This document shows, in pieces, positions 1-64,000 of a stretch of 64,000 nucleotides of DNA. The position numbers and the translations under genes were made by a program. The notes under the pieces are model-generated. The model was not told the DNA's origin. It ran no database searches and saw only the letters and a program-made list of their open reading frames with translations. This DNA is from Gemmatimonadota bacterium (GTDB lineage Bacteria; Gemmatimonadota; Gemmatimonadetes; Palauibacterales; Palauibacteraceae), in assembly GCA_039585235.1 (NCBI GenBank), contig JBDGWG010000001.1, positions 1,022-65,021 on the forward strand, read 5' to 3'. Positions within the stretch are counted from its first letter, which is position 1. Each line of letters starts with the position of its first letter.

Positions 1-622
1 CCGCGTGACAGGTGCCACAGAAGTCGCGCGCGGACGGCTTACCAGGTCGCACCGCTCGCGGCGCTGACTTGTGCTCATCCGGCGCGTCGTGGCACGTGAG
101 GCACGGCAGAGTGGCGTGGTGCGACACCGCCTTCTGGCTTGCGATCTGTCCATGGCACGCCCGGCAGGCACCCGGGATCACGGGAGGCTCAGGCGCATGC
201 GGGTCATGGCACGTCATGCACGGGACGGTCGGGTTGTGGGCCACCGGATCGATCTGCGGAAATCCGGACGGCCGGGAGGCGTCATAGCCGTGGCACAGAG
301 GGCAGAACCCCCTCTCACGGGGAGCAGGCGGTTTCACCGACCCGGGAGCGGCTACGTGGCCGGCCGCCGGCCCGTGACAAACCTCGCACGAAACCCCAGC
401 GTGGTTCGAATCACCTCGTTTCTCGGCGATCGGCCGATGACAAAGAGTACACTCTTCGTGTCCGGCGTACTGGAGTGGGTACGCCGCGATCGTATCGACA
501 GCTGCGGCACGGTAATGGCCCAGTTCGCCGAACGTGTCCGGCACCAGCCTCTGCCGCACCGCCAGGAAGACGACGGCCAGGACGGCGAAGGCGATGCCGA
601 GGCGCGTAACCTGTTGGGGCAT
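1..622 (-). CDS. Multiheme cytochrome c, N-terminal membrane anchor; partial (C-terminus beyond window start)
   Basis: Manual minus-strand translation from ATG at 622: MPQQVTRLGIAFAVLAVVFLAV (TM helix), then seven CXXCH motifs (CTLCH, CEVCH, CPLCH, CMTCH, CRACH, CLTCH, CGTCH) with no stop before position 1. Not in the ORF track because it has no stop in the window. Confidence 0.6.
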   Translation of the reverse strand, partial: MPQQVTRLGIAFAVLAVVFLAVRQRLVPDTFGELGHYRAAAVDTIAAYPLQYAGHEECTLCHRPIAEKRGDSNHAGVSCEVCHGPAAGHVAAPGSVKPPAPRERGFCPLCHGYDASRPSGFPQIDPVAHNPTVPCMTCHDPHAPEPPVIPGACRACHGQIASQKAVSHHATLPCLTCHDAPDEHKSAPRAVRPGKPSARDFCGTCHA

Positions 623-839
623 GGCGCGCTCGTTTGTCTGGAGAGTGCCCCCGCCTCAGGGGCTCAGTTTGTAGCGCGCAACATCGATGCCAGTGTCGGA
701 TTCCCTAACGGATCGCGGCAAATGGCCTTATGCGGGGAAGGTCGGCCACCGCGGCGGTGGGACACATTGAACCGGTAGCTTCCTCGTCGTGGGACAGTCC
801 GTCTCGGCGAAATCGGCCGGTATCCGCCCTACGCACCCC

Positions 840-1937
840 CTACTGGATCGGATTCGCCGTGTATCCCATCACGGTCAGGATGATGATGTAGGCGATCATC
901 GCCAGAGCGATCACGGTCATCAGTCGACTGGCTTCTCCGGGGGCTCTCCTCCTGTCCAGGAAAGGCACGAGCAACAGGAACAGTCCTGCGAGAGCAAAGG
1001 CCATCACGCCCAACATCTCGCCTTCGAGTCCGAGGATGTGCGAAGGAAGCAGCTTGAGCGTGTGGAACATGTACATGAAGTACCACTCGGGCTTGATCCC
1101 GATCGGCGCCGGCGCGAAGGGGTCGGCCTTCTCCCCCAGGTGCGCGGGGAAGAACGCCGCGAGCGCGCCGAGGACCGCCAGGGCGACCAGCCAACCGACG
1201 GCGTCCCGCATGAGGAAACTGGGGACGAACTTCATGGCGCCGCGTTTCGATCCATCCCTCTCGACGTCCGGCGGCACGCTCATGCCGTGTCGTTGGACCA
1301 GGAAGAGGTGCAGCCCGACGAACAGAATGATAACGGCCGGGAGGAGTGCCACGTGGATAGCGTAGAATCGGGTCAGGGTCGCGCCGGTGACGTCCGTGCC
1401 TCCACGTGCCAGGTCCCGCACGAAGCTACCGATCAACGGGACCACTCCCACGATCTCCGTACCCACCTTGGTCGCGAAGTATGCGAGTTCGTTCCACGGA
1501 AGGAGGTAACCCGTGAATCCGAAGGCGAGAGTGAGCACGAACAGGATCACCCCGGTGATCCACGTCAGGTCTCTGGGAGCCCGGTACGCTTTCAGAAGAA
1601 ACACGCTGAACATGTGGATGAGCACGGTGAACACCATCAGGTTCGCCGCCCACGCGTGAATCGACCGGATCAGCCACCCGAACTGTACTTCGGCCATGAG
1701 GAACTGAACGGACTCGTAGGCCTCCTCGGCACTGGGTCTGTAGTAGAAGAGAAGAAGGACGCCCGTGCTCAACTGGATCAGGAAGAGGAAGAGGGTCATG
1801 CCTCCCAGGTAGTACCAGATCGTGTGCCGGTGCAGCGGCACATCCTTCTTTCGGGCCATTTCCGACAGGGGCGCGAGCCCGATACGATCGTCGAGCCAGT
1901 TTCCGAGCTTCTCGTACCAGCGGCTCTTCCCGGTCAT
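840..1937 (-). CDS. petB: Cytochrome b (bc1/b6f-type, full-length ~8 TM)
   Basis: 365 aa with multiple TM helices, conserved His pairs ([19 protein letters not shown]; [16 protein letters not shown]) and the PEWY motif (KPEWYF) typical of cytochrome b. Its start overlaps the stop of the upstream Rieske gene at 1937. Confidence 0.9.
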
Positions 1938-2389
1938 CAGGTCCTCTTGCTCACGACGATCTCGTCACCCCGGACATTGACGTCGAATGCGTCGAGCGGC
2001 CGCGGAGGAGGACCCTGAATGTTGCGTCCCGTCAGATCGAAATGGCCGTTGTGGCACGCGCACCAGATGTGCGAGATGTCGTCACGGAACTGCACGGTGC
2101 AGTCCAGGTGGGTGCACACGGCGGAGAACGCGCGCAACTCACCGGACTCGGTGCGCACCAGGATGCCGGGCTTGTTGCCGAAGCGGAACGCCTTCGCCGA
2201 GTTGAGACCGATCTCGTCCGGGCCGAACGGGAGAGCGACGCTCGAGGCGGACGACTCTCCCGCCTCGGGCGGGATGAGGTAGCGCGTCACGGGATACAGC
2301 ATGGCCACCGCGAAACTCCCGGCGCTGGTTCCCAGCAGCCAGTTCACGAAGGCCCGGCGCGACGACTTTGGCGAATCCGTCCCGGCCAT
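1937..2389 (-). CDS. petA: Rieske [2Fe-2S] iron-sulfur protein with Tat signal
   Basis: Canonical box I CTHLDC and box II CACHNGH. N-terminus [20 protein letters not shown] is a twin-arginine signal/TM anchor. The upstream 144 aa of the listed ORF is R/G-rich low complexity, so the start is taken at the internal ATG, giving about 150 aa. Confidence 0.85.
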
Positions 2390-2421
2390 GCGATTTCTCC
2401 CGTCTGACTCAGGCTCGCGGC

Positions 2422-3675
2422 TCACGTCGGTCGCTCGATTTCCCGGATCTTGAGCACCAGGCCTACGATCAGTGCTCCGATTATGATCACCGACACCGCG
2501 AGGCCCATACGGCGAATCTGAAGATCCCGGAGAGCCTCGTGCCCGCTGGCCAGGGCCTCCCCCGATATCTCCATTCCCGGCTCCACTGCCTCCCGCACGG
2601 CCTCCACGTCGAAGGCGTGGATCGCCGCCCTCGATTTCACCAGCGCGCTCTGCCCGTCGTTGAGGCTGACCAGTGCCTCGCTCACTTCCATGCCCGAATC
2701 CTCGGCATGGAGCAACACGGCGCGAGCCGTGTCGAGTCCCACCCTCAAGCCATCGATCAGGTTGCGCATCTCGAGTGCCACCGTGCCCCCGGCATCCGCC
2801 TCGCGGTGGCACTTCGAGCACACGGAGGCCTCCCCGACGCCCAGCATCTCGTCTCCCGCCGGCTCCACGTCATGGTTCTGGTGGCAAACGGCGCAGCCGG
2901 GCACCCCCAGCATGGTGAAGGTCTCCGAGTGGTGGCTCTCCTCGAAGTAGTCGGCCATTACGACGTGACACTGCCCGCACACGTTGCCGACCCAGGAAAC
3001 CCCGGGCGGCGCCGCGCCGTGATTCCCGTGGCAGTCGTTGCACGTGGGCGCGGACGTGTCACCCCCCTCACTCATCGTCTCCCAGTGGACGCTGCGTCGG
3101 TATTCCGCGCCCTGGTCCGTCGGGATGCCGTAGGGCTCCATGTGAGCCGGGTCCGAGTGACAGCCCTCGCACGTGTCCGCCACGTTGAGCGGGTGGACCG
3201 CGGAACGGGGGTCCGAGGCCGGACGGATGCCGTGCGCCCCGTGGCAGCTGGCGCACGTGGCGACGGCCGTATCGGCCGCGCCGAGCAGTCGCTGCCCGTG
3301 AACGGATGTGACGTACTCCGCCACCTGGTCGACCCGGAGCGCCGGGTCGTATTGCCGCATGAAACCGGCATTCGAGTGACAGCGGCCGCAAACATCCGGT
3401 ACCTGTTCGGGCGAGGGCCGGCCGATATAGCCCTTCGCCAAGTCCATGGCGGCCGGACCCTGGACGGTGGGGTCACCACCGTGGCAAGCCGCACACCCGA
3501 ATCCCGCCTCCGCGTGCACGTCTTCAGCGAAGGCCGCTGCGGGCTCGCCCAGTCGGCCGGAGAGCATCTCGTGACACGAAATGCAACTGTCCGTTCCCTC
3601 CTGGGCTGCCGAGTGATCCGGCGAGGCCAGAATCGCCACCATCACCAAGGCGATCGCGCCGCTGCGTAGGTTCAT
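2422..3675 (-). CDS. Nonaheme c-type cytochrome with signal peptide and C-terminal TM anchor
   Basis: Nine CXXCH motifs (CISCH, CAACH, CGRCH, CASCH, CEGCH, CNDCH, CGQCH, CAVCH, CSKCH). N-terminal signal AILASPDHSAAQ and C-terminal helix GLAVSVIIIGALIVGLVL. Sits directly upstream of the Rieske/cytochrome b genes, in the position of cytochrome c1. Confidence 0.85.
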   Translation of the reverse strand: MNLRSGAIALVMVAILASPDHSAAQEGTDSCISCHEMLSGRLGEPAAAFAEDVHAEAGFGCAACHGGDPTVQGPAAMDLAKGYIGRPSPEQVPDVCGRCHSNAGFMRQYDPALRVDQVAEYVTSVHGQRLLGAADTAVATCASCHGAHGIRPASDPRSAVHPLNVADTCEGCHSDPAHMEPYGIPTDQGAEYRRSVHWETMSEGGDTSAPTCNDCHGNHGAAPPGVSWVGNVCGQCHVVMADYFEESHHSETFTMLGVPGCAVCHQNHDVEPAGDEMLGVGEASVCSKCHREADAGGTVALEMRNLIDGLRVGLDTARAVLLHAEDSGMEVSEALVSLNDGQSALVKSRAAIHAFDVEAVREAVEPGMEISGEALASGHEALRDLQIRRMGLAVSVIIIGALIVGLVLKIREIERPT

Positions 3676-4889
3676 GGAGCGCTCGCTTGGAAGAAAGCCA
3701 TGAGATCTCCTATCTCACGACCGGTGAACGAAGGCCATTCAGCGCCAGATCTCTCTTCAGCCTCGAACAGGGCGAGGTGGTTCCACAGGGCGGCCGTAAT
3801 GGACGACGGATGATCCAGGCCCGGGATCGACGTCAGTTCGCCCGGGCCGTGGCAGTCCGTGCAACCCTTGCTGTCCATCAGGGTCCGGCCCCTGCTCGCT
3901 CGACCGCCGGCTGAGAAATAGTCCACGGAATACAGATAGGCGACGATGTTGGCGAAGTCCTGCGCCTCCAGGCGGGGGAACTCCAGGTCTCTCGCCCGCA
4001 GGGCCCCCACCATGGCCGGCGCCTTGTTCCACATCAGGGCCACGAATTCGACCAGGCTTGTGCCCCGGCTCAACCCCGCCAGATCGCGCGCGACACGTCC
4101 TCCCGCACCGGGGTCCCCATGGCACTCGGCGCATCTCTTATCCTCGACCACCCGCACCCCCGCGTCGGCATCACCGGGAAGGACGTAGAGGTTCTCGCCC
4201 GGGGTCTCACCGGTCGTGGATCTGAGAAAGGCGATCAGGTCAGTCAGGTCGTGACTGCTCATCACGGGTCGTGAGATGCCTCTGACCTCCGCTGCTTCGA
4301 TCATCGCCGGACCGTGGTTCCACATGGCGGCAGCGATCTCGATCGGCACGCCCCGCGCGCCGACGTGATCCAGAACAGGCCCCACGACTCCACCGACGCC
4401 TCGGACCTGGTGACACAGGATGCAGTTCATCTCGGTGAAGCGACGCTTTCCTCGTTCCGGATCCCCCGGAGTGTCGAAATACCCCAGCGTGTAGAGGTAC
4501 GCGAACAGATCGCCGGCCTCGCGCTCACTCAGGTGGGGTCTCTCGATTCCGAGCTCCGCCATGTGCCGGTTCATGTCCGGCAGGTGGTTCCACAGGGCCG
4601 CGGTGAGTTCCTGGAAGGTCCGGGGGGAGGCGATCGTCCGCAGGTCGGGCCCCAGAGACTGGCCGCTGCCGCTGACCGAGTGGCAGCGGATGCACCCCTT
4701 CTCCCCGAACACTTCGGCACCGGCCACGGCGTTCTGAGTAGGCGCGGGCAGGTCCTGGGCCACCAGAAAGCGCGCGCCCGGCACGGAGCCGGCCGCGAGG
4801 GCCAGAACGACATGCAACAATCGCCATGAGGATCGCGTTGCGCTGTGCACTGTGTCCTGTCTGCGACGATTGTGAGCGTTGCAGGCCAA
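3672..4889 (-). CDS. Four-domain class I cytochrome c (4 x monoheme domains)
   Basis: Four ~95-aa repeats, each with one CXXCH (CIRCH, CILCH, CAECH, CTDCH) followed by a conserved (M/L)WNH/K..P motif, plus an N-terminal signal. Stop/start overlaps the downstream gene by 4 nt. Confidence 0.8.
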   Translation of the reverse strand: MACNAHNRRRQDTVHSATRSSWRLLHVVLALAAGSVPGARFLVAQDLPAPTQNAVAGAEVFGEKGCIRCHSVSGSGQSLGPDLRTIASPRTFQELTAALWNHLPDMNRHMAELGIERPHLSEREAGDLFAYLYTLGYFDTPGDPERGKRRFTEMNCILCHQVRGVGGVVGPVLDHVGARGVPIEIAAAMWNHGPAMIEAAEVRGISRPVMSSHDLTDLIAFLRSTTGETPGENLYVLPGDADAGVRVVEDKRCAECHGDPGAGGRVARDLAGLSRGTSLVEFVALMWNKAPAMVGALRARDLEFPRLEAQDFANIVAYLYSVDYFSAGGRASRGRTLMDSKGCTDCHGPGELTSIPGLDHPSSITAALWNHLALFEAEERSGAEWPSFTGREIGDLMAFFQASAP

Positions 4890-4984
4890 GGGCGACTCTC
4901 AGGCCCGCCCCACGCGCCAACGCGGCGCGGCGGAGCCCCTGCCTATATCAGCGGCCTTCCCCTGCCTCGAAAGGGAGAGCGCGA

Positions 4985-5932
4985 TCAGTATCCGGTGTGG
5001 CAGATAGCGCACGACTGAGTGCTGCGGTCGGCGGCCCGCTCGGGATCGAAGTCCGGTCCGTGCGGATTCACGCGCCAGCCGGCCTTGGCCGAGTGACAGG
5101 CCAGACACTCGGTCTGCTGGTGGCAGGTAGTACAACTCTCCATGCCCTGCCGCGCCGCCACACCGTGCTGTTGAAGCCAGTTCGCTACGCCGTCGTGGTA
5201 CCCCCCGTTCTGGCGCCCGTTCTGCGCGACGCCCTGCGTGGAGTGGCAATCACGGCAGAAGACCTCCCGCGAGTGGCATTCGGCGCACTCCATCGGAGCG
5301 GCCCACGATTCCGCGCTGTGCCGCGTGACGAAGTTCGCCGGATGGTATTGAAAGTCAGAGTTCTTCGGTCCATCGTGACAGTCGACGCAGAACGTCTCCT
5401 TGTGGCATTGCGTGCAATTCGGGAGTCCCGCCGCTGCCGCGGTCGCGTGCTGCGTCTTGAAGTCGGGCGTATGTCCGGGCCCCGGATCGTAGTGACAGGT
5501 CTCGCACGGGTTGATTCCGACCTCGAAGTGGTCGGTCGCGCCGTTACCGTGACAGGCAAGGCATGTGTCACCCGAGGCTGCCTGGACGGCCATATCGCTT
5601 TCCGCCTCAGGGACGCCGTGACAGGTCTGGCACCCGAGCTTGGGGTGCGTGGCATGCTCGAACTTCAGGCCGCTTTCCTGTGGAGTGTATCCCTCCCAGT
5701 CCACCTCGACGACCATCTGACCGTTGTGACAGCCGGCGCACAGCGCCGGGTCCGCCGACACGTTCTGTGCCGCGTCTCCAGAGTAGATGCCCGCGTGGCA
5801 GCTCTCGCACCCGGCAGCTCCAAGCACCGCGTGCTTCTCGTGCGGAAACTCGAACGCTAAATGGGAGGCCGCGAGCAGCGCTCCGGCGCCGACCGTGAGA
5901 ACGAGGGCGCTCAGATAAGCGAGCCGCCTCAT
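4985..5932 (-). CDS. Dodecaheme periplasmic c-type cytochrome (MtrA/OmaB-like heme density)
   Basis: Twelve CXXCH in 315 aa (~26 aa per heme), with a signal peptide (MRRLAYLSALVLTVGAGALLAAS) and no lipobox. Its ATG overlaps the stop of the upstream beta-barrel gene at 5929-5932 (ATGA-type overlap). Confidence 0.85.
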   Translation of the reverse strand: MRRLAYLSALVLTVGAGALLAASHLAFEFPHEKHAVLGAAGCESCHAGIYSGDAAQNVSADPALCAGCHNGQMVVEVDWEGYTPQESGLKFEHATHPKLGCQTCHGVPEAESDMAVQAASGDTCLACHGNGATDHFEVGINPCETCHYDPGPGHTPDFKTQHATAAAAGLPNCTQCHKETFCVDCHDGPKNSDFQYHPANFVTRHSAESWAAPMECAECHSREVFCRDCHSTQGVAQNGRQNGGYHDGVANWLQQHGVAARQGMESCTTCHQQTECLACHSAKAGWRVNPHGPDFDPERAADRSTQSCAICHTGY

Positions 5933-7383
5933 CGGGTACCTCCAGTGTTGAAGCGCCAGCGCAGGCCGACCGTGGCGCGTCCTTCGCTCCAGGTGTCGGC
6001 AAGCGGCCGGTTCTTGTCTTCGATGCGGTAGAAGCCGAGGCTAGCGTCCAGCGTGAGATTCGCCTTGGCGATGTCATAAGCGCCCTCGACCGCGCCGCCC
6101 GTCACATAGCGCTCACCCTCGCGGAACTCGTACAGGGTCTCGGTCGAGGTTCCCCGAAGCGCCACATAGGAGGCGCCGGTCGGTCCGAGATAGCGCCCGA
6201 AGATCAGGTCGCCGCCGTATCGCGAGCCTCCGAATCCTTCTTCGGCCCTGTAGCGCGCGTCCACGTACCACTTGTCCGGGCTCCAGTAGACGCGACCGAA
6301 CCCACGCCAGCCGTCCTTCTTGACGGTCGTGTTGGCTGGACCCGCATTCGTGTCCTCGTACTCGCGGTACGCTCCGCCCGCTTCCACGAGGAGGGGCAGG
6401 TTTCTCGAAGTCCATGTCCCTGAAAGGCGCGCCTCGTTGAACCCGATGGGTGAGAATGCGCTCCAGATGGTCCAGTAATCGAAGAACGGAGTGTAATGAC
6501 GGCCCTGGGCGGCGAACCGGATTCCGAGGACCTGAGGAGTCGTGATTCGAAGCCGCGCGTCATTGATGTTGTCGAACGCGAAGTCGTAGCTCGCGGCGCC
6601 GTCGAACGCCCAGCCACCGACGAGCGCCCGCAGATCGACTGCGGCTCTCTCCGTATACAGGGCCAGGCGGTCCGTGCGAAGTTCCCTCTGGTAGGTCGCT
6701 GATCCCGAAAACACTTTTCCGCCGCGGAAGCCGAGCTCTCCTCCGAACAGCAGGCCGCGCCGGTCGGTGGCCAGGAGGTCCGACTCCGTGTACAGGCTGC
6801 CGTTGCGGGGAGCGTTAACGCCGCGGGCCAGGCTCCAACCGCCATATGCGTCAACCCACAACCAGCCGAGCCCGCGCCAGATGATCGACGCGCCGTCGAA
6901 GTTGTAGTAGCCGAGGCCTGAGGCCCGGTACATCCGTCCGGCTTTCACCTGGTAGGCTGCCCGATTGAAGCTCAGGTAGCCGGTCAGCAGGTCGAATTCC
7001 TGGTCCGTGCGTGGCCACAGCTCGTCGCTCCCGAAGCGCGTGCGCATCTGTCCGTGGAATGACAGGCCCTGCACCCCTGTCCAGCCGGCGAATCGCAGGT
7101 CCTGCGTGAACGGCATGATGTCCTGGCGCTGGCCTTTGTTCTCGTACCAGCGGCAGAAGTCGCCTTCGACGCACGATACTACCGTCCCGTCCGCGAGCTG
7201 GCGCTGGAGACCCGATCCAGAGACGTCTCCCTCGGGAACCGAATCCTGCTCGAACGGCTGGAGCTGCATCCAGCCCCAGTTGAGTCTGACGTCGCCGCGC
7301 ACGCCCTGGGCCTGGGCCTCTGACGGCAGCCACACCACGGCGCACGCGACTAACAAGAAGAACGGCCGGCGATGGACAGTCAT
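5929..7383 (-). CDS. Outer-membrane beta-barrel protein (putative porin partner of multiheme cytochrome)
   Basis: 484 aa with a signal peptide (FFLLVACAVVWLPSEAQAQG). Composition is Gly/Tyr/Trp/Arg-rich with alternating amphipathic strand patterns (YRASGLGYYNFDGASIIWRGLGWLWVDAYGGW) and no hydrophobic helices. Translationally coupled to the dodecaheme cytochrome. Confidence 0.6.
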   Translation of the reverse strand: MTVHRRPFFLLVACAVVWLPSEAQAQGVRGDVRLNWGWMQLQPFEQDSVPEGDVSGSGLQRQLADGTVVSCVEGDFCRWYENKGQRQDIMPFTQDLRFAGWTGVQGLSFHGQMRTRFGSDELWPRTDQEFDLLTGYLSFNRAAYQVKAGRMYRASGLGYYNFDGASIIWRGLGWLWVDAYGGWSLARGVNAPRNGSLYTESDLLATDRRGLLFGGELGFRGGKVFSGSATYQRELRTDRLALYTERAAVDLRALVGGWAFDGAASYDFAFDNINDARLRITTPQVLGIRFAAQGRHYTPFFDYWTIWSAFSPIGFNEARLSGTWTSRNLPLLVEAGGAYREYEDTNAGPANTTVKKDGWRGFGRVYWSPDKWYVDARYRAEEGFGGSRYGGDLIFGRYLGPTGASYVALRGTSTETLYEFREGERYVTGGAVEGAYDIAKANLTLDASLGFYRIEDKNRPLADTWSEGRATVGLRWRFNTGGTR

Positions 7384-7530
7384 GGTCCTGCTCCGACGCG
7401 CTTGAGGTTACCTGTCACGGAGCTTCCTGGACGGCACGATAAACATGGGTGGCCGGGCGAGTCGGATCAAGCCCGCCCCGAGGGTTCCCCGCAGACAGGC
7501 CCGGCCCTTTCGGCCGAGCCTGCCCGGTTC

Positions 7531-10425
7531 CTAGCGGTAGCCGATTAACGCCGAGTAGACGATGTGGAGAACCAGGAATATTCCGATCCCGAGCATCGTG
7601 AACCCCACGACCCCGAAGATCAACTCCACTCGGCGTGGGTACGGTGGCACGAGGCGCTCTTCGAACTCTCCTGAAGCCACCATGCGTTCGTATTCCCTCG
7701 GCTTGTCCCTCTTCAGCTCCTCCACGGGTACGCGCCCCGTGAAGATCACCGGATCCATAGGGAACTTGTCGAGCCGGAAGTGAGTGTTGAAGAAGTGGAT
7801 CGTGAAGATGAACGCCACGGCCAGCAGCGCCTCATCGCTGTGGATGATGGTCGCCACATTCACCAGCCAACCCGGCAGGATGATCGTGAACAGCTCGGGG
7901 AACCAGAGCAGAAGGCCCGTGGAGCCAATCACGAACATCCCCCAGAACACGGCGAAGTAGTCGAACTTCTCCCAATAGGTGTATCGTCCGTAGTCCGGCC
8001 GGGGTCCCCAGCCCATGAACCACCTCACGGAGGCCCTAAACTCCCGGACGTCCGTCTTGTTGAACACGAGCGAGTCGCGCGACGTGATGAACTGGAGCCA
8101 CGTCTGACCGGCGCGGATTCTCTGCTTGCGCGCGTCGAACAGATGGACGAAGAACACCGAGAACAGCGCGATGGCGCCGATCCTGTGCCACACCCCCATG
8201 GCCTCGTAGCCGCCGAGCAGCCAGGCGAGCGTCTGGGCCCATCCCATATACGAGAACTTCAGGGCCATGCCCGTCAGGGCGAGGAGCATGAAGCTGACCA
8301 TCATGACGCCGTGCATCGATCTCTGGAACTTCGTGAAGCGTCGGTACTGCAGCGGTGGATCCGCTCCTTCCTCTGCCGCCACCGGCTCGTGTTTCCAGTC
8401 CTCCGGCGATCGCCACAGGCGCCACAGCCAGGCGAAGGTGTGAATACTGGCGAAGGTCAGAGTCCCGATCAGAAGGCTCGCCATGAACCAGAAGGTCCAG
8501 AACAGCCAGGGGTATTGCTCCGGGTCGTGGTGCGTTGCGTGCGTCAGATACCCCGTGAAACGCCGGTTCGCCCCCGGATGGCACTGAGCGCATGTCTCGA
8601 CGATGTTCCGGCGACTGAGGGTCGACGCCGGTTCCGTCGTGGGGAGGACGTTGTGCGTGCCGTGGCAATCGTAGCACTTGGCCGCGGTGGCCGCCCCGGC
8701 TCTGGACACCTTCCCGTGGTACGTATCGAAGAAGGTCTCTGATTCGTCCTCGTGGCACCTTCCACACTGGCTCATCATCAGCATGCGAAAGTCGTCGCGA
8801 TCCGTACGGCTGATCGTGTGCGACGTGTGGCAATCCTCGCACGTCGGGTAGTTGTGATCCCCCCCTCCGTTGGCGAAGTCGCCGTCTTCGGGCCAGTGCA
8901 CGCTTTCGCGGAACTGCTCTTCGATCCCGTGGTGACACTCGCCGCACGTCCCGGCGACGTTGTTCGGATTGATCGTAGAGGCGGCTTCCCCGGCGGGCAG
9001 CTCCGTGTGCGCCCCGTGACAGTCGGTGCAGGTCGCCGTGACTACGAGTCCGCTCTGGAGCAGTCCCTTGCCGTGGATGCTCATCTCGTAGCCCTGGACG
9101 ATATCGGCTCCGGTGCGCTCAATCCGCCGCGCCGCCGGTTCTCCCGCCATATGGCACCGGGAGCACAGGTCCGGAACGTTGCGCGGATAGATCGGCGAGG
9201 ATGGATTCGTTTGCTCGAACTCCGCGTGGCGCTCGTGGCAGTCGCCGCACGTGGGCGCGTCTGCGTCGCCTTGAGCCGCCAGCGTTCCGTGCATGCTGGA
9301 GCCGAATTCCTCTATCTGCACCGGGTGGCAGATGGCACAGTCAACCTCGGGCTCGATCGCCTCACACGGCCGTTCCTCGTAGATCGGTGTCACGTCGACG
9401 TGACACTGGGAGCACCCCGTCTCGGCATGCCCGGACTCGGCCCTCACCGACTGGTCTACGAAGAGGGATCGCTGCACCCCCCCCTCCTCTTCGACCACCA
9501 ACTCGGGGTCTCCGTGGCATTCCAGGCAGTCCTGTGTCGCGACCCCGGCGTCGTAGAACACGCGGCGGATCTTGTGCGGTTGATGGCAATCCACGCAGGG
9601 CGGGATTTTGTGCGGCTCTTCCTCCCACAGGCGTCCCTCGATGGCCTGCAGGTGAACCTCCTCGATCCTGCCGTGGCACTGCATGCACGTTCCGGCCACG
9701 TTCTCGGCGTGGATGCTGGATCGGTCGTCGGTGTGGGGAAGGATGAAGTGCGATGTGTGACAGGACGTGCAGACGGCCGTGACCGTCAGTCCCTGCTGGA
9801 ACAGTCCCGCCCCATGAATGGAAAGAGAGTAGTTCTCCAGGATCCGGTCCTGGGGGATGTCGAGTCTCTCCGACACCTCCGTACCTTCCTGGTGGCACTC
9901 GCCGCACAGGAAGGGGATGTTCATCACCGACGTGGACGAGGCCGGATCGCGGGAGGAGCGTACGTCATGTGTGCCGTGGCAGGTCGCACACGAGGGCGCG
10001 AGCGGGTCGCGCCGCGCGGCTGCCTGCCCGTGCAGGGACTGGTTGTGTTCAGCCCGCTGCGTGCCATGACACCGACCGCAGGTCGCGGGCGCCCGGTCTT
10101 CCGGGTGCGGGAACGTGAGGCCCTCGTGACAGTCCACACACCGCAGGCGGCCGTGGATCGAAGCGTCCAGCGTCTCACGTGTGACCACGAATCGGTCGCC
10201 GTCATCCCGGCTTTCCCAGAAAGCAGGGTTCGCGTGGCACATGAGGCAGTCGACTTCCTGTGCCTCCACTCGGTCCGGGAGGAGAGCGACCAGCCCGATC
10301 GCCAGGGCGATCCCGATCGTGCCTCGATATGCGGTCAGAGTCCGCAAGTCCATCGGATCTCCGGATATGTGGTATGTGTGAGTTCGTTTCCTTGGCCCGG
10401 ACACACCGCGACGCTCGACCGGCAA
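7531..10425 (-). CDS. Fusion protein: ~19-heme c-type cytochrome domain + C-terminal dihaem cytochrome b (HydC/FdnI-like) membrane domain
   Basis: About 19 CXXCH in the first ~630 aa. The C-terminal ~330 aa has 4-5 TM helices with conserved His (WHRIGAIALFSVFFVHLF; IIHSDEALLAVAFIFTIHFF), typical of membrane cytochrome b of the formate dehydrogenase/hydrogenase gamma family. The start may be the internal ATG at 10353 (MDLRTLTAYRGTIGIALAIGLVALL). Confidence 0.85.
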   Translation of the reverse strand: MPVERRGVSGPRKRTHTYHISGDPMDLRTLTAYRGTIGIALAIGLVALLPDRVEAQEVDCLMCHANPAFWESRDDGDRFVVTRETLDASIHGRLRCVDCHEGLTFPHPEDRAPATCGRCHGTQRAEHNQSLHGQAAARRDPLAPSCATCHGTHDVRSSRDPASSTSVMNIPFLCGECHQEGTEVSERLDIPQDRILENYSLSIHGAGLFQQGLTVTAVCTSCHTSHFILPHTDDRSSIHAENVAGTCMQCHGRIEEVHLQAIEGRLWEEEPHKIPPCVDCHQPHKIRRVFYDAGVATQDCLECHGDPELVVEEEGGVQRSLFVDQSVRAESGHAETGCSQCHVDVTPIYEERPCEAIEPEVDCAICHPVQIEEFGSSMHGTLAAQGDADAPTCGDCHERHAEFEQTNPSSPIYPRNVPDLCSRCHMAGEPAARRIERTGADIVQGYEMSIHGKGLLQSGLVVTATCTDCHGAHTELPAGEAASTINPNNVAGTCGECHHGIEEQFRESVHWPEDGDFANGGGDHNYPTCEDCHTSHTISRTDRDDFRMLMMSQCGRCHEDESETFFDTYHGKVSRAGAATAAKCYDCHGTHNVLPTTEPASTLSRRNIVETCAQCHPGANRRFTGYLTHATHHDPEQYPWLFWTFWFMASLLIGTLTFASIHTFAWLWRLWRSPEDWKHEPVAAEEGADPPLQYRRFTKFQRSMHGVMMVSFMLLALTGMALKFSYMGWAQTLAWLLGGYEAMGVWHRIGAIALFSVFFVHLFDARKQRIRAGQTWLQFITSRDSLVFNKTDVREFRASVRWFMGWGPRPDYGRYTYWEKFDYFAVFWGMFVIGSTGLLLWFPELFTIILPGWLVNVATIIHSDEALLAVAFIFTIHFFNTHFRLDKFPMDPVIFTGRVPVEELKRDKPREYERMVASGEFEERLVPPYPRRVELIFGVVGFTMLGIGIFLVLHIVYSALIGYR

Positions 10426-10462
10426 GTGCGTCCGCCTCCTTCACTGCAAGAAGCGGACACAA

Positions 10463-10502
10463 GTGTATCTTTCTATAAAATGTTGGTATGATAGCAAGTT
10501 AC
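10463..10502 (-). promoter_or_regulatory. AT-rich island in the 115-bp gap upstream of the 964-aa cytochrome gene; candidate promoter
   Basis: gtgtatctttctataaaatgttggtatgatagcaagttac is ~75% AT in an otherwise ~70% GC context. Contains TATGAT/TATAAA-like hexamers and lies in the only sizeable intergenic gap (10426-10540) inside the cytochrome array. Confidence 0.35.
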
Positions 10503-10540
10503 GACGGAGGACCCGGAGTCGAGTCCTCCGCCACGATGGG

Positions 10541-12520
10541 TCAAGATGTCACATGTTCGGTGGGTGCGTCCGCTTCCCCGGACTCGGTCGCCACTTTGTC
10601 TTCGTGCCCTGAAAGGCCGTTCTGCGCGTCATCACCGCCCGCGAGCTCCTCGTCATACCAGCGGCCGTGCACCGCCCTGGCCTCATGCTCGGGCATCTTC
10701 CCCGTCAGCCAGATCCAGCTCATCGGATAGACCTCGGGGTGGAACAGCACGAAGAAGAAGTGCCACACCACGATGGCCAGCGTGGCCAGCCAAGCCTCAT
10801 AGAAGTGGATGGTTTCAGAAATGGACACGATCCACGTGGGGAACAGCCCGGTGGCCCAGGAGGGGAACCACAGGACCACACCGGTGAGCGCCATGAGAAC
10901 CGTACCCCACACCAGCGCCCAGTACTCCGCCTTCTGGGTGTAATCGTACCGTCCGAATCGAGCCCGATGCGGGGAGCGCCACGTGTAGAAGCGCATGTTG
11001 TCGACGAATTCCTTCGCGTCCCTGACGTTAGGCGTCATCGCCTGGAACTCTTCCCTGCCGCGTTTCATGAACATGATGTACAGAACGTGGACGATCCCGA
11101 ATAAGATCAACCCGACGCCCAGCACGCGGTGCAGGGTCGATCGCACGGGTTCCGCCAGATAGGCGAGGCCCGTCACTCGCGCCCAGCCAGCTTCCGGGTA
11201 CCGGAGGGCGAATCCTGTGACGACCAGCAGGATGAAGGATGTGGCCAGCATGGCGTGCTGCGCGATCTGGATCCGGTCGAAGCGCAGGAAGCCTCGCTCG
11301 GCTCCATCCCGCCGCCGCTTCTCGACCATGTAGTAATTGAAAATGATCGCGTTGTGGATCGCCATTCCTCCGATGACGACCGCAATCAACGCGATATAGA
11401 TCGCGCGCACGATCCGCCGGCCCTTGTTCGTCGCGATCGAGGCTGCCCGATGGTCCCCTTCGTGACATTGCCGGCACGTGGCCACCACGTTGCCTTCCGC
11501 GACCGACGACTCCGGGTCGTCTGCCGGGAGCACGAAGTGGGTCGTGTGGCAGCTCACGCACGTGGCCGAGGTCTGACTGGCCCGCCGAGTCGCCCACCCG
11601 TGGTAGCTGTCGCTGTAGGAGAGGACAACCTCCTCCTGCAGACTGTACTTGGTGATGATCACGGGGTCGTTATGGCAATCGCCGCACAGCTGGGCAGCAA
11701 GATGCCCGGAGTGCGTACCGGCGTCGGGGTTGGCCGGATGCAGAATGAGGTGCTCGCCGTGACAGTCCGTGCACGTGGGGCTGTCGCTCACGCCCGCCGC
11801 CACCGCCCTGCCGTGGATCGAGCGGTCGTAGATCTCCGTGATGTTCCCGTGACACGCCCCGCACGTCGCCGACACGTTCCGCCGGTTGATCCTGGACTCG
11901 GGGTCTGAGTGACCCCTGAGATCGTGGACGCCATGACAGTCCGTGCAAGTGGCGGCCTCCGAGGGGCCGTTTCCATTCGCGGTCCCGTGCACGGAGCGGG
12001 CGTACTGCAGAGCCGGCGCCGGCAACTTCAGGTACTGATCGGTCAGCAGGCCACCCGTGCTGTGACACTCCGTGCACGTCTCGGCCACCCGCGCGTGGTA
12101 CGTGTGCGACTCCGGGTCGGTGCTCCGACGAATGTCGTGCGCCCCGTGGCAACCGGCACACGTCGGAGCCCGCGGGTTGCCGCGCTCCAGTGCGTACCCG
12201 TGCACGCTACCGGAATACTCTCGGCCTTCCCCGCCGTGGCACCCGCCGCAGCGAACCGGGGTGTACTCCTCGGGGTGGGGGTAGTTGAAGGCCTGGTGAC
12301 AGGTGATACAGGACATTCCGAAGCCGCCGTGCACCGAGCCGGCGAACTCTTCCTGCGTGACGACGAGGCGGGCGGAGTCTGCCCGTCCGGCGAAGTTGGC
12401 GGTATCTCCGTGGCAGGCGAGACAGAAACGGTTCTCCTGCGCGGAGAGACTGGTGGCGAATATGGCAACGCCAAGACCGGCCACCAGAATACGGGCTGGA
12501 TGGGGCCAATGGCTCAACAT
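10541..12520 (-). CDS. Fusion protein: 11-heme c-type cytochrome domain + C-terminal dihaem cytochrome b membrane domain (CbcL-like architecture)
   Basis: Signal peptide, eleven CXXCH in the N-terminal ~350 aa, then a ~300-aa polytopic domain with conserved His in TM helices (IAQHAMLATSFILLVVTGFAL; LHRVLGVGLILFGIVHVLYIMF; ETIHFYEAWLATLAIVVWHFFF). A paralogous architecture to 7531-10425. Confidence 0.85.
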   Translation of the reverse strand: MLSHWPHPARILVAGLGVAIFATSLSAQENRFCLACHGDTANFAGRADSARLVVTQEEFAGSVHGGFGMSCITCHQAFNYPHPEEYTPVRCGGCHGGEGREYSGSVHGYALERGNPRAPTCAGCHGAHDIRRSTDPESHTYHARVAETCTECHSTGGLLTDQYLKLPAPALQYARSVHGTANGNGPSEAATCTDCHGVHDLRGHSDPESRINRRNVSATCGACHGNITEIYDRSIHGRAVAAGVSDSPTCTDCHGEHLILHPANPDAGTHSGHLAAQLCGDCHNDPVIITKYSLQEEVVLSYSDSYHGWATRRASQTSATCVSCHTTHFVLPADDPESSVAEGNVVATCRQCHEGDHRAASIATNKGRRIVRAIYIALIAVVIGGMAIHNAIIFNYYMVEKRRRDGAERGFLRFDRIQIAQHAMLATSFILLVVTGFALRYPEAGWARVTGLAYLAEPVRSTLHRVLGVGLILFGIVHVLYIMFMKRGREEFQAMTPNVRDAKEFVDNMRFYTWRSPHRARFGRYDYTQKAEYWALVWGTVLMALTGVVLWFPSWATGLFPTWIVSISETIHFYEAWLATLAIVVWHFFFVLFHPEVYPMSWIWLTGKMPEHEARAVHGRWYDEELAGGDDAQNGLSGHEDKVATESGEADAPTEHVTS

Positions 12521-12735
12521 ATGGTGCCGCGTCCCTATTTGTGGTGGAGCGAGGGGGCTCCGGGCGGGAAACGCAGCACCATTCGTGCCGCGACGACGGC
12601 TCGCCGACCCGCTGCCTGGCGCGGAGATGCGAGCGAGGTGAAGTGCCTGCGTCAGAGCAAGTTACGGGAAGGCAGCCCCGAGTTTGGCAGGGCGGTCAGC
12701 GCAGGCCGCTCCGCCGGCTACGCCCAGAGGCCGGC

Positions 12736-14703
12736 CTATTGTCCCAGCGCCGGGACCTCATGGCACATCTCGCACGCTACCGGGGCGTTGTGCTCCACCC
12801 GGTCGGCATGGCACACCGTGCACACGTTGCGCGACCAGGCGGCCACGCCTTCGATTGCCTCACCGTGGCAGACGGCGCATCCCTGGTGAGCCCCGACGGG
12901 ATGGATCTGCAGGACGCCTCCCCGATGGCAGCTCAGGCACGTGGCTTCCGGCTGATGATGAGCGCCGTGACAGTTCTCGCACACATCAGCGCTCGGTGAG
13001 CCCGGGCTGTCGCCGTGGCACGTGGCGCACGCGAATCCGAGGGCCACGTGTGTCGGGTGAGGGAAATCTCCCGTGGCAGTGGTAATCGTGCCAGTCGGAG
13101 CGCGGGCGCCGCCCGCGTGGCACCGTTCGCACCCGATGGCTCCGCTGTGGTGACAGTCGGAGCACGCCGCCCGCGAGCCGAGAGCCATCCCGCCGTGCTC
13201 CTCCAGGCCCGTGTGACAGGCCGAGCACGGGAGGTTCGCCTCCTTCACATGCGGCTGATGCGAGAAGCGCGTACCCTGCCACACGCCTTCCTGGCGATCC
13301 ACGCCCAGGTGGCAGCCCAAACATGCGTTCTCCGCAACCGGTGTGCCGAGGCTCACCGTGGGCGGACGGTAGTCAAGACCGCCGCTTCGGGCGGCCCGAT
13401 CCACGTACTCCACGACCGCGCGCAGAAGCGCATCCGCATACCCTATGTTGTGTGCGCTCTGTCCCACCGAGACGAGTTCGACGTTGTCGGCCGCCAGGGC
13501 CAGCAAGCTGTCGGCCGTGGCGCGCTGCGCGAAAGAGCCGGTCCGGGGTGCCGAGGAGGCCGCTCGCACGATCGACGACACTCGCTTCAGCTTGCCGTCC
13601 ATCTCCGCCTGCCACGACGGCAGGATGTTGGCGTACTTGGTCCCGTGGCACGCCAGACAAGTAGCCTCCCCCGCCGCCTGGACCTGTTCGTGACCGGCGA
13701 TTTCACGTGGGAGGCCGTGGCAGCTCCCGCACGAGACACGGGCCTCGTACATGGCGCTCGGATCGTCCTCGGCGCCATGGCCTCCCGTGCCAGTGTACAG
13801 GTTGCGTTGCGCTGCGTGCGTACCCTGGTGGCAGGCCGTGCAGTCGAGCTCGAACGTGTCGGCGTGTGAGACCACCTCGTGCGCGATCGGCCGGTGACAC
13901 AGCTGACACTCCACGTTGTGCTCCCCGAGGTGCACCTCGTGCACAAGGGTCGCATCCGCGAACAGGGCGACCCTCTCCGGCTCGTTGTGACACCCGAAGC
14001 ACCGATCCTGCTCGGCCGCCCCGTCGCCCGACGTCACGCGGTCGTGACACGAGATGCACGATACCATGTCCCGCACGTACTGCGGATGATCGATCACGCC
14101 CGTCGCAGTGGTGATGAGCGGCGGTTCCACGTGGCAGCCCGTGCACCCGGCGATGGGCTCGCCTTCAGGGCGTCCCCGAAAGTGGCACAGAAAGCAGGTG
14201 CTCTTCGTGACCGCGACGTGATCTCCCTGCACGATCTGCGAGTGGCAGCTCGTGCACCGAAGCTGCTTGCCGCGCCGATGTGCAATCAGGTGATGCCGAT
14301 GGTCGAAGCGGACGCCGAGGAAAGTGAGCTCGCCCTCGATCTTGCGTGTCGAGTGGCACCCCGAACGCAGACACGCCGCATCCTCGATCTCGGCCCATGG
14401 CTTCGTCCCGTAGGTGCCCGTGACGTACTTCACGACCTGGTTGGCCGCCTGCATCTTTCCCATCGCCTCGGCCTTGATCCCGGGGGCGTAATGGCACTTG
14501 ATGCAGGGCACATCCTGGTGAGTGGAGGTCGTCCACGAATCGTAGTAAGGCTGCATGTTGTGGCAGTTCTTACAGAAACTGGGCCGCGCCGCGTACTCGA
14601 TGAACCCTACGGTCCCGAGCCCGGCCAACAGGATGAGGAGAATGATCCCCTGGACGACTACTCGAAGCAATCGCCTCCGCTTCTCGGGGTCGTGGCGGGT
14701 CAT
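12736..14703 (-). CDS. NapC/NirT/NrfH-family membrane quinol dehydrogenase module fused to a ~21-22-heme cytochrome c domain
   Basis: N-terminal TM (LLRVVVQGIILLILLAGLGTVGF) followed by the NrfH/NapC signature PSFCKNCHNMQPYYDSWTTSTHQDVPCIKCHY. The remaining ~580 aa carry ~19 more CXXCH plus one CX4CH (CLRSGCH). The internal ATG at 14703 is chosen as start (MTRHDPEKRRRLL) because it overlaps the TGA of the upstream gene as ATGA; the ORF track extends to 14799. Confidence 0.85.
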   Translation of the reverse strand: MTRHDPEKRRRLLRVVVQGIILLILLAGLGTVGFIEYAARPSFCKNCHNMQPYYDSWTTSTHQDVPCIKCHYAPGIKAEAMGKMQAANQVVKYVTGTYGTKPWAEIEDAACLRSGCHSTRKIEGELTFLGVRFDHRHHLIAHRRGKQLRCTSCHSQIVQGDHVAVTKSTCFLCHFRGRPEGEPIAGCTGCHVEPPLITTATGVIDHPQYVRDMVSCISCHDRVTSGDGAAEQDRCFGCHNEPERVALFADATLVHEVHLGEHNVECQLCHRPIAHEVVSHADTFELDCTACHQGTHAAQRNLYTGTGGHGAEDDPSAMYEARVSCGSCHGLPREIAGHEQVQAAGEATCLACHGTKYANILPSWQAEMDGKLKRVSSIVRAASSAPRTGSFAQRATADSLLALAADNVELVSVGQSAHNIGYADALLRAVVEYVDRAARSGGLDYRPPTVSLGTPVAENACLGCHLGVDRQEGVWQGTRFSHQPHVKEANLPCSACHTGLEEHGGMALGSRAACSDCHHSGAIGCERCHAGGARAPTGTITTATGDFPHPTHVALGFACATCHGDSPGSPSADVCENCHGAHHQPEATCLSCHRGGVLQIHPVGAHQGCAVCHGEAIEGVAAWSRNVCTVCHADRVEHNAPVACEMCHEVPALGQ

Positions 14704-16016
14704 CCTGCCACCCGGCTCGGATCCGAGCCCGGTTCGGTGCCCCGGAGACGCCACAGCCGGGAGCCGGCCAATACGATCGTGGCGAGCGCCAGGAACCACA
14801 CGGGGATGAGGAAGAGCTTGTGCTCCCAGCGCTCCTCGGCACTCACCTCGGCCTCCGCGACGATGTCACGCGAGATGGAGCCGACGACTCGCTCGAGGTC
14901 CTCGAGCCGCTCCAGATCCAGCGCGTGCTGCGCCGACGCCAGCTGCCGGTATTGAGTGAGGGCCGTGCGATAACGGAACCGCGTATCGCTGACCTCGTGC
15001 CCGGCCCGCACCAGCTCGTGGATCGCCTCCGCGGCCGCATCCATCTCCCGCTCGGCGCGCACGAGGATCTTCTCGATTTCCTCGCCCAGCACGGCGGGCG
15101 CGCTCGCCGGGGCGTGGCAGCCGGTGCACGTCGTGGCCACCAGATCCGGTGGGATTCGCTCCGTAAGGTGACTGCTGTGGCACGCCGTGCAGCCGAGAAG
15201 GACCCCCTCGGCCGTGGCCCTTCCGTGTGGCCCTTCATCGAGGGCCTTTCTCGTTCCGACGTGACACCGGCCGCACACGTTCGAGATCTCGCTCACATTC
15301 GGGGGCAGGGCCGCGTGAGACCCGTGGCACCCGATGCAGCTCGGCGCCGCGAAATTCAGATCCTCGAACAGGGCTGCGCCGTGCGCGCTCCGTCGGTGGC
15401 TGCGGACCTGATCCGTGGGGATGCCGTACGGTTCCATCAAGGCGTCGTCCTCGTGGCATACGGCGCACAAGGTCGGGATATTCAGAGGGTACGCACTGCT
15501 GCGAGCGTCGTCCGCTCGAAGCGTGGTGTGCGGATCGTGGCAGTCAGAGCACGTGGGGGCGTCCTCACTGCCTCGTTCCAGGAGGAGCATGCCATGTCGG
15601 CTGGTGCGCAGCTCGGCGATCTGGTCTGCGGGAAGACCGTACTGACGCATCGCGTCGGGATCAGCGTGACAGCTGGAGCACACCTCGACCGTAGCCAGCT
15701 TGCCCAGAGACCCGCGGAAGTCACCGCCGTGCGCCCCGGGAATCTCGAACGAGTCCGGGTCTCCTCCGTGACAGTCGTGGCACCGGACGTTTCTGTCGGA
15801 GTGCACTCCGAGCAGATACGCCCTCCTCTTGTCCGCGTGACAGATGAGGCAGCCGTACTGCGGGTCGATCCCGCCGGCTTCCTGCGGGACGGCCTCGCCA
15901 GAAACGACGTGCGCGCTGACGGACGCCTCTACCATGGGTGCGCGATCGAAGCCGGTAGCCGAAAAGATGCCTGCCATGACGAGGACAAAGCCGGCCTTCT
16001 TGAGCGTCGCGCTCAT
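14700..16016 (-). CDS. Nonaheme c-type cytochrome with C-terminal TM anchor (paralog of 2422-3675)
   Basis: Nine CXXCH (CLICH, CHDCH, CSSCH, CSDCH, CAVCH, CIGCH, CGRCH, CTACH, CTGCH). C-terminal helix LFLIPVWFLALATIVLAG. Blocks are collinear with the 417-aa nonaheme protein (e.g. EPYGIPTDQ conserved in both). Start overlaps the stop of the cytochrome b gene (16013-16016). Confidence 0.85.
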   Translation of the reverse strand: MSATLKKAGFVLVMAGIFSATGFDRAPMVEASVSAHVVSGEAVPQEAGGIDPQYGCLICHADKRRAYLLGVHSDRNVRCHDCHGGDPDSFEIPGAHGGDFRGSLGKLATVEVCSSCHADPDAMRQYGLPADQIAELRTSRHGMLLLERGSEDAPTCSDCHDPHTTLRADDARSSAYPLNIPTLCAVCHEDDALMEPYGIPTDQVRSHRRSAHGAALFEDLNFAAPSCIGCHGSHAALPPNVSEISNVCGRCHVGTRKALDEGPHGRATAEGVLLGCTACHSSHLTERIPPDLVATTCTGCHAPASAPAVLGEEIEKILVRAEREMDAAAEAIHELVRAGHEVSDTRFRYRTALTQYRQLASAQHALDLERLEDLERVVGSISRDIVAEAEVSAEERWEHKLFLIPVWFLALATIVLAGSRLWRLRGTEPGSDPSRVAG

Positions 16017-17278
16017 TCTCCGGGACCCTCCTCCCCCGCCTCGGCTTCCGCCGCTTCACCCTCAGCCTCATCGACCGGTTCTGACGAGGGCGGCGCAGGG
16101 ATGGCCCTTTCCTCCAGGATGCGGGACTCGACCCCGGCGCTCGGTGTGACCGAATCGACGCGGCTGCCGAGCGCCCAGAACACGAGAAAACCGAGGAAGA
16201 AAGCCAGACCGATCGCCGCCGCCACAGGACGCTTGCGCAAGGCAGCCGCACTGCCCCGGTCGACGAGCGGGAGAAGCACGAGCATCATGCCGAGCGCCGA
16301 GAAGCCAACGAAGCCCCACACCCCCAGGTAACGGATCAACCCGAGCGACACGTCGACCACGATCCACGTCGACACCAGCTCTCCCGGGAGCTCGAACGGA
16401 GTTGCTGGGTCTCCGACGGGCCGTGGGAACAGCGCGGCGAGCGAGATCGCAATGGCCAGTACGAGGGCGCTCACGATCACGATGCGCAGAAGATGGTTGG
16501 GGAAGAACGGCACGCCCCCTCCATCCCGTTCGGCGAAGCCCGGTGGTGGGGCGACCCCGTGCTTGCGGACCACCACGAAGTGCAGCACCAGGAGTCCGAA
16601 TACGAACCAGGGCAGCACGATTACGTGCAGCGCGAAGAAGCGGCTCAGCGTTGCGCCGGACACGAACACGTCACCCGTCAGGAAGCTGGCTGCTGCTCCC
16701 CCGATCAGTGGTGCGGAGCGCGCGACATCCATCACCTCGGTAGTCGTCCAGTAGGCCCACTGGTCCCAAGGGAGGAGGTAACCCGTCGCCCCAAAGGCCA
16801 GCACGCCGAACAGGAGCAGGACGCCCACCAGCCAGCTCGTCTCCCTCGGCGGCTTGTAGGCGCCGGCGAAGAAGACGCGGGCCATGTGCGCCATGAGCGC
16901 CACGACGATCAGGTTGGCCGACCACACGTGCAGGTCGCGCAACAGCCACCCGAAGGGGACCTCCGTCGCGATGTACTGTATGCTATGGTAGGCCTCGTCG
17001 ACGGACGGACGGTAGTAGAAGGAGAGCAGAACCCCCGAAGCGACGAGGACCATGAACAGAAGATACGCGACTCCACCGAACGCGTGTTTCCAACTCACAT
17101 ATGAGGGCAGACGTCGGCTCCAGGCCTCACGCAACGCTTCGTCGATGGGAAGGCTTCGGTCGATCCGTCCGTACAGGAGGCCGACCAGCCGGAGGCCGGC
17201 GAGCAGGCTTGCGTCCGTGCTCTCCTTGATGTCGGCTCCGATCTGTCTGAGCCAGGTGCGCCCCCGTTTCTCTGCCAT
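16013..17278 (-). CDS. petB: Cytochrome b (second bc-type complex)
   Basis: 421 aa, polytopic, with the conserved His quartet (LHVWSANLIVVALMAHMARVFF; FALHVIVLPWFVFGLLVLHFVVV) and a Glu/Ala-rich acidic C-terminal tail. Confidence 0.9.
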   Translation of the reverse strand: MAEKRGRTWLRQIGADIKESTDASLLAGLRLVGLLYGRIDRSLPIDEALREAWSRRLPSYVSWKHAFGGVAYLLFMVLVASGVLLSFYYRPSVDEAYHSIQYIATEVPFGWLLRDLHVWSANLIVVALMAHMARVFFAGAYKPPRETSWLVGVLLLFGVLAFGATGYLLPWDQWAYWTTTEVMDVARSAPLIGGAAASFLTGDVFVSGATLSRFFALHVIVLPWFVFGLLVLHFVVVRKHGVAPPPGFAERDGGGVPFFPNHLLRIVIVSALVLAIAISLAALFPRPVGDPATPFELPGELVSTWIVVDVSLGLIRYLGVWGFVGFSALGMMLVLLPLVDRGSAAALRKRPVAAAIGLAFFLGFLVFWALGSRVDSVTPSAGVESRILEERAIPAPPSSEPVDEAEGEAAEAEAGEEGPGE

Positions 17279-17287
17279 GTCCTTACC

Positions 17288-17740
17288 TCAGTCCCGCGTC
17301 ACGTATACGGCGCCGTCCCTCACGAAGACGTCGTAGCGCTGAAGCGGCTCGGTCGTAAGGCCCTCGACCGCCTGGCCGCGAAGGTTGTACAACATGTGCC
17401 CGCAAGGTGAGGTCACGCGCATGGCCGCGGCGTCCCACTCGAGTAGGCACCCGTCCACTGGAGATGCCCCCTGGAGCGCCGCAAAATTGCTCTCACCGCT
17501 CCGCACCACGAGGATGGCCTGCTCCCCCCAGCTTGCCATGCGGCTGCTGCCTACGGTGAAGTCCTCGGCGCGCGCCACCCGGACTGCTACCTCGCGCTGT
17601 GCTATGATCAAGTGCTCCGGGGGGACGGTGTAGATCGCCGCGATCGCCGCCGCGATCAGGAACACGACGCCGAGTACGGCATTCAACAAGAACGTGCCGA
17701 AGTCGCGCTTGCGACCCGGTTCCGAGTGCTCTGGAGACAT
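17288..17740 (-). CDS. Rieske-fold protein with degenerate [2Fe-2S] ligand boxes, TM-anchored
   Basis: 151 aa from the internal ATG at 17740 (MSPEHSEPGRKRDFGTFLLNAVLGVVFLIAAAIAAIY...). The C-terminal half aligns with the canonical Rieske at 1937-2389, but box I reads SPVDGC (canonical CTHLDC) and box II reads SPCGHM (canonical CACHNGH), so two or three of the four cluster ligands are missing. Sits immediately upstream of the cytochrome b gene, as petA does. Confidence 0.55.
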   Translation of the reverse strand: MSPEHSEPGRKRDFGTFLLNAVLGVVFLIAAAIAAIYTVPPEHLIIAQREVAVRVARAEDFTVGSSRMASWGEQAILVVRSGESNFAALQGASPVDGCLLEWDAAAMRVTSPCGHMLYNLRGQAVEGLTTEPLQRYDVFVRDGAVYVTRD

Positions 17741-17997
17741 TGGGCTCGCAGCCTCGATAGTTGATCGCCCCGGTCGGGAAGAATCAGCAGCTCCCCCGGG
17801 CGGCTCGTGCGGGCGCTGAAAAGCTACGGCCGGTGGGGACACGATGCCAGAACGTCGGTTGGCCTGTGGAACGCGTCCAAACTCGCGTGGGGGGACGCGG
17901 TGTCCTAATTTCAAAACCACTTCGGTCGAGCGCCGGGAGAGGCTTTGTGCGTTTTCGTGCGCGCCTGGCGTGATACCAATCGCAAGGAGAGCGTAGG

Positions 17998-18384
17998 ATG
18001 ATTCGAAATGTCGTGATCACCGCCGCCGCGCTGCTGTTCGTCGCGGCCGGCTCGGCCTTCGCACAGGACGCGAAGCCGCCGGTCATGTCGCATGACCTAG
18101 AGGGCAAAGACAACTGCGTCATGTGTCACTCGGGGGCGATGGAGGGCATTCCGGCGCAGCCGGCGGACCATGAAGGTCGTGCGGTCGAGACGTGCGTCCA
18201 GTGCCATGCAGCCGACGCCGAGATGCAAACGTCTACCGCGAATGCAATTCCTCATGACCTGGAAGGCAAGGACAACTGCTCCATGTGCCATTCCGGGGCA
18301 ATGGAAGGCATGCCAGCGGCTCCGGCGAGCCACGAGGGCCGGGGAGCTGACACCTGTGAGATGTGCCACAAGCCGGCCGGCTGA
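17998..18384 (+). CDS. Small periplasmic tetraheme cytochrome c built from a tandem duplication
   Basis: 128 aa with a signal peptide (AALLFVAAGSAFAQD) and four CXXCH. Two ~45-aa repeats are nearly identical (HDLEGKDNCVMCHSGAMEGIPAQPADHEGRAVETCVQCH / HDLEGKDNCSMCHSGAMEGMPAAPASHEGRGADTCEMCH). Good SD AAGGAG 8 nt upstream of the ATG. Confidence 0.85.
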   Translation: MIRNVVITAAALLFVAAGSAFAQDAKPPVMSHDLEGKDNCVMCHSGAMEGIPAQPADHEGRAVETCVQCHAADAEMQTSTANAIPHDLEGKDNCSMCHSGAMEGMPAAPASHEGRGADTCEMCHKPAG

Positions 18385-18433
18385 CAACGGCAGGCAGGCT
18401 GTCGAAGAAGGCAAAGAAGCCCTTTCCTGAACG

Positions 18434-18472
18434 GAGAGACCCGCGGAAGCCACAGGCCTCCGCGGGTCTCTC
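18434..18472. terminator. Bidirectional intrinsic-terminator-like hairpin between convergent cytochrome genes
   Basis: Perfect 14-bp stem GAGAGACCCGCGGA / TCCGCGGGTCTCTC with an 11-nt loop, followed by a C/T-rich tract (gtcttcctc). Lies between the stop of 17998-18384 (+) and the stop of 18522-20006 (-). Confidence 0.55.
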
Positions 18473-18521
18473 GTCTTCCTCGATCTGACGACCCGTGCTG
18501 CCGGGCCGCCTGCCTGTGAGC

Positions 18522-20006
18522 TTACGGCGCGCTCACGCCGTACTCGTCCTCGACGGCGACGATGCTCGCTTCCAGCAGGTCCCTGATCCACGGTGGGTTG
18601 TGGGTCGTAGAGCCATACACATCCCCGCCATGGGTTGCCAGGTGGTAGTTGAAGAAGCCACCCTCGGCCACGGTGAACGTGGAGACGGTCGCGTCGATCT
18701 CGCCGCCCGGCTCGTCGAGATTGGGATCCACCTGCTCGAGCAGGGCGAGCAAAATGTCCGCCTGTGCGCGCGCGAAATCGGCCCTGACGTTCAGGATCGC
18801 GGCGGCGCCGTCCTCAGATGAGTGACAACCGGAGTCCACGCAACCCACGAATGATCGAGCCTCGGTCGTGACCGCACAGTCTGTCTCTCCGTCCGGGATG
18901 CCGTTCTCGTCCACGCAGGGGATGGCGTCGAACGTGTGCCCCACCGACTGGAACTGGAATTCGCCAGTGGCCTCGTCGGTGACCGTGTACATAGCCACGT
19001 GGCACGTCGCGCACAGCTTCTCGTTGCTGGTCGATCCGTGTGTCGCGACGACCGAACCGAGAGCCAGGCCGGAACCTGGCGGAATCCAGCCGGCCTCTCC
19101 AATCAGCAGTTCGGCCTCGGGAGCGTGCGGCTCGAGGCCGTGTGACGAGTTGGGATCCGCGACCGAACGTCGGTTGTGGCACCGCGCGCACAGGTGAACC
19201 TGCACGTCCGGCGTGGCCACCGGGAATCGAAGCTGACCATCGAAAGTGGCGTCATGCATCGAGTGGCACACGCCACAGACCACCGCGAGGGGTTCCTCGC
19301 TGTCCCTTTCCAAGTAGTCCGAGCGGACGCCCCAGGCCAGCAACGTGCCCTGGCCCCGGTGGCAACCGGCGCACTCGAGGTTGCTGGCCGCGAAACCGAC
19401 GACCTCGGAGTGTTTCGACAGCTCCCACTGCTCGACGAAGGGGTGATGCGTCCCGTTATGGCATTCACCGCATCCGTTCGTCAGGTCCGTGCCCACTGCC
19501 AGCGATGGGAGCGGCTTGGTTGCTTCGGGGTTGAGCACGTGAGCCTCGCCGGCGCCGTGACACGACTCGCATTGCACGTCGATGTATCGAAGCGTGTCGC
19601 CGGTGGCGGTGAAGGCCACGTCCTCGGTTTCCGCGTTGCCGAGCTGGCTGACCGTATGGCAGGCCTTGCAGAACTTCTGTGCATGTCCGCTCTCTTGCAG
19701 CCCCTCCCACGCCCTCGCGTGTGCCGTCGCCATCCAGCTGGAGCTCGGAGTCGCATGGCACTGCGCACAGGTCGGGTCGCCCACGCGACCCTGCACATAG
19801 CCGAGGAAGCCCCCGGCCTCCACGGGCGGGTCATCGCCGAACGGACGGTCGTTGAACACGGTGTCCTCGTCCACGCAGCCGCCCGCTAGAACGGCAAGGA
19901 AGAGCACGGCGAGGCTGGCTCTCACGGTCCGACGGAAGGAGCCGCGACGGAAGTCGGAGTCGCCCACGGTGACCTCTCCTGAAGTTGAAACTGCCGGGTC
20001 CGGCAC
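18522..20006 (-). CDS. Lipoprotein multiheme c-type cytochrome (8 CXXCH + 1 CX4CH)
   Basis: Lipoprotein signal RASLAVLFLAVLAGGC (lipobox LAGGC). Motifs are CAQCH, CKACH, CESCH, CGECH, CAGCH, CGVCH, CARCH, CATCH plus CVDSGCH. Confidence 0.85.
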   Translation of the reverse strand: MPDPAVSTSGEVTVGDSDFRRGSFRRTVRASLAVLFLAVLAGGCVDEDTVFNDRPFGDDPPVEAGGFLGYVQGRVGDPTCAQCHATPSSSWMATAHARAWEGLQESGHAQKFCKACHTVSQLGNAETEDVAFTATGDTLRYIDVQCESCHGAGEAHVLNPEATKPLPSLAVGTDLTNGCGECHNGTHHPFVEQWELSKHSEVVGFAASNLECAGCHRGQGTLLAWGVRSDYLERDSEEPLAVVCGVCHSMHDATFDGQLRFPVATPDVQVHLCARCHNRRSVADPNSSHGLEPHAPEAELLIGEAGWIPPGSGLALGSVVATHGSTSNEKLCATCHVAMYTVTDEATGEFQFQSVGHTFDAIPCVDENGIPDGETDCAVTTEARSFVGCVDSGCHSSEDGAAAILNVRADFARAQADILLALLEQVDPNLDEPGGEIDATVSTFTVAEGGFFNYHLATHGGDVYGSTTHNPPWIRDLLEASIVAVEDEYGVSAP

Positions 20007-20174
20007 GACGCCGGCCCGACGCGTCGACGTTCTTACAAAAGCTGGCCCCTCGCCGGCGAATGTGCAAGCTTCCGGTCGTCAACTCCGCGTCGGTTCGCCA
20101 GAGGTTGCGTCAGGCCACGGGGCGGCGAGATTCAAGCCTCCGAGGAACGATGCGGCGGAAGCGGAGAAGCGCGA

Positions 20175-20402
20175 ATGAGTGACCGAACTTTCCTGATACT
20201 TCTGATAGTTGCAAGCGCGTTGGCGCTGGCGATCGGCGTGTGGATCGGCCTCGGCTACCCGGGACTGTACGATCGTTACGAGGACACCGGCGCGAAGGCC
20301 CCCCGGAAGGCTCCCATCCGCATCCTCCTCGATCGGTTCGGGGGTTCCCGGCGCAGGGGGAGCGGTCGAAGGCCCGGAACCGGGCGGTGGTCCCGCCGGT
20401 GA
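20175..20402 (+). CDS. Small membrane protein (one TM) possibly translationally coupled to the CDF transporter
   Basis: MSDRTFLILLIVASALALAIGVWIGLGY is a clean TM helix, with a GGAG SD 6 nt upstream. The TGA overlaps the candidate GTG start of the CDF gene (gGTGA). The C-terminal half is Arg/Gly-rich low complexity, so the call is uncertain. Confidence 0.3.
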   Translation: MSDRTFLILLIVASALALAIGVWIGLGYPGLYDRYEDTGAKAPRKAPIRILLDRFGGSRRRGSGRRPGTGRWSRR

Positions 20403-21292
20403 TCGAAGACCGACACGTCGCCGTTCGACGAGTCCTGTGGGCCGTTCTTTTCGCCAACCTCGTTGTGATTGCCGCCAAAGTATGGGTTGGCGTGCGCTCC
20501 GGATCGCTGGCCGTCCTCGGAGACGCCGCACACTCCGGCGTGGACGCTCTCAACAACGTGGTCGGGCTCGCGGCCGTGAAAGTTGCGTCAGCCCCCCCGG
20601 ACGAGGAGCATCCCTACGGCCACGCCAAGTTCGAGGTGCTCGGCGCGCTGGCTGTCGTCGCATTCCTGTCCATCACCTGCTTCGAGCTGGTGAGCGCTGC
20701 GATCGGCAGGCTGCTCGGAGATCCGGCACCGCCCCGCCTCGAGGCCCTCACGTTCGTGGTCCTCGCCGCGACCATGGTGATCAACGTCGCCGTGGCCCGG
20801 ACGGAGAATCGAGCAGGTAAGCGGTTGAACAGCGTCCTCCTGGCCGCCGACGCCCGCCACACGGGCGCCGATGTGCTGGTCACTGCCTCCGTCCTCGGCG
20901 GCCTGTTCATGGTGAGCCGAGGCTGGTCGGCCGCTGACGCGTGGCTCGGGATCATCGTCGCCGTTCTCATCGCGCGAAGCGGTTGGGAGATCCTGCAGCA
21001 CTCCGTTCCCCCCCTCGTGGATCGCGCCGCCGTGGAGGCAACCAGGATTCGCCGATTCGTCTCAGACGTTCCGGGCGTGCGCAACGTCACCGATGTGCGG
21101 AGCCGAGGGGACCTCGAGGGTGCCGCGTTCATCGAGCTCACCGTCGAGGTGGAGGGCGAGAACAGTGTGGCGGACGGTCACCGAATTGCCGATGCCGTGG
21201 AGCGGAAACTCGTTCAGGAAGGGGGCTTCTCAACGGCCGTGGTGCACGTCGAACCGTGGGGCAGGAACGACAGCGAGACCAGTGTACGCTGA
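20399..21292 (+). CDS. Cation diffusion facilitator (CDF) family divalent-metal efflux transporter
   Basis: Six TM helices with CDF signature blocks (SGSLAVLGDAAHSGVDALNNVVGL; HPYGHAKFEVLGALAVVAFL) and a C-terminal cytoplasmic domain. The ORF track starts at 20240 in an Arg-rich leader; the GTG at 20399 gives a typical ~297-aa CDF. Confidence 0.75.
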   Translation: MIEDRHVAVRRVLWAVLFANLVVIAAKVWVGVRSGSLAVLGDAAHSGVDALNNVVGLAAVKVASAPPDEEHPYGHAKFEVLGALAVVAFLSITCFELVSAAIGRLLGDPAPPRLEALTFVVLAATMVINVAVARTENRAGKRLNSVLLAADARHTGADVLVTASVLGGLFMVSRGWSAADAWLGIIVAVLIARSGWEILQHSVPPLVDRAAVEATRIRRFVSDVPGVRNVTDVRSRGDLEGAAFIELTVEVEGENSVADGHRIADAVERKLVQEGGFSTAVVHVEPWGRNDSETSVR

Positions 21293-21304
21293 TCGAAACC
21301 GGTC

Positions 21305-21940
21305 CTACTGCTCCAGCGGCGCCACCTCCCACCGGCACGAGTCGTCTCCACGACTCTCGCAGGACGGATGGTGCACCGGCGTCGATTCTCCGAGGCCGTG
21401 GGCGCACGCCGTGAACGCCGCCGTGATGATCCCACAGGCGGATCCCGTATCGTCCACGACCGCCGGGAGGCAGCAGGCCACGGAGATGGACGGATCCGCC
21501 CGATCGAATCGGATGGCACTGCCGGGGCTAAGGGAAGCGGCCACCCGGCTGAGGTGGCGAAGCAACGATCGCGTGCGGAATCTGGCGGGAGCCAGACGTC
21601 TCGCGAGGCCTGCGGCGCGTGGAGTCCGGGAAACGTACTCCGACCCGAGTCGGTCGCCCGCGGCCTCGAACACCATCCGCGCGTCCGGTCGGCGAGCGAT
21701 GAGGCGCAGAAGATCCAGGAACTCGCTGGCCTCCAGCTGACGCCGGCGTTTGTTCATATCGGCGTAGCGACGCATCTGCCCGTCGATCACGTCACTCAAG
21801 CCAAGGCGTCGCGGAAGACTGACGCGAAACGCCTCGTCCTCGAGCACCTCGGCCGGAGTGTCCACGTCGCGCAGGGACTCGAGCAGCACCAGCGCCACGC
21901 TGGGGCTGAGCCAGCCGTCGATTTCCGCTGTTGGTTTCAT
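21305..21940 (-). CDS. Hypothetical protein, possible V4R-type (Cys-containing small-molecule-binding) C-terminal domain
   Basis: Internal ATG at 21940 (MKPTAEIDGWLSPSVALVLLESLRDV...). C-terminal Cys pattern CCLPAVVDDTGSACGIITAAFTACAHGLGE. The upstream 80 aa of the listed ORF looks non-coding. Confidence 0.4.
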   Translation of the reverse strand: MKPTAEIDGWLSPSVALVLLESLRDVDTPAEVLEDEAFRVSLPRRLGLSDVIDGQMRRYADMNKRRRQLEASEFLDLLRLIARRPDARMVFEAAGDRLGSEYVSRTPRAAGLARRLAPARFRTRSLLRHLSRVAASLSPGSAIRFDRADPSISVACCLPAVVDDTGSACGIITAAFTACAHGLGESTPVHHPSCESRGDDSCRWEVAPLEQ

Positions 21941-22130
21941 ATAGGAGCCTACGCTAGGGAGGACATGGGGTTGGAGCAAGACTAGCCCCGCGGTCCATTC
22001 AGCTTGTGACCCGGGAAGGGCCGTCCCATAATCCCCCGCTCGACTTACGAGCGCTTTGGGCCGGGTCGTTCGGAACCCGGCGGTGTTTACAGTACGGACC
22101 CAACCAGGCCGGATGATCCGGCAGTGAGAC

Positions 22131-24593
22131 ATGTACGACCCGACGACGGTGGAAGAGAAGTGGCAGGCTTTCTGGGCCACGAAGCGGACGAACGAGCCCG
22201 ACCTCGATGCGGCGCCGAGTCCGTTCTATAACCTGATGATGTTCCCGTACCCCTCGGCCGAGGGGCTTCACGTCGGGAACCTGTATGCCTTCACGGGTGC
22301 CGACTTTCACGCGCGCTACCAGCGACTGAGGGGCCATGACGTGTTCGAGCCTATCGGGTTCGACGCGTTCGGGATTCACTCGGAGAACTACGCGCTCAAG
22401 GTCAACGCTCACCCGATGGACTTGATCCCGAAGAGCATCGCGAACTTCACTCGGCAGCTGGAGCGCTCCGGGATCATGTATGACTGGTCGCACACGGTCG
22501 AAACCACGGATCCCGATTATTACCGGTGGACTCAGTGGATCTTCCTGCAGCTCTACCACGCCGGTCTCGCGGTCAAGAAGGAGGCCCCGGTCAACTGGTG
22601 CCCTTCCTGCAAGACTGTGCTGGCCAACGAGCAGGTGGAGGACGGGAAGTGCGAGCGTTGCGGCACCGAGGTCGGGCAGCGCTTGCTCAGCCAGTGGTTC
22701 TTCCGGATCACGGAGTACGTCGAGCGCCTGCTCGCGAACCTGGACTGGATCGATTGGTCGCCCTCCACGCTCACCGCGCAGCGGAACTGGATCGGACGCT
22801 CGGAGGGAGCGCTTCTCCGATTCCGCCTGGCCGACAGCCCCGACGACACGCTCGAGGTGTTCACGACCCGGCCCGACACGGTTTTCGGCGCAACGTTCAT
22901 GGTCCTCGCTCCCGAGCACCCGCTCGTCGAGCAGCTCGCATCGGACGACCGGAGTGCGGAGGTCGAGGCGTACCGGGCGGCGGCCGTGGCCGTCGACCTG
23001 GTAGAGCGGCGGAAGGCGGATGACAGGACGAAGACGGGCGTGTTCACGGGCGGCTACGCCGTGAATCCGGCGACCGCGGAAGATATTCCCGTGTGGATAG
23101 CCGACTACGTCCTGATGGAGTACGGGACGGGCGCGATCATGGCCGTGCCCGGACACGACCAGCGGGACTTCGAGTTCGCCCGTCAGTTCGGACTGGAGAT
23201 CCGGCCCGTGGTGGCGCCTGCCGCGGTGGTCGAGGCCGCGGCGGACACGTCGTCCGTCGAACTGGATCTTGGAGACGGGGCCTTCGTCGAGCACTCCGAG
23301 GACGAGCGCCTGATCAACTCCGGCGAGTTCAGCGGCCTCCCGGCGACGGAGGGCGCGGCACGGATCGTGGAGTGGCTCGGGGAGCGGGCGCTCGGTGAGC
23401 CTGAGGTGAATTACCGACTGCACGACTGGTGCATCTCCCGCCAGCGTTACTGGGGGCCGCCGATTCCGATTCTGTACTGCGAAGCGTGCGGAATCGTCCC
23501 CGTACCGGAGGAAGACCTCCCGGTGGTGCTGCCGCACCTGGAGGACTTCAAGCCGGGCGACGACGGAATCGCTCCGCTCGCGAAGGACGAGTCGTTCTAC
23601 CGGGCCACGTGTGCGTCCTGCGGCGGTGAGGCACTCCGGGAGACCGATGTTTCGGATACGTTCCTTGACAGCTCGTGGTATTTCCTGCGGTATCCGAGCA
23701 CTGACTTCGACGACCGTCCGATGGACCCCGAGCGCACGGACCGCTGGTTGCCGGTGGACATGTACATCGGCGGGGAGGAGCACGCCGTGCTCCACCTCCT
23801 GTACTCCCGGTTCATCACGATGGCTCTCCACGATCTCGGACACGTGCCGTTCGCAGAACCGTACGTGCGGTTCCGGAAGCACGGGCTGATCATCCGGGAA
23901 GGCGCCAAGATGTCCAAGACGAAGGGCAACGTCGTGAATCCGGACGAGTACATCGAGCGGTACGGCGCGGACACGTTCCGCACATACCTGATGTTTCTCG
24001 GGCCCTACCAGGAAGGCGGCGACTTCAGGGACAGCGGAATCGTCGGGCCACAGCGTTTCCTGTCGCGCGTGTCCGATGCCGTGGTGGCCGCGGTGGAGCA
24101 GGGCACGACCGGCTGGCCGGACCCCACCGTTGAGCGCGTCATTCACCAGACGATCAGTCAGGCTACGGACGACTTCGAGAGCCTGGCGTTCAACACGGCG
24201 ATCGCTGCCTTGATGGAGCTCCTCAACACACTTCGAGCAGCCGGAAGGGTACCCACGCTGGACGAGGTCAAACCGCTCGTGATCATGCTCGGCCCCATCG
24301 CGCCACACCTCGCGGAGGAGCTGTGGCAGAAGCTCGGCGGCGAGCCGAGCCTGTTCGAGCACGGTGCGTGGCCGACGTTCGACCCCTCCAAGCTCGCCAC
24401 GGATACGGTGGAGATCCCAGTCCAGGTGAACGGCAAACTGCGGGCGACGATATCGCTGGAACGGGGCGCGAGCGAAGAAGCCGCATCCGCCGTGGCACTG
24501 GCGAACGAGGCAGTCCAGCGTCACATCGGGCGAGCTTCCATCCGAAAGACGATCTACGTCCCGGATCGGTTACTGAATCTGGTCGTAGGCTAA
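22131..24593 (+). CDS. leuS: Leucine--tRNA ligase
   Basis: 820 aa. N-terminus MYDPTTVEEKWQAFW; HIGH-region variant PYPSAEGLHVGNLYAFTGADF; KMSKS motif AKMSKTKGNVV; CP1 editing domain and anticodon-binding C-terminus. Confidence 0.95.
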   Translation: MYDPTTVEEKWQAFWATKRTNEPDLDAAPSPFYNLMMFPYPSAEGLHVGNLYAFTGADFHARYQRLRGHDVFEPIGFDAFGIHSENYALKVNAHPMDLIPKSIANFTRQLERSGIMYDWSHTVETTDPDYYRWTQWIFLQLYHAGLAVKKEAPVNWCPSCKTVLANEQVEDGKCERCGTEVGQRLLSQWFFRITEYVERLLANLDWIDWSPSTLTAQRNWIGRSEGALLRFRLADSPDDTLEVFTTRPDTVFGATFMVLAPEHPLVEQLASDDRSAEVEAYRAAAVAVDLVERRKADDRTKTGVFTGGYAVNPATAEDIPVWIADYVLMEYGTGAIMAVPGHDQRDFEFARQFGLEIRPVVAPAAVVEAAADTSSVELDLGDGAFVEHSEDERLINSGEFSGLPATEGAARIVEWLGERALGEPEVNYRLHDWCISRQRYWGPPIPILYCEACGIVPVPEEDLPVVLPHLEDFKPGDDGIAPLAKDESFYRATCASCGGEALRETDVSDTFLDSSWYFLRYPSTDFDDRPMDPERTDRWLPVDMYIGGEEHAVLHLLYSRFITMALHDLGHVPFAEPYVRFRKHGLIIREGAKMSKTKGNVVNPDEYIERYGADTFRTYLMFLGPYQEGGDFRDSGIVGPQRFLSRVSDAVVAAVEQGTTGWPDPTVERVIHQTISQATDDFESLAFNTAIAALMELLNTLRAAGRVPTLDEVKPLVIMLGPIAPHLAEELWQKLGGEPSLFEHGAWPTFDPSKLATDTVEIPVQVNGKLRATISLERGASEEAASAVALANEAVQRHIGRASIRKTIYVPDRLLNLVVG

Positions 24594-24657
24594 GGCTGAA
24601 ACCCTCAGCGGCACGCCTTTCAGGACCCCCCGGGACGCCTGATCCCCGGGGCGCTCG

Positions 24658-24966
24658 TCACCAGCTGACCTCGCCTTCCCTGGACGTGTCGATGTCCGCT
24701 TGGTCCTCGCCCTCCGCGAACAGGAACGAGCGCAGGTTGGTCACCAGGAACTCGCGGGCGCGAGGCTCCCGCACGTTGAGTCCGTAGTGGTTGATCAGCA
24801 ACATCTGGCGCTGCTTCCACTCCTCCCAGCATTCGGCGCAAATCTCGGACACCAGGCGGTGTCCCAGATCGTTCGGGAAAGGCGGGCGGGAGATCGGCTC
24901 CCGGTCCGGTTTGGCGCACCGCACGCACTGGAGCCCACCTTCGGGAGCCGGGTCGGAAGCAGCCAC
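24658..24966 (-). CDS. yggX: Fe(2+)-trafficking protein YggX family
   Basis: Core CVRCAKPDREPISRPPFPNDLGHRLVSEICAECWEEWKQRQMLLINHYGLNVREPRAREFLVTNLRSFLF matches the YggX fold (conserved Cys, W..W..Q.MLINE). Start taken at GTG 24966, giving ~102 aa; the longer ORF to 25032 is low complexity. Confidence 0.65.
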   Translation of the reverse strand: MAASDPAPEGGLQCVRCAKPDREPISRPPFPNDLGHRLVSEICAECWEEWKQRQMLLINHYGLNVREPRAREFLVTNLRSFLFAEGEDQADIDTSREGEVSW

Positions 24967-24970
24967 CGCG

Positions 24971-25843
24971 TCAGACCGGAACCGTGAGGACGGAGCAGTT
25001 CGCTCCCTGGATGATCTGCCTGGTGATCCCACCCAGGATGACCCGCCCCTTGAGCCCGGGTGCGTGGTACTTGCCGATGACGATCAGGTCCGCGGCCTCG
25101 GCTTCGGCGGAGGTAAGGAGGTGGTGCACGATCGGTCGGCCGCGGACGACGGACACCTGAACCTCGATCCCCTCCCTGAATTCCTCGGGCAGACGGTCCA
25201 GGGCCTCGGCCCGTGCCCGTTGCTCGAGAAGCCTGACCGTCTCTTCGGTCTTCGTCGGGGAGCTGACCGCCCTCACGTACGCCTGCAATGTGCCCGGCAT
25301 CGCGTGCAACAGCAGCAGGCGCGCGCCGAAATAGGCACTATACTGCGCCGCAGTGGCGGCGATCGGCGCGCTGCCGTCGCGCAGGTCGAGCGCCGCGAGA
25401 ATCGTCTTGTTCCTCTCGTGGCGGATGGGCCTCCACACCAGCACGGGCACGGTGGCCTTTCGAACGATCGCGACACACGTGTTACCGACCTCATCCGACG
25501 GCCAGACGCGTTTTTGGTGCGCACCGACCACGACGAGCTCCGCCCTGATCTCTTCCGCCACCGCCACCAGCGCCTCAGGCGTCCAGCCCGCTCGAACCTC
25601 CACCCTCACGTCGATGCCGCACTGTTCCGCTATTTCTTCGAGGTTGGCCCGGGCGTCCAGCTCCCGCTCGCGGACGATCTCGAGCTTAGATCCAAGCTCC
25701 CGGGTCAGGTAACCCGGGATGCCCAGCGGCTCGATGGCATGAAACAGCGTGAAGTCCGCGTCGGGGAATCGGGAGACGGCCCACCGTACGGTCTCTACGG
25801 AGGTGTCGGAGAAGTCGATTCCGATAAGGATACTCTGATACAT
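24971..25843 (-). CDS. Universal stress protein, tandem UspA domains
   Basis: From the internal ATG (MYQSILIGIDFSDTS...): two Usp domains, each with a GxxG..G(S/T) ATP-binding-like C-terminus (VVVGAHQKRVWPSDEVGNTCVAIVRKATVPVLVW; IVIGKYHAPGLKGRVILGGITRQIIQGANCSVLTVPV). Confidence 0.8.
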   Translation of the reverse strand: MYQSILIGIDFSDTSVETVRWAVSRFPDADFTLFHAIEPLGIPGYLTRELGSKLEIVRERELDARANLEEIAEQCGIDVRVEVRAGWTPEALVAVAEEIRAELVVVGAHQKRVWPSDEVGNTCVAIVRKATVPVLVWRPIRHERNKTILAALDLRDGSAPIAATAAQYSAYFGARLLLLHAMPGTLQAYVRAVSSPTKTEETVRLLEQRARAEALDRLPEEFREGIEVQVSVVRGRPIVHHLLTSAEAEAADLIVIGKYHAPGLKGRVILGGITRQIIQGANCSVLTVPV

Positions 25844-25854
25844 GGCGCTCGAAC

Positions 25855-26934
25855 CTAGCGGGCCGCCGTCTCGACCGCACCACCGGACGGGCGGGCTAGA
25901 AGCCGGTCGAGCGCCTCCCACGCGTCTCCGCTTCCAGTCTCCCGGATGAGCTCCCGCACCGTGGTCATCAGGTCGCCGTAACTGTCGTACAGAGCTTCCA
26001 TGTCCTCCAGCCGCGTGTAGTAGAGCATCCGTGACAAGAGCCATGCGTTGTTGACACGCTCGGGGTCCAGGCCGCTGTATCGGCCGGACCGGAACTCGGG
26101 CTGGACCTCCGAGTCGAACCGCTCGGCCGCCTCCCCGAGGATTCTCTGCTTCTCCTCGCGCATCTCTTCTGCCGGGAGGCCTGACGCGTACAGCGCTTCG
26201 AGCGGATCGAGCACGGAGTGGAAGAATCGGCCGAACACGCGCATGTCGTGCCAGCGGTCCTCGGCTGCCTCACACAGCACCTCATCGGCGACGGCGTCAC
26301 AGAAGAACGAGATCGCACCACGATGGCCGACGAAGTTGGCGAAGCTCTCGTTGAATCGAGCCTGGCCCTTCGGAAAGAAGGTGCTGTGGGTGATCTCGTG
26401 AATCACGGTCTCCACGACACCCAGGCTGTCGGCGCGCAGTGTCGTCGACATGAGGGGGTCCGGGAACCAGCCGAGCGTGCTGAACGCGCTCGACGGCCGC
26501 ACCCACGTGTCGTATCCCTGCGCGTCCAGCTTCTCGGCCTCACGCGCGGCCTTGTCGAAATCGAAATATCCTTTGTACGGCAGCCGTCCGACGATCGGGA
26601 ACCACCAGGTCTTCCATCGGAGCTGCAGCTCGCTTGCCGCGTTGACCACCATCACGAGGGTGTCCCGTTCCAGCTCCACGTAGCTGGTGAACGCGTCTCC
26701 CGGATCGAGCTCCAGGGTCCGGTCGGCGTACTCGCGCGCGTGCTGCACCAGCCGGAGCTTCTCGCGCAACTCCGCCGCGGTGGTCGTGTCGTGCACGACT
26801 TCATGAATCGGCCGGCGAGCCGAGAGGATCTTTGCTTCCTCCCATCCGGCGCGGAGCACATAGCCGGGGGAGCAGGCCGAGACTGATATCATGGCGGCAG
26901 CGCACGTGAACCAGGGTATGCGATTTCGGGTCAT
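25855..26934 (-). CDS. Putative zinc metallopeptidase lipoprotein (HEXXH; predicted-aminopeptidase family)
   Basis: Lipoprotein signal AAMISVSAC. Zincin motif VIHEITHSTFF, with a downstream E (NESFANFVGH) as a possible third ligand. Confidence 0.55.
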   Translation of the reverse strand: MTRNRIPWFTCAAAMISVSACSPGYVLRAGWEEAKILSARRPIHEVVHDTTTAAELREKLRLVQHAREYADRTLELDPGDAFTSYVELERDTLVMVVNAASELQLRWKTWWFPIVGRLPYKGYFDFDKAAREAEKLDAQGYDTWVRPSSAFSTLGWFPDPLMSTTLRADSLGVVETVIHEITHSTFFPKGQARFNESFANFVGHRGAISFFCDAVADEVLCEAAEDRWHDMRVFGRFFHSVLDPLEALYASGLPAEEMREEKQRILGEAAERFDSEVQPEFRSGRYSGLDPERVNNAWLLSRMLYYTRLEDMEALYDSYGDLMTTVRELIRETGSGDAWEALDRLLARPSGGAVETAAR

Positions 26935-26988
26935 GCTCCCTATACGTTCCGACCGCTCATTGGTGCCTCTTTCGTATACCGGGCCTCC

Positions 26989-28077
26989 TCACGGTCTCTT
27001 CACGTAATACACCCTCTCGCGTACTGCGTCCCCCCGGTATTGCCGACGAGGTCCGTCCGAGTCGCTCCGGTACCGGCGATAATCGCGAGTGAACAGCCGG
27101 AAACTGTCCGGGTCGCCAGTCTCGCGAAAAGCGCTTTCGATACTGTCACGGGGGAGCAAACCCTCGTCGTTGTAGCTGAGCAGAATATGCCGGGCATCGG
27201 CAACGTCCAGGAGTGAGTGCAGCGCAGCCTCGCAACGACCTCGGCGACACCAGTCCGAGCGCAGGTCGTCGTCCGGTATCAGCCCGGTCTTCCCCCGCAG
27301 CTCCGGCGGCGGATCCCATCCCTGCGCCAGGAGCTCCGGCAAGTGGTAATAGCCCGGATACTGGCGCTCGTTGTAGGGAGGGTCGATGTACAGGAGGTCG
27401 ATTGCCCCCGCTTCGCCCAGCAGGGCCTCCGCACGCCCTCGGAACGCGGAGCAGCCGAGGGCCGAGTCAGTCGGCGGAACGGTAGGCCTGATGGGTCTCA
27501 ACTCGATCCGCCGACTGGCGTTCGGTTGCCAGCTCTTCACGAAAGAGGCGTACACTCCGGTCGTGTTCGCCACTCGGTCTGCGGCCTGGATGAGGGTGGC
27601 GAGAAGCAGCTGTTCGCGGGCCCGGTCGATCAACTCCTCTGTGTGCCAACGGCCGATCCGCTCACGGACCGCATCGATCGCCGCACCATTCTCGGGGGTA
27701 AAGTACATTCGGCCGTGCTCACTACCGTCCTCACCCGCTGGCGTATAGTGCTCGGTCACGAAACCGGGTGAGGGAGGCAGCGCCTCGAGCACGCGGAGAG
27801 CCGCCTGGTAGCTCAGATGTCGGCGCCCCCGGCTCCCTCCTGCGAGGGCTCCCGAATACCGGGGCGTCCGATCGAGCTCCACCCGGGCCACCTGGTAGGC
27901 GTAGGAAGCGGCCATCACATCGCCGCTGTGCACCCGCCAGCCAGCCGACTTCAGCGCCCGTCCGACGCTCGCGGTCCCGGCGAACGGATCACACGCCACG
28001 CCCGGAGACAGGCCCAGATCGCCCAGAGTCTCCAGGAGGAACGGGACGAGTTTCGTCTTGTTTCCTATGTAGCGCAC
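26989..28077 (-). CDS. Orphan Dam-like N6-adenine DNA methyltransferase (D12 class) with long C-terminal extension
   Basis: Motif I DPFAGTASVG and motif IV LLYIDPPYNERQY, with a Dam-like N-terminus RYIGNKTKLVPFL. Start taken at GTG 28077; the ORF to 28236 is Arg-rich and unlikely to be coding. No restriction-endonuclease-like ORF is adjacent. Confidence 0.7.
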   Translation of the reverse strand: MRYIGNKTKLVPFLLETLGDLGLSPGVACDPFAGTASVGRALKSAGWRVHSGDVMAASYAYQVARVELDRTPRYSGALAGGSRGRRHLSYQAALRVLEALPPSPGFVTEHYTPAGEDGSEHGRMYFTPENGAAIDAVRERIGRWHTEELIDRAREQLLLATLIQAADRVANTTGVYASFVKSWQPNASRRIELRPIRPTVPPTDSALGCSAFRGRAEALLGEAGAIDLLYIDPPYNERQYPGYYHLPELLAQGWDPPPELRGKTGLIPDDDLRSDWCRRGRCEAALHSLLDVADARHILLSYNDEGLLPRDSIESAFRETGDPDSFRLFTRDYRRYRSDSDGPRRQYRGDAVRERVYYVKRP

Positions 28078-28298
28078 GCATTCCTCGCGAGTGTCTGATC
28101 GGAAGGGAATGATACGGCCGCTCCGATGAGTGCAGCGAGTCCCGCGCCGCGCGGCCGAAAGCGACCGGGTCAGATCAGGTAGCGCGCGGGGAAAGGTGCC
28201 GTACCTTACAGGCAGTACCTGGCCGGCCACATCCACCCGCTCCCCACCTGGACGGGGGCGCGAGCCGCTGGCCGGGGCAACCAGACCGCGGAGGATCG

Positions 28299-29648
28299 GT
28301 GAGCCTGCTCGAGAACCTCTACAACGTGGCCGTCAACGTTCTGAGGCCGTTGCTTCCGGCTTTCGGTGCGGCTTCGCCGAAGGTATCCGCCGCGGTGGAA
28401 GGCCGGCGAGTCGCGGCCGGCGAGATCGCCCGGTGGGCAGAACGGGAGAGGGATCCGTTCCGACCCCTGCTGTGGCTGCACGGCTCTTCGGCGGGGGAGC
28501 TCGCGGGCGCGATTCCGGTGGTGGAGCGCGTGCGCTCCGAACGGCCGGAACTTCAGCTTCTCGTCACCTACTCGTCACCGTCCGCCGAGAGCGTTCTCGA
28601 CGAGCTGGCTCCGGATCACGCCGGATACCCGCCCCTCGAGACGATGACGGACTGCCGCGCAGCGATCGAAGGTTCGCGGCCGGACGCCCTGGTGTTCGCC
28701 AAGCTGGATGCATGGCCGGCTCTGACCCGGGCCGCGGCGGACGCCGAAGTTCGACTCGGCATGATCAACGCGACCGTGCGTCCGAGCAGCACGCGGCTAC
28801 GGGGCCCCGGCAGGCAGCTCCTGGTTCCAAGCTACGGCCGGCTCGACGGAGTGGGCGCGGTCGCCGAAGGGGAGATCGAACGGCTCGAGATGCTGGGGAC
28901 GAGGACCGAGTCGATCCGAGTCACGGGCGACGCTTCGTTCGAGCGAGCGCTGGAGAGAGTGGACCGGGCCCGGGACGCGGAGTTGACTGGCGCACGCCGG
29001 CTGCCGCAGAAGTCTACGAACCGCGTTCGCCTGTGCGCTGGATCCACATGGCCGGAAGACGAGAGGGTGTTGGTCGAGGGGGCCGCCACCCTGGCGCGGT
29101 CACAGACCGAGGCCGAAGACGGCGCCGGGCTGGACCTCGTTCTCGTGCCCCACGAGCCGAACGCTTCGGCGTTGAAACGAATCCGCGAGCTGTGCGTGCG
29201 GCATCTCGGGGTCGAGCCCCGTCTATGGTCGGAGGGGCCGGACCCGGTGGCCGGAGGTAGCTCCGGTGTCGAGACGCCGGCTCCGCTGGTGGTGGATGCC
29301 GTAGGTTTCCTGGCGGAGGTGTACCTCGAGTGCGACCTGGCCTGGGTCGGCGGAGGGATCGGAGGCGAGGGCTTACATTCGGTGGTCGAGCCCGCCGCGG
29401 TGGGCCTTCCCGTGCTGTTCGGGCCGGTGCACGATCGCTGGGAAGCTCGTGAAATGGTCCGGCAAGGGGTCGCAATCGAGGTTCCGCCCGAGGAGGTGGC
29501 CCCTGTCCTCGCGGATCTTCTCGCCGATTCACAGCGCCGTGCTGACATGGGCGCGGGGGCCCGCCTCTACGTGGAGAGCGGCCGCGGCGCCACCGAGGCG
29601 TCCGCTCGACTCGTGCTCGATCTGCTGGACGGGAGTCCCGCGAGGTAG
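28299..29648 (+). CDS. waaA: 3-deoxy-D-manno-octulosonic acid (Kdo) transferase
   Basis: N-terminal LWLHGSSAGELAGAIPVVERV resembles the KdtA motif (WxHxxSxGE), and the C-terminal half has a GT-B glycosyltransferase fold. 449 aa is typical of WaaA/KdtA. Confidence 0.75.
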   Translation: MSLLENLYNVAVNVLRPLLPAFGAASPKVSAAVEGRRVAAGEIARWAERERDPFRPLLWLHGSSAGELAGAIPVVERVRSERPELQLLVTYSSPSAESVLDELAPDHAGYPPLETMTDCRAAIEGSRPDALVFAKLDAWPALTRAAADAEVRLGMINATVRPSSTRLRGPGRQLLVPSYGRLDGVGAVAEGEIERLEMLGTRTESIRVTGDASFERALERVDRARDAELTGARRLPQKSTNRVRLCAGSTWPEDERVLVEGAATLARSQTEAEDGAGLDLVLVPHEPNASALKRIRELCVRHLGVEPRLWSEGPDPVAGGSSGVETPAPLVVDAVGFLAEVYLECDLAWVGGGIGGEGLHSVVEPAAVGLPVLFGPVHDRWEAREMVRQGVAIEVPPEEVAPVLADLLADSQRRADMGAGARLYVESGRGATEASARLVLDLLDGSPAR

Positions 29649-29649
29649 C

Positions 29650-29880
29650 TCAGTGTTCGGCCGCGCGCGCCTTCGGGACCGGCTTCGGCCCGAGGGCGTA
29701 CCAGAACAGCAGCCCGATGATCGGGCACAGCACGATGATCGTGCTCCACAGTAGGCCCACGCGTCGGGCCGGCCGTGCGCGGATGATCATTCCGATGGCC
29801 CACGCGTCGAGCACGACGAGCAGCCCCGCCAACACCCACCGCGAGTCCAGCCCGATCACGAACTCCAGGATTTCGGTCAT
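29650..29880 (-). CDS. Small two-TM membrane protein (PLD-N/cardiolipin-synthase N-terminal-like domain)
   Basis: 76 aa with two hydrophobic helices flanking WAIGMIIRARPARR. The ATG overlaps the msbA-like stop as ATGA (29877-29880). Confidence 0.45.
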   Translation of the reverse strand: MTEILEFVIGLDSRWVLAGLLVVLDAWAIGMIIRARPARRVGLLWSTIIVLCPIIGLLFWYALGPKPVPKARAAEH

Positions 29881-31697
29881 GCGGCACTCGGCGATCCGGC
29901 GAACTGGAGCCGGTGCAGGCGGGTATAGAGCCCGCCCAGTCCAAGGAGCTCTTCGTGAGTTCCGGTTTCCCGGATCTCACCATGATGCATCACGAGGATG
30001 CGGTCGGCGTTTCGGATCGTCGAGAGTCGGTGGGCGATCACGAGACTGGTGCGACCCAGCATCAGCTCTTCCAATGCCCTCTCGATCCGCGCCTCGATCT
30101 CGGAATCGACGGCACTCGTGGCCTCGTCCAGGATCAGGAGGTCGGGGTCGCCCGCGAGCGCTCGCGCGAAACTGAGAAGTTGGCGCTCGCCGGCGCTGAG
30201 GTTGCTGCCACGCTCGCCCAGTCGTTGCTCGAATCCACCCGGCAGCCGGTCAACGTACTGGGCCACGCCCACCCGTCTCGCCGACTCACGGACCCGCTCC
30301 TCCGTGACTTCCGGTCGGCCGAGGTGGATGTTCCGACTCACGGTGTCCGAGAACAGGTATACATCCTGGAGGACGAGCCCGATCCGCCGCCTTACCTCCG
30401 ATGCCGGGACCGTGGAGATGTCCGTGCTATCCAGGAGAATGGCGCCCCGCTGTGGTCGGTAGAAGCGCATCAACAGGTTGATGAGCGTGGACTTTCCGGC
30501 TCCCGTGGCGCCGACGATCGCGACCCGCTGTCCCGGCTCGACCGCGAACGTCACGTCTTCGAGGACCCAGTCGGCCTCATCCGCGTCCACCGGCGGAGCA
30601 TCCGCTTCCATCTCACCATATCGGAACCACACGTCGCGGAATTCGATCCGTCCGCCACGCGCCGGGACGACCGGCACACCGCCATCGTCATCGGATTCCG
30701 CACCTGGTCCCACGAGAACAGTCGCCTCGACCGCGGGCTCGGACTCTACCGGGTGGGGCTCCCGATCCAGCAGCTTGAATACCCGTTCCGAGCTCGCCAT
30801 TGCGCTCTGAAGGATATTGTACTTTTCCGACAGGTCCTGGATCGGTCGGAAGAAGCGCCGGGCGTACTGGAGAAAGGCGGCGATCGTGCCGACCGTCATC
30901 GCCCCGCGCAACGACTCGGAACCGCCGTACCAGATGATCAGCGCCATGGCCACGGCGGCCAGAATCTCCACCGTCGGGAAGAACAGGGCGTAGTAAGTGA
31001 TCGACTTCAGGTGAGCGGACAGGTGGTCCCGGTTGATCTCATCGAACCGGTCGAACGTCGATTCTTCCTGCCGGAAGAGCTGCGTCACGCTCATCCCGGT
31101 GATCCGCTCCTGCAGGAACGCGTTGATCCGGGCGAGCCGCAGCCGGATGTCCCGGTACGCCCGACGCACCCTCGTGCGGAACAGCCAGGCGGACGCGAAC
31201 ACGAGCGGAAGCACCGTGAACGTCACCAGGGCGAGCTGCCAATCCAGAATCAGCATTGCCGTGACGATCGCGCCGATCGTGAACACGTCGCCGAAGATCG
31301 TCACCACACCCGACGTGAACATCTCGTTGAGGGCCTCGACGTCGCTCGTGACGCGCGTCATGAGGCGGCCCACCGGGTTTCGATCGAAGAACGCCAGTTC
31401 GAGGCGCTGCAGATGGCCGAAAACCTGTCCCCGCAGGTCTTCCATCACCCGCTGGCCGATCCATGTCGTCAGCAGGGTGCGCGCGTACTCGAAGGCAGCG
31501 GCGACGAGAAGCGACCCGACGTAGATGGCGGCCAGGATGCCCAGCAGCCGGAGGTCGCCGGACGGGAACGCCTCGTCGATCGCGATCTTGGTAAGCCACG
31601 GTCCGACCAGCGCGAGCCCGGAGGCCGCGATGAGGATCCCGATCGCCGCCGCTACGTGCCACCGGTAGGGCCGCAGGTAGGCGAGAAGACGCTGCAT
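29877..31697 (-). CDS. msbA: ABC transporter, fused permease/ATPase (MsbA-like lipid A exporter)
   Basis: Six-TM domain, Walker A GATGAGKST, signature LSAGERQLLSFARAL, Walker B LLILDEAT. Start chosen at ATG 31697 (MQRLLAYLRPYRW, typical ABC-exporter N-terminus); the ORF track extends to 31832. Confidence 0.8.
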   Translation of the reverse strand: MQRLLAYLRPYRWHVAAAIGILIAASGLALVGPWLTKIAIDEAFPSGDLRLLGILAAIYVGSLLVAAAFEYARTLLTTWIGQRVMEDLRGQVFGHLQRLELAFFDRNPVGRLMTRVTSDVEALNEMFTSGVVTIFGDVFTIGAIVTAMLILDWQLALVTFTVLPLVFASAWLFRTRVRRAYRDIRLRLARINAFLQERITGMSVTQLFRQEESTFDRFDEINRDHLSAHLKSITYYALFFPTVEILAAVAMALIIWYGGSESLRGAMTVGTIAAFLQYARRFFRPIQDLSEKYNILQSAMASSERVFKLLDREPHPVESEPAVEATVLVGPGAESDDDGGVPVVPARGGRIEFRDVWFRYGEMEADAPPVDADEADWVLEDVTFAVEPGQRVAIVGATGAGKSTLINLLMRFYRPQRGAILLDSTDISTVPASEVRRRIGLVLQDVYLFSDTVSRNIHLGRPEVTEERVRESARRVGVAQYVDRLPGGFEQRLGERGSNLSAGERQLLSFARALAGDPDLLILDEATSAVDSEIEARIERALEELMLGRTSLVIAHRLSTIRNADRILVMHHGEIRETGTHEELLGLGGLYTRLHRLQFAGSPSAA

Positions 31698-31876
31698 GAG
31701 CCTGGCGTCATACGCCTTGCCCAGCGCCTCTTCCTCGTGGACGGGCCCTTCCGGGGATGTCTGCAGTGTCGATTCTCCAGTGCTCGAGTCTCGGGCTCCC
31801 CGAAGATACCCGGCACTCCGGTCCCTTTCCACCCGGGTCGTTTGACGCTCCTCCTGCGCGGGCTCATCATCGCGCC

Positions 31877-34762
31877 ATGCTGACCTCCATTCGAGTTCGA
31901 GGCGCCCGGCAGAACAATCTCAAAGGTGTGGACGTCGAGATCCCCCACCGGGCGATGACCGTACTCACCGGGCCGAGCGGCTCCGGGAAGTCCAGCCTCG
32001 CGTTCGACACGGTGTACGCTGAAGGGCAGCGCAGGTACGTCGAGTCGCTCTCCACCTACGCGAAACAGTTCCTCGAGCGCATGCCGAAACCATCGGTGGA
32101 TTGGATCGACGGCGTGGCGCCGTCCGTGGCGATCGACCAGAGAAACACGGTGCAGACGAGTCGCTCGACGGTTGGAACCGTGACCGAGACGTACGATCAC
32201 ATGCGCCTCCTGTGGAGCCGGGTGGGACACACCATGTGTTCGGAATGCGGCGTGCGCGTTCTCCCCGACACCGTCCAGTCGGCTACGGACGAAATCCTGA
32301 ACCTCGGCGCGGGCACGCCCGTCTACGTGACCTTCCCGCTCGAAAGAAGCACCGGACTCACGCACGAGGCGGCGGTGGAGAACCTCCGGGCTCGCGGATA
32401 CGTGCGGGTCATGATCGACGGCGGCGAACACCACGTCGACGACCTGGACTATGGTGACGAGTCGATGCCGGCCAGCGCGTCCCGGCTCGATTCCGCCCGC
32501 GAAGTGCTCGTGGTCGTCGATCGGGTGTCCGTGGCGCACGAGACACGCGAGCGCCTGTCCGACTCGCTGGCCTCCGCGTTTGCCGAAGGGCACGGCCACG
32601 CCGAGGTCCTCGTCGTACGACGTACCGAGGACCAGCGTGTGGAGATCGGCCGACGCATCCCGTTCGCCGAGGGCTTTCGCTGTTCGGACTGCGGCCGCGA
32701 GTTTCCCGATCCGACGCCGATTCTGTTCAGCTTCAACCACCCCACGGGCGCCTGCCCGGAGTGTAACGGGTTCGGAGCCACGCTCGAGTACGCGGTCGAC
32801 CTCATAGTGCCCGACACAGGCCGCTCGCTGGCGGACGGCGCGCTGGACCCGTGGACCAAGCCCCGCTACTACCGCGAGGCAGCCGAGGTCCTGGACCTCG
32901 CCGTGCGCCGGGGAGTCGGCCCGACCGTTCCGTGGATCGAGTTGCCGGAGTCCTTCCGCGACGAGCTGCTCCACGGGGCGCCGGACTTCATCGGGATGGT
33001 CCCGTTCCTTCGTTCACGAGAGCGGAAACGATATAAGCAGTACATCCGCGTCTTCCTGCGTCAGTACCAGCTCCCGAAAACCTGTCGGGCGTGCGGCGGG
33101 GCGCGACTGCAGCCCGAGGCGCTGCACGTCCGGGTGGGCGAGCTCAGTATCGCCCGGGCGGCGGCCCTGTCCGTGGACGGGCTGAGAGAGTGGCTGGCGG
33201 AACTCGTCCTTTCCCCGTTCGAGGCGCGCGTCTCGGAGACCGTCGTGCGCGAGCTCACGGATCGGCTCGAATTCATGTCCGCGGTCGGCCTCGGATACGT
33301 GTCGTTGGATCGCCAGGCACGGACGCTGTCCGGCGGTGAAATGCAGCGAATCCGCCTGGCCAGCAGCCTGGGGAGCCGACTGGTGGACACTCTCTACGTG
33401 CTGGACGAGCCGACGATCGGGCTGCACGCCCGAGACGTGGAACGGTTCCTCACGGTGCTCCGAAAGTTGCGGGACAGGGGAAACACGGTGCTCGTGGTCG
33501 AGCACGAGACCTCCGTCATGCGTGAGGCCGACCGGATCCTCGAGCTGGGTCCCGGGGCGGGTGAGCACGGCGGAGAGCTCGTGTTCGACGGGTCGTATGT
33601 CGGCCTGGTGGCCGCCGACACCGCCACGGGACGGGCCCTGCGTGAGGGGGTGACCGCCGGTCGTCGGCCTCCCGGTCCGCCGGGAGCGTGGTTGCGGTTG
33701 GAAGGCGCGTCCTTGCACAACATCCGCGATCTCGACGTGCAGATCCCCCTGCAGCGGCTCACGGTAGTCACGGGTGTATCCGGCTCGGGGAAGTCGACCC
33801 TGGTTCACGACGTGTTGTACCGGGCCCTGGAGAGGACGCTTCACGGCGGCTCATCGGCCCGGCGTCACCTGGGCGAAGCGTCCGGGGAGTGGCGGTCCCT
33901 GCGCGGGGCGGAGCTTCTCGAGGAAGCCGTCCTCGTCGATCAGAGCCCTATCGGCCGCACGCCACGCTCGAACCCGATCACCTACATTAAGGCGTACGGC
34001 GAGATCCGACGCCTGTTCGCAGAGCAGACCGAGGCAAAGCGCCTTGGTTTCGGGGCCGGGCACTTCAGCTTCAACGTGGAAGGCGGACGGTGCGAGGCCT
34101 GCAAAGGGGCCGGCGAGGAGCTCGTGGAAATGGTGTTCCTGGCTGACGTGTCCATGCCCTGCGAGGTGTGCGAGGGTCGGCGCTTCAAGCCGGAGATCCT
34201 CGAAGTGCGGTTCCGCGGCCGCAGCATTCGGGATGTACTCGACCTGACGGTGGATGAAGCGATCCGGTTCTTCATCCGGCGCGACCGGCTCGGACAGGCG
34301 TTGTGGCAGCTTCAACGGGTCGGACTGGGCTATCTGCGCCTCGGACAGCCGGCGACCACGCTGTCGGGAGGTGAGGCGCAACGGCTCAAGGTGGCACGCG
34401 AGCTTGCCCGGAGGTCCTCCGGGAAACAACGCATCTACCTCATGGACGAACCGACGGTCGGACTGGGCCTCGGCGAGATCGAGAGACTGCTGGGAGTCCT
34501 TCGGCAACTGGTGGAAGCCGGTAACACCGTGGTACTGGTCGAGCACGACCTGGACGTGATTGCCGCCGCTGACTGGGTCGTGGATCTTGGCCCCGAAGCC
34601 GCGGACGAGGGCGGACGTGTCGTCGCGAGCGGGACGCCAGCGGACGTGATCGCGACACCGGGGTCGCACACCGGCCGCCATCTCGCCCGGCATCTAGCGA
34701 CGGTGCCGGCTGATCGGAGCGTCTCTTCCCGCGCCGCCGGTCCCGGCACTCGGGCCGGATGA
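31877..34762 (+). CDS. uvrA: Excinuclease ABC subunit A
   Basis: [65 protein letters not shown]. Two ABC ATPase modules, zinc-finger Cys pairs, and a second Walker [14 protein letters not shown]. Start at the internal ATG 31877; the ORF track's 31757 adds 40 non-conserved residues. Confidence 0.9.
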
Positions 34763-35808
34763 GCTCAACAGTGCCCGGGGTCTCCGTGCTTCTTCCCTGC
34801 CGGGATGTCGCCGCCTGGCTGCCGGAGTGTATCGACAGCCTCGAGGCACAGTCACTTCGCGATTTCGAGGTGCTGGCAGTCAACGACGGCTCGACCGACG
34901 ACACCGGAGCCATCCTGCTTCGCTGGTCCGGCCTGGATGATCGGGTTCGGTATCTCGAGACCGCCGGATTGGCCGGGGCGGAAGTACCCGCGGGCGGCCT
35001 GGTGCCGGCGCTCAAACTGGCGGCTGCGGCCGCTCGTGCCCCGCTGCTGGCCCGAATGGATGGGGACGATGTCGCTGAACCCCGGCGCCTGGAGCTCCAG
35101 CGGGACCTCCTGGCTGCGCGCCGGGACCTCGCCGCGTGCGGCACCGCCGTCGAGCTGTTCCCACGTACCGAGGCAGGCGACGGTTACCAGCGATACGAGG
35201 CGTGGTTGAACGGGCTGGCCGGTCCCGAGGACCTGGCTCGCGACCTGTTCGTGGAGTGCCCGCTCGCCCACCCGACGCTGATGATCCGCCGCGCCGTGTT
35301 TTCGGCCCTCGGAGGCTACCGGGACCCGGGATGGCCGGAGGATTACGACCTGATCCTCCGGCTGCACGCGGCGGGGATGCGGGCCGCCAATCTGGACCGA
35401 CGGCTGCTGCGCTGGAGGGTACGACCGGATCGGCACTCGCTTTCGTCTGAGCGCTATACGGCGGCGGCGTTCCGGCGCTGCAAGGTCCACTTCCTCGACC
35501 GGGCCTTCCTCCCCGGCCGGCGCCCGATCGTCGTGTGGGGAGCGGGGAAGATGGGGAAGCCCCTGGCCCGGGAGCTCATCGAACAGGGACTCATGGTCTC
35601 GTCGTTCGTGGATCTCGACAGACGGAAGATCGGCCAGGAGATCCACGGCGCTCCCGTGCTGGACCCGGCCGGCTTCGAGGCCCTGCTCCAGGATACCGAT
35701 CCGTACGTTCTGGCGGCCGTCGGGTCGCCCGGAGCGCGCGCCGAGATCCGCGAGGCCCTGGACGCCCTTGGCCGGCGTGAGATCGACGACTACCGGATGT
35801 GCGCCTAG
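34759..35808 (+). CDS. Family 2 glycosyltransferase
   Basis: N-terminal GT-A fold: VSVLLPCRDVAAWLPECIDSLEAQSLRDFEVLAVNDGSTDDT...MDGDDV (DxD). The ATG overlaps the uvrA TGA (ATGA). Confidence 0.65.
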   Translation: MSSTVPGVSVLLPCRDVAAWLPECIDSLEAQSLRDFEVLAVNDGSTDDTGAILLRWSGLDDRVRYLETAGLAGAEVPAGGLVPALKLAAAAARAPLLARMDGDDVAEPRRLELQRDLLAARRDLAACGTAVELFPRTEAGDGYQRYEAWLNGLAGPEDLARDLFVECPLAHPTLMIRRAVFSALGGYRDPGWPEDYDLILRLHAAGMRAANLDRRLLRWRVRPDRHSLSSERYTAAAFRRCKVHFLDRAFLPGRRPIVVWGAGKMGKPLARELIEQGLMVSSFVDLDRRKIGQEIHGAPVLDPAGFEALLQDTDPYVLAAVGSPGARAEIREALDALGRREIDDYRMCA

Positions 35809-36033
35809 CTCTTCCAAGTCTTCTTCGCGCCCTCGCGCGGCCGCGGCTCAGCGGTCGCGCAAAGGGCCTCGATAGGCTATATTTTCAAGGTTATTCCAAG
35901 AATTCGGTGGCGATCCGAATACGCCGCCAGCCGGGGTCCGCGGCCGGGCTTGCCCGGCCGTCGTCACGACGAGGTGAAACGCCAAGAGTGAGCCTCGTCG
36001 GGGCTGCCGCAATCACTCTTCCAAGATGGACGC

Positions 36034-38571
36034 ATGGAAACGACTGAACGAACCGATCGGATTGAGCAGAGGCTGCTCGAAGACGAGATGAGAGAGTCGT
36101 TCATCGACTATTCGATGAGCGTCATCGTCCAGCGTGCGCTTCCCGACGTGCGCGACGGTCTGAAGCCCGTGCACCGACGCATTCTGTTCGCCATGCACGA
36201 GCTCGGCCTGTCTCCGAACCGGCCGTACAAGAAGAGCGCGACCGTCGTGGGTGACGTGCTGGGTAAGTATCACCCCCACGGTGACTCGGCAGTGTACGAC
36301 TCTCTCGTCCGCATGGTGCAGGACTTCTCGCTCCACTATCCACTGGTGGATGGACAGGGAAATTTCGGGTCGATCGACGGCGACGGAGCGGCGGCGTATC
36401 GGTACACGGAGGCCCGCCTGGCAGCACTCGCCGGTGAGATGCTGATCGACATCGACAAGGAGACAGTCGATTTCACGCCCAACTTCGACGATCGCCTGGA
36501 GGAACCGACCGTTCTCCCGTCGAGGCTGCCGAATCTTCTCGTGAACGGCTCTTCGGGCATCGCGGTGGGGATGGCCACCAACATCCCGCCCCACAATCTT
36601 CGCGAGATCGTCGCGGCGTGCGAGCGCATGATCGAGGATCCCGAAACGACGGTCGAGGACCTGCTCGAGTACGTGCCGGGACCCGATTTTCCGACCGGGG
36701 GGCTCGTATACGGGCGCACGGGAATTCGCGAGGCGTACACGACGGGACGGGGCCGTGTCGTGATGCGGGCGCGGGCCCACGTGGAGGAGCGACCGACCGG
36801 TGGCGAACGACTGATCGTCACCGAGATGCCCTTCATGGTGAACAAGTCCCGCCTCGTGGAGCAGATCGCCCAGCTCGTCCGGGACCGCCGGATCGAAGAC
36901 ATCTCGGACCTGAGAGACGAGTCGGCCCGTGACGGCATTCGCGTCGTCATCGACCTGAAGCGCGACGCGATCCCCGAGATCGTGCTCAACAAGCTGTACA
37001 AGCACACGCAGATGCAGAGCACGTTCGGTGTGATCATGCTGGCCCTCGTGGACGGGGTTCCGAGGGTCATGGACCTGAAGACCCTTCTCGGCCATTTCAT
37101 AGAACACCGGCACACGGTCGTGGTGCGGCGCACCGAGTACAGCCTCAGGGTAGCGCGCGAGCGCGAGCACATCCTCGAGGGGCTCAAGATAGCCGTAGAC
37201 AACATCGATGAGGTGGTGAAGATCATCCGTGGGTCCAAGACCACGGAGGAAGCGGCGGCCAACCTGCGTGAGCGGTTCGGCCTCAGTGAGAAGCAGTCCG
37301 AGGCCATTCTCGCGATGCGATTGTCCCGTCTCACGGGGCTGGAGATCGAGAAGCTGGAGGAAGAGCTCGAGGAGATCCGCGCGACGATCGAAGGTCTCGA
37401 GGCCCTCATGGCGTCCCGCGATGCGCGCATGACGACGGTGCGGGATGAATTGGTGGAGCTGGTGGCCCGCTACGGCGATGAGCGCCGGTCCGAGATCATC
37501 GACGCGGAGATCAGCTTCGACCCGGAAGACCTGATCGCCGACGAGCAGATGGTAATCACGATCAGTCACCAGGGCTATATCAAGCGTATCGCCCCGGCCG
37601 CATATCGCCAGCAGCGACGTGGCGGCCGCGGAATCGCCGGCATGGACACGAAGGAAGAGGACTGGGTCGAGCACCTGTTCCTCGCCTCCACGCACGACTA
37701 CCTGTGCGTCTTCACGGCGCGCGGCCAGGTATACTGGCTCAAGGTGCACGAGATTCCGCGCGCTTCCCGCACGTCGCGTGGCAAGCCGGTGGTCAACCTC
37801 CTCGACATCTCGAAGGACGAGAAGATCGCTTCGATCCTTCGGGTCCGAGAATTCGATCCCGACCGATCTGTGTTGTTCGCGACTCGCAGTGGCCAGGTGA
37901 AGAAGACTAGCCTGGCTGCGTACCGCCACGTGAGGGTGCGAGGAATCAACGCCATCAACATCGACGAGGGCGATCGCCTGATCGACGCGCGGCTCACGGA
38001 CGGAAACAACGACCTGATACTGGCGACGCGCAAGGGAATGGCCATCCGTTTCAGCGAGAAAGACGTGCGCGAGATGGGCCGCGCTGCCCGCGGCGTGCGA
38101 GGTATTCGCCTGAAGCCGGGTGACGAGGTCGTGGGAGCCGTTGTCGTTCGCGAGGGGGCCAGCCTCCTGACGGTCACGAGCCGTGGCGGAGGAAAGCGCA
38201 CGAAGGTGGAGGATTACCGGGTGCAGCGTCGCGGTGGTAAGGGGCTCATCAACTTCCGACTGACGGCGAAAACAGGAGAAGTGGTCGGCGTTCGAGAAGT
38301 GACGGACGACGACGAGCTGATGCTGGTGACCCGCGGGGGTGTCATCAACCGGCAGCCAGCCGGGCAGATCCGGGTGATCGGCCGGGCGACCCAGGGAGTC
38401 CGCGTCATCACGTTGGACGAGGGTGATGAGCTGATGGACATAGCCAAGGTCGCCACCGAATTGTACGAGGACATGGAGGACGGTGCCGAGGACACCGAAG
38501 TGGCGGTCATCGATGCCGCGGAAGTCGGGGGGGAGATCTCCGAGGCGCCGGAAGCGCAAACGGACGAGTAG
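36034..38571 (+). CDS. gyrA: DNA gyrase subunit A
   Basis: [34 protein letters not shown], the active-site Tyr region [10 protein letters not shown], six C-terminal beta-pinwheel repeats, and an acidic tail. Confidence 0.95.
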
Positions 38572-38580
38572 GGAGACTCC

Positions 38581-39624
38581 ATGCCTGCAGGCACGGGTCT
38601 GGTCACTCTGGATGAGATTCGCGCGGCGGCGCTCCGGATTCGGGGCGCCATCCGGCGCACGCCCCTGCTTCCCGCCGACCCGTCGGCGGGAGCGATCCCG
38701 GGGGCCGCATCCGACCTGTGGCTGAAGTGCGAGTGCCTGCAGTTCGCCGGGGCCTTCAAGCTTCGGGGCGCCTACAACTTTATCGCCTCTCTTGCGCCGG
38801 AAGCCCGAGAGGCCGGCGTGGTAACGTACTCGTCAGGAAACCACGCTCAGGGCGTGGCCTATGCGGCCCGCGCGTTCGGGGTACCCGCGATCGTCGTGAT
38901 GCCCGTGGATGCTCCCCTGGTCAAGGCCGCCGCGGTGCGGCGGCTCGGTGCTCGACTGGAGCAGGCCGGGCTCACCACCAACGAGCGCAAGGCACACGCA
39001 GAGGAACTTCTTGCCGAAGTCGGCGGCACCATGGTACCGCCGTTCGACCACCGCCATATCATCGCCGGGCAGGGTACGGTGGGTCTCGAGATCGTCGAGC
39101 AGCTCCGTGCGGCGTCGGAGCGGCGAGGTGAGGAAATCCGGGCGGCCAAGATCGTCGTTCCGATCGGCGGTGGAGGGCTCGTCTCGGGGGTGGCCGTGGC
39201 GATCCGGACGCTCGTTCCCGACGCGACGATCGTTGGAGTCGAGCCGGAGGGAGCGCCCAAGATGAGCCGGTCGCTGGACGCCGGTCAGCCCATCACCCTC
39301 GAGACCGTGGATACCATCGCCGACGGTCTGAAGCCCGTGCGGCCGGGCGACCTGACCTTCCAGCACACGCGGGATCTCGTGGAGCGCGTGACTACGGTGG
39401 ACGACGCGTCGATCCGTGATGCCGTGCTGTGGTGCCATCGGCAACGGCTCGTCGTCGAGCCGAGCGGCGCGGCGGCCATCGCGGCCATGGCTTCGGGAAG
39501 AGTGAAGCCTGCGAGCCGCGGCGCTACCGTCGCGGTCCTGTCGGGCGGCAACCTGGATCCGGCTATCCTGCACTCGTGGCTCGCGGACTCCGTCCGTGCC
39601 CGTGCCGATGGGGCGGCCGCGTGA
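38581..39624 (+). CDS. PLP-dependent threonine/serine dehydratase (threonine ammonia-lyase family)
   Basis: PLP lysine region ECLQFAGAFKLRGAYN; SGNHAQGVAYAA; glycine-rich PLP phosphate loop PIGGGGLVSGVAVA. 347 aa with no regulatory ACT domain. Confidence 0.8.
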   Translation: MPAGTGLVTLDEIRAAALRIRGAIRRTPLLPADPSAGAIPGAASDLWLKCECLQFAGAFKLRGAYNFIASLAPEAREAGVVTYSSGNHAQGVAYAARAFGVPAIVVMPVDAPLVKAAAVRRLGARLEQAGLTTNERKAHAEELLAEVGGTMVPPFDHRHIIAGQGTVGLEIVEQLRAASERRGEEIRAAKIVVPIGGGGLVSGVAVAIRTLVPDATIVGVEPEGAPKMSRSLDAGQPITLETVDTIADGLKPVRPGDLTFQHTRDLVERVTTVDDASIRDAVLWCHRQRLVVEPSGAAAIAAMASGRVKPASRGATVAVLSGGNLDPAILHSWLADSVRARADGAAA

Positions 39625-40367
39625 GCCACCCGCTCATTGCAGTTACCGCGCCTGTCCGGGACAGCGACATCGGGATGCCACGGGTTGTTCTGGAGGCGGG
39701 CTATCTTCAGGCTGTCCGGGTGGCCGGAGGTCTCCCGCTGGTACTCTCAGCACTGGATGACCCGGGGACGCGGGACCGCCTGTTCGACCTGGCGGCGGGA
39801 CTCATGCTGACGGGCGGAGAGGACGTGGACCCATCCCGGTATGACCAGGCCCCGGACGGAGCGCGCACGGTGTCCCCTGAACGGGATGCGATGGAGTTGG
39901 CCCTCCTGGAGCAGGCGCTCGCTCGCCGTGTGCCCGTGCTCGCGATCTGCCGCGGGATCCAGATTCTGAACGTGGCGCTGGGGGGCACACTATACCAGGA
40001 TCTGTTCACGCAGCGCGGCCAGGAGATCGATCACGACCGTTACCGTGAGTTCGACGGTCACATTCATACGGTCCGCACGGGTGATCCCTCTCTCCTGGCC
40101 GCTGTATTCGCGGTGGAGCAGTTCGTACAGAACTCGGCGCACCACCAGGGGATCCGAGATCTGTCGCCGGAACTTACGGCGGTGGCGTGGGCGCCGGACG
40201 GGCTGGTCGAGGCCGTCGAATACCGGGCTGCTGGATCGGCCTGGACGTGCGGGGTGCAGTGGCACCCGGAGCGCAAGATCGAGGAGACCACCGGCACGAA
40301 CGGCAGACTGTTCCGCGTGTTCGGCGAAGAAGTGCGGCAGGCGGCCCAGGCCGATCGGAGAGGTTGA
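39621..40367 (+). CDS. Class I glutamine amidotransferase-like hydrolase (gamma-glutamyl-GABA hydrolase/peptidase C26 family)
   Basis: Nucleophile elbow LAICRGIQILNVALGGTLYQDL and catalytic His region NSAHHQGI. GTG start overlaps the upstream TGA (GTGA). The ORF track's 39429 start is an out-of-context extension. Confidence 0.7.
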   Translation: MSHPLIAVTAPVRDSDIGMPRVVLEAGYLQAVRVAGGLPLVLSALDDPGTRDRLFDLAAGLMLTGGEDVDPSRYDQAPDGARTVSPERDAMELALLEQALARRVPVLAICRGIQILNVALGGTLYQDLFTQRGQEIDHDRYREFDGHIHTVRTGDPSLLAAVFAVEQFVQNSAHHQGIRDLSPELTAVAWAPDGLVEAVEYRAAGSAWTCGVQWHPERKIEETTGTNGRLFRVFGEEVRQAAQADRRG

Positions 40368-40370
40368 GAC

Positions 40371-41063
40371 TTGCGACTGGTTCTGTTCGACATCGATGGC
40401 ACGCTCGTGAACACGCTCGGCGCGGGCAAGGCGGCCCTCGAGTCGGCGATGCGGTCGGTGTACGGGGAAACCGGCCCCATCGACTCCTTCGACTTCCACG
40501 GAAGGACTGATCCGGCCATCGTGCGAGGCCTTCTTCGTGCGGCCGGACGGCGCGACGCTGAGATAGAGGCGGGCTTCGAGGCTACATGGGAGGCCTACCC
40601 GGGTATGCTGGGCCGCGAGCTGGTGGTCCGCGACGGTCGCGTTCATCCGTATCCCGGGGTTACGAAGCTCCTTGACGCGATCGAGGATGACGCGAGGTTC
40701 GCGCCGGGCCTCGTGACCGGTAATATGGAGGGCGGGGCGCGACGAAAGCTCGAGGCTTGCGGACTCGCCAGGCGGTTCGCCTTTGGAGCCTACGGCTCCG
40801 ACTCCGAACGGAGAGAGGACCTGCCCCCCATCGCGCGCGATCGGGCTGAGCGCCAGTATGGTCGTCCGTTCGGACTTCGCACGGCGATCGTAGTGGGTGA
40901 CACACCCGAGGACATCCGGTGCGCGCGAGCCAACGGCACCCGAGTGCTGGCGGTCTCGACTGGCCGCCACACCGTTGAGGAGCTGCGGGACCATGATCCC
41001 GACGTTGTGTTGGAGGACTTGAGCAACACCTCTCGAGTGATGCAGGTGCTGGCCGATGAGTAA
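40371..41063 (+). CDS. HAD-superfamily hydrolase (phosphoglycolate-phosphatase-like)
   Basis: Motif I LVLFDIDGTLV at the N-terminus (TTG start) and motif IV VVGDTPEDIRCARANG. Confidence 0.75.
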   Translation: MRLVLFDIDGTLVNTLGAGKAALESAMRSVYGETGPIDSFDFHGRTDPAIVRGLLRAAGRRDAEIEAGFEATWEAYPGMLGRELVVRDGRVHPYPGVTKLLDAIEDDARFAPGLVTGNMEGGARRKLEACGLARRFAFGAYGSDSERREDLPPIARDRAERQYGRPFGLRTAIVVGDTPEDIRCARANGTRVLAVSTGRHTVEELRDHDPDVVLEDLSNTSRVMQVLADE

Positions 41064-42465
41064 CAGTCAGTCGCTGATAACGGACGTGTTCGTCGAGGGA
41101 GAAGGCGTGCGCCGGGGCGCCCGCGTGACGGTAGCCGGTGTCGCGCTGCTGTGCGACGAGTTGATGGTCCCGTACGGCGAGGTGTTCTGGGTATCACGGC
41201 GCAGGGGCATGCTCCTGCTGTTCGCGGGTCGCGCGACCCTTGCCATCAAGGGCTCGTCCCAGGAGTTGGATCAGCTCTACAAGCTCCTCACAGAGCGTGT
41301 GGACTTGAGCGAGCTCCGCCGCAGCATCGTGAGACAGCTGGGTCACGAAGTCGTGCTCTTCACGGCCGGGTGCGCCGCGTCGGGCGAGGTCGATGGCGAG
41401 AAGGTCGGTGGTCTGTACGTGGCCGCGGTGACGCGCAGGGCGCTCTACCTCATCTCCGGTGACCGTCAGCTCACCGTGTCCTGGCCAGCCAGGGCGGCGA
41501 GCCGGCGGCCAGCAAAGAAGGCCGCTGACGGCGACCGGAGCGACGACTACCTGGTCGTCGGCCACAGCGGTACCTCTCTCACCGTTCGGTACCTGTTTCC
41601 CGAAGAACTCGGTGCCGTACTCTTCGCGGCTTCCCAGCAGCCGCCGCCGGGCCCCGAGAGCCGGTCCCTGGAGCTGTTCAGCCGCGGTGAAGTATCGCCG
41701 CCGCCCCAAGCCGAGCTCCCGCCCTTTTCGCTCGCCGCGGGCTCCTTGCACGAGGTAGCGGAGAGAGCGGCAGCCAACGTGCCGGGCGAGTTGCAGGTCA
41801 AGGTGGGAATGCGTGACTACTTCTTCGAGACGCATTTCCAGGAACTCGGTGAGATAGCGCTCGGCCCGCTCCTTCTGCGCAAGTCAGCCGCTGCCGGAGC
41901 GGACAGCCTCGAGAAGGCGATCGAGGCCATGAATTCGGGGGGGCTTCAGGAGGACACCCGGGCCGCGGTGGCAACGGCCGCGGATCGGCTGGCGAGCGTC
42001 TACGAGAGCGAACTCGAGCTGGTCGCCACATCCCGTGGCTTCAACCTCATCGGTGACAGGGGCCTGGCCCTCGGCTCCGCCGGCAGGGCTCTCCTCCTCG
42101 AGCGCATGCAGGGTCCGTTCGACCGGCTATGGGAGAGGTTCGGCGACCTGCGGCAGCAGGAGACCGAGCTGCGCGGTCGGATCGCCGAGCTGGAGGCCGG
42201 ACACCCGGACCAGGATGATTCGGTAATGCACGGCACGGCGGAGGAATGGCGCGCGTCGATGGTCCGGCTGGATCGAGGATATGAGGGGGCCTGGAGGGAG
42301 ATGGTAGAAGAAATCGAGCGCGCATGGTCGACCGATCTGTTACCGCGTCTGGAACGCGTCGGCCGAATCCAGAAGCCGCGTATCCCTGAGTGGGCTCAAC
42401 TCGCCGCCCTGGCCGCGGTCACCTTGCTGCTCGCGGCCATTCTGGTGTTCGTCCTCGGCCGTTGA
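41056..42465 (+). CDS. Hypothetical C-terminally TM-anchored protein with two N-terminal bacterial-PH-like repeats and coiled coil
   Basis: Two ~60-aa repeats (…YGEVFWVSRRRGMLLLFAGRATLAIK / …GEKVGGLYVAAVTRRALYLISGDRQLTVSW), a long helical E/R-rich region, and a terminal TM helix LAALAAVTLLLAAILVFVL. No recognisable catalytic motif. Confidence 0.45.
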   Translation: MSNSQSLITDVFVEGEGVRRGARVTVAGVALLCDELMVPYGEVFWVSRRRGMLLLFAGRATLAIKGSSQELDQLYKLLTERVDLSELRRSIVRQLGHEVVLFTAGCAASGEVDGEKVGGLYVAAVTRRALYLISGDRQLTVSWPARAASRRPAKKAADGDRSDDYLVVGHSGTSLTVRYLFPEELGAVLFAASQQPPPGPESRSLELFSRGEVSPPPQAELPPFSLAAGSLHEVAERAAANVPGELQVKVGMRDYFFETHFQELGEIALGPLLLRKSAAAGADSLEKAIEAMNSGGLQEDTRAAVATAADRLASVYESELELVATSRGFNLIGDRGLALGSAGRALLLERMQGPFDRLWERFGDLRQQETELRGRIAELEAGHPDQDDSVMHGTAEEWRASMVRLDRGYEGAWREMVEEIERAWSTDLLPRLERVGRIQKPRIPEWAQLAALAAVTLLLAAILVFVLGR

Positions 42466-42485
42466 TTCGGGCTTGCCCGGACCTG

Positions 42486-43391
42486 CTAGGGCACCTCGCA
42501 CGCAACGTCGAACACCGTGTAGGTCAATCCGCCGGACGGGACGTCCACCGACCGGGGATTCTCTCCGTTGACGGAGCAGTTGTCGGCCACGGAGGACTCG
42601 ACGAGGTGGACGCGATTGATACCCCCTGCCACCGACCCGACGGTCTTCGCGGCCGTGGACCGGATCGGAATCGGACCTCCGATCTCGATTACGACCTGGT
42701 AGCCGTCGGGATCGGGAAACAGGCCCGTGGTGGACGTGACGAGCCTGAGGTTGCCCACTCGATCCGTACAGAATACCTCGTACTTCGTCTCGACCAGGTC
42801 CTCGCTCGGCACGGTCACGTTTCGCTCGGGGTCTCCGGCCAGGCGGCAATTCAAGGCCATGTCTCCCAGCCGCACCGTGTGCTCTCCGGTCGCGAGGTCC
42901 GCCGTCTGAGCCGTGTCGTTGGCGCCTATGGTGACTGCATCGGAACCGTCCACTGCTAGCGTATACCCGTCGTCCGGATCCTCCCCGCTCGTGGACGTGA
43001 CGACCCGGAGAACTCCGGCCGTGCCGACGCAGGTCACCTCGAACGTCGTATCCGTATGGGAGTCGACGATCACCTGAAGCGGCCTGGGGTTGTCGCCATC
43101 CACGGTACAGTTGGTCGCCACGTCTGCGAGTCCTACGGAATAAGTGTCGACCGGACGGTTCCGGAATTCGAGGCTGTCGTTGACCCCGATCAAGCCAGCG
43201 AAGGTGTCGTTCACCCGGACCTCGTAGCCGTCGGCGTCGAGGTCGTCACCCGAGCTGACCGTCATGACCGAGTAGTCTCCCACGGGGCCAGGATCCGTTC
43301 CGCCGTCACCATCATCGCCGCACGCGCTCGCCGCCATGATCAGTGTGCTGCAGCAGGCGAGGGAGACTCTCTTCGATATTGATAACGCCAT
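42486..43391 (-). CDS. Lipoprotein composed of three ~95-aa tandem repeats, unknown function
   Basis: Lipobox LIMAASAC. Three repeats, each starting D(A/P)DGY and ending with a conserved Cys pair (..NC.V.G(D/E)NPR..V....TT(F/Y)EV.C). The acidic, Thr/Val-rich composition suggests Ig-like beta-sandwich domains. Confidence 0.55.
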   Translation of the reverse strand: MALSISKRVSLACCSTLIMAASACGDDGDGGTDPGPVGDYSVMTVSSGDDLDADGYEVRVNDTFAGLIGVNDSLEFRNRPVDTYSVGLADVATNCTVDGDNPRPLQVIVDSHTDTTFEVTCVGTAGVLRVVTSTSGEDPDDGYTLAVDGSDAVTIGANDTAQTADLATGEHTVRLGDMALNCRLAGDPERNVTVPSEDLVETKYEVFCTDRVGNLRLVTSTTGLFPDPDGYQVVIEIGGPIPIRSTAAKTVGSVAGGINRVHLVESSVADNCSVNGENPRSVDVPSGGLTYTVFDVACEVP

Positions 43392-43613
43392 GAATATCCG
43401 ATCCCGATGGGTATCTGGCTGTCACTGGAGAGCGATCGTATCGCGTTTCACCCACGAGGAGATGGTTCGTTCCCCCCGGGCGAAGCACTCAGATGAGCGA
43501 GGTCGCGCGAAACGCCGGCCATGTTATCTTGTGCGGCCGAGGTTGCGGTCTACCCGGCCGGTTGCCGGGGCCGATCATAGTCGTCCCAGTCGGTACTCGA
43601 CAAGGAGCTGATT

Positions 43614-44306
43614 TTGGCTGACGCAAAAGGCAAGGGTGGTAAGGGGTTCTATATCCTGATCGCTGCGGTGGTCGTCGTAGGCGGTCTTCTTCTGATGAAT
43701 GCGAGAAAGGGAGCCGACGAGGTCCCGGACCTCGCGCCCGTCGCACTCGCGGGCGGGGACTTCGCGGCGGACGTGTCTTCGGGCACGGCGCTCGGGGCGG
43801 ATGATTCTCCTGCCGTGATCATGGAGTTCTCGGATTTTCTGTGCCCGCACTGCCGCCGGTTCAATGGTTTGAGCGGCAAGCTGCTGCGGCAGAATTACGC
43901 GGGCTCCGGCTCTCTGAAGTGGATTTCGTTCGACTTCCCGCTATGGCCGGAGTCGTGGACCCCGGCGATCGCGGCGCGATGCGCGAAGCGGCAGGGCAAG
44001 TACTGGGAGATGAGGGATCTTCTGTTTGCCCGGGTGGATAGCTGGAGCGAGGAAAGCAGCCCGAACCGCAAGTTCATCGACTATGCCAGGGACCTGGGCC
44101 TCGACGCGGGCGCGTTCAAGAGCTGCGTGGACAACCGGGAGACCCTGGCCGAGGTGCAGGCGTCCAAGGCGTATGGCGAGTCCCTCGGCATCAACTCCAC
44201 TCCGACGATCTACTTCAATGGCGAGCCGCATGCCCTGACTGGAACGGACTACGGGTACGGAAGTCTCGAGGAGCAGATCAAGGTGGCCGCGACCGAAGGC
44301 GAGTAA
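43614..44306 (+). CDS. DsbA-family thiol:disulfide oxidoreductase (membrane-anchored, BdbD-like)
   Basis: N-terminal TM (FYILIAAVVVVGGLLLM), thioredoxin-fold CPHC active site (FSDFLCPHCRRF), and a cis-Pro region STPTIYFNG. Confidence 0.8.
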   Translation: MADAKGKGGKGFYILIAAVVVVGGLLLMNARKGADEVPDLAPVALAGGDFAADVSSGTALGADDSPAVIMEFSDFLCPHCRRFNGLSGKLLRQNYAGSGSLKWISFDFPLWPESWTPAIAARCAKRQGKYWEMRDLLFARVDSWSEESSPNRKFIDYARDLGLDAGAFKSCVDNRETLAEVQASKAYGESLGINSTPTIYFNGEPHALTGTDYGYGSLEEQIKVAATEGE

Positions 44307-44323
44307 CGGATCGGGGTTAGCGG

Positions 44324-44767
44324 ATGTCCTATGAAACGAGGTTGCGCGGGATCGCCCTGATCTCGCTGGTCGGCCTGTTCGTGGCCGTCTACCTGTTGCT
44401 CTACCAGATGGGTTTCTACGGGGCTCTGTTGTGCGGCGCCGGCTCGTGCGAGGTCGTTCAGGCCTCGAAGTACGCCCGATTCCTGGGTCAGCCAGTGCCG
44501 CTCTGGGGCACGCTGTGGTACGGCGGGGTGATCGTCCTGGCGTTCCTCGGCCTCGGTCCGGCGAGCGGCACGCGGTGGCTGGACGTCGTGCTAGCCCTGG
44601 CGGCCACCGGCGGGCTCCTGTTCTCGATCTACCTGACAGGAGTCGAGCTGCTCGTCCTGCATGCCGTGTGCATGTGGTGCGTGATCAGCGCAGTCCTCAC
44701 GGTGGCGATCTTCGTACTGGCCCAACCGTGGCGGTCGTTCATGGAGGCGGCGCAAACGACGGAATGA
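44324..44767 (+). CDS. Vitamin K epoxide reductase (VKOR) family protein
   Basis: Four to five TM helices, loop cysteines CGAGSC, and active-site CXXC in the last helix (AVCMWCVISAVL). Lies 17 nt downstream of the DsbA-like gene. Confidence 0.8.
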   Translation: MSYETRLRGIALISLVGLFVAVYLLLYQMGFYGALLCGAGSCEVVQASKYARFLGQPVPLWGTLWYGGVIVLAFLGLGPASGTRWLDVVLALAATGGLLFSIYLTGVELLVLHAVCMWCVISAVLTVAIFVLAQPWRSFMEAAQTTE

Positions 44768-44776
44768 AATCCGGAT

Positions 44777-44812
44777 GAACGAAGGGGCGACCGATCGGCC
44801 GCCCCTTCGTTC
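44777..44812. terminator. Strong hairpin between convergent VKOR and sigma-factor genes
   Basis: Perfect 13-bp stem GAACGAAGGGGCG / CGCCCCTTCGTTC with a 10-nt loop accgatcggc, 10 nt after the VKOR stop and 43 nt before the sigma-gene stop. Confidence 0.5.
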
Positions 44813-44854
44813 TCCAGGCGTTGACGAAACAGGTGCATGGGCGCTCTCAGGCGA

Positions 44855-45739
44855 TCATGCGCTGGCCCGCCAGAATCCTTCCAGCGCGCCGCCGTGCTCC
44901 GATCCGCGCAGCTTGTCGAACGCGCGGTTGCGAATCTGCCGGATGCGCTCCCGGGTGACGCCCAGAAGTTCGCCGATCTGCTCGAGCGTCATCTCTTCGC
45001 CGTCATCCAGCCCGTAGTACAGGACGAGGATCTTCCTCTCCCGCTCCGTGAGATAGCTCTCGAACATCTTCTCTAGGAACTCACGCCGGGCCTGAGCTTC
45101 GACGTCGATCTCTATGTCCCCCTCGTCGGCGCCCGAGAAACGCTCTCCGAACGAAGCGCTGTCCCGATCCGACTTGTCGAGCGGAGCATCGAGACTGAGC
45201 TCGGCCGAAGCCACGCGGCGGAGGGCGCGCACCGTCTCCACCGGCTCCTTCATCTCCTCCGCGATCTCCCGATCGGTAGGCGACCGACCGAGCTTCTGCG
45301 TGAGGGCGGTCTCGGTGCGGGACAGCTTCACCAGGTTCGAGTTCTGGTTCAGCGGGATCCGCACGGACCGCGTCTGCTCCGCCAGAGCCTGTAGGACGGT
45401 CTGGCGAATCCACCACACCGCGTAGGAGATGAACTTCACGCCCTTGTCGGGATCGAACTTCTTCACGGCCTTGAGAAGGCCCTCGTTCCCGATGCAGACG
45501 AGCTCCGCCAGGTTCAGGCCTCGTCCCTGGTACTTCTTCACGTACGAGATCACGAAACGCAGATTGGCCGTAACCAGCCGCTCCGCCGCGGCCCGGTCAC
45601 CGGCACGCGCCCGGCGCGCAATCTCGCGTTCCTCCATGGGATCCTCGATCAGCGGATAGCGTTCGACATCCTGCAGGTACTGATCGAACGAATCGAGCGC
45701 TCGCGCGTCGAAGAAGATCTGCTTTCTCGCAGCGTTCAT
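44855..45739 (-). CDS. RNA polymerase sigma factor, sigma-70 family (RpoD/RpoS-like regions 1.2-4, no region 1.1)
   Basis: Region 2 RFVISYVKKYQGRGLNLAELVCIGNEGLLKAVKKFDPDKGVKFISYAVWWIRQTV, region 3, and a region 4.2 HTH (TLEQIGELLGVTRERIRQIRNRAFDKLR). 294 aa. Confidence 0.85.
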   Translation of the reverse strand: MNAARKQIFFDARALDSFDQYLQDVERYPLIEDPMEEREIARRARAGDRAAAERLVTANLRFVISYVKKYQGRGLNLAELVCIGNEGLLKAVKKFDPDKGVKFISYAVWWIRQTVLQALAEQTRSVRIPLNQNSNLVKLSRTETALTQKLGRSPTDREIAEEMKEPVETVRALRRVASAELSLDAPLDKSDRDSASFGERFSGADEGDIEIDVEAQARREFLEKMFESYLTERERKILVLYYGLDDGEEMTLEQIGELLGVTRERIRQIRNRAFDKLRGSEHGGALEGFWRASA

Positions 45740-45840
45740 AGGCTCCGAATCTCTTGCTGTACGACGGCACTTGCTGCCATGCCGGGGCGGTCCCGACCGC
45801 CCTAAGCCCGCTTAATACACTGCATGTCCGTCAGGTTCCG

Positions 45841-46416
45841 TCAACCCTCGCGAAGGGCCTCTCGGAGCCACTGCTCGTCGTCGGCCCCGAGTTCGGCGGC
45901 CCCGTCGACGGCCGCTTCGGTTCCTCCGGCCCCTTCGGCGCGGGCCCACTTGCGCAGGCGGTTCCTCGCGAGGAAGAAGCCCAACACGAGGGCCACGACC
46001 GGAAGGCCGTACACGAGGAGGTTGATCCCCCTCGCCTGGGGTTGGAGGAGGATCCACTCCCCGTACCTGCTGACGAAGTAGGCTTCGATCTGCTCTGGCG
46101 TCTCACCGGCGGCAAGCTTGTCACGTACTACGCGGTGCATCTCACGTGACAGCTCAGCGTTGGACTCGACGATCGACTGGTTGCGGCACACCGGGCAGCG
46201 AAGACCTGACGCGACTTCGGCCGCCCGCGCGTCCAGTTCCTCTTCCTCGGGGTCTGTGAGCGCGTCGCGGTCCGTCTCCTCCACTGGAGGCGGCTCCGCC
46301 TCCTGGCCCACCGCTGCGGTCCCGGCGTCCGGTTGGACGTCCTGCGATAGCACCGCCGCCGGCCACGCCAGGGACGCGACCAGCAGGGCCAGTATCCAGG
46401 CGCGCCCGGGGCTCAC
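45841..46416 (-). CDS. ccmH: Cytochrome c-type biogenesis protein CcmH
   Basis: Signal peptide, then LRCPVCRNQSIVESNAELSREM (CcmH LRCxxC motif), and a C-terminal TM helix. Confidence 0.85.
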   Translation of the reverse strand: MSPGRAWILALLVASLAWPAAVLSQDVQPDAGTAAVGQEAEPPPVEETDRDALTDPEEEELDARAAEVASGLRCPVCRNQSIVESNAELSREMHRVVRDKLAAGETPEQIEAYFVSRYGEWILLQPQARGINLLVYGLPVVALVLGFFLARNRLRKWARAEGAGGTEAAVDGAAELGADDEQWLREALREG

Positions 46417-46979
46417 GGTGCGCCTCCCGCCCCACCGACTCCGGCAGCGGCCACTGGCGCCGCGAGCAGCGAATCCACCTGGTACTGCACCAGGTCCCAG
46501 GTGACGGGACCGACCTTCTTAAGCGAGATCTGACCATCCTGACCGATGAAGAAGGTCTCCGGCACCCCGTACACTCCGTAGTCGATGGCCGTGCGCTGCG
46601 AGGGATCGAAAACGTGTGTCCAGTCGCCCCCGTACTGGTTCAGAAAGCGCTCGGCGTTGGCCCGAGAGTCCTGGTATACCACTCCGAGGAGGACCACTTC
46701 GGTATCGTCCCACGTGCGCTCGGTCTGCACGAGCACCGGGTGCTCGGCGCGGCACGGGATGCACCAGGACGCCCAGAAGTTGAGGATCACTACCCGCCCG
46801 TGCAGGTCGGCCAGCTTAATGGTGTCGCCCTCGAAGCTGACGAGCTGGAAAGCCGGCGCCTCCACTCCCGCCATCGGGGACGGAAGAACGTATGTATCCC
46901 GGCCCATCCCCCAGTACAGCAGCCACAGGATGGGCAGCGCTGCCAACGGGAGGAGCCAGCGAAGCTGATTCTTCTTCAT
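46413..46979 (-). CDS. ccmG: Thiol:disulfide interchange protein CcmG/DsbE
   Basis: TlpA-like thioredoxin with ILNFWASWCIPCRAEHP and GVYGVPETFFIG. 4-nt overlap with ccmH. Confidence 0.85.
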   Translation of the reverse strand: MKKNQLRWLLPLAALPILWLLYWGMGRDTYVLPSPMAGVEAPAFQLVSFEGDTIKLADLHGRVVILNFWASWCIPCRAEHPVLVQTERTWDDTEVVLLGVVYQDSRANAERFLNQYGGDWTHVFDPSQRTAIDYGVYGVPETFFIGQDGQISLKKVGPVTWDLVQYQVDSLLAAPVAAAGVGGAGGAP

Positions 46980-47004
46980 GTCGTCTCTATACGTCCGGTT
47001 ACGA

Positions 47005-49035
47005 TCAGACGGTCACCGCCTCGAGCTCTTCCACGAGCTCGGCGGATTCCTCTTCGCGGATATCGGCCGCCGATACCGCGGGGCGGCCGCTGCCCCGCTG
47101 CGGCATCACAGCCAGGATGGCCCCGAGTGCCACGATCATGCCCCCGATCCACAACCACGGCACCGCCGGGTTGACGATCGCCCGGATCGTAGCGTGCGCG
47201 CCCTCCTCCTGGTCGAATGCCATCAGGGTCAGGTAAAGGTCCTCCTTCAAGGTTGACCGGACCGCCGGGGTTCCGATCGGCTGCTGCGAGTTCGGGTAGT
47301 ATTTCAGGCTGGGCTGCATGGTCCCGGCCTCGTTCCCCTTGTGGAAGATGCTGAACGTTCCACCCACGACGAACCGCTGGTCCTCTTCTTCGGCCCAGAC
47401 CTCGTCGAACACGACCCCATAGTCCCCGAGCTGCATCAAATCTCCGCGCTGCAGCGTGACCTCGCGCTCGAAGCGGTACGTGCCCGAGATCGCCAGGGCC
47501 ACGATGATGACCACGATGCCGGCGTGCACGATATAACCGCCGTAGCGCCGGTTGTTGCGCGTGAGGATCTGGCCCAGCGCCACGGGGGCCGAGACCCCGG
47601 CAATCCGCTGCCTGGCCCGCACGCCCTTCCGGAACTCCTCGACGATGGTTGCCATCACGAACCCGGCGAACGTGAACGTGATCAATGGCCAGATGCTTCG
47701 GGTGCCGAGGACGAACCCGAATAGACCGGAAACCAGCCCGACGGTGACCGGCACCAGGAACACCCGCTTCATTTTCCCGGGCGTCGTGCGCCGCCACGGT
47801 AGGGCCGGCCCTACCCCCATCAGGAAGAGAAGCAGTACGCCGATCGGAATCGACACCATGTTGAAGTACGGTGGTCCCACGCTCACACGATTCCCGTTGG
47901 CCGCTTCCACGATCAGTGGGAATGTCGTTCCGAGCAGCACCGTGAACGTGAACGCGACGAACAGCAGGTTATTCAGAATGAACATGCTCTCGCGAGACAC
48001 GACCGCGTCCAGCGACCCGGGGGCATGCAGGCGATCCGAGCGCCAGGCGATCAGAATGAGTGACGCGACCATGACCAGGGCGATGAACGCCAAGAACAGC
48101 GGACCGATCACCCCCTCGGTGAACGCGTGGACCGAGTCAAGAATTCCCGATCGGGTTAAGAATGTCCCGAACAGAGTGAGAAGGAACGTCCCAATGATCA
48201 GGGAAAGGTTCCATGTCTTCAGCATTCCTCGCCGCTCCTGGACCATCACGGAGTGGAGGAACGCCGTCGCGGTGAGCCAGGGCAGGAAGGACGCGTTCTC
48301 CACCGGATCCCACGCCCAGTAGCCTCCCCAGCCCAGGACCTCGTACGACCACCAGCCGCCCGCTACGATGCCGACCGAGAGGAAGGCCCACGCAGCCACC
48401 GTCCAACGCCGCGTCGAACGGATCCATTCGTCATCGACCTTTCCGCTCAGCAGTGCGCCGATCGCGAAAGCGAACGGAACCGCCAGTCCCACGTAGCCCA
48501 GATACAGCATGGGCGGATGCAGGCCCATCAACGGGTGGTTCTGGAGCAGCGGGTTCGGTCCCGGTCCATTGGCGGGCACCGGGAATACGGTCCCGAACGG
48601 ATTGGCCGGTCCGGTGAGGAGTCCGTAGAAGAACAGGCCTACGAATCCCATCACGCCTGCAGCGAACGGGACGAGGACGGACTCGGATCTCCGATTTACG
48701 AACGCCACGAGGGCACCGTAAGCGGAGAGGATCCAGCCCCAGAACAGGATCGAGCCCTCGAGGCTGCTCCATAGAGATATCGCCGTGTAGTACGTCGGCG
48801 TCTCGAGACTCCCTACCCGCGCCACGTAGGACACGCTGAAGTCGTGCGTGAGAAGCGCGGTCTCCATCGTGATGAACGCCGTCGACATGGCGGCGAACAC
48901 GAAGTAGGTGCCGTAGCGGGCCGCACGGATCAGACCCGGCTTGCGCGTGAATCCGCCAGCGATGCCCGTGACCATCACCACCAGGGCTCCGAGGAGAGCC
49001 GCGGCGATGGAAGTGCTGCCGATGAGATTCAGCAT
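47005..49035 (-). CDS. ccmF: Cytochrome c-type biogenesis protein CcmF (heme lyase)
   Basis: 676 aa with ~15 TM helices and the WWD domain GWGGYWAWDPVENASFLPWL. Confidence 0.9.
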   Translation of the reverse strand: MLNLIGSTSIAAALLGALVVMVTGIAGGFTRKPGLIRAARYGTYFVFAAMSTAFITMETALLTHDFSVSYVARVGSLETPTYYTAISLWSSLEGSILFWGWILSAYGALVAFVNRRSESVLVPFAAGVMGFVGLFFYGLLTGPANPFGTVFPVPANGPGPNPLLQNHPLMGLHPPMLYLGYVGLAVPFAFAIGALLSGKVDDEWIRSTRRWTVAAWAFLSVGIVAGGWWSYEVLGWGGYWAWDPVENASFLPWLTATAFLHSVMVQERRGMLKTWNLSLIIGTFLLTLFGTFLTRSGILDSVHAFTEGVIGPLFLAFIALVMVASLILIAWRSDRLHAPGSLDAVVSRESMFILNNLLFVAFTFTVLLGTTFPLIVEAANGNRVSVGPPYFNMVSIPIGVLLLFLMGVGPALPWRRTTPGKMKRVFLVPVTVGLVSGLFGFVLGTRSIWPLITFTFAGFVMATIVEEFRKGVRARQRIAGVSAPVALGQILTRNNRRYGGYIVHAGIVVIIVALAISGTYRFEREVTLQRGDLMQLGDYGVVFDEVWAEEEDQRFVVGGTFSIFHKGNEAGTMQPSLKYYPNSQQPIGTPAVRSTLKEDLYLTLMAFDQEEGAHATIRAIVNPAVPWLWIGGMIVALGAILAVMPQRGSGRPAVSAADIREEESAELVEELEAVTV

Positions 49036-49041
49036 GCGCCG

Positions 49042-49497
49042 CTACCCGTCCGACTTGATGAGAGACTCGTACATCTGCTCGGGTTTCTCTCCGTGCGGCG
49101 GCTCATACTCGTTGGAGTGCTTGACCATTAGGTTCGTGGACTCGAAGACCTCGTCGTGCGTATAGCGTCCCTCGACCACGACTCCGATTCCCTCCTTGAA
49201 CATGGCGGGCGGCGCTCCCGTACTGCGGACCGGCACCTCGCCGATGCTGTCGGACACCACGAAGCGCAGATCGAGCGCCTCCGCATCCCAGGTCAGCGAG
49301 CCGGGTTTCACCTGGCCCCCGAGGCGCAGGGGCTGATCGACGATCTCGTCGGCCCGCTGCGCGAGCTCGGCTCGAAGCTCGCTCGGCGTCAGGAAGTAAA
49401 CGACATTGCTGCTCAGCCCGCCCGCGATCAGCATGGCGATCCCACCGGCGATCGCGAGCACACCGAGGCCGGCCCACATCTTCTTGGACTTGCTCAT
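49042..49497 (-). CDS. ccmE: Cytochrome c-type biogenesis protein CcmE (heme chaperone)
   Basis: N-terminal TM, OB-fold, and heme-binding His region LMVKHSNEYEPP. Confidence 0.85.
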   Translation of the reverse strand: MSKSKKMWAGLGVLAIAGGIAMLIAGGLSSNVVYFLTPSELRAELAQRADEIVDQPLRLGGQVKPGSLTWDAEALDLRFVVSDSIGEVPVRSTGAPPAMFKEGIGVVVEGRYTHDEVFESTNLMVKHSNEYEPPHGEKPEQMYESLIKSDG

Positions 49498-49532
49498 GTG
49501 ACGGATTGTCCCTTGCTATATGAATCGGCGAG

Positions 49533-49751
49533 TCAGTCTCCGGTTCCCGCAACCTCGAACGACTCAACAGCGCGCGCCGTCGTCCGTCCGCGTGATTCCA
49601 GCCTGAACGCGTACCAGAGGAGCGCGCCCCAGGTGAGTCCGTAGCCCGCCACGACGAAGCCACGATTCTCCATTCCCACCCGGCCCGTGTACACCCACAG
49701 CAGGATCAGGGCCAAAACGTAGACCACGCTGACTGCGCTCCATTTACGCAT
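49533..49751 (-). CDS. ccmD: Heme exporter protein CcmD
   Basis: Small single-TM protein (SAVSVVYVLALILLWVY) between ccmC and ccmE. Internal ATG 49751 chosen; the ORF track extends to 49802. Confidence 0.5.
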   Translation of the reverse strand: MRKWSAVSVVYVLALILLWVYTGRVGMENRGFVVAGYGLTWGALLWYAFRLESRGRTTARAVESFEVAGTGD

Positions 49752-50415
49752 TGTACGCCATTCTCCTCTCGAGTTCCCCTTCGAGCTTCGCCAGCCGGAC
49801 ACGCCGTACCATCAGGTAGGCGTAGACGAGCGTGAAAGCGCCCAGATTCAGCATCAACGTCCACAGGATTTCGGGAGCCACGCTGCGCGGACTCGACGGC
49901 GGCTGATGCAGCGTGCGCCACCACGTGACCGACATGTAGACGATGGGCACATTCGCGAACCCGATCACCCCAACGATCGCTGACCAGCGGGCCCGCTTCT
50001 CTCCGTCGTCCGCGAAGCTCCTGAGCGCCAGGTAGCCTACGTATATGGCCAGCAGGATCGCCGTGGTCGTGAGCCGGGGGTCCCAGGTCCAGAACACGCC
50101 CCACGTCGGCTTGCCCCACATCATCCCGAGCAGGAGAGTGACGACCGTGAACACCACGCCGATCTCGGCCGAGCTGGCGGCCACCCGGTCCCAGCGCTCC
50201 TCCCTTTGAATCAGGTAGAGAACGCTCATCACGAACACGATGAAGAATGCGAGGAACGCGAGCCACGCCGCCGGAACGTGCACGTACATCAGTCTCTGCA
50301 CGTTGCCCTGGGCCGCGTCTGCCGGGACGACCACCAGGCCGACCCAACTCCCGACCAGCATGGCCAGGAGCGCCAGGATTCCGAGGACTTTCTCGACTGC
50401 CGTTCTTGGGCCCAC
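49744..50415 (-). CDS. ccmC: Heme exporter protein CcmC
   Basis: Six TM helices and the WWD motif GKPTWGVFWTWDPRLTTT. Confidence 0.85.
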   Translation of the reverse strand: MGPRTAVEKVLGILALLAMLVGSWVGLVVVPADAAQGNVQRLMYVHVPAAWLAFLAFFIVFVMSVLYLIQREERWDRVAASSAEIGVVFTVVTLLLGMMWGKPTWGVFWTWDPRLTTTAILLAIYVGYLALRSFADDGEKRARWSAIVGVIGFANVPIVYMSVTWWRTLHQPPSSPRSVAPEILWTLMLNLGAFTLVYAYLMVRRVRLAKLEGELERRMAYNA

Positions 50416-50416
50416 T

Positions 50417-51094
50417 TCACTCCTCCAGAGCGATTGGGAAGATCCAGATACAGATCACGAAGAAGATGATGTCAAACGCGCCCAGCACCCGCAGCCACAT
50501 CACGGCCTCTCCCATCAAGTTTCCCTGGAGGATCAACGTCGTGGCGTTCACCGCGCCGAGCAGAACCGGCACGAGCGCCGGGAACAGGAGCAGCGGGAGC
50601 ATGACCTCACGGGCCCGCAGGTTCACCGTGAGAGCCGAATAGAAGGTGCCCACGAGCGAAAAGCCGATCGTCCCGAGGACCGCGACGGCGATCAGCCCAC
50701 CCGCATACGGCCACAGGTTCGCCTGGAACAGTATCCCGGCCGCAGGAAACAGCACGGCCTCGACCAGGAGGAGCATCACGATGTTCCCGAGCAGCTTACC
50801 CAGGTAAATGGCGCGTGGATCGCCGGGGTAGGCCCGCAGGCCCTCGAGTCCGCCGCTCGTTTCCTCGTTTTGGTACGTGCGGCTCAGCGAAAGGAGGCCC
50901 GTGAAAGCGATACCTACCCACAGCAGGCCGCCGGCCACTCTCTGCAGAAGCTCGGTGTCCGGTCCGAGGGCGAAGCTGAAGATGAACAGCACGAGGGCGG
51001 CGAAGAACACCATCGCGTTGAAGCTCTGCTTGGTGCGGGCCTCGATGAGGAGGTCCTTCCACACGATGGCCCAGGCCCGATGGAAGACGGACAT
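50417..51094 (-). CDS. ccmB: Heme exporter protein CcmB
   Basis: Six-TM ABC-2 type permease with N-terminus MSVFHRAWAIVWKDLLIEARTKQSF, typical of CcmB. Confidence 0.85.
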   Translation of the reverse strand: MSVFHRAWAIVWKDLLIEARTKQSFNAMVFFAALVLFIFSFALGPDTELLQRVAGGLLWVGIAFTGLLSLSRTYQNEETSGGLEGLRAYPGDPRAIYLGKLLGNIVMLLLVEAVLFPAAGILFQANLWPYAGGLIAVAVLGTIGFSLVGTFYSALTVNLRAREVMLPLLLFPALVPVLLGAVNATTLILQGNLMGEAVMWLRVLGAFDIIFFVICIWIFPIALEE

Positions 51095-51726
51095 CAGTCC
51101 ATCTCCGGCGCGCCGGCCGGGCCGCCGACCGACAGGTGACGACTCAACGGCTCGGACTCGGGCAGGATCTCGAGGTGGCCCCTGCGCAGGATCCCGGTCT
51201 TTTCCGCCTCGCGCACCGCAGCGCCGTCCTGGTGTGAGGCCAGGAGCACCGTGGTGCCCACCTCCTTGAACTCGCTCACCACCTCGTCCACCAGGCGCAT
51301 GCCCTGCGAATCGAGTCCGGAGTACGGTTCGTCGAGCAGCGCTACCTGGATGGGACGCACGAGAAGCTGACCGAGTGCCAGGCGCTTCCGCATCCCGGTG
51401 GAGAACGTGCGCATCCGGTTATCCGCAACCTCGTCCAGGCCGATTCGCTCGAGCACTCCCGCGATCACCCCGCGGTCGGGCTTGAGGCCTGCCATCCGCA
51501 TGGTGAAATGGAGGTTCTCGGCGGCCGACAGATCGTCGTACAGGAAGCCGCGCACGGTAAGAAGGCCCGTGAGCATCCGGACCGCATCGGGGTCGCGCTT
51601 CAGCGAGTGACCCATTACGTGGCCATCGCCACTGGATGGGCGCAGCAAGGTCGCGACGAGCTTCAGGAGGGTGGTCTTGCCCGCTCCGTTCGGCCCGACG
51701 AGGCAAAGCGTCGTTCCGGGCTCCAC
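51094..51726 (-). CDS. ccmA: Heme exporter ATP-binding protein CcmA (annotated from GTG; true N-terminus probably extends to ~51825)
   Basis: Walker A GPNGAGKTTLLKL, signature YSGLDSQG-like, Walker B VALLDEPYSGLD. The 33 codons upstream of the GTG encode a conserved ABC N-terminus (AVELEGLSKRFGWKWALRDASVRV) but contain no ATG/GTG/TTG. Confidence 0.8.
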   Translation of the reverse strand: MEPGTTLCLVGPNGAGKTTLLKLVATLLRPSSGDGHVMGHSLKRDPDAVRMLTGLLTVRGFLYDDLSAAENLHFTMRMAGLKPDRGVIAGVLERIGLDEVADNRMRTFSTGMRKRLALGQLLVRPIQVALLDEPYSGLDSQGMRLVDEVVSEFKEVGTTVLLASHQDGAAVREAEKTGILRRGHLEILPESEPLSRHLSVGGPAGAPEMD

Positions 51727-51825
51727 GCGGACGCTGGCGTCGCGCAGAGCCCACTTCCACCCGAACCGCTTCGACAGTCCTTCCAGCTCGACGGCGGTCC
51801 GGGTCTCACGGTCTATTTGTATCGC

Positions 51826-52356
51826 TCAGCCCTCTGACGGTTCTTCGGTATCGAGCCGTCGCAACAGATTCTGCCCTAACACCTCGACGTATTGCCACGC
51901 CGGGTGCGTGCCCGGCACGGGCCGCATGAGCGACCACTGAACGGGCTCGGTCGGAAGGTCCATGGGATTGTACAGGGCTTCCACGTACAGCAGGGTGCCG
52001 CCCCGCTCCGGGTCCGCCCAGAAGAGCAGCTTGATGTACTTCTCCGGCTCCGACAGGTGGCCGAAAGTGGCCGTCTGGAGAACCCGTGGGACGTAGATCC
52101 AGTCCGACTCCATCGTCGCCATGTTGGTGCTGTCGTCCACAGTGCGGGAGAACCATCGAGGCTGGATCCCGTCGTTGCGCAGGACCTCCCAGGCCCTCTC
52201 CATCACCGTGTCCGGTGGAGCAGCCACCCGCACCACCGTCGCGTCCCTCGATGGCCCGCGACTGATACCGTGGCTCCCTGATCCGGACGCACATGCGGCC
52301 AGCATGCCGGCTACCAGCCCGGTCGCGAGCCATGTCGTTGTTCGGGGAGAGAGCAT
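51826..52356 (-). CDS. Lipoprotein, unknown function, first gene of the ccm operon
   Basis: Lipobox LVAGMLAACASG. Strong SD GAGGAGG 5 nt upstream of ATG 52356. Stop codon is in frame with, and directly abuts, the ccmA N-terminal coding sequence. Confidence 0.6.
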   Translation of the reverse strand: MLSPRTTTWLATGLVAGMLAACASGSGSHGISRGPSRDATVVRVAAPPDTVMERAWEVLRNDGIQPRWFSRTVDDSTNMATMESDWIYVPRVLQTATFGHLSEPEKYIKLLFWADPERGGTLLYVEALYNPMDLPTEPVQWSLMRPVPGTHPAWQYVEVLGQNLLRRLDTEEPSEG

Positions 52357-52534
52357 GTAACCTCCTCGGCCTCGGATGTGCTGGGCGCCCTCCGGCCTCA
52401 CACGAGCATTTGGTTATGCGGCCTGAGGCGTCCCGATGCAAGCTTTCGGTGCCGCTTCAGCACCTTCTGGAACCGGTACGTCGCACGCGATATGTTCGGC
52501 TCGGCGCTGGCCCGAAGCCAGGACAGTGAACGCA

Positions 52535-53770
52535 GTGGAAACGACCGGAGGAACCGTGGATCTCACCGATATCGCAGCGCTCGCTCAGCCGACGGGCGAG
52601 AAGATCCTGCTCCTGGTGCTCGACGGAGTCGGGGGGCTTCCGCTCGAGCCTGGCGGCCTGACGGAGCTGGAGACGGCCCGGACGCCCCGAATGGACGCGC
52701 TGCTCGCGTCCGGCGATGCGGGGCTTCACGTGCCGGTGGCGCGCGGCGTGACCCCCGGTAGCGGCCCGGGCCACCTGGCGCTGTTCGGATTCGATCCGCT
52801 GGAGTATCGGGTCGGCCGCGGGGCTCTCGCGGCCCTCGGTGTCGAGTTTCCCCTCCAGCCCGGCGACGTCGCGGTCCGCGGGAATCTATGCACGATCGAC
52901 GGCCAGGGCGTCGTCTCCGATCGAAGGGCCGGGCGCATACCGACGGAAGAGGCCCAGCCGGTACTGGAGCTGCTGGACGGCATCCGGATCGCCGGTGCGC
53001 AGACGTTCGTCAGACCCGTGAAGGAACATCGCTTTCTTCTGGTTCTTCGCCCCGAAGAGGCGACGGGGGCCGACATCGAAGACACGGATGCCGGAGTCAC
53101 CGGCGTCCCGCCACTGGACGTCGTGGCCCGCTCCCCGGGCTCGGAGCCGGCGGCGCGGATCACACGCGAATGGCTCGCACAGGCGTCCAGCGTGCTCGCA
53201 GGTCAGACGCGAGCGAACATGGCCCTCCTGCGCGGCTTCGCGGCGCTGCCCGACTGGCCACGCTTCCCGGACGTGTATCGGATGCGCTCGCTCGCCGTGG
53301 CCGCCTATCCTATGTACCGCGGTGTGGCCCGGCTCGTGGGAATGGATGCGGTCGGGGTCGAGGATGACCCTGCTGCCCTCGTACCGGCGCTGTGTGACCG
53401 GATCGACGACTACGACTTCTTCTTCCTGCATGTGAAGGGCACGGACAAGGCGGGCGAGGACGGCGACTTTCAGAGAAAAGTGGACATCATAGAGCGAGTG
53501 GACGAACTTCTGCCGGACCTCCTGGCGACGGGAATCGGGGTCACCTTGATTACCGGCGATCATTCGACGCCAGCCAGAATGAGTGCCCACAGCTGGCACC
53601 CCGTGCCATTCCTCCTGCACGGTGGTCCTGGCCGAGGGCACCGGAGCGAGGGCACGGCGGGGTTCGGCGAGTCGGAGTGTGCCCGCGGATCGATCGGCTT
53701 CATCCGCGGGTGCGAGCTCATGCCGCTCGCGATGTCGTGGGCCGGACGACTCGCGAAGTACGGAGCCTGA
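52535..53770 (+). CDS. apgM: 2,3-bisphosphoglycerate-independent phosphoglycerate mutase, archaeal-type (ApgM family metalloenzyme)
   Basis: KILLLVLDGVGGLP N-terminal metal-binding motif and the C-terminal block ITGDHSTPARMSAHSWHPVPFLL. GTG start at 52535 (or 52556); the ORF track's 52436 start adds a non-conserved leader. Confidence 0.75.
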   Translation: METTGGTVDLTDIAALAQPTGEKILLLVLDGVGGLPLEPGGLTELETARTPRMDALLASGDAGLHVPVARGVTPGSGPGHLALFGFDPLEYRVGRGALAALGVEFPLQPGDVAVRGNLCTIDGQGVVSDRRAGRIPTEEAQPVLELLDGIRIAGAQTFVRPVKEHRFLLVLRPEEATGADIEDTDAGVTGVPPLDVVARSPGSEPAARITREWLAQASSVLAGQTRANMALLRGFAALPDWPRFPDVYRMRSLAVAAYPMYRGVARLVGMDAVGVEDDPAALVPALCDRIDDYDFFFLHVKGTDKAGEDGDFQRKVDIIERVDELLPDLLATGIGVTLITGDHSTPARMSAHSWHPVPFLLHGGPGRGHRSEGTAGFGESECARGSIGFIRGCELMPLAMSWAGRLAKYGA

Positions 53771-53831
53771 CACGAACGGAGCTTTCAACGCGTCGCCTCG
53801 GATGAGGAGAGCGCTCGTGAGAGGAGATGAG

Positions 53832-54647
53832 ATGCGGTGTCCGAAGTGCGGTAGCGACGAGAGCGGAAAATTCTGTTCGAAGTGCGGAACCGAGGTGCGC
53901 CGGAAGGCCGGTGGCACCAAGTGCTCGAAGTGCGGCAAGGGCCTCGAGCCGGGGGCCATGTTCTGTGCCGAGTGCGGCGAGCCGACCGGTCACCGCCCCG
54001 CCAAGGGTGCCTCTGCCTACCTTCCATGGGTCCTCTCTGGTCTGGCGCTCGTCGCGTTCGCCGTGGCCCTCACGATGTTCATCCAGGGCCAGACCGCGAG
54101 TCGAGTTGGCGACATGCCGCTGAGCGGAGCTCTTCCGGAGGCGGAGCGTGTCAGCCCGGACGGCACACCGCTGGCGCCTGCCGGGGCCGGACCGGGGGGT
54201 ATCGACCTCGGCTCAATGTCTCCCCGCCAGGCGGCGGACCGCCTGTTCGACCGCGTGATGCGCGAGGACGAGGCGGGCAACGAGGCCCAGGCACAGCAGT
54301 TCGCCACCATGGCGATCCAGGCCTACGGAATGCTGCCTCCGGCCGAGGTGGATGCCGACGCCCACTTCCATCTGGGATTGCTGAACCTGGTGCTCGACGA
54401 TGCGGATGCCGCGGACCAGGAAGCGAACCTCATCCTCGCGCTGGACAATCAGCACCTTCTGGCACTGTCTATCAAGGCGAGGGTCGCGGAGGCGCGGGGA
54501 GACAGCGCGGGCCAGACCGCCGCCTACGATCAGTTCCTCGATGCGCTTCCCGCGGGCCTGGCCTCGGGCAAGGCCGAGTACCAGATGCACGACAACATGC
54601 TGGAGGCTGAATCCGTGCGGGCCCGGGAAGCCACGGGCAGGAACTGA
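53832..54647 (+). CDS. Double zinc-ribbon membrane protein with periplasmic/helical-repeat C-terminal domain
   Basis: MRCPKCGSDESGKFCSKCG...KCSKCGKGLEPGAMFCAECG gives two CxxC..CxxC ribbons, followed by a TM helix (WVLSGLALVAFAVALTMF) and an Ala/Asp-rich helical domain. SD AGGAG 6 nt upstream. Confidence 0.6.
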   Translation: MRCPKCGSDESGKFCSKCGTEVRRKAGGTKCSKCGKGLEPGAMFCAECGEPTGHRPAKGASAYLPWVLSGLALVAFAVALTMFIQGQTASRVGDMPLSGALPEAERVSPDGTPLAPAGAGPGGIDLGSMSPRQAADRLFDRVMREDEAGNEAQAQQFATMAIQAYGMLPPAEVDADAHFHLGLLNLVLDDADAADQEANLILALDNQHLLALSIKARVAEARGDSAGQTAAYDQFLDALPAGLASGKAEYQMHDNMLEAESVRAREATGRN

Positions 54648-54653
54648 GTCCGA

Positions 54654-56990
54654 TCAGCCCGCAGGGGAGGCAGATGGTGGATCTATGCTGGCGCCTCGCA
54701 GGCGGTTCGCGTTGGTGACCACGGTGATCGAGCTCAGGGCCATCGCCGCCTCGGCGAGGATCGGGTGCAGCAGGCCGAGGACGGCCACCGGGATGGCTAT
54801 CGTGTTGTAGAAGTAGGCCCAGAACAGGTTCTGCCGGATCTTCCTGAACGTGGCGCGCGCCAGGAGGACCGCTCGAACGACCGACGTCAGACTGCCGTGC
54901 ACGAGCGTCATGTCCGCTGCCTCGATCGCGATGTCGGTGCCGGTCCCGATCGCTATGCCCACGTCGGCCTGCTTGAGCGACGGAGCGTCGTTGATCCCGT
55001 CTCCCACCATGGCCGTCACCGCTCCGGCCGCCTGGAGCTCCCGGATTGCGTTCACCTTGCCGTCCGGAAGGAGTCCTGCCCTGACTTCGTCGATGCCGAC
55101 CTCATCGGCGACGGCTCGCGCCGTGCGCTCGTTGTCACCCGTGAGCATGATGGTCCTGAGACCGAGGGCGGACAGATCCCGGATCGCCCGCCGGCTGTCG
55201 TCCTTGATCCGATCGGCCACGGCCAACAGGCCCTGGGCCTGTTCCCCGGCCGCCACAAACATGGCCGTGTGCCCGCGCGCCTCGAGCTCCTCGGCCGCTC
55301 CGGCCAGGCTGCCCACGTCCACCTCCCGCTCCTGCATCAGGCGCCCGCTGCCCACGAGGACCGGTGTGCCTTCCACGACGCCCGAGACTCCGAGTCCGGT
55401 GAGGGCCTGGAAGCCGATTGCCGGCGCGAGCTGGAGGCCCCGATTCACGGCGGCCCCCGCGATCGCCTGACCGAGCGGGTGCTCCGAGCCGTGCTCCACC
55501 GAGGCGGCCAGGCGGAGCACATCTTCCTCCGATAGGCCGCGCGTCGCGACGATCTCCGTCACCGACGGTTCTCCGCGCGTAATCGTCCCCGTCTTGTCGA
55601 AAACGATGACGTCGGCCCCTTCGAGGGTCTGGATGGCGGCTCCGTCACGGATCAGGATACCGTTCTCCGCTCCGAGTCCAGTGCCGACCATGAGCGCCGT
55701 GGGCGTCGCGAGGCCGAGGGCACACGGGCAGGCGATGACCAGTACGGCCAGGGCGGCGAACAAGGCCAGCGAGGCCCGTCCCAGGTCGGGCTGCACCCAC
55801 GGTACGAATGCGGCCGCCCACTCGACCACGGCGTGGAACAACTCCGGAAACAGGAGCCAGCCCAGCAACGTGGCGAGCGAGATCGCGAGGACGACGGGAA
55901 CGAATACGGCGGTAACCCGATCGGCGAACTCTTGGATCGGCACCTTGCTTCCCTGGGCCTGCTCGACCATCCGGACCACGCCCGCCAGGAAGGTGTTCTC
56001 GCCAACGCCCGTCGCCCGCACACGGAGCAGTCCCTGCCGGTTGACCGTGGATCCGATGACCCGGTCGCCCTTAGTCTTGTCGACCGGCATCGACTCGCCC
56101 GTGGCCAGCGATTCGTCTACCGCGCTGTACCCGGACTCGACCAGGCCGTCGGTGGGGATCTTCTCTCCCGGACGAACGACCATCAGGTCTCCGACTGCCA
56201 CGGCAGAGATCGGGATCTCGACCTCCTGCCCCTCGCGCAGTACCCGGGCGGTCCTAGCTTCCAGCGACAGCAGTTTTTGAATTGCCGCCGAGGTGCGACC
56301 GCGCGCCTTGGTCTCCACGAACCGGCCGGTCAGGTGGATGGCCATGATCATGGCGCCCACGCCGGCGTAATTCATGATCATCGGTCCGGCGCCGAAATGA
56401 TGTGGCAGCCCGCCGAGGCCTGTCAGGACGGCCGCCCCGCTCCCGAGGGCGATCAGGCTGTCCATGTTGGGACGCCGGCCGGCCAGGGCCCGCAGCCCGC
56501 TGGCCATCGTCTCGCGCCCGGGTCCCAGGAGAACCGGGAGCGCGAGGATCACCAGGCCGAGGTCGAACGCGACGGCGCTCGGCCAGGGGGCCCCGAAGAA
56601 CATCTCCGGGATCATCCACACCATGATGGGCACGGTGACGGCCCAGGCGAAGAACATCCGTCGTCGCGCCCGGGTTACCTTCGCCTCGTCCCGCCGCAGG
56701 CGCTCGCGTTCGCGCTCGGCCCTGTCCTCGAGGGGATCTCTGGCCACCAGCGTGAACCCGGCGTCGGCCACGGTTCGTTCGAGCTCTTCGAAGGCAACGT
56801 AGGGCTCCGCAAAGCGCACGGTCGCGGTCTCGGCCGGGAGACTGACGGCAGCCTCGATGCCCTCCACCCGGTTCAGGGCCCGCTCTACGGCGGCGCTGCA
56901 CGCACCGCAGTGCATACCCTCGATCGCGTATACCTCGATGCGCTGGTCCGACCCGGCCGCGTCACCGTTCTGTGCATGGGAGTCTCGCAT
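54654..56990 (-). CDS. copA: Copper-translocating P1B-type ATPase
   Basis: N-terminal HMA domain [18 protein letters not shown] ion-translocation motif [12 protein letters not shown], phosphorylation site DKTGTIT, and the [12 protein letters not shown] hinge. Confidence 0.9.
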
Positions 56991-57114
56991 GTCTCCGCCC
57001 TGGCCTCGGAACCCTGGTTCATGCCGCAGCGCCGGTCCAACCGTGGCTCAATCGCTGCGACTGGATGGTACCCGCACGGGTTCCACCGGGACACCCTCGG
57101 CGTTAGACTCATGC

Positions 57115-57786
57115 ATGTTCAAGAAGCTGAAAGAAGCCATCGAGTCAGCGCTCGGCGCCCTCGAAGGGCGTGCGGGCGACACGACCCGGGAGGATGTCGA
57201 GAAGTTACTCGACGGGATGCGTGAAGAGCTGATCGAAACGAAAGCCCGGATCCCGGTGCTCGAAGACCAGGTGGAGAAGCTGAAGCTCGCGCACAGTCGA
57301 GAGATCAAGCAAGCGGAAGACTGCCACCGCCGTGCGGTTCAGGCTCAGAGCATCGGCGACGAGGAAACCGTCGATGTCGCTCTGCGATTCGAGGCCAAGC
57401 ACCGGGTGGCGGTGGACGTGTGGGTTCAGAAGATCGAGGCGGCCGAGGCCGAGCTCGCCATGCAGCAGCAGACGGTCGAGGAGCAGACAGAGCAGCTGAA
57501 GGAAGCCCGGGCCCAGAAGGACGTGCTCGCGATCCAGGCGCGGCGGGCAGGGAGCACCGAGCGGATGAGGGGAGGGGGTCGTTCGAGCGTGGATGAATTC
57601 GACCGGCTCGCGGACGCGATCGAGCGCGAAGATGATCTCGGCGCGGCCAGCCGTGCGGTCGAGAGTGACCTGGACGGCGGGTACGATCCGGACGACCTGG
57701 GCGACGAGCGTCCGAGTCTGTCGAAGGAAGAGCTCGCGGAGCTTCAGCTGGAGCGGCTGAAGCGCCAGATGAAGGAAGACGCCTGA
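57115..57786 (+). CDS. pspA: PspA/IM30 family protein
   Basis: MFKKLKEAIESALGALEGRAGD..., all-helical coiled-coil with heptad E/K/Q/A repeats, ~223 aa. No pspBC follow. Confidence 0.75.
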   Translation: MFKKLKEAIESALGALEGRAGDTTREDVEKLLDGMREELIETKARIPVLEDQVEKLKLAHSREIKQAEDCHRRAVQAQSIGDEETVDVALRFEAKHRVAVDVWVQKIEAAEAELAMQQQTVEEQTEQLKEARAQKDVLAIQARRAGSTERMRGGGRSSVDEFDRLADAIEREDDLGAASRAVESDLDGGYDPDDLGDERPSLSKEELAELQLERLKRQMKEDA

Positions 57787-57823
57787 CGGGCCCAGGAAGG
57801 ATGCTGGCTTCTTCCACAGCCCT

Positions 57824-58846
57824 CTAGGCCTGAGCGCTCCGTGTCAGACGGTCGATCTGTTCCTCCCTTCCCATCACAATCAGAACGTCTCCCGCCTGGA
57901 TCCGGTGCTCTGGACCGGGATTGTAGGACCAGGGGCCGACTCGGCCCGGCGCGTCCGCGTGCCGGGCCGCGATCACGATCAAGCCTGTCTTTTGTGGGAT
58001 CCTGGCCTGGGCCAGCGTCTGCTCTTCGAACGGCGACCCTACCGGCACGTGCACTTCCTCGAGTCTGAGGTCGAGTTCCTCGCTCCGCGTGGCCACGTCC
58101 AGAAAGCTGACCACCTCGGGCTGCAGGAGCATGGCTGCCATGCGCATGCCGCCGGTGAGATTCGGGCTCACCACGTGGTCCGCTCCGGCGACGTAGAGCT
58201 TCTGCAGAGTCTGTTCGTTGTACGCCCGGGCCACGATCGTGAGGCCCGGTTGCAGGTCACGCGCACTCAGGCATACGAACAGATTGTCCGTGTCGGCGCT
58301 CAGACAGGTGACGAGGCCCGTCGCGGTGCCGATCCTGGCTTCGATAAGCGATTCGTCTCGCGTCGCATCGGCGATCACGACCAGGACGTCGTCGAACTCG
58401 TCGCGCAGGACGTCGGCCTGGTCCGCTTCCTTTTCGACGACGACGTAGGACTTCCCGGCCGCCTCGAGCTCGCGAGCGACCTGGCGCCCCGTGCGTCCCG
58501 CGCCGCATACGATGTAGTGGTCTTTGAGCGTATCGATTTTCTTCATGGTTCGCCGGGTCAGGAAAGCGTGAGCGAGGTCCATCTCGACGATGGCGGACGT
58601 GACCAGCGCGAACCAGACGCCGAGCAGCGTCAGGCCGCCGAGGATGAGGAAGCTCGCAAGGATCCGCCCTCCCGTGTGCAGGTCGTGAACCTCTTCATAG
58701 CCCACGGCCGACAGGGTGATGACGGTCATGAAAAAGGCGTCCGACAGGTCGTACTCGGGGATCAGCAGGAATCCGACCGTGCCGAAGACGAGGAGCGCAA
58801 GGGCGCCGACCGCCATCCAGGCGAAACGCCGCCAGAATCTTCTCAC
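57824..58846 (-). CDS. Two-TM cation channel with tandem RCK/TrkA-N domains
   Basis: Pore region FFMTVITLSAVGYEEV (a GYE variant of the K+ filter), then two Rossmann-like RCK domains (YIVCGAGRTGRQVAREL; ...DVVFERIDFL...). Confidence 0.7.
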   Translation of the reverse strand: MRRFWRRFAWMAVGALALLVFGTVGFLLIPEYDLSDAFFMTVITLSAVGYEEVHDLHTGGRILASFLILGGLTLLGVWFALVTSAIVEMDLAHAFLTRRTMKKIDTLKDHYIVCGAGRTGRQVARELEAAGKSYVVVEKEADQADVLRDEFDDVLVVIADATRDESLIEARIGTATGLVTCLSADTDNLFVCLSARDLQPGLTIVARAYNEQTLQKLYVAGADHVVSPNLTGGMRMAAMLLQPEVVSFLDVATRSEELDLRLEEVHVPVGSPFEEQTLAQARIPQKTGLIVIAARHADAPGRVGPWSYNPGPEHRIQAGDVLIVMGREEQIDRLTRSAQA

Positions 58847-59004
58847 GTGCGATCGTCGGGTCGGTGTGATCGATGCATGGCCGGAATATAGGGGTGCCGC
58901 CGCCGCCCCGTCAGTACGTTTCGATCCGGCGGACCGGGCACGTCCATCGCCTTTCGGCCCCGGAAGCCGCTGCGCGAGACCGCGGGCCGACGGGAGCGGA
59001 CGGT

Positions 59005-60564
59005 TCAGCCACTCCGATCGTGCTTCACGGTCACCTCACGTCCGCGGATGGCGGTTCCGTTCAGTTTCTCTATGACCTGATCGACGACCTGCGAATCGAT
59101 CTCCACGAGCGAGAAGCTGCCCCGGATTTCGATCTTGCCGATCTGCGCGCCAGCGATTCCCGTCTCCCCGGTGATCGCTCCCACCAGGTCTCCGACGCGC
59201 ACCGAATCACGATTACCGGCCCCGATGAACACGCGTGACCAGGCTCCTCGAGCTCCGCGGTGCGCGGCCCCCCGGGCTGCGCCCGAGCTTCGGTCAGCCG
59301 ACCGGTGCCCGACTCGCGTCGGCTCGCCGCCCCGTGAGGCGGCCTCCACGTCGGCCCAAGGGCGCACGGTGGGGTCCCCTCCGCCGGATCGCCGCAGCAG
59401 ATCTGACAGCGCAGCCGCAACGCGAGCGGTCCCGAACTCCTTCACCAGCGGCTCGAGGACCAGGAGCTCCGCGTCCGTCCCTCCGCGTTCGACGCGCGCC
59501 CGCACGAGCGACCGGTACCGGCCCACCGGGTTGAGCTCGGCCGTCGGAAGGAAGTCCGGGAGTAACCGGACCGATATGCCCGCGCGGGCGGCGAGAATCT
59601 CCATCTGCGCCCGGTGCGACGGATCCAGGATCACCACCGCGTGGTCGCTCGATCCGGCGGCCAGAGACTCGATGGACAGCGGAAGGCCGAGCCAGGCCCG
59701 TGCCGTGCCCGCTCCTTCACCGGCGTCTGGCAGAGTCGCCACGACGTCCCAGCCGTCCCCGGGTTCCGCGAGAGTGAATCCCGCGCTCTCGAGGGCCGCC
59801 GCCACGTTCTGAACGGAAGACTCCGACCGGCAGCGCACCCGCGCCTCCGCACGTCCGGAAAGCGCTCCAATCAGAAGGGAGAGGCGCTCCCTGGCGGACG
59901 CACCCAGCCCGGCGGCGACCCGCTCAGGGTAGCCTCCCCCCACGGGGTCGGGCGAGTCTCCTTCCTCGAAGGCGCTTTCAGGCCATCGGCGACCCCTCGG
60001 AAGCTGTCGCTGCACCAGCTCGCGGAATGTTCCGTCAACCCTTCGTGTTACGGCGATGCGCTTGGCGTCACCGCTGAGCGTGTCGAGCAGGGGCTCGACC
60101 GAGGCCCACTCGTCCAGATCCTCGAGGTCTGCGACTCCGTCGAGGATCAGAAGACGCAGATCGCCTAGGCCAAGCCGGCCCAGTCGGATTTCGGGGAGGA
60201 GCAATGACGGTCGTGCCACCAGGCACTGTACGGCGGTCGCCCCGACGTCGAGGCTTCCGTCCGTCCGCAGCCGCGCGACCCCGGCCCGCAGCCCCTGCGG
60301 ACCGATCGCACGCTGCACGGCGAGGGCCAGCTCGGTGGCGCGGTCACGTGTCGAAACGAGAACGAGAGCCTGGAGACCCGGTTCCGGGTCGCACGAGGCG
60401 CTGACTGCGAGCGCGTACACGGACTCGACCGCCGAGCCCCGCCCGGCAGCCAGGGCGAGATGATGGCCTCGCCGGATCGGCGTGTCAGCCGCGCCGAGGA
60501 TCTCGGGCACTTCCCGATACCCCATTCGGCCCGCGATTTCGGTCAGACTGGGCTCGTTCGACAT
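59005..60564 (-). CDS. DEAD-box-helicase-like protein with degenerate ATPase motifs and C-terminal DbpA-type RNA-binding domain
   Basis: C-terminal 75 aa (RVFIGAGNRDSVRVGDLVGAITGETGIAGAQIGKIEIRGSFSLVEIDSQVVDQVIEKLNGTAIRGREVTVK) matches the DbpA/YxiN RBD. The N-terminal two RecA-like domains keep helicase spacing, but motif I is AAGRGSAVE (no GKT), Ia is STRDRATEL, and II is DGVAD instead of DEAD. Confidence 0.6.
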   Translation of the reverse strand: MSNEPSLTEIAGRMGYREVPEILGAADTPIRRGHHLALAAGRGSAVESVYALAVSASCDPEPGLQALVLVSTRDRATELALAVQRAIGPQGLRAGVARLRTDGSLDVGATAVQCLVARPSLLLPEIRLGRLGLGDLRLLILDGVADLEDLDEWASVEPLLDTLSGDAKRIAVTRRVDGTFRELVQRQLPRGRRWPESAFEEGDSPDPVGGGYPERVAAGLGASARERLSLLIGALSGRAEARVRCRSESSVQNVAAALESAGFTLAEPGDGWDVVATLPDAGEGAGTARAWLGLPLSIESLAAGSSDHAVVILDPSHRAQMEILAARAGISVRLLPDFLPTAELNPVGRYRSLVRARVERGGTDAELLVLEPLVKEFGTARVAAALSDLLRRSGGGDPTVRPWADVEAASRGGEPTRVGHRSADRSSGAARGAAHRGARGAWSRVFIGAGNRDSVRVGDLVGAITGETGIAGAQIGKIEIRGSFSLVEIDSQVVDQVIEKLNGTAIRGREVTVKHDRSG

Positions 60565-60684
60565 ATCAAGTCACGCTCTCTCTTACCGGTCCTGGATACC
60601 CGGATCGTGGTTGACGAGGCCACCGGATCGCCCCTAGTCTACCCGGCGCTCTTCGCGTCCACATGCACCCCCGATCGGAACGCC

Positions 60685-62100
60685 ATGATCAGGTTCGCGA
60701 ACTTGCCAGCCCTCCTGTCGCAGACCGTGGACGGCGGAGTCCTCGAGCGGGTGACCGCGGTGAGAGACGCGGTGTGGGGCGTGCCGCTCATCGTGCTGCT
60801 CGTGGGAACCGGAGTATATCTAACCCTGCTCCTCCGGGGCCTGCAATTCCGCCAGCTACGGCGTGCCCTTCATCTGGCGTTCTTCAGGCGCCGGGAGGAA
60901 GGCGCTGACGGCGACATCTCGCACTTCCAAGCCCTCACGACGGCTCTCGCGGCGACAGTGGGGGCCGGCAACATCGTGGGTGTTGCGACCGCGATCTCCG
61001 CCGGAGGTCCCGGAGCCCTGTTCTGGATGTGGGTCGCGGGTCTCGTCGGGATGGCCACCAAGTACGCGGAGGCGGTGCTTGGCGTTCGCTTCCGGGAAAC
61101 GGACGCCCGAGGCGAGAAATCCGGCGGTCCGATGTACTACCTGGAGAACGGAATCCGGTGGGGGCGCCTGGGACGGATCCTGGCGATCGGCTTTGCCCTG
61201 TTCGCGACTCTCGCGGCCTTCGGGATCGGCAATGGCGCTCAGTCCAATTCTATCGCGGAGGCAGTCGGCAACGTCACCGGACTCTCGCGCCTGACGGTCG
61301 GGCTGGCGACCGCGTTCCTCGTCTCCATAGTCATACTGGGCGGTGTTCGGTCGATCGGCAGGTTCACGGCCGGGTTCGTGCCGGCGATGATCCTCCTCTA
61401 TATGGCTGCGGCGGGCCTGGTTCTTCTGCTCAATATCGACCGCGTTCCCGACGCGTTCCGCCTCGTGTTCGAGCACGCGTTCAGCGGCCGGGCCGCGGCG
61501 GGCGGCGCCGTCGGGTATACGATCGGCCAGGCCATCCGACACGGCTTATCCCAGGGCGTGTTCTCGAACGAGTCCGGGCTCGGAACCGGAGCGATCGCCG
61601 CCGCCGCGGCGCAGACTCGCGAACCCGTTCGCCAGGCCCTGATCTCGATGACGCAAGTGTTCATCGACACGCTCGTGGTGTGTACGTTCACCGGCATCGT
61701 GATCCTGGCAACGGGGGCCTGGGACACAGGACTCGACGGCGCCACCCTTACGCAGCAAGCGTTCTCGGCCGGCCTTCCGGGCGCATGGGGGCACCGCGTG
61801 GTGGCCGCGTGCCTCAGCTTCTTCGCCTTCAGCACGATCCTGGGCTGGTCTTACTACGGGGAGCGGAACCTGCAGTACCTGGTGGGCGTGAAAGCGATCG
61901 TGCCGTACCGGCTATTATTCGTGGCTGTGACAGCGGTAGCCGCGGTAGTCGAGCTCGATATCGTGTGGGCGGTGTCCCACGTGATGAACGGCCTGATGGC
62001 ACTGCCGAACCTGATCGGACTCCTGTTGCTTTCGGGGATCGTGTTCCGCGAGACGCGCTCGTACTTTGGCCGTTTCGGGAAAGAGCCCCCGCGCGCCTGA
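60685..62100 (+). CDS. Sodium:alanine (amino acid) symporter, AGCS family
   Basis: N-terminal block ISHFQALTTALAATVGAGNIVGVATAISAGGPGALFWMWVAGLVGMATKYAE, typical of AlsT/AgcS, and ~11 TM helices. Start at internal ATG 60685. Confidence 0.8.
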   Translation: MIRFANLPALLSQTVDGGVLERVTAVRDAVWGVPLIVLLVGTGVYLTLLLRGLQFRQLRRALHLAFFRRREEGADGDISHFQALTTALAATVGAGNIVGVATAISAGGPGALFWMWVAGLVGMATKYAEAVLGVRFRETDARGEKSGGPMYYLENGIRWGRLGRILAIGFALFATLAAFGIGNGAQSNSIAEAVGNVTGLSRLTVGLATAFLVSIVILGGVRSIGRFTAGFVPAMILLYMAAAGLVLLLNIDRVPDAFRLVFEHAFSGRAAAGGAVGYTIGQAIRHGLSQGVFSNESGLGTGAIAAAAAQTREPVRQALISMTQVFIDTLVVCTFTGIVILATGAWDTGLDGATLTQQAFSAGLPGAWGHRVVAACLSFFAFSTILGWSYYGERNLQYLVGVKAIVPYRLLFVAVTAVAAVVELDIVWAVSHVMNGLMALPNLIGLLLLSGIVFRETRSYFGRFGKEPPRA

Positions 62101-62130
62101 CCGGTCTGCGCGGAAACGCGTTCGCCGGAA

Positions 62131-62451
62131 TCAGCCCTCGAACGCCCGGTAGTGTCCCAGGTCGTAGGCCCTGATGCAGAGGATGTCCCGGGACCGGAAC
62201 CCTATCGTACCGAGGGTGGCAGTCTCGTCCGGGACCTTCCGCTCGGCGTACTCGACATAGAAGTCGGCCGGATCATCCGTTTCCCGCAGAAGCATGGCCT
62301 GAAGGCCCATCCGCTTCGCGTCTTTCACGGTCGTCAACGTCGGAAGCTCCGCTACGTGCTCCAGCCAGCGATCCGGCATGGCCAACCGCACAGTGACCGT
62401 TCCAGCAGAGTCCACCGACCCTGCGGTGTCTCCCGAGGCCGCTTCGCTCAT
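62131..62451 (-). CDS. Small hypothetical protein (106 aa), translationally coupled to upstream small ORF
   Basis: MSEAASGDTAGSVDSAGTVTVRLAMPDRWLEHVAELPTLTTVKDAKRMGLQAMLLRETDDPADFYVEYAERKVPDETATLGTIGFRSRDILCIRAYDLGHYRAFEG. The ATG overlaps the TGA of 62448-62708 (ATGA). Confidence 0.4.
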   Translation of the reverse strand: MSEAASGDTAGSVDSAGTVTVRLAMPDRWLEHVAELPTLTTVKDAKRMGLQAMLLRETDDPADFYVEYAERKVPDETATLGTIGFRSRDILCIRAYDLGHYRAFEG

Positions 62452-62708
62452 ACGTGCTCCAACGTGTACAGGAACCGTTTGGTGACGTCCGTGACGTCGA
62501 GTCCTACGACCCGGTCGGTCTCGGCGTGTACGTTCGTGTGCCCGTGCTCCCGGTCGACCCGGATCGCCGCGGTCCCGATGACGCCCTCGAAACGAATCGT
62601 GTCCGCCGATTCGTCGGCGACCTGGAGGAGCGTGTGAGCGGCGTAGAACTCCCTTGCCCGCCGGAGCACATCTTCCGGCGGAACGTGGGTCATGACGAGA
62701 TATCGCAT
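62448..62708 (-). CDS. Small hypothetical protein (86 aa)
   Basis: MRYLVMTHVPPEDVLRRAREFYAAHTLLQVADESADTIRFEGVIGTAAIRVDREHGHTNVHAETDRVVGLDVTDVTKRFLYTLEHV. Coding-like composition and coupled to the downstream ORF; no recognisable motif. Confidence 0.35.
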   Translation of the reverse strand: MRYLVMTHVPPEDVLRRAREFYAAHTLLQVADESADTIRFEGVIGTAAIRVDREHGHTNVHAETDRVVGLDVTDVTKRFLYTLEHV

Positions 62709-62927
62709 CGAACAGGCTCGCTGGTGAATGGCCCGGGTCCGTCCTCGCCCGGCGCGGCGTCTCCGCCCACCGGAGCGTCAACTTCGGACTACCCGACGGC
62801 CGCGTCAACCTCAAGTAGCGCCGCTTCCGAGGCCGCTTGCCCGCCGGGCCGAACCGCAGGATCTTGGGCTGATCCACCGCGCTCGGACAACGGCAGGCGC
62901 GGATACCCGATCCAGTTGAAACCGAGC

Positions 62928-64000
62928 ATGAGACAGTCCACGGAGTTCGGCAGGTTCTTCCTTCCCGGCCCCACCGAAGTCCGCCCGGAAGTGCTCGCGG
63001 CGATGGTCCGACCCGTGATCGGACATCGGGGGGCCGACATGGAACGACTCCTCGGCGGGATGGACCCGGCGCTCCGCCAGCTGTTTCGTACCAGGCGGCC
63101 AGTGTATGTCTCGACGTCGTCCGCTACCGGGTTCATGGAAGCCGCGATCACCAACCTGAGCCGGCGCAGAATCCTGTGCCTGGTGGGCGGGGCCTTCGGG
63201 GCCAGGTTCCGTGAGATCGCGGAGCGCTGCGGCCGCCCGGCGGACACCCTCGACGTGGAGTGGGGGACCCCGCACACACCGGAGCTCCTCCGTCGAGCGC
63301 TGGAAGCCGACCTCGGGACGTACGACCTCGTGACGGTGGTGCACTCCGAGACCTCGACCGGGGTCCTCAACCCGGTGGGCGAGTTGGGGGCCGTCGTTCG
63401 GGCCTACGAGGACGTGCTGATCGCTGTGGACGGCGTGACTTCCGTGGGCGGCGCCCCGGTCGAGTTCGATCGATGGGACCTCGATTTCCTGCTGGCTGGC
63501 TCGCAGAAGGCACTGGCTCTTCCCCCGGGCTTGGCTCTGGCAGCCGCCTCCGTCCGGGCCGTGCAGCGGGCGCAAGAGATCGAGGCCCGAAGCTACTACT
63601 TCGATCTCCTCGAGTTCGAACGCAGGGCCGCGGAGTTCCAGACGACGAACACACCCGCCGTCAACCTGTTGTACGCCCTCGAGGAGCAGCTCGAGCGCAT
63701 CATGAGAGAGGAACTGGAGAACCGCTGGGCGCGGCACCGGGAGATGGCCGAGCGAACCTGGGCCTGGGTCGACGACCTGGCGGCGCGAACCGGCCTCGAG
63801 TTCTCGGTGCTCGCGTCCGAGGGCTACCGCTCTCCGACCGTGACCGCAGTGAGACTTCCCGAAGGTCTGTCCGGTCCGGCGATCGTCGCAGCCGCGGCGG
63901 CAAGGGATTTCACGCTCGCAGCCGGATACGGGAAGCTCAAGCCTTCGACCATTCGGATCGGCCACATGGGCGACCATACGCTGGCCGAGCTGGATGACCT
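62928..64000 (+). CDS. Class V aminotransferase (serine--pyruvate/alanine--glyoxylate aminotransferase family), partial (3' end beyond window)
   Basis: Manual translation from ATG 62928: MRQSTEFGRFFLPGPTEVRPEVLAAMVRPVIGHRGADMERLL...VHSETSTGVLNP...LLAGSQKALALPPGLA...RIGHMGDHT with no stop to the window end. LPGPT..V, SETSTG and (S/G)xQK(PLP-Lys) are class-V aminotransferase hallmarks. Absent from the ORF track because no stop lies in the window. Confidence 0.7.
   Translation, partial: MRQSTEFGRFFLPGPTEVRPEVLAAMVRPVIGHRGADMERLLGGMDPALRQLFRTRRPVYVSTSSATGFMEAAITNLSRRRILCLVGGAFGARFREIAERCGRPADTLDVEWGTPHTPELLRRALEADLGTYDLVTVVHSETSTGVLNPVGELGAVVRAYEDVLIAVDGVTSVGGAPVEFDRWDLDFLLAGSQKALALPPGLALAAASVRAVQRAQEIEARSYYFDLLEFERRAAEFQTTNTPAVNLLYALEEQLERIMREELENRWARHREMAERTWAWVDDLAARTGLEFSVLASEGYRSPTVTAVRLPEGLSGPAIVAAAAARDFTLAAGYGKLKPSTIRIGHMGDHTLAELDD

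Follow-up and report, generated by a model that had tools for sequence, protein, structure and literature searches.

The window analysed in this study is a stretch of 64,000 nucleotides from a Gemmatimonadota genome assembly (contig JBDGWG010000001.1) and carries on its minus strand a set of genes for cytochrome c maturation. The proposed ccmA coding sequence (51094..51822, minus strand) consists of 242 codons beginning with ATA, followed by a TGA stop, and the ORFs read from the orthologous ATA are likewise 242 codons long in all close relatives. The ATG of ccmB (50417..51094, minus strand; PF03379 CcmB, 147.7 bits) overlaps the TGA of ccmA in the arrangement TGATG. The genes directly downstream of ccmA match the Pfam families CcmB, CcmC-type Cytochrom_C_asm, CcmE and CcmF_C, and the ccmB-C-E-F operon is intact. 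Upstream lies a conserved lipoprotein gene (51826..52356, minus strand), which starts at ATG 52356 behind GAGGAGG, encodes the lipobox LAAC and ends at the TGA at 51828-51826. Its ORF is 176-191 residues long and its product gave no match in Pfam or NCBIfam. The gene order in the relatives is apgM (on the opposite strand), lipoprotein, ccmA, ccmB, ccmC, a small ORF and ccmE. The lipoprotein gene is probably co-transcribed with ccmA; a scan of the interval between the two genes with the sigma-70 consensus, which may not fit this phylum, found no promoter-like or terminator-like site. Folding of the RNA around the ccmA start gave no structural signal (minimum free energy -35.4 kcal/mol, z-score 0.07), and no matches were obtained when the window was scanned for Rfam families and tRNAs.

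The junction between the lipoprotein gene and ccmA was read directly from the sequence. The minus strand runs TCA GAG GGC TGA (51828-51826) GCG ATA (51822-51820) CAA ATA GAC CGT GAG, continues after this GAG with ACC CGG ACC GCC GTC GAG CTG GAA GGA CTG TCG AAG CGG TTC GGG TGG, and meets its first GTG in the context CGC GTG (51726-51724) GAG CCC GGA ACG ACG CTT TGC CTC GTC. The 33 codons between the lipoprotein TGA and this GTG translate to AIQIDRETRTAVELEGLSKRFGWKWALRDASVR. The initial annotation had stated that they contain no ATG, GTG or TTG and that ccmA shares the frame of the upstream lipoprotein ORF (ORF 51826-52401) with only the TGA between them, and both statements hold. Its distance of 12 codons from the GTG to the Walker A motif needs correction: the Walker A DNA (GGG CCG AAC GGA GCG GGC AAG ACC, minus strand 51696-51673) translates to GPNGAGKT, residues 43-50 of the proposed protein, and the GTG stands 10 codons before its first Gly. 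A run of 33 codons that lacks a start is by itself not improbable, as 7.1% of the codons in 15 window genes are canonical start triplets, which puts the chance of such a run at about 0.09. It is informative here because an in-frame stop shuts the frame just upstream of a conserved N-terminus. The proposed initiation codon ATA (51820..51822) is parted by GCG alone from the in-frame TGA (51826..51828), which lies 3 nt before it, and a Shine-Dalgarno-like AGAGGG (51830..51835) stands 7-8 nt upstream of the ATA, within the last codons of the lipoprotein gene.

The ccmA product carries the motifs of an ABC nucleotide-binding domain, namely GPNGAGKT (Walker A), FSTGMRKR (signature), LLDEP (Walker B) and ASHQ (H-loop). 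It scores 85 bits against PF00005 and is 32% identical over 214 residues to MalK. The top equivalog-type model is TIGR01189, with 121.7 bits against a cut-off of 131.6 (about 10 bits short), and NF010061 gives 115.7 against a cut-off of 195; broader subfamily models (drrA and galliderm_ABC) score higher.

Several lines of evidence bear on the codons upstream of the GTG. ABC-family profiles and solved structures align with the translated frame from about residue 9-13 after the TGA, the profiles in particular from about residue 11-15, and the structures of NosF and MalK align from their own residues 2-3. No solved CcmA structure was found among the structure matches with E-values up to 1e-20, and MalK and NosF were therefore used to map the N-terminus. 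A pairwise alignment places MalK Ala2 on Thr9, MalK residues 3-14 on codons 10-21 and the A-loop Trp13 of MalK on Phe20. Codons 10-21 (AVELEGLSKRFG, 51760..51795) thus cover strand beta-1 together with the aromatic residue of the A-loop, Phe20 (51763-51765). PF00005 (ABC_tran) spans residues 26-167 and begins 7 residues upstream of the GTG, which encodes Val33 (51724..51726) and aligns with MalK residue 26. Since profiles and structures align before the GTG, the N-terminal homology upstream of it is real, and the initial reading of this region as the N-terminal beta-strand of an ABC ATPase is supported. The further point that a CcmA truncated at the GTG would miss part of the ATPase core is also sustained, as such a protein would lose strand beta-1 and Phe20 of the A-loop. 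The ratio pN/pS is 0.17 for codons 2-33 (0.31 for codons 2-10), against 0.12 over the remaining codons, and the variable columns in codons 2-33 fall on the three codon positions as 10, 9 and 25. This substitution pattern indicates that codons 2-33 are under purifying selection.

The suggestion that ccmA starts be compared in related genomes was followed with 37 related Gemmatimonadota loci, which together with the window form a set of 38. Of these relatives, 24 are close (L001-L011 from genomes and L039-L051 from metagenomes) and 13 are more distant (L012, L070, L071, L073, L075 and L077-L084), and the start sites were aligned by anchoring on the KRFG motif. The orthologous site is ATA, ATT or ATC (AUH) in 35 of the 38 loci, over a range of CcmA identity of about 50-100%. 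ATA is found in 25 loci (the window, L001-L011, L039-L050 and L070), ATT in six (L073, L075, L080, L081, L082 and L084) and ATC in four (L051, L071, L077 and L079). The remaining three have a canonical start, which is a GTG one codon upstream in L078 and an ATG in L083 and L012. The distance from the AUH codon to KRFG is 17 codons in most loci; the ATT of L082 sits at -23 codons. One public entry already follows this pattern. TFG66242.1, named "heme ABC exporter ATP-binding protein CcmA" at NCBI, is annotated from the ATT in the DNA of L084, and its beginning, MSAQQPAVEL, is equivalent to I(ATT)SAQQPAIDL of L081 with a collinear ATT.

The pattern of conservation around this site differs on its two sides. 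Every base of the ATA is 100% conserved in 20 distinct close relatives, while positions -1 to -9 before it are 35-75% conserved and the columns downstream show third-position wobble, so that the conservation profile rises at position 0. The codon immediately before the ATA varies freely (GCG, CTG, ACC, CCC, GCC, ATC, AAG, GTC, GCA or CTA). Judged from this alignment, coding constraint sets in at the AUH codon and no earlier. Only 5% of the Ile codons in 15 window genes are ATA, and because it is so rare the invariant ATA cannot be ascribed to ordinary Ile usage. In gene calls that extend too far upstream, an Ile appears at the AUH site (RRRLIPIDR, KEASISLDR, QEAVITS and QEAAIPG), and the residues preceding that Ile are a translated Shine-Dalgarno sequence. 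A motif of the GGAG, GAGG or AGGAGG type precedes the AUH codon by 5-8 nt in each of the 28 distinct AUH loci of one alignment, against a background of 6.2% of window positions for the GGAG/GAGG type, and the Shine-Dalgarno columns are 85-100% conserved among the 20 distinct close relatives. L082 carries AGGAAG upstream of its ATT, and no clear GGAG or GAGG was seen upstream of the ATT in L081 and L084. For the class Gemmatimonadetes, an anti-Shine-Dalgarno sequence that contains CCUCC has been tabulated (PMC10783764). These comparisons make it very probable that translation of ccmA starts at the ATA at 51822-51820. The members of the ATA clade are closely related (84-94% identity), and part of the AUH conservation is due to shared ancestry. 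In addition, a canonical GTG or ATG occurs in frame after the AUH codon and before strand beta-1 in L077 and L079, and therefore the AUH codon need not be the sole start in those lineages.

Other starting points within or near the frame were weighed against the ATA. The GTG at 51726 is the first canonical codon and is used by dozens of public gene calls, which would give a CcmA of 210 residues and leave the 33 codons upstream untranslated. However, codons 2-33 show purifying selection and three-base periodicity, the codons before the GTG match the part of solved ABC ATPases that forms strand beta-1 and the A-loop, and the PF00005 match begins before it. The group of L009 and L047-49 has GTC in its place, and the bases upstream of it, GACGCCAGCGTCCGC, contain no GGAG or GAGG. 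We consider initiation at this GTG very unlikely. Quite unlikely, too, is a start at another non-canonical codon further downstream, be it a CTG inside strand beta-1 or the second ATA (codon 3, Ile; 51814..51816). This second ATA is, like the first, a rare codon that most close relatives retain, but it is replaced by ACA, GTA, ATT or CCC in some of them and is absent in L070, and its distance of 13-14 nt from the Shine-Dalgarno sequence makes it an unlikely start. The CTG codons vary to CTC, TTG and CTT and have no Shine-Dalgarno sequence, and a start there would delete strand beta-1. Initiation "at ATA or CTG" just after the stop had been offered as one option in the initial annotation; its ATA half agrees with the conserved AUH codon and the Shine-Dalgarno sequence, and its CTG half fails on an unconserved codon inside beta-1. 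A GTG in the +1 frame (51807..51809), which heads a 48-codon ORF, was considered as the donor of a -1 shift, together with an assembly indel that would hide an in-frame GTG. Many relatives do have a GTG or ATG in the +1 frame. On the other hand, that frame is without a start codon in L003 and in L046, the latter having a TAG there; amino-acid conservation with synonymous changes starts right after the ATA and thus upstream of the +1-frame GTG; and 35 independent assemblies keep the same frame relation. This explanation was rejected as extremely unlikely. The idea of a pseudogene in decay, or of an error in sequencing or assembly, has nothing in its favor besides the missing canonical start itself. 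The same arrangement occurs in 35 independent genome and metagenome assemblies, whose agreement refutes the option of a sequencing error raised initially, while the full-length ORF is intact with a pN/pS of 0.12-0.17 and the ccmB-C-E-F operon is intact downstream. The probability of an error or a pseudogene appears negligible.

Two further explanations involve the lipoprotein gene. In the first of these, ribosomes that read through its TGA, or that shift frame, would produce a lipoprotein-CcmA fusion or be delivered into the ccmA frame, and in the window the two ORFs are indeed in frame with only the TGA between them. Among the relatives, however, the distance between the lipoprotein stop and the AUH codon ranges from -7 to +54 nt, with an overlap of the start in L051, and in 12 of 32 loci the two are not in the same frame. 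In a fusion, moreover, the lipoprotein signal peptide would direct a cytoplasmic ATPase to export, which would seem functionally senseless. The read-through option of the initial annotation is contradicted by these data and has next to no likelihood. The in-frame abutment to the TGA to which it drew attention is real here, but it is peculiar to this sublineage and irrelevant to the mechanism; since stop distance and frame vary, it is incidental. In the other explanation, the ATA would be used mainly by ribosomes that re-initiate after terminating on the lipoprotein gene and not by de novo 30S binding. Termination-reinitiation (70S scanning) is a variant of the ATA start, in which the ATA is still used. 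The lipoprotein stop is always near the AUH codon, within the -7 to +54 nt given above, and here it sits between the Shine-Dalgarno sequence and the ATA; the interval between the two genes also lacks a recognizable promoter or terminator, as described above. The lipoprotein gene is syntenic with ccmA in every locus with an AUH start, and the two loci without it (L012 and L083) both have ATG starts. These are also the most distant loci, and the correlation between absence of the lipoprotein gene and ATG is therefore confounded by phylogeny. Against such coupling, the spacing from the Shine-Dalgarno sequence to the AUH codon is conserved whereas the distance and frame of the stop vary widely, and L078 has the lipoprotein gene yet starts with GTG. 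We regard predominant re-initiation as possible but rather unlikely.

Initiation at the ATA, by whichever ribosomes, has consequences for the annotation of this gene. Dozens of Gemmatimonadota relatives (79-100% identity) have been called as proteins of 201-217 residues whose first codon is the same internal Val or one near it, most of them as 210 residues from that Val, and a few gene calls extend far upstream. Across public databases the truncated calls of this CcmA clade measure 201-220 residues. The truncated and over-extended calls are signs of gene finders failing to locate the start. As ccmA has no canonical start, most automatic annotations lose its N-terminus, and the proteins called in this way are consequently labelled as generic ABC or multidrug ATPases and not as CcmA. 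Recognition of the ATA start would correct a systematic error, in which the truncated calls are deprived of strand beta-1 and of the adenine-stacking A-loop. Aligning gene starts across relatives can recover non-canonical starts that gene finders miss. A crude scan of the window, based on the distance from stop to first canonical start and on GC3 and followed by inspection of three candidates, found no other gene that convincingly needs a non-canonical start. The ORF at 60208-62100 has a long start-less leader of high GC3, and its likely start is an internal Met. As ccmA is the sole clear case in the window, the feature is gene-specific and not a genome-wide habit.

We propose the following course of initiation. 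The AGAGGG located 7-8 nt upstream, a strong Shine-Dalgarno sequence at a good spacing, would pair with the CCUCC anti-Shine-Dalgarno sequence of the 16S rRNA and set the AUA in the P site, where the initiator fMet-tRNA would decode it with a third-position mismatch. The predicted product is a 242-residue CcmA beginning Met-Gln-Ile-Asp-Arg-Glu-Thr-Arg-Thr-Ala-Val-Glu-Leu..., in which the N-terminus of the ABC ATPase would be complete. AUA, AUC and AUU initiate at about 1-2% of the level of AUG in E. coli reporters (bioRxiv 10.1101/063800), and elsewhere AUH starts are reported to give about 5-7.5% of AUG output (PMC5499595). Discrimination by IF3 against AUH underlies the autoregulation of infC (PMC2830850; PMC5499595). 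Because AUH starts are weak and are discriminated against by IF3, the ATA would set a low output of ccmA; by analogy with the work in E. coli and Streptomyces, this output may be sensitive to IF3 or to growth conditions, and the ATA is probably a weak, IF3-sensitive start. The overlap of the ccmA TGA with the ccmB ATG suggests translational coupling downstream of this weak start, and the low output may be passed through the TGATG junction to ccmB and to genes further downstream. With its ATG, the lipoprotein gene of the shared transcript would be translated far more strongly.

It is also possible that the weak start is actively maintained. By parsimony on an NJ tree, the third base of the start codon switched among A, T and C at least about five times and never to G. 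Interchange of A, T and C that avoids G suggests selection for a weak start, although the chance of seeing no switch to G is roughly (2/3)^5 = 0.13 and the pattern is not significant. We tentatively put forward, as a possibility that is still the less likely one, that the AUH start is kept so that the heme exporter, and the Ccm proteins coupled to it, can be controlled through initiation fidelity or through translation of the lipoprotein. Cytochrome c maturation in Gemmatimonadota may thus be set or regulated at translation initiation. If initiation fidelity were the controlling factor, the IF3 level, temperature or nutrient/ppGpp status would steer Ccm production. If translation of the lipoprotein were the controlling factor, the lipoprotein would represent a new component associated with Ccm and restricted to Gemmatimonadota.

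A few other bacterial genes are known to have conserved AUH starts. Examples are the AUU, AUA or AUC start of infC, the AUU of pcnB and the ATC of Deinococcus dnaA, the last established by N-terminal proteomics (PMC2830850). Our search of the literature found no published peculiarity of the ccmA start and no work on start codons in Gemmatimonadetes beyond the anti-Shine-Dalgarno table. An annotated counterpart is TFG66242.1, from a Gemmatimonadales MAG, which resembles the present gene in its ccmA-B-C-E-F operon, its ABC ATPase product and its upstream lipoprotein gene. The two proteins are only about 50% identical, and TFG66242.1 is the one that is already annotated from the orthologous ATT.

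The start of ccmA resembles that of infC in several respects. In both genes an AUH start is kept across lineages, with AUA, AUU and AUC replacing one another and not giving way to AUG, a normal Shine-Dalgarno sequence precedes the codon, and gene finders routinely mis-annotate the start (PMC2830850; PMC5499595). Unlike ccmA, which encodes the ATPase of a heme exporter and has no link to translation, infC uses its AUH codon as a cis-element of IF3 autoregulation. The conservation in ccmA, moreover, is demonstrated within a single Gemmatimonadota clade. Deinococcus dnaA (ATC) and E. coli pcnB (AUU) resemble ccmA as housekeeping genes of one lineage with an AUH start, and all three were recognized by a conserved N-terminus that precedes every canonical start, together with an AUH codon conserved in the nucleotide alignment (PMC2830850; bioRxiv 10.1101/063800 for the known two). 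The starts of dnaA and pcnB were proven by N-terminal or genetic experiments, while that of ccmA is deduced by sequence comparison. The sigR gene of Streptomyces likewise has a conserved non-canonical start. Its codon is GTC, is reported to be repressed by IF3 and serves as a translational control point (PMC5472188); the IF3 dependence was established there by experiment, in contrast to the predicted one of ccmA. The ccmA gene would add a clade-wide case to a very short list of conserved AUH starts in bacteria and would place such a start on a gene for membrane biogenesis, as against the translation and replication factors. The ATA of ccmA is a new example of the known, infC-like type of non-canonical AUH start and not a new mechanism.

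The initiation region of ccmA carries a second ATA at codon 3 (51814-51816, minus strand), which most of the close relatives retain. ATA accounts for only 5% of the isoleucine codons in the window, yet this codon is mostly kept. Codon 2 encodes proline (CCN) in most relatives, versus CAA (glutamine) in the window. Selection to keep the initiation region A/U-rich and unstructured may lie behind the pattern at codons 2 and 3. In two of the more distant loci, L077 (about 1450-1530) and L079 (about 1480-1530), the ATC is preceded by a Shine-Dalgarno sequence and followed a few codons 3' by an in-frame canonical GTG or ATG. It is possible that ccmA in these loci yields two N-terminal isoforms or that the start has moved to a canonical codon in a lineage-specific manner.

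The ccm operon is tightly coupled: the stop codon of ccmA shares bases with the start codon of ccmB in TGATG (51092-51096, minus strand), and the earliest canonical start in the frame of ccmC is a GTG at 50415, 1 nt past the ccmB stop. Because of this coupling, a weak ccmA start may control the output of the genes downstream in the operon.

Upstream of ccmA lies a conserved lipoprotein gene (51826-52356, minus strand) whose product carries a LAAC lipobox and, at the C-terminal side, the motif HPAWQYV...RRL. Pfam and NCBIfam gave no match for this gene. Its position between the divergent apgM and ccmA is constant in the loci where ccmA has an ATA, ATT or ATC initiation codon (AUH start), across the window and L070-L084. 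In L012 and L083, the two loci without the lipoprotein gene, the ccmA start is ATG. The lipoprotein may be a Gemmatimonadota-specific Ccm-associated component. One close-group locus, L009 (CAXMRU010000139.1), was deposited under a MAG labelled Akkermansiaceae. Its lipoprotein-ccmA locus is of the Gemmatimonadota type, with a CcmA identity of 85% and a junction identical to that of the close-group locus L048; the contig is probably mis-binned.

A long start-less leader is found in a 630-codon ORF on the plus strand (60208-62100), where 84 codons separate the upstream stop from the first canonical start triplet. GC3 is 0.83 across this stretch, and an antisense ORF overlaps the leader. Judged by eye, the product resembles an amino-acid:cation symporter, and the true start appears to lie further inside, at MIRFANL....

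In public annotation, the CcmA orthologs NNK47921.1 and MCL7972878.1 and many JGI calls, all from nearer relatives than TFG66242.1, are truncated and carry generic names. TFG66242.1 itself (L084:1501-2166, NCBI SPCS01000057.1) is annotated with a Met start over the DNA codon ATT, so an AUH start has already been accepted by the NCBI pipeline for one ortholog.
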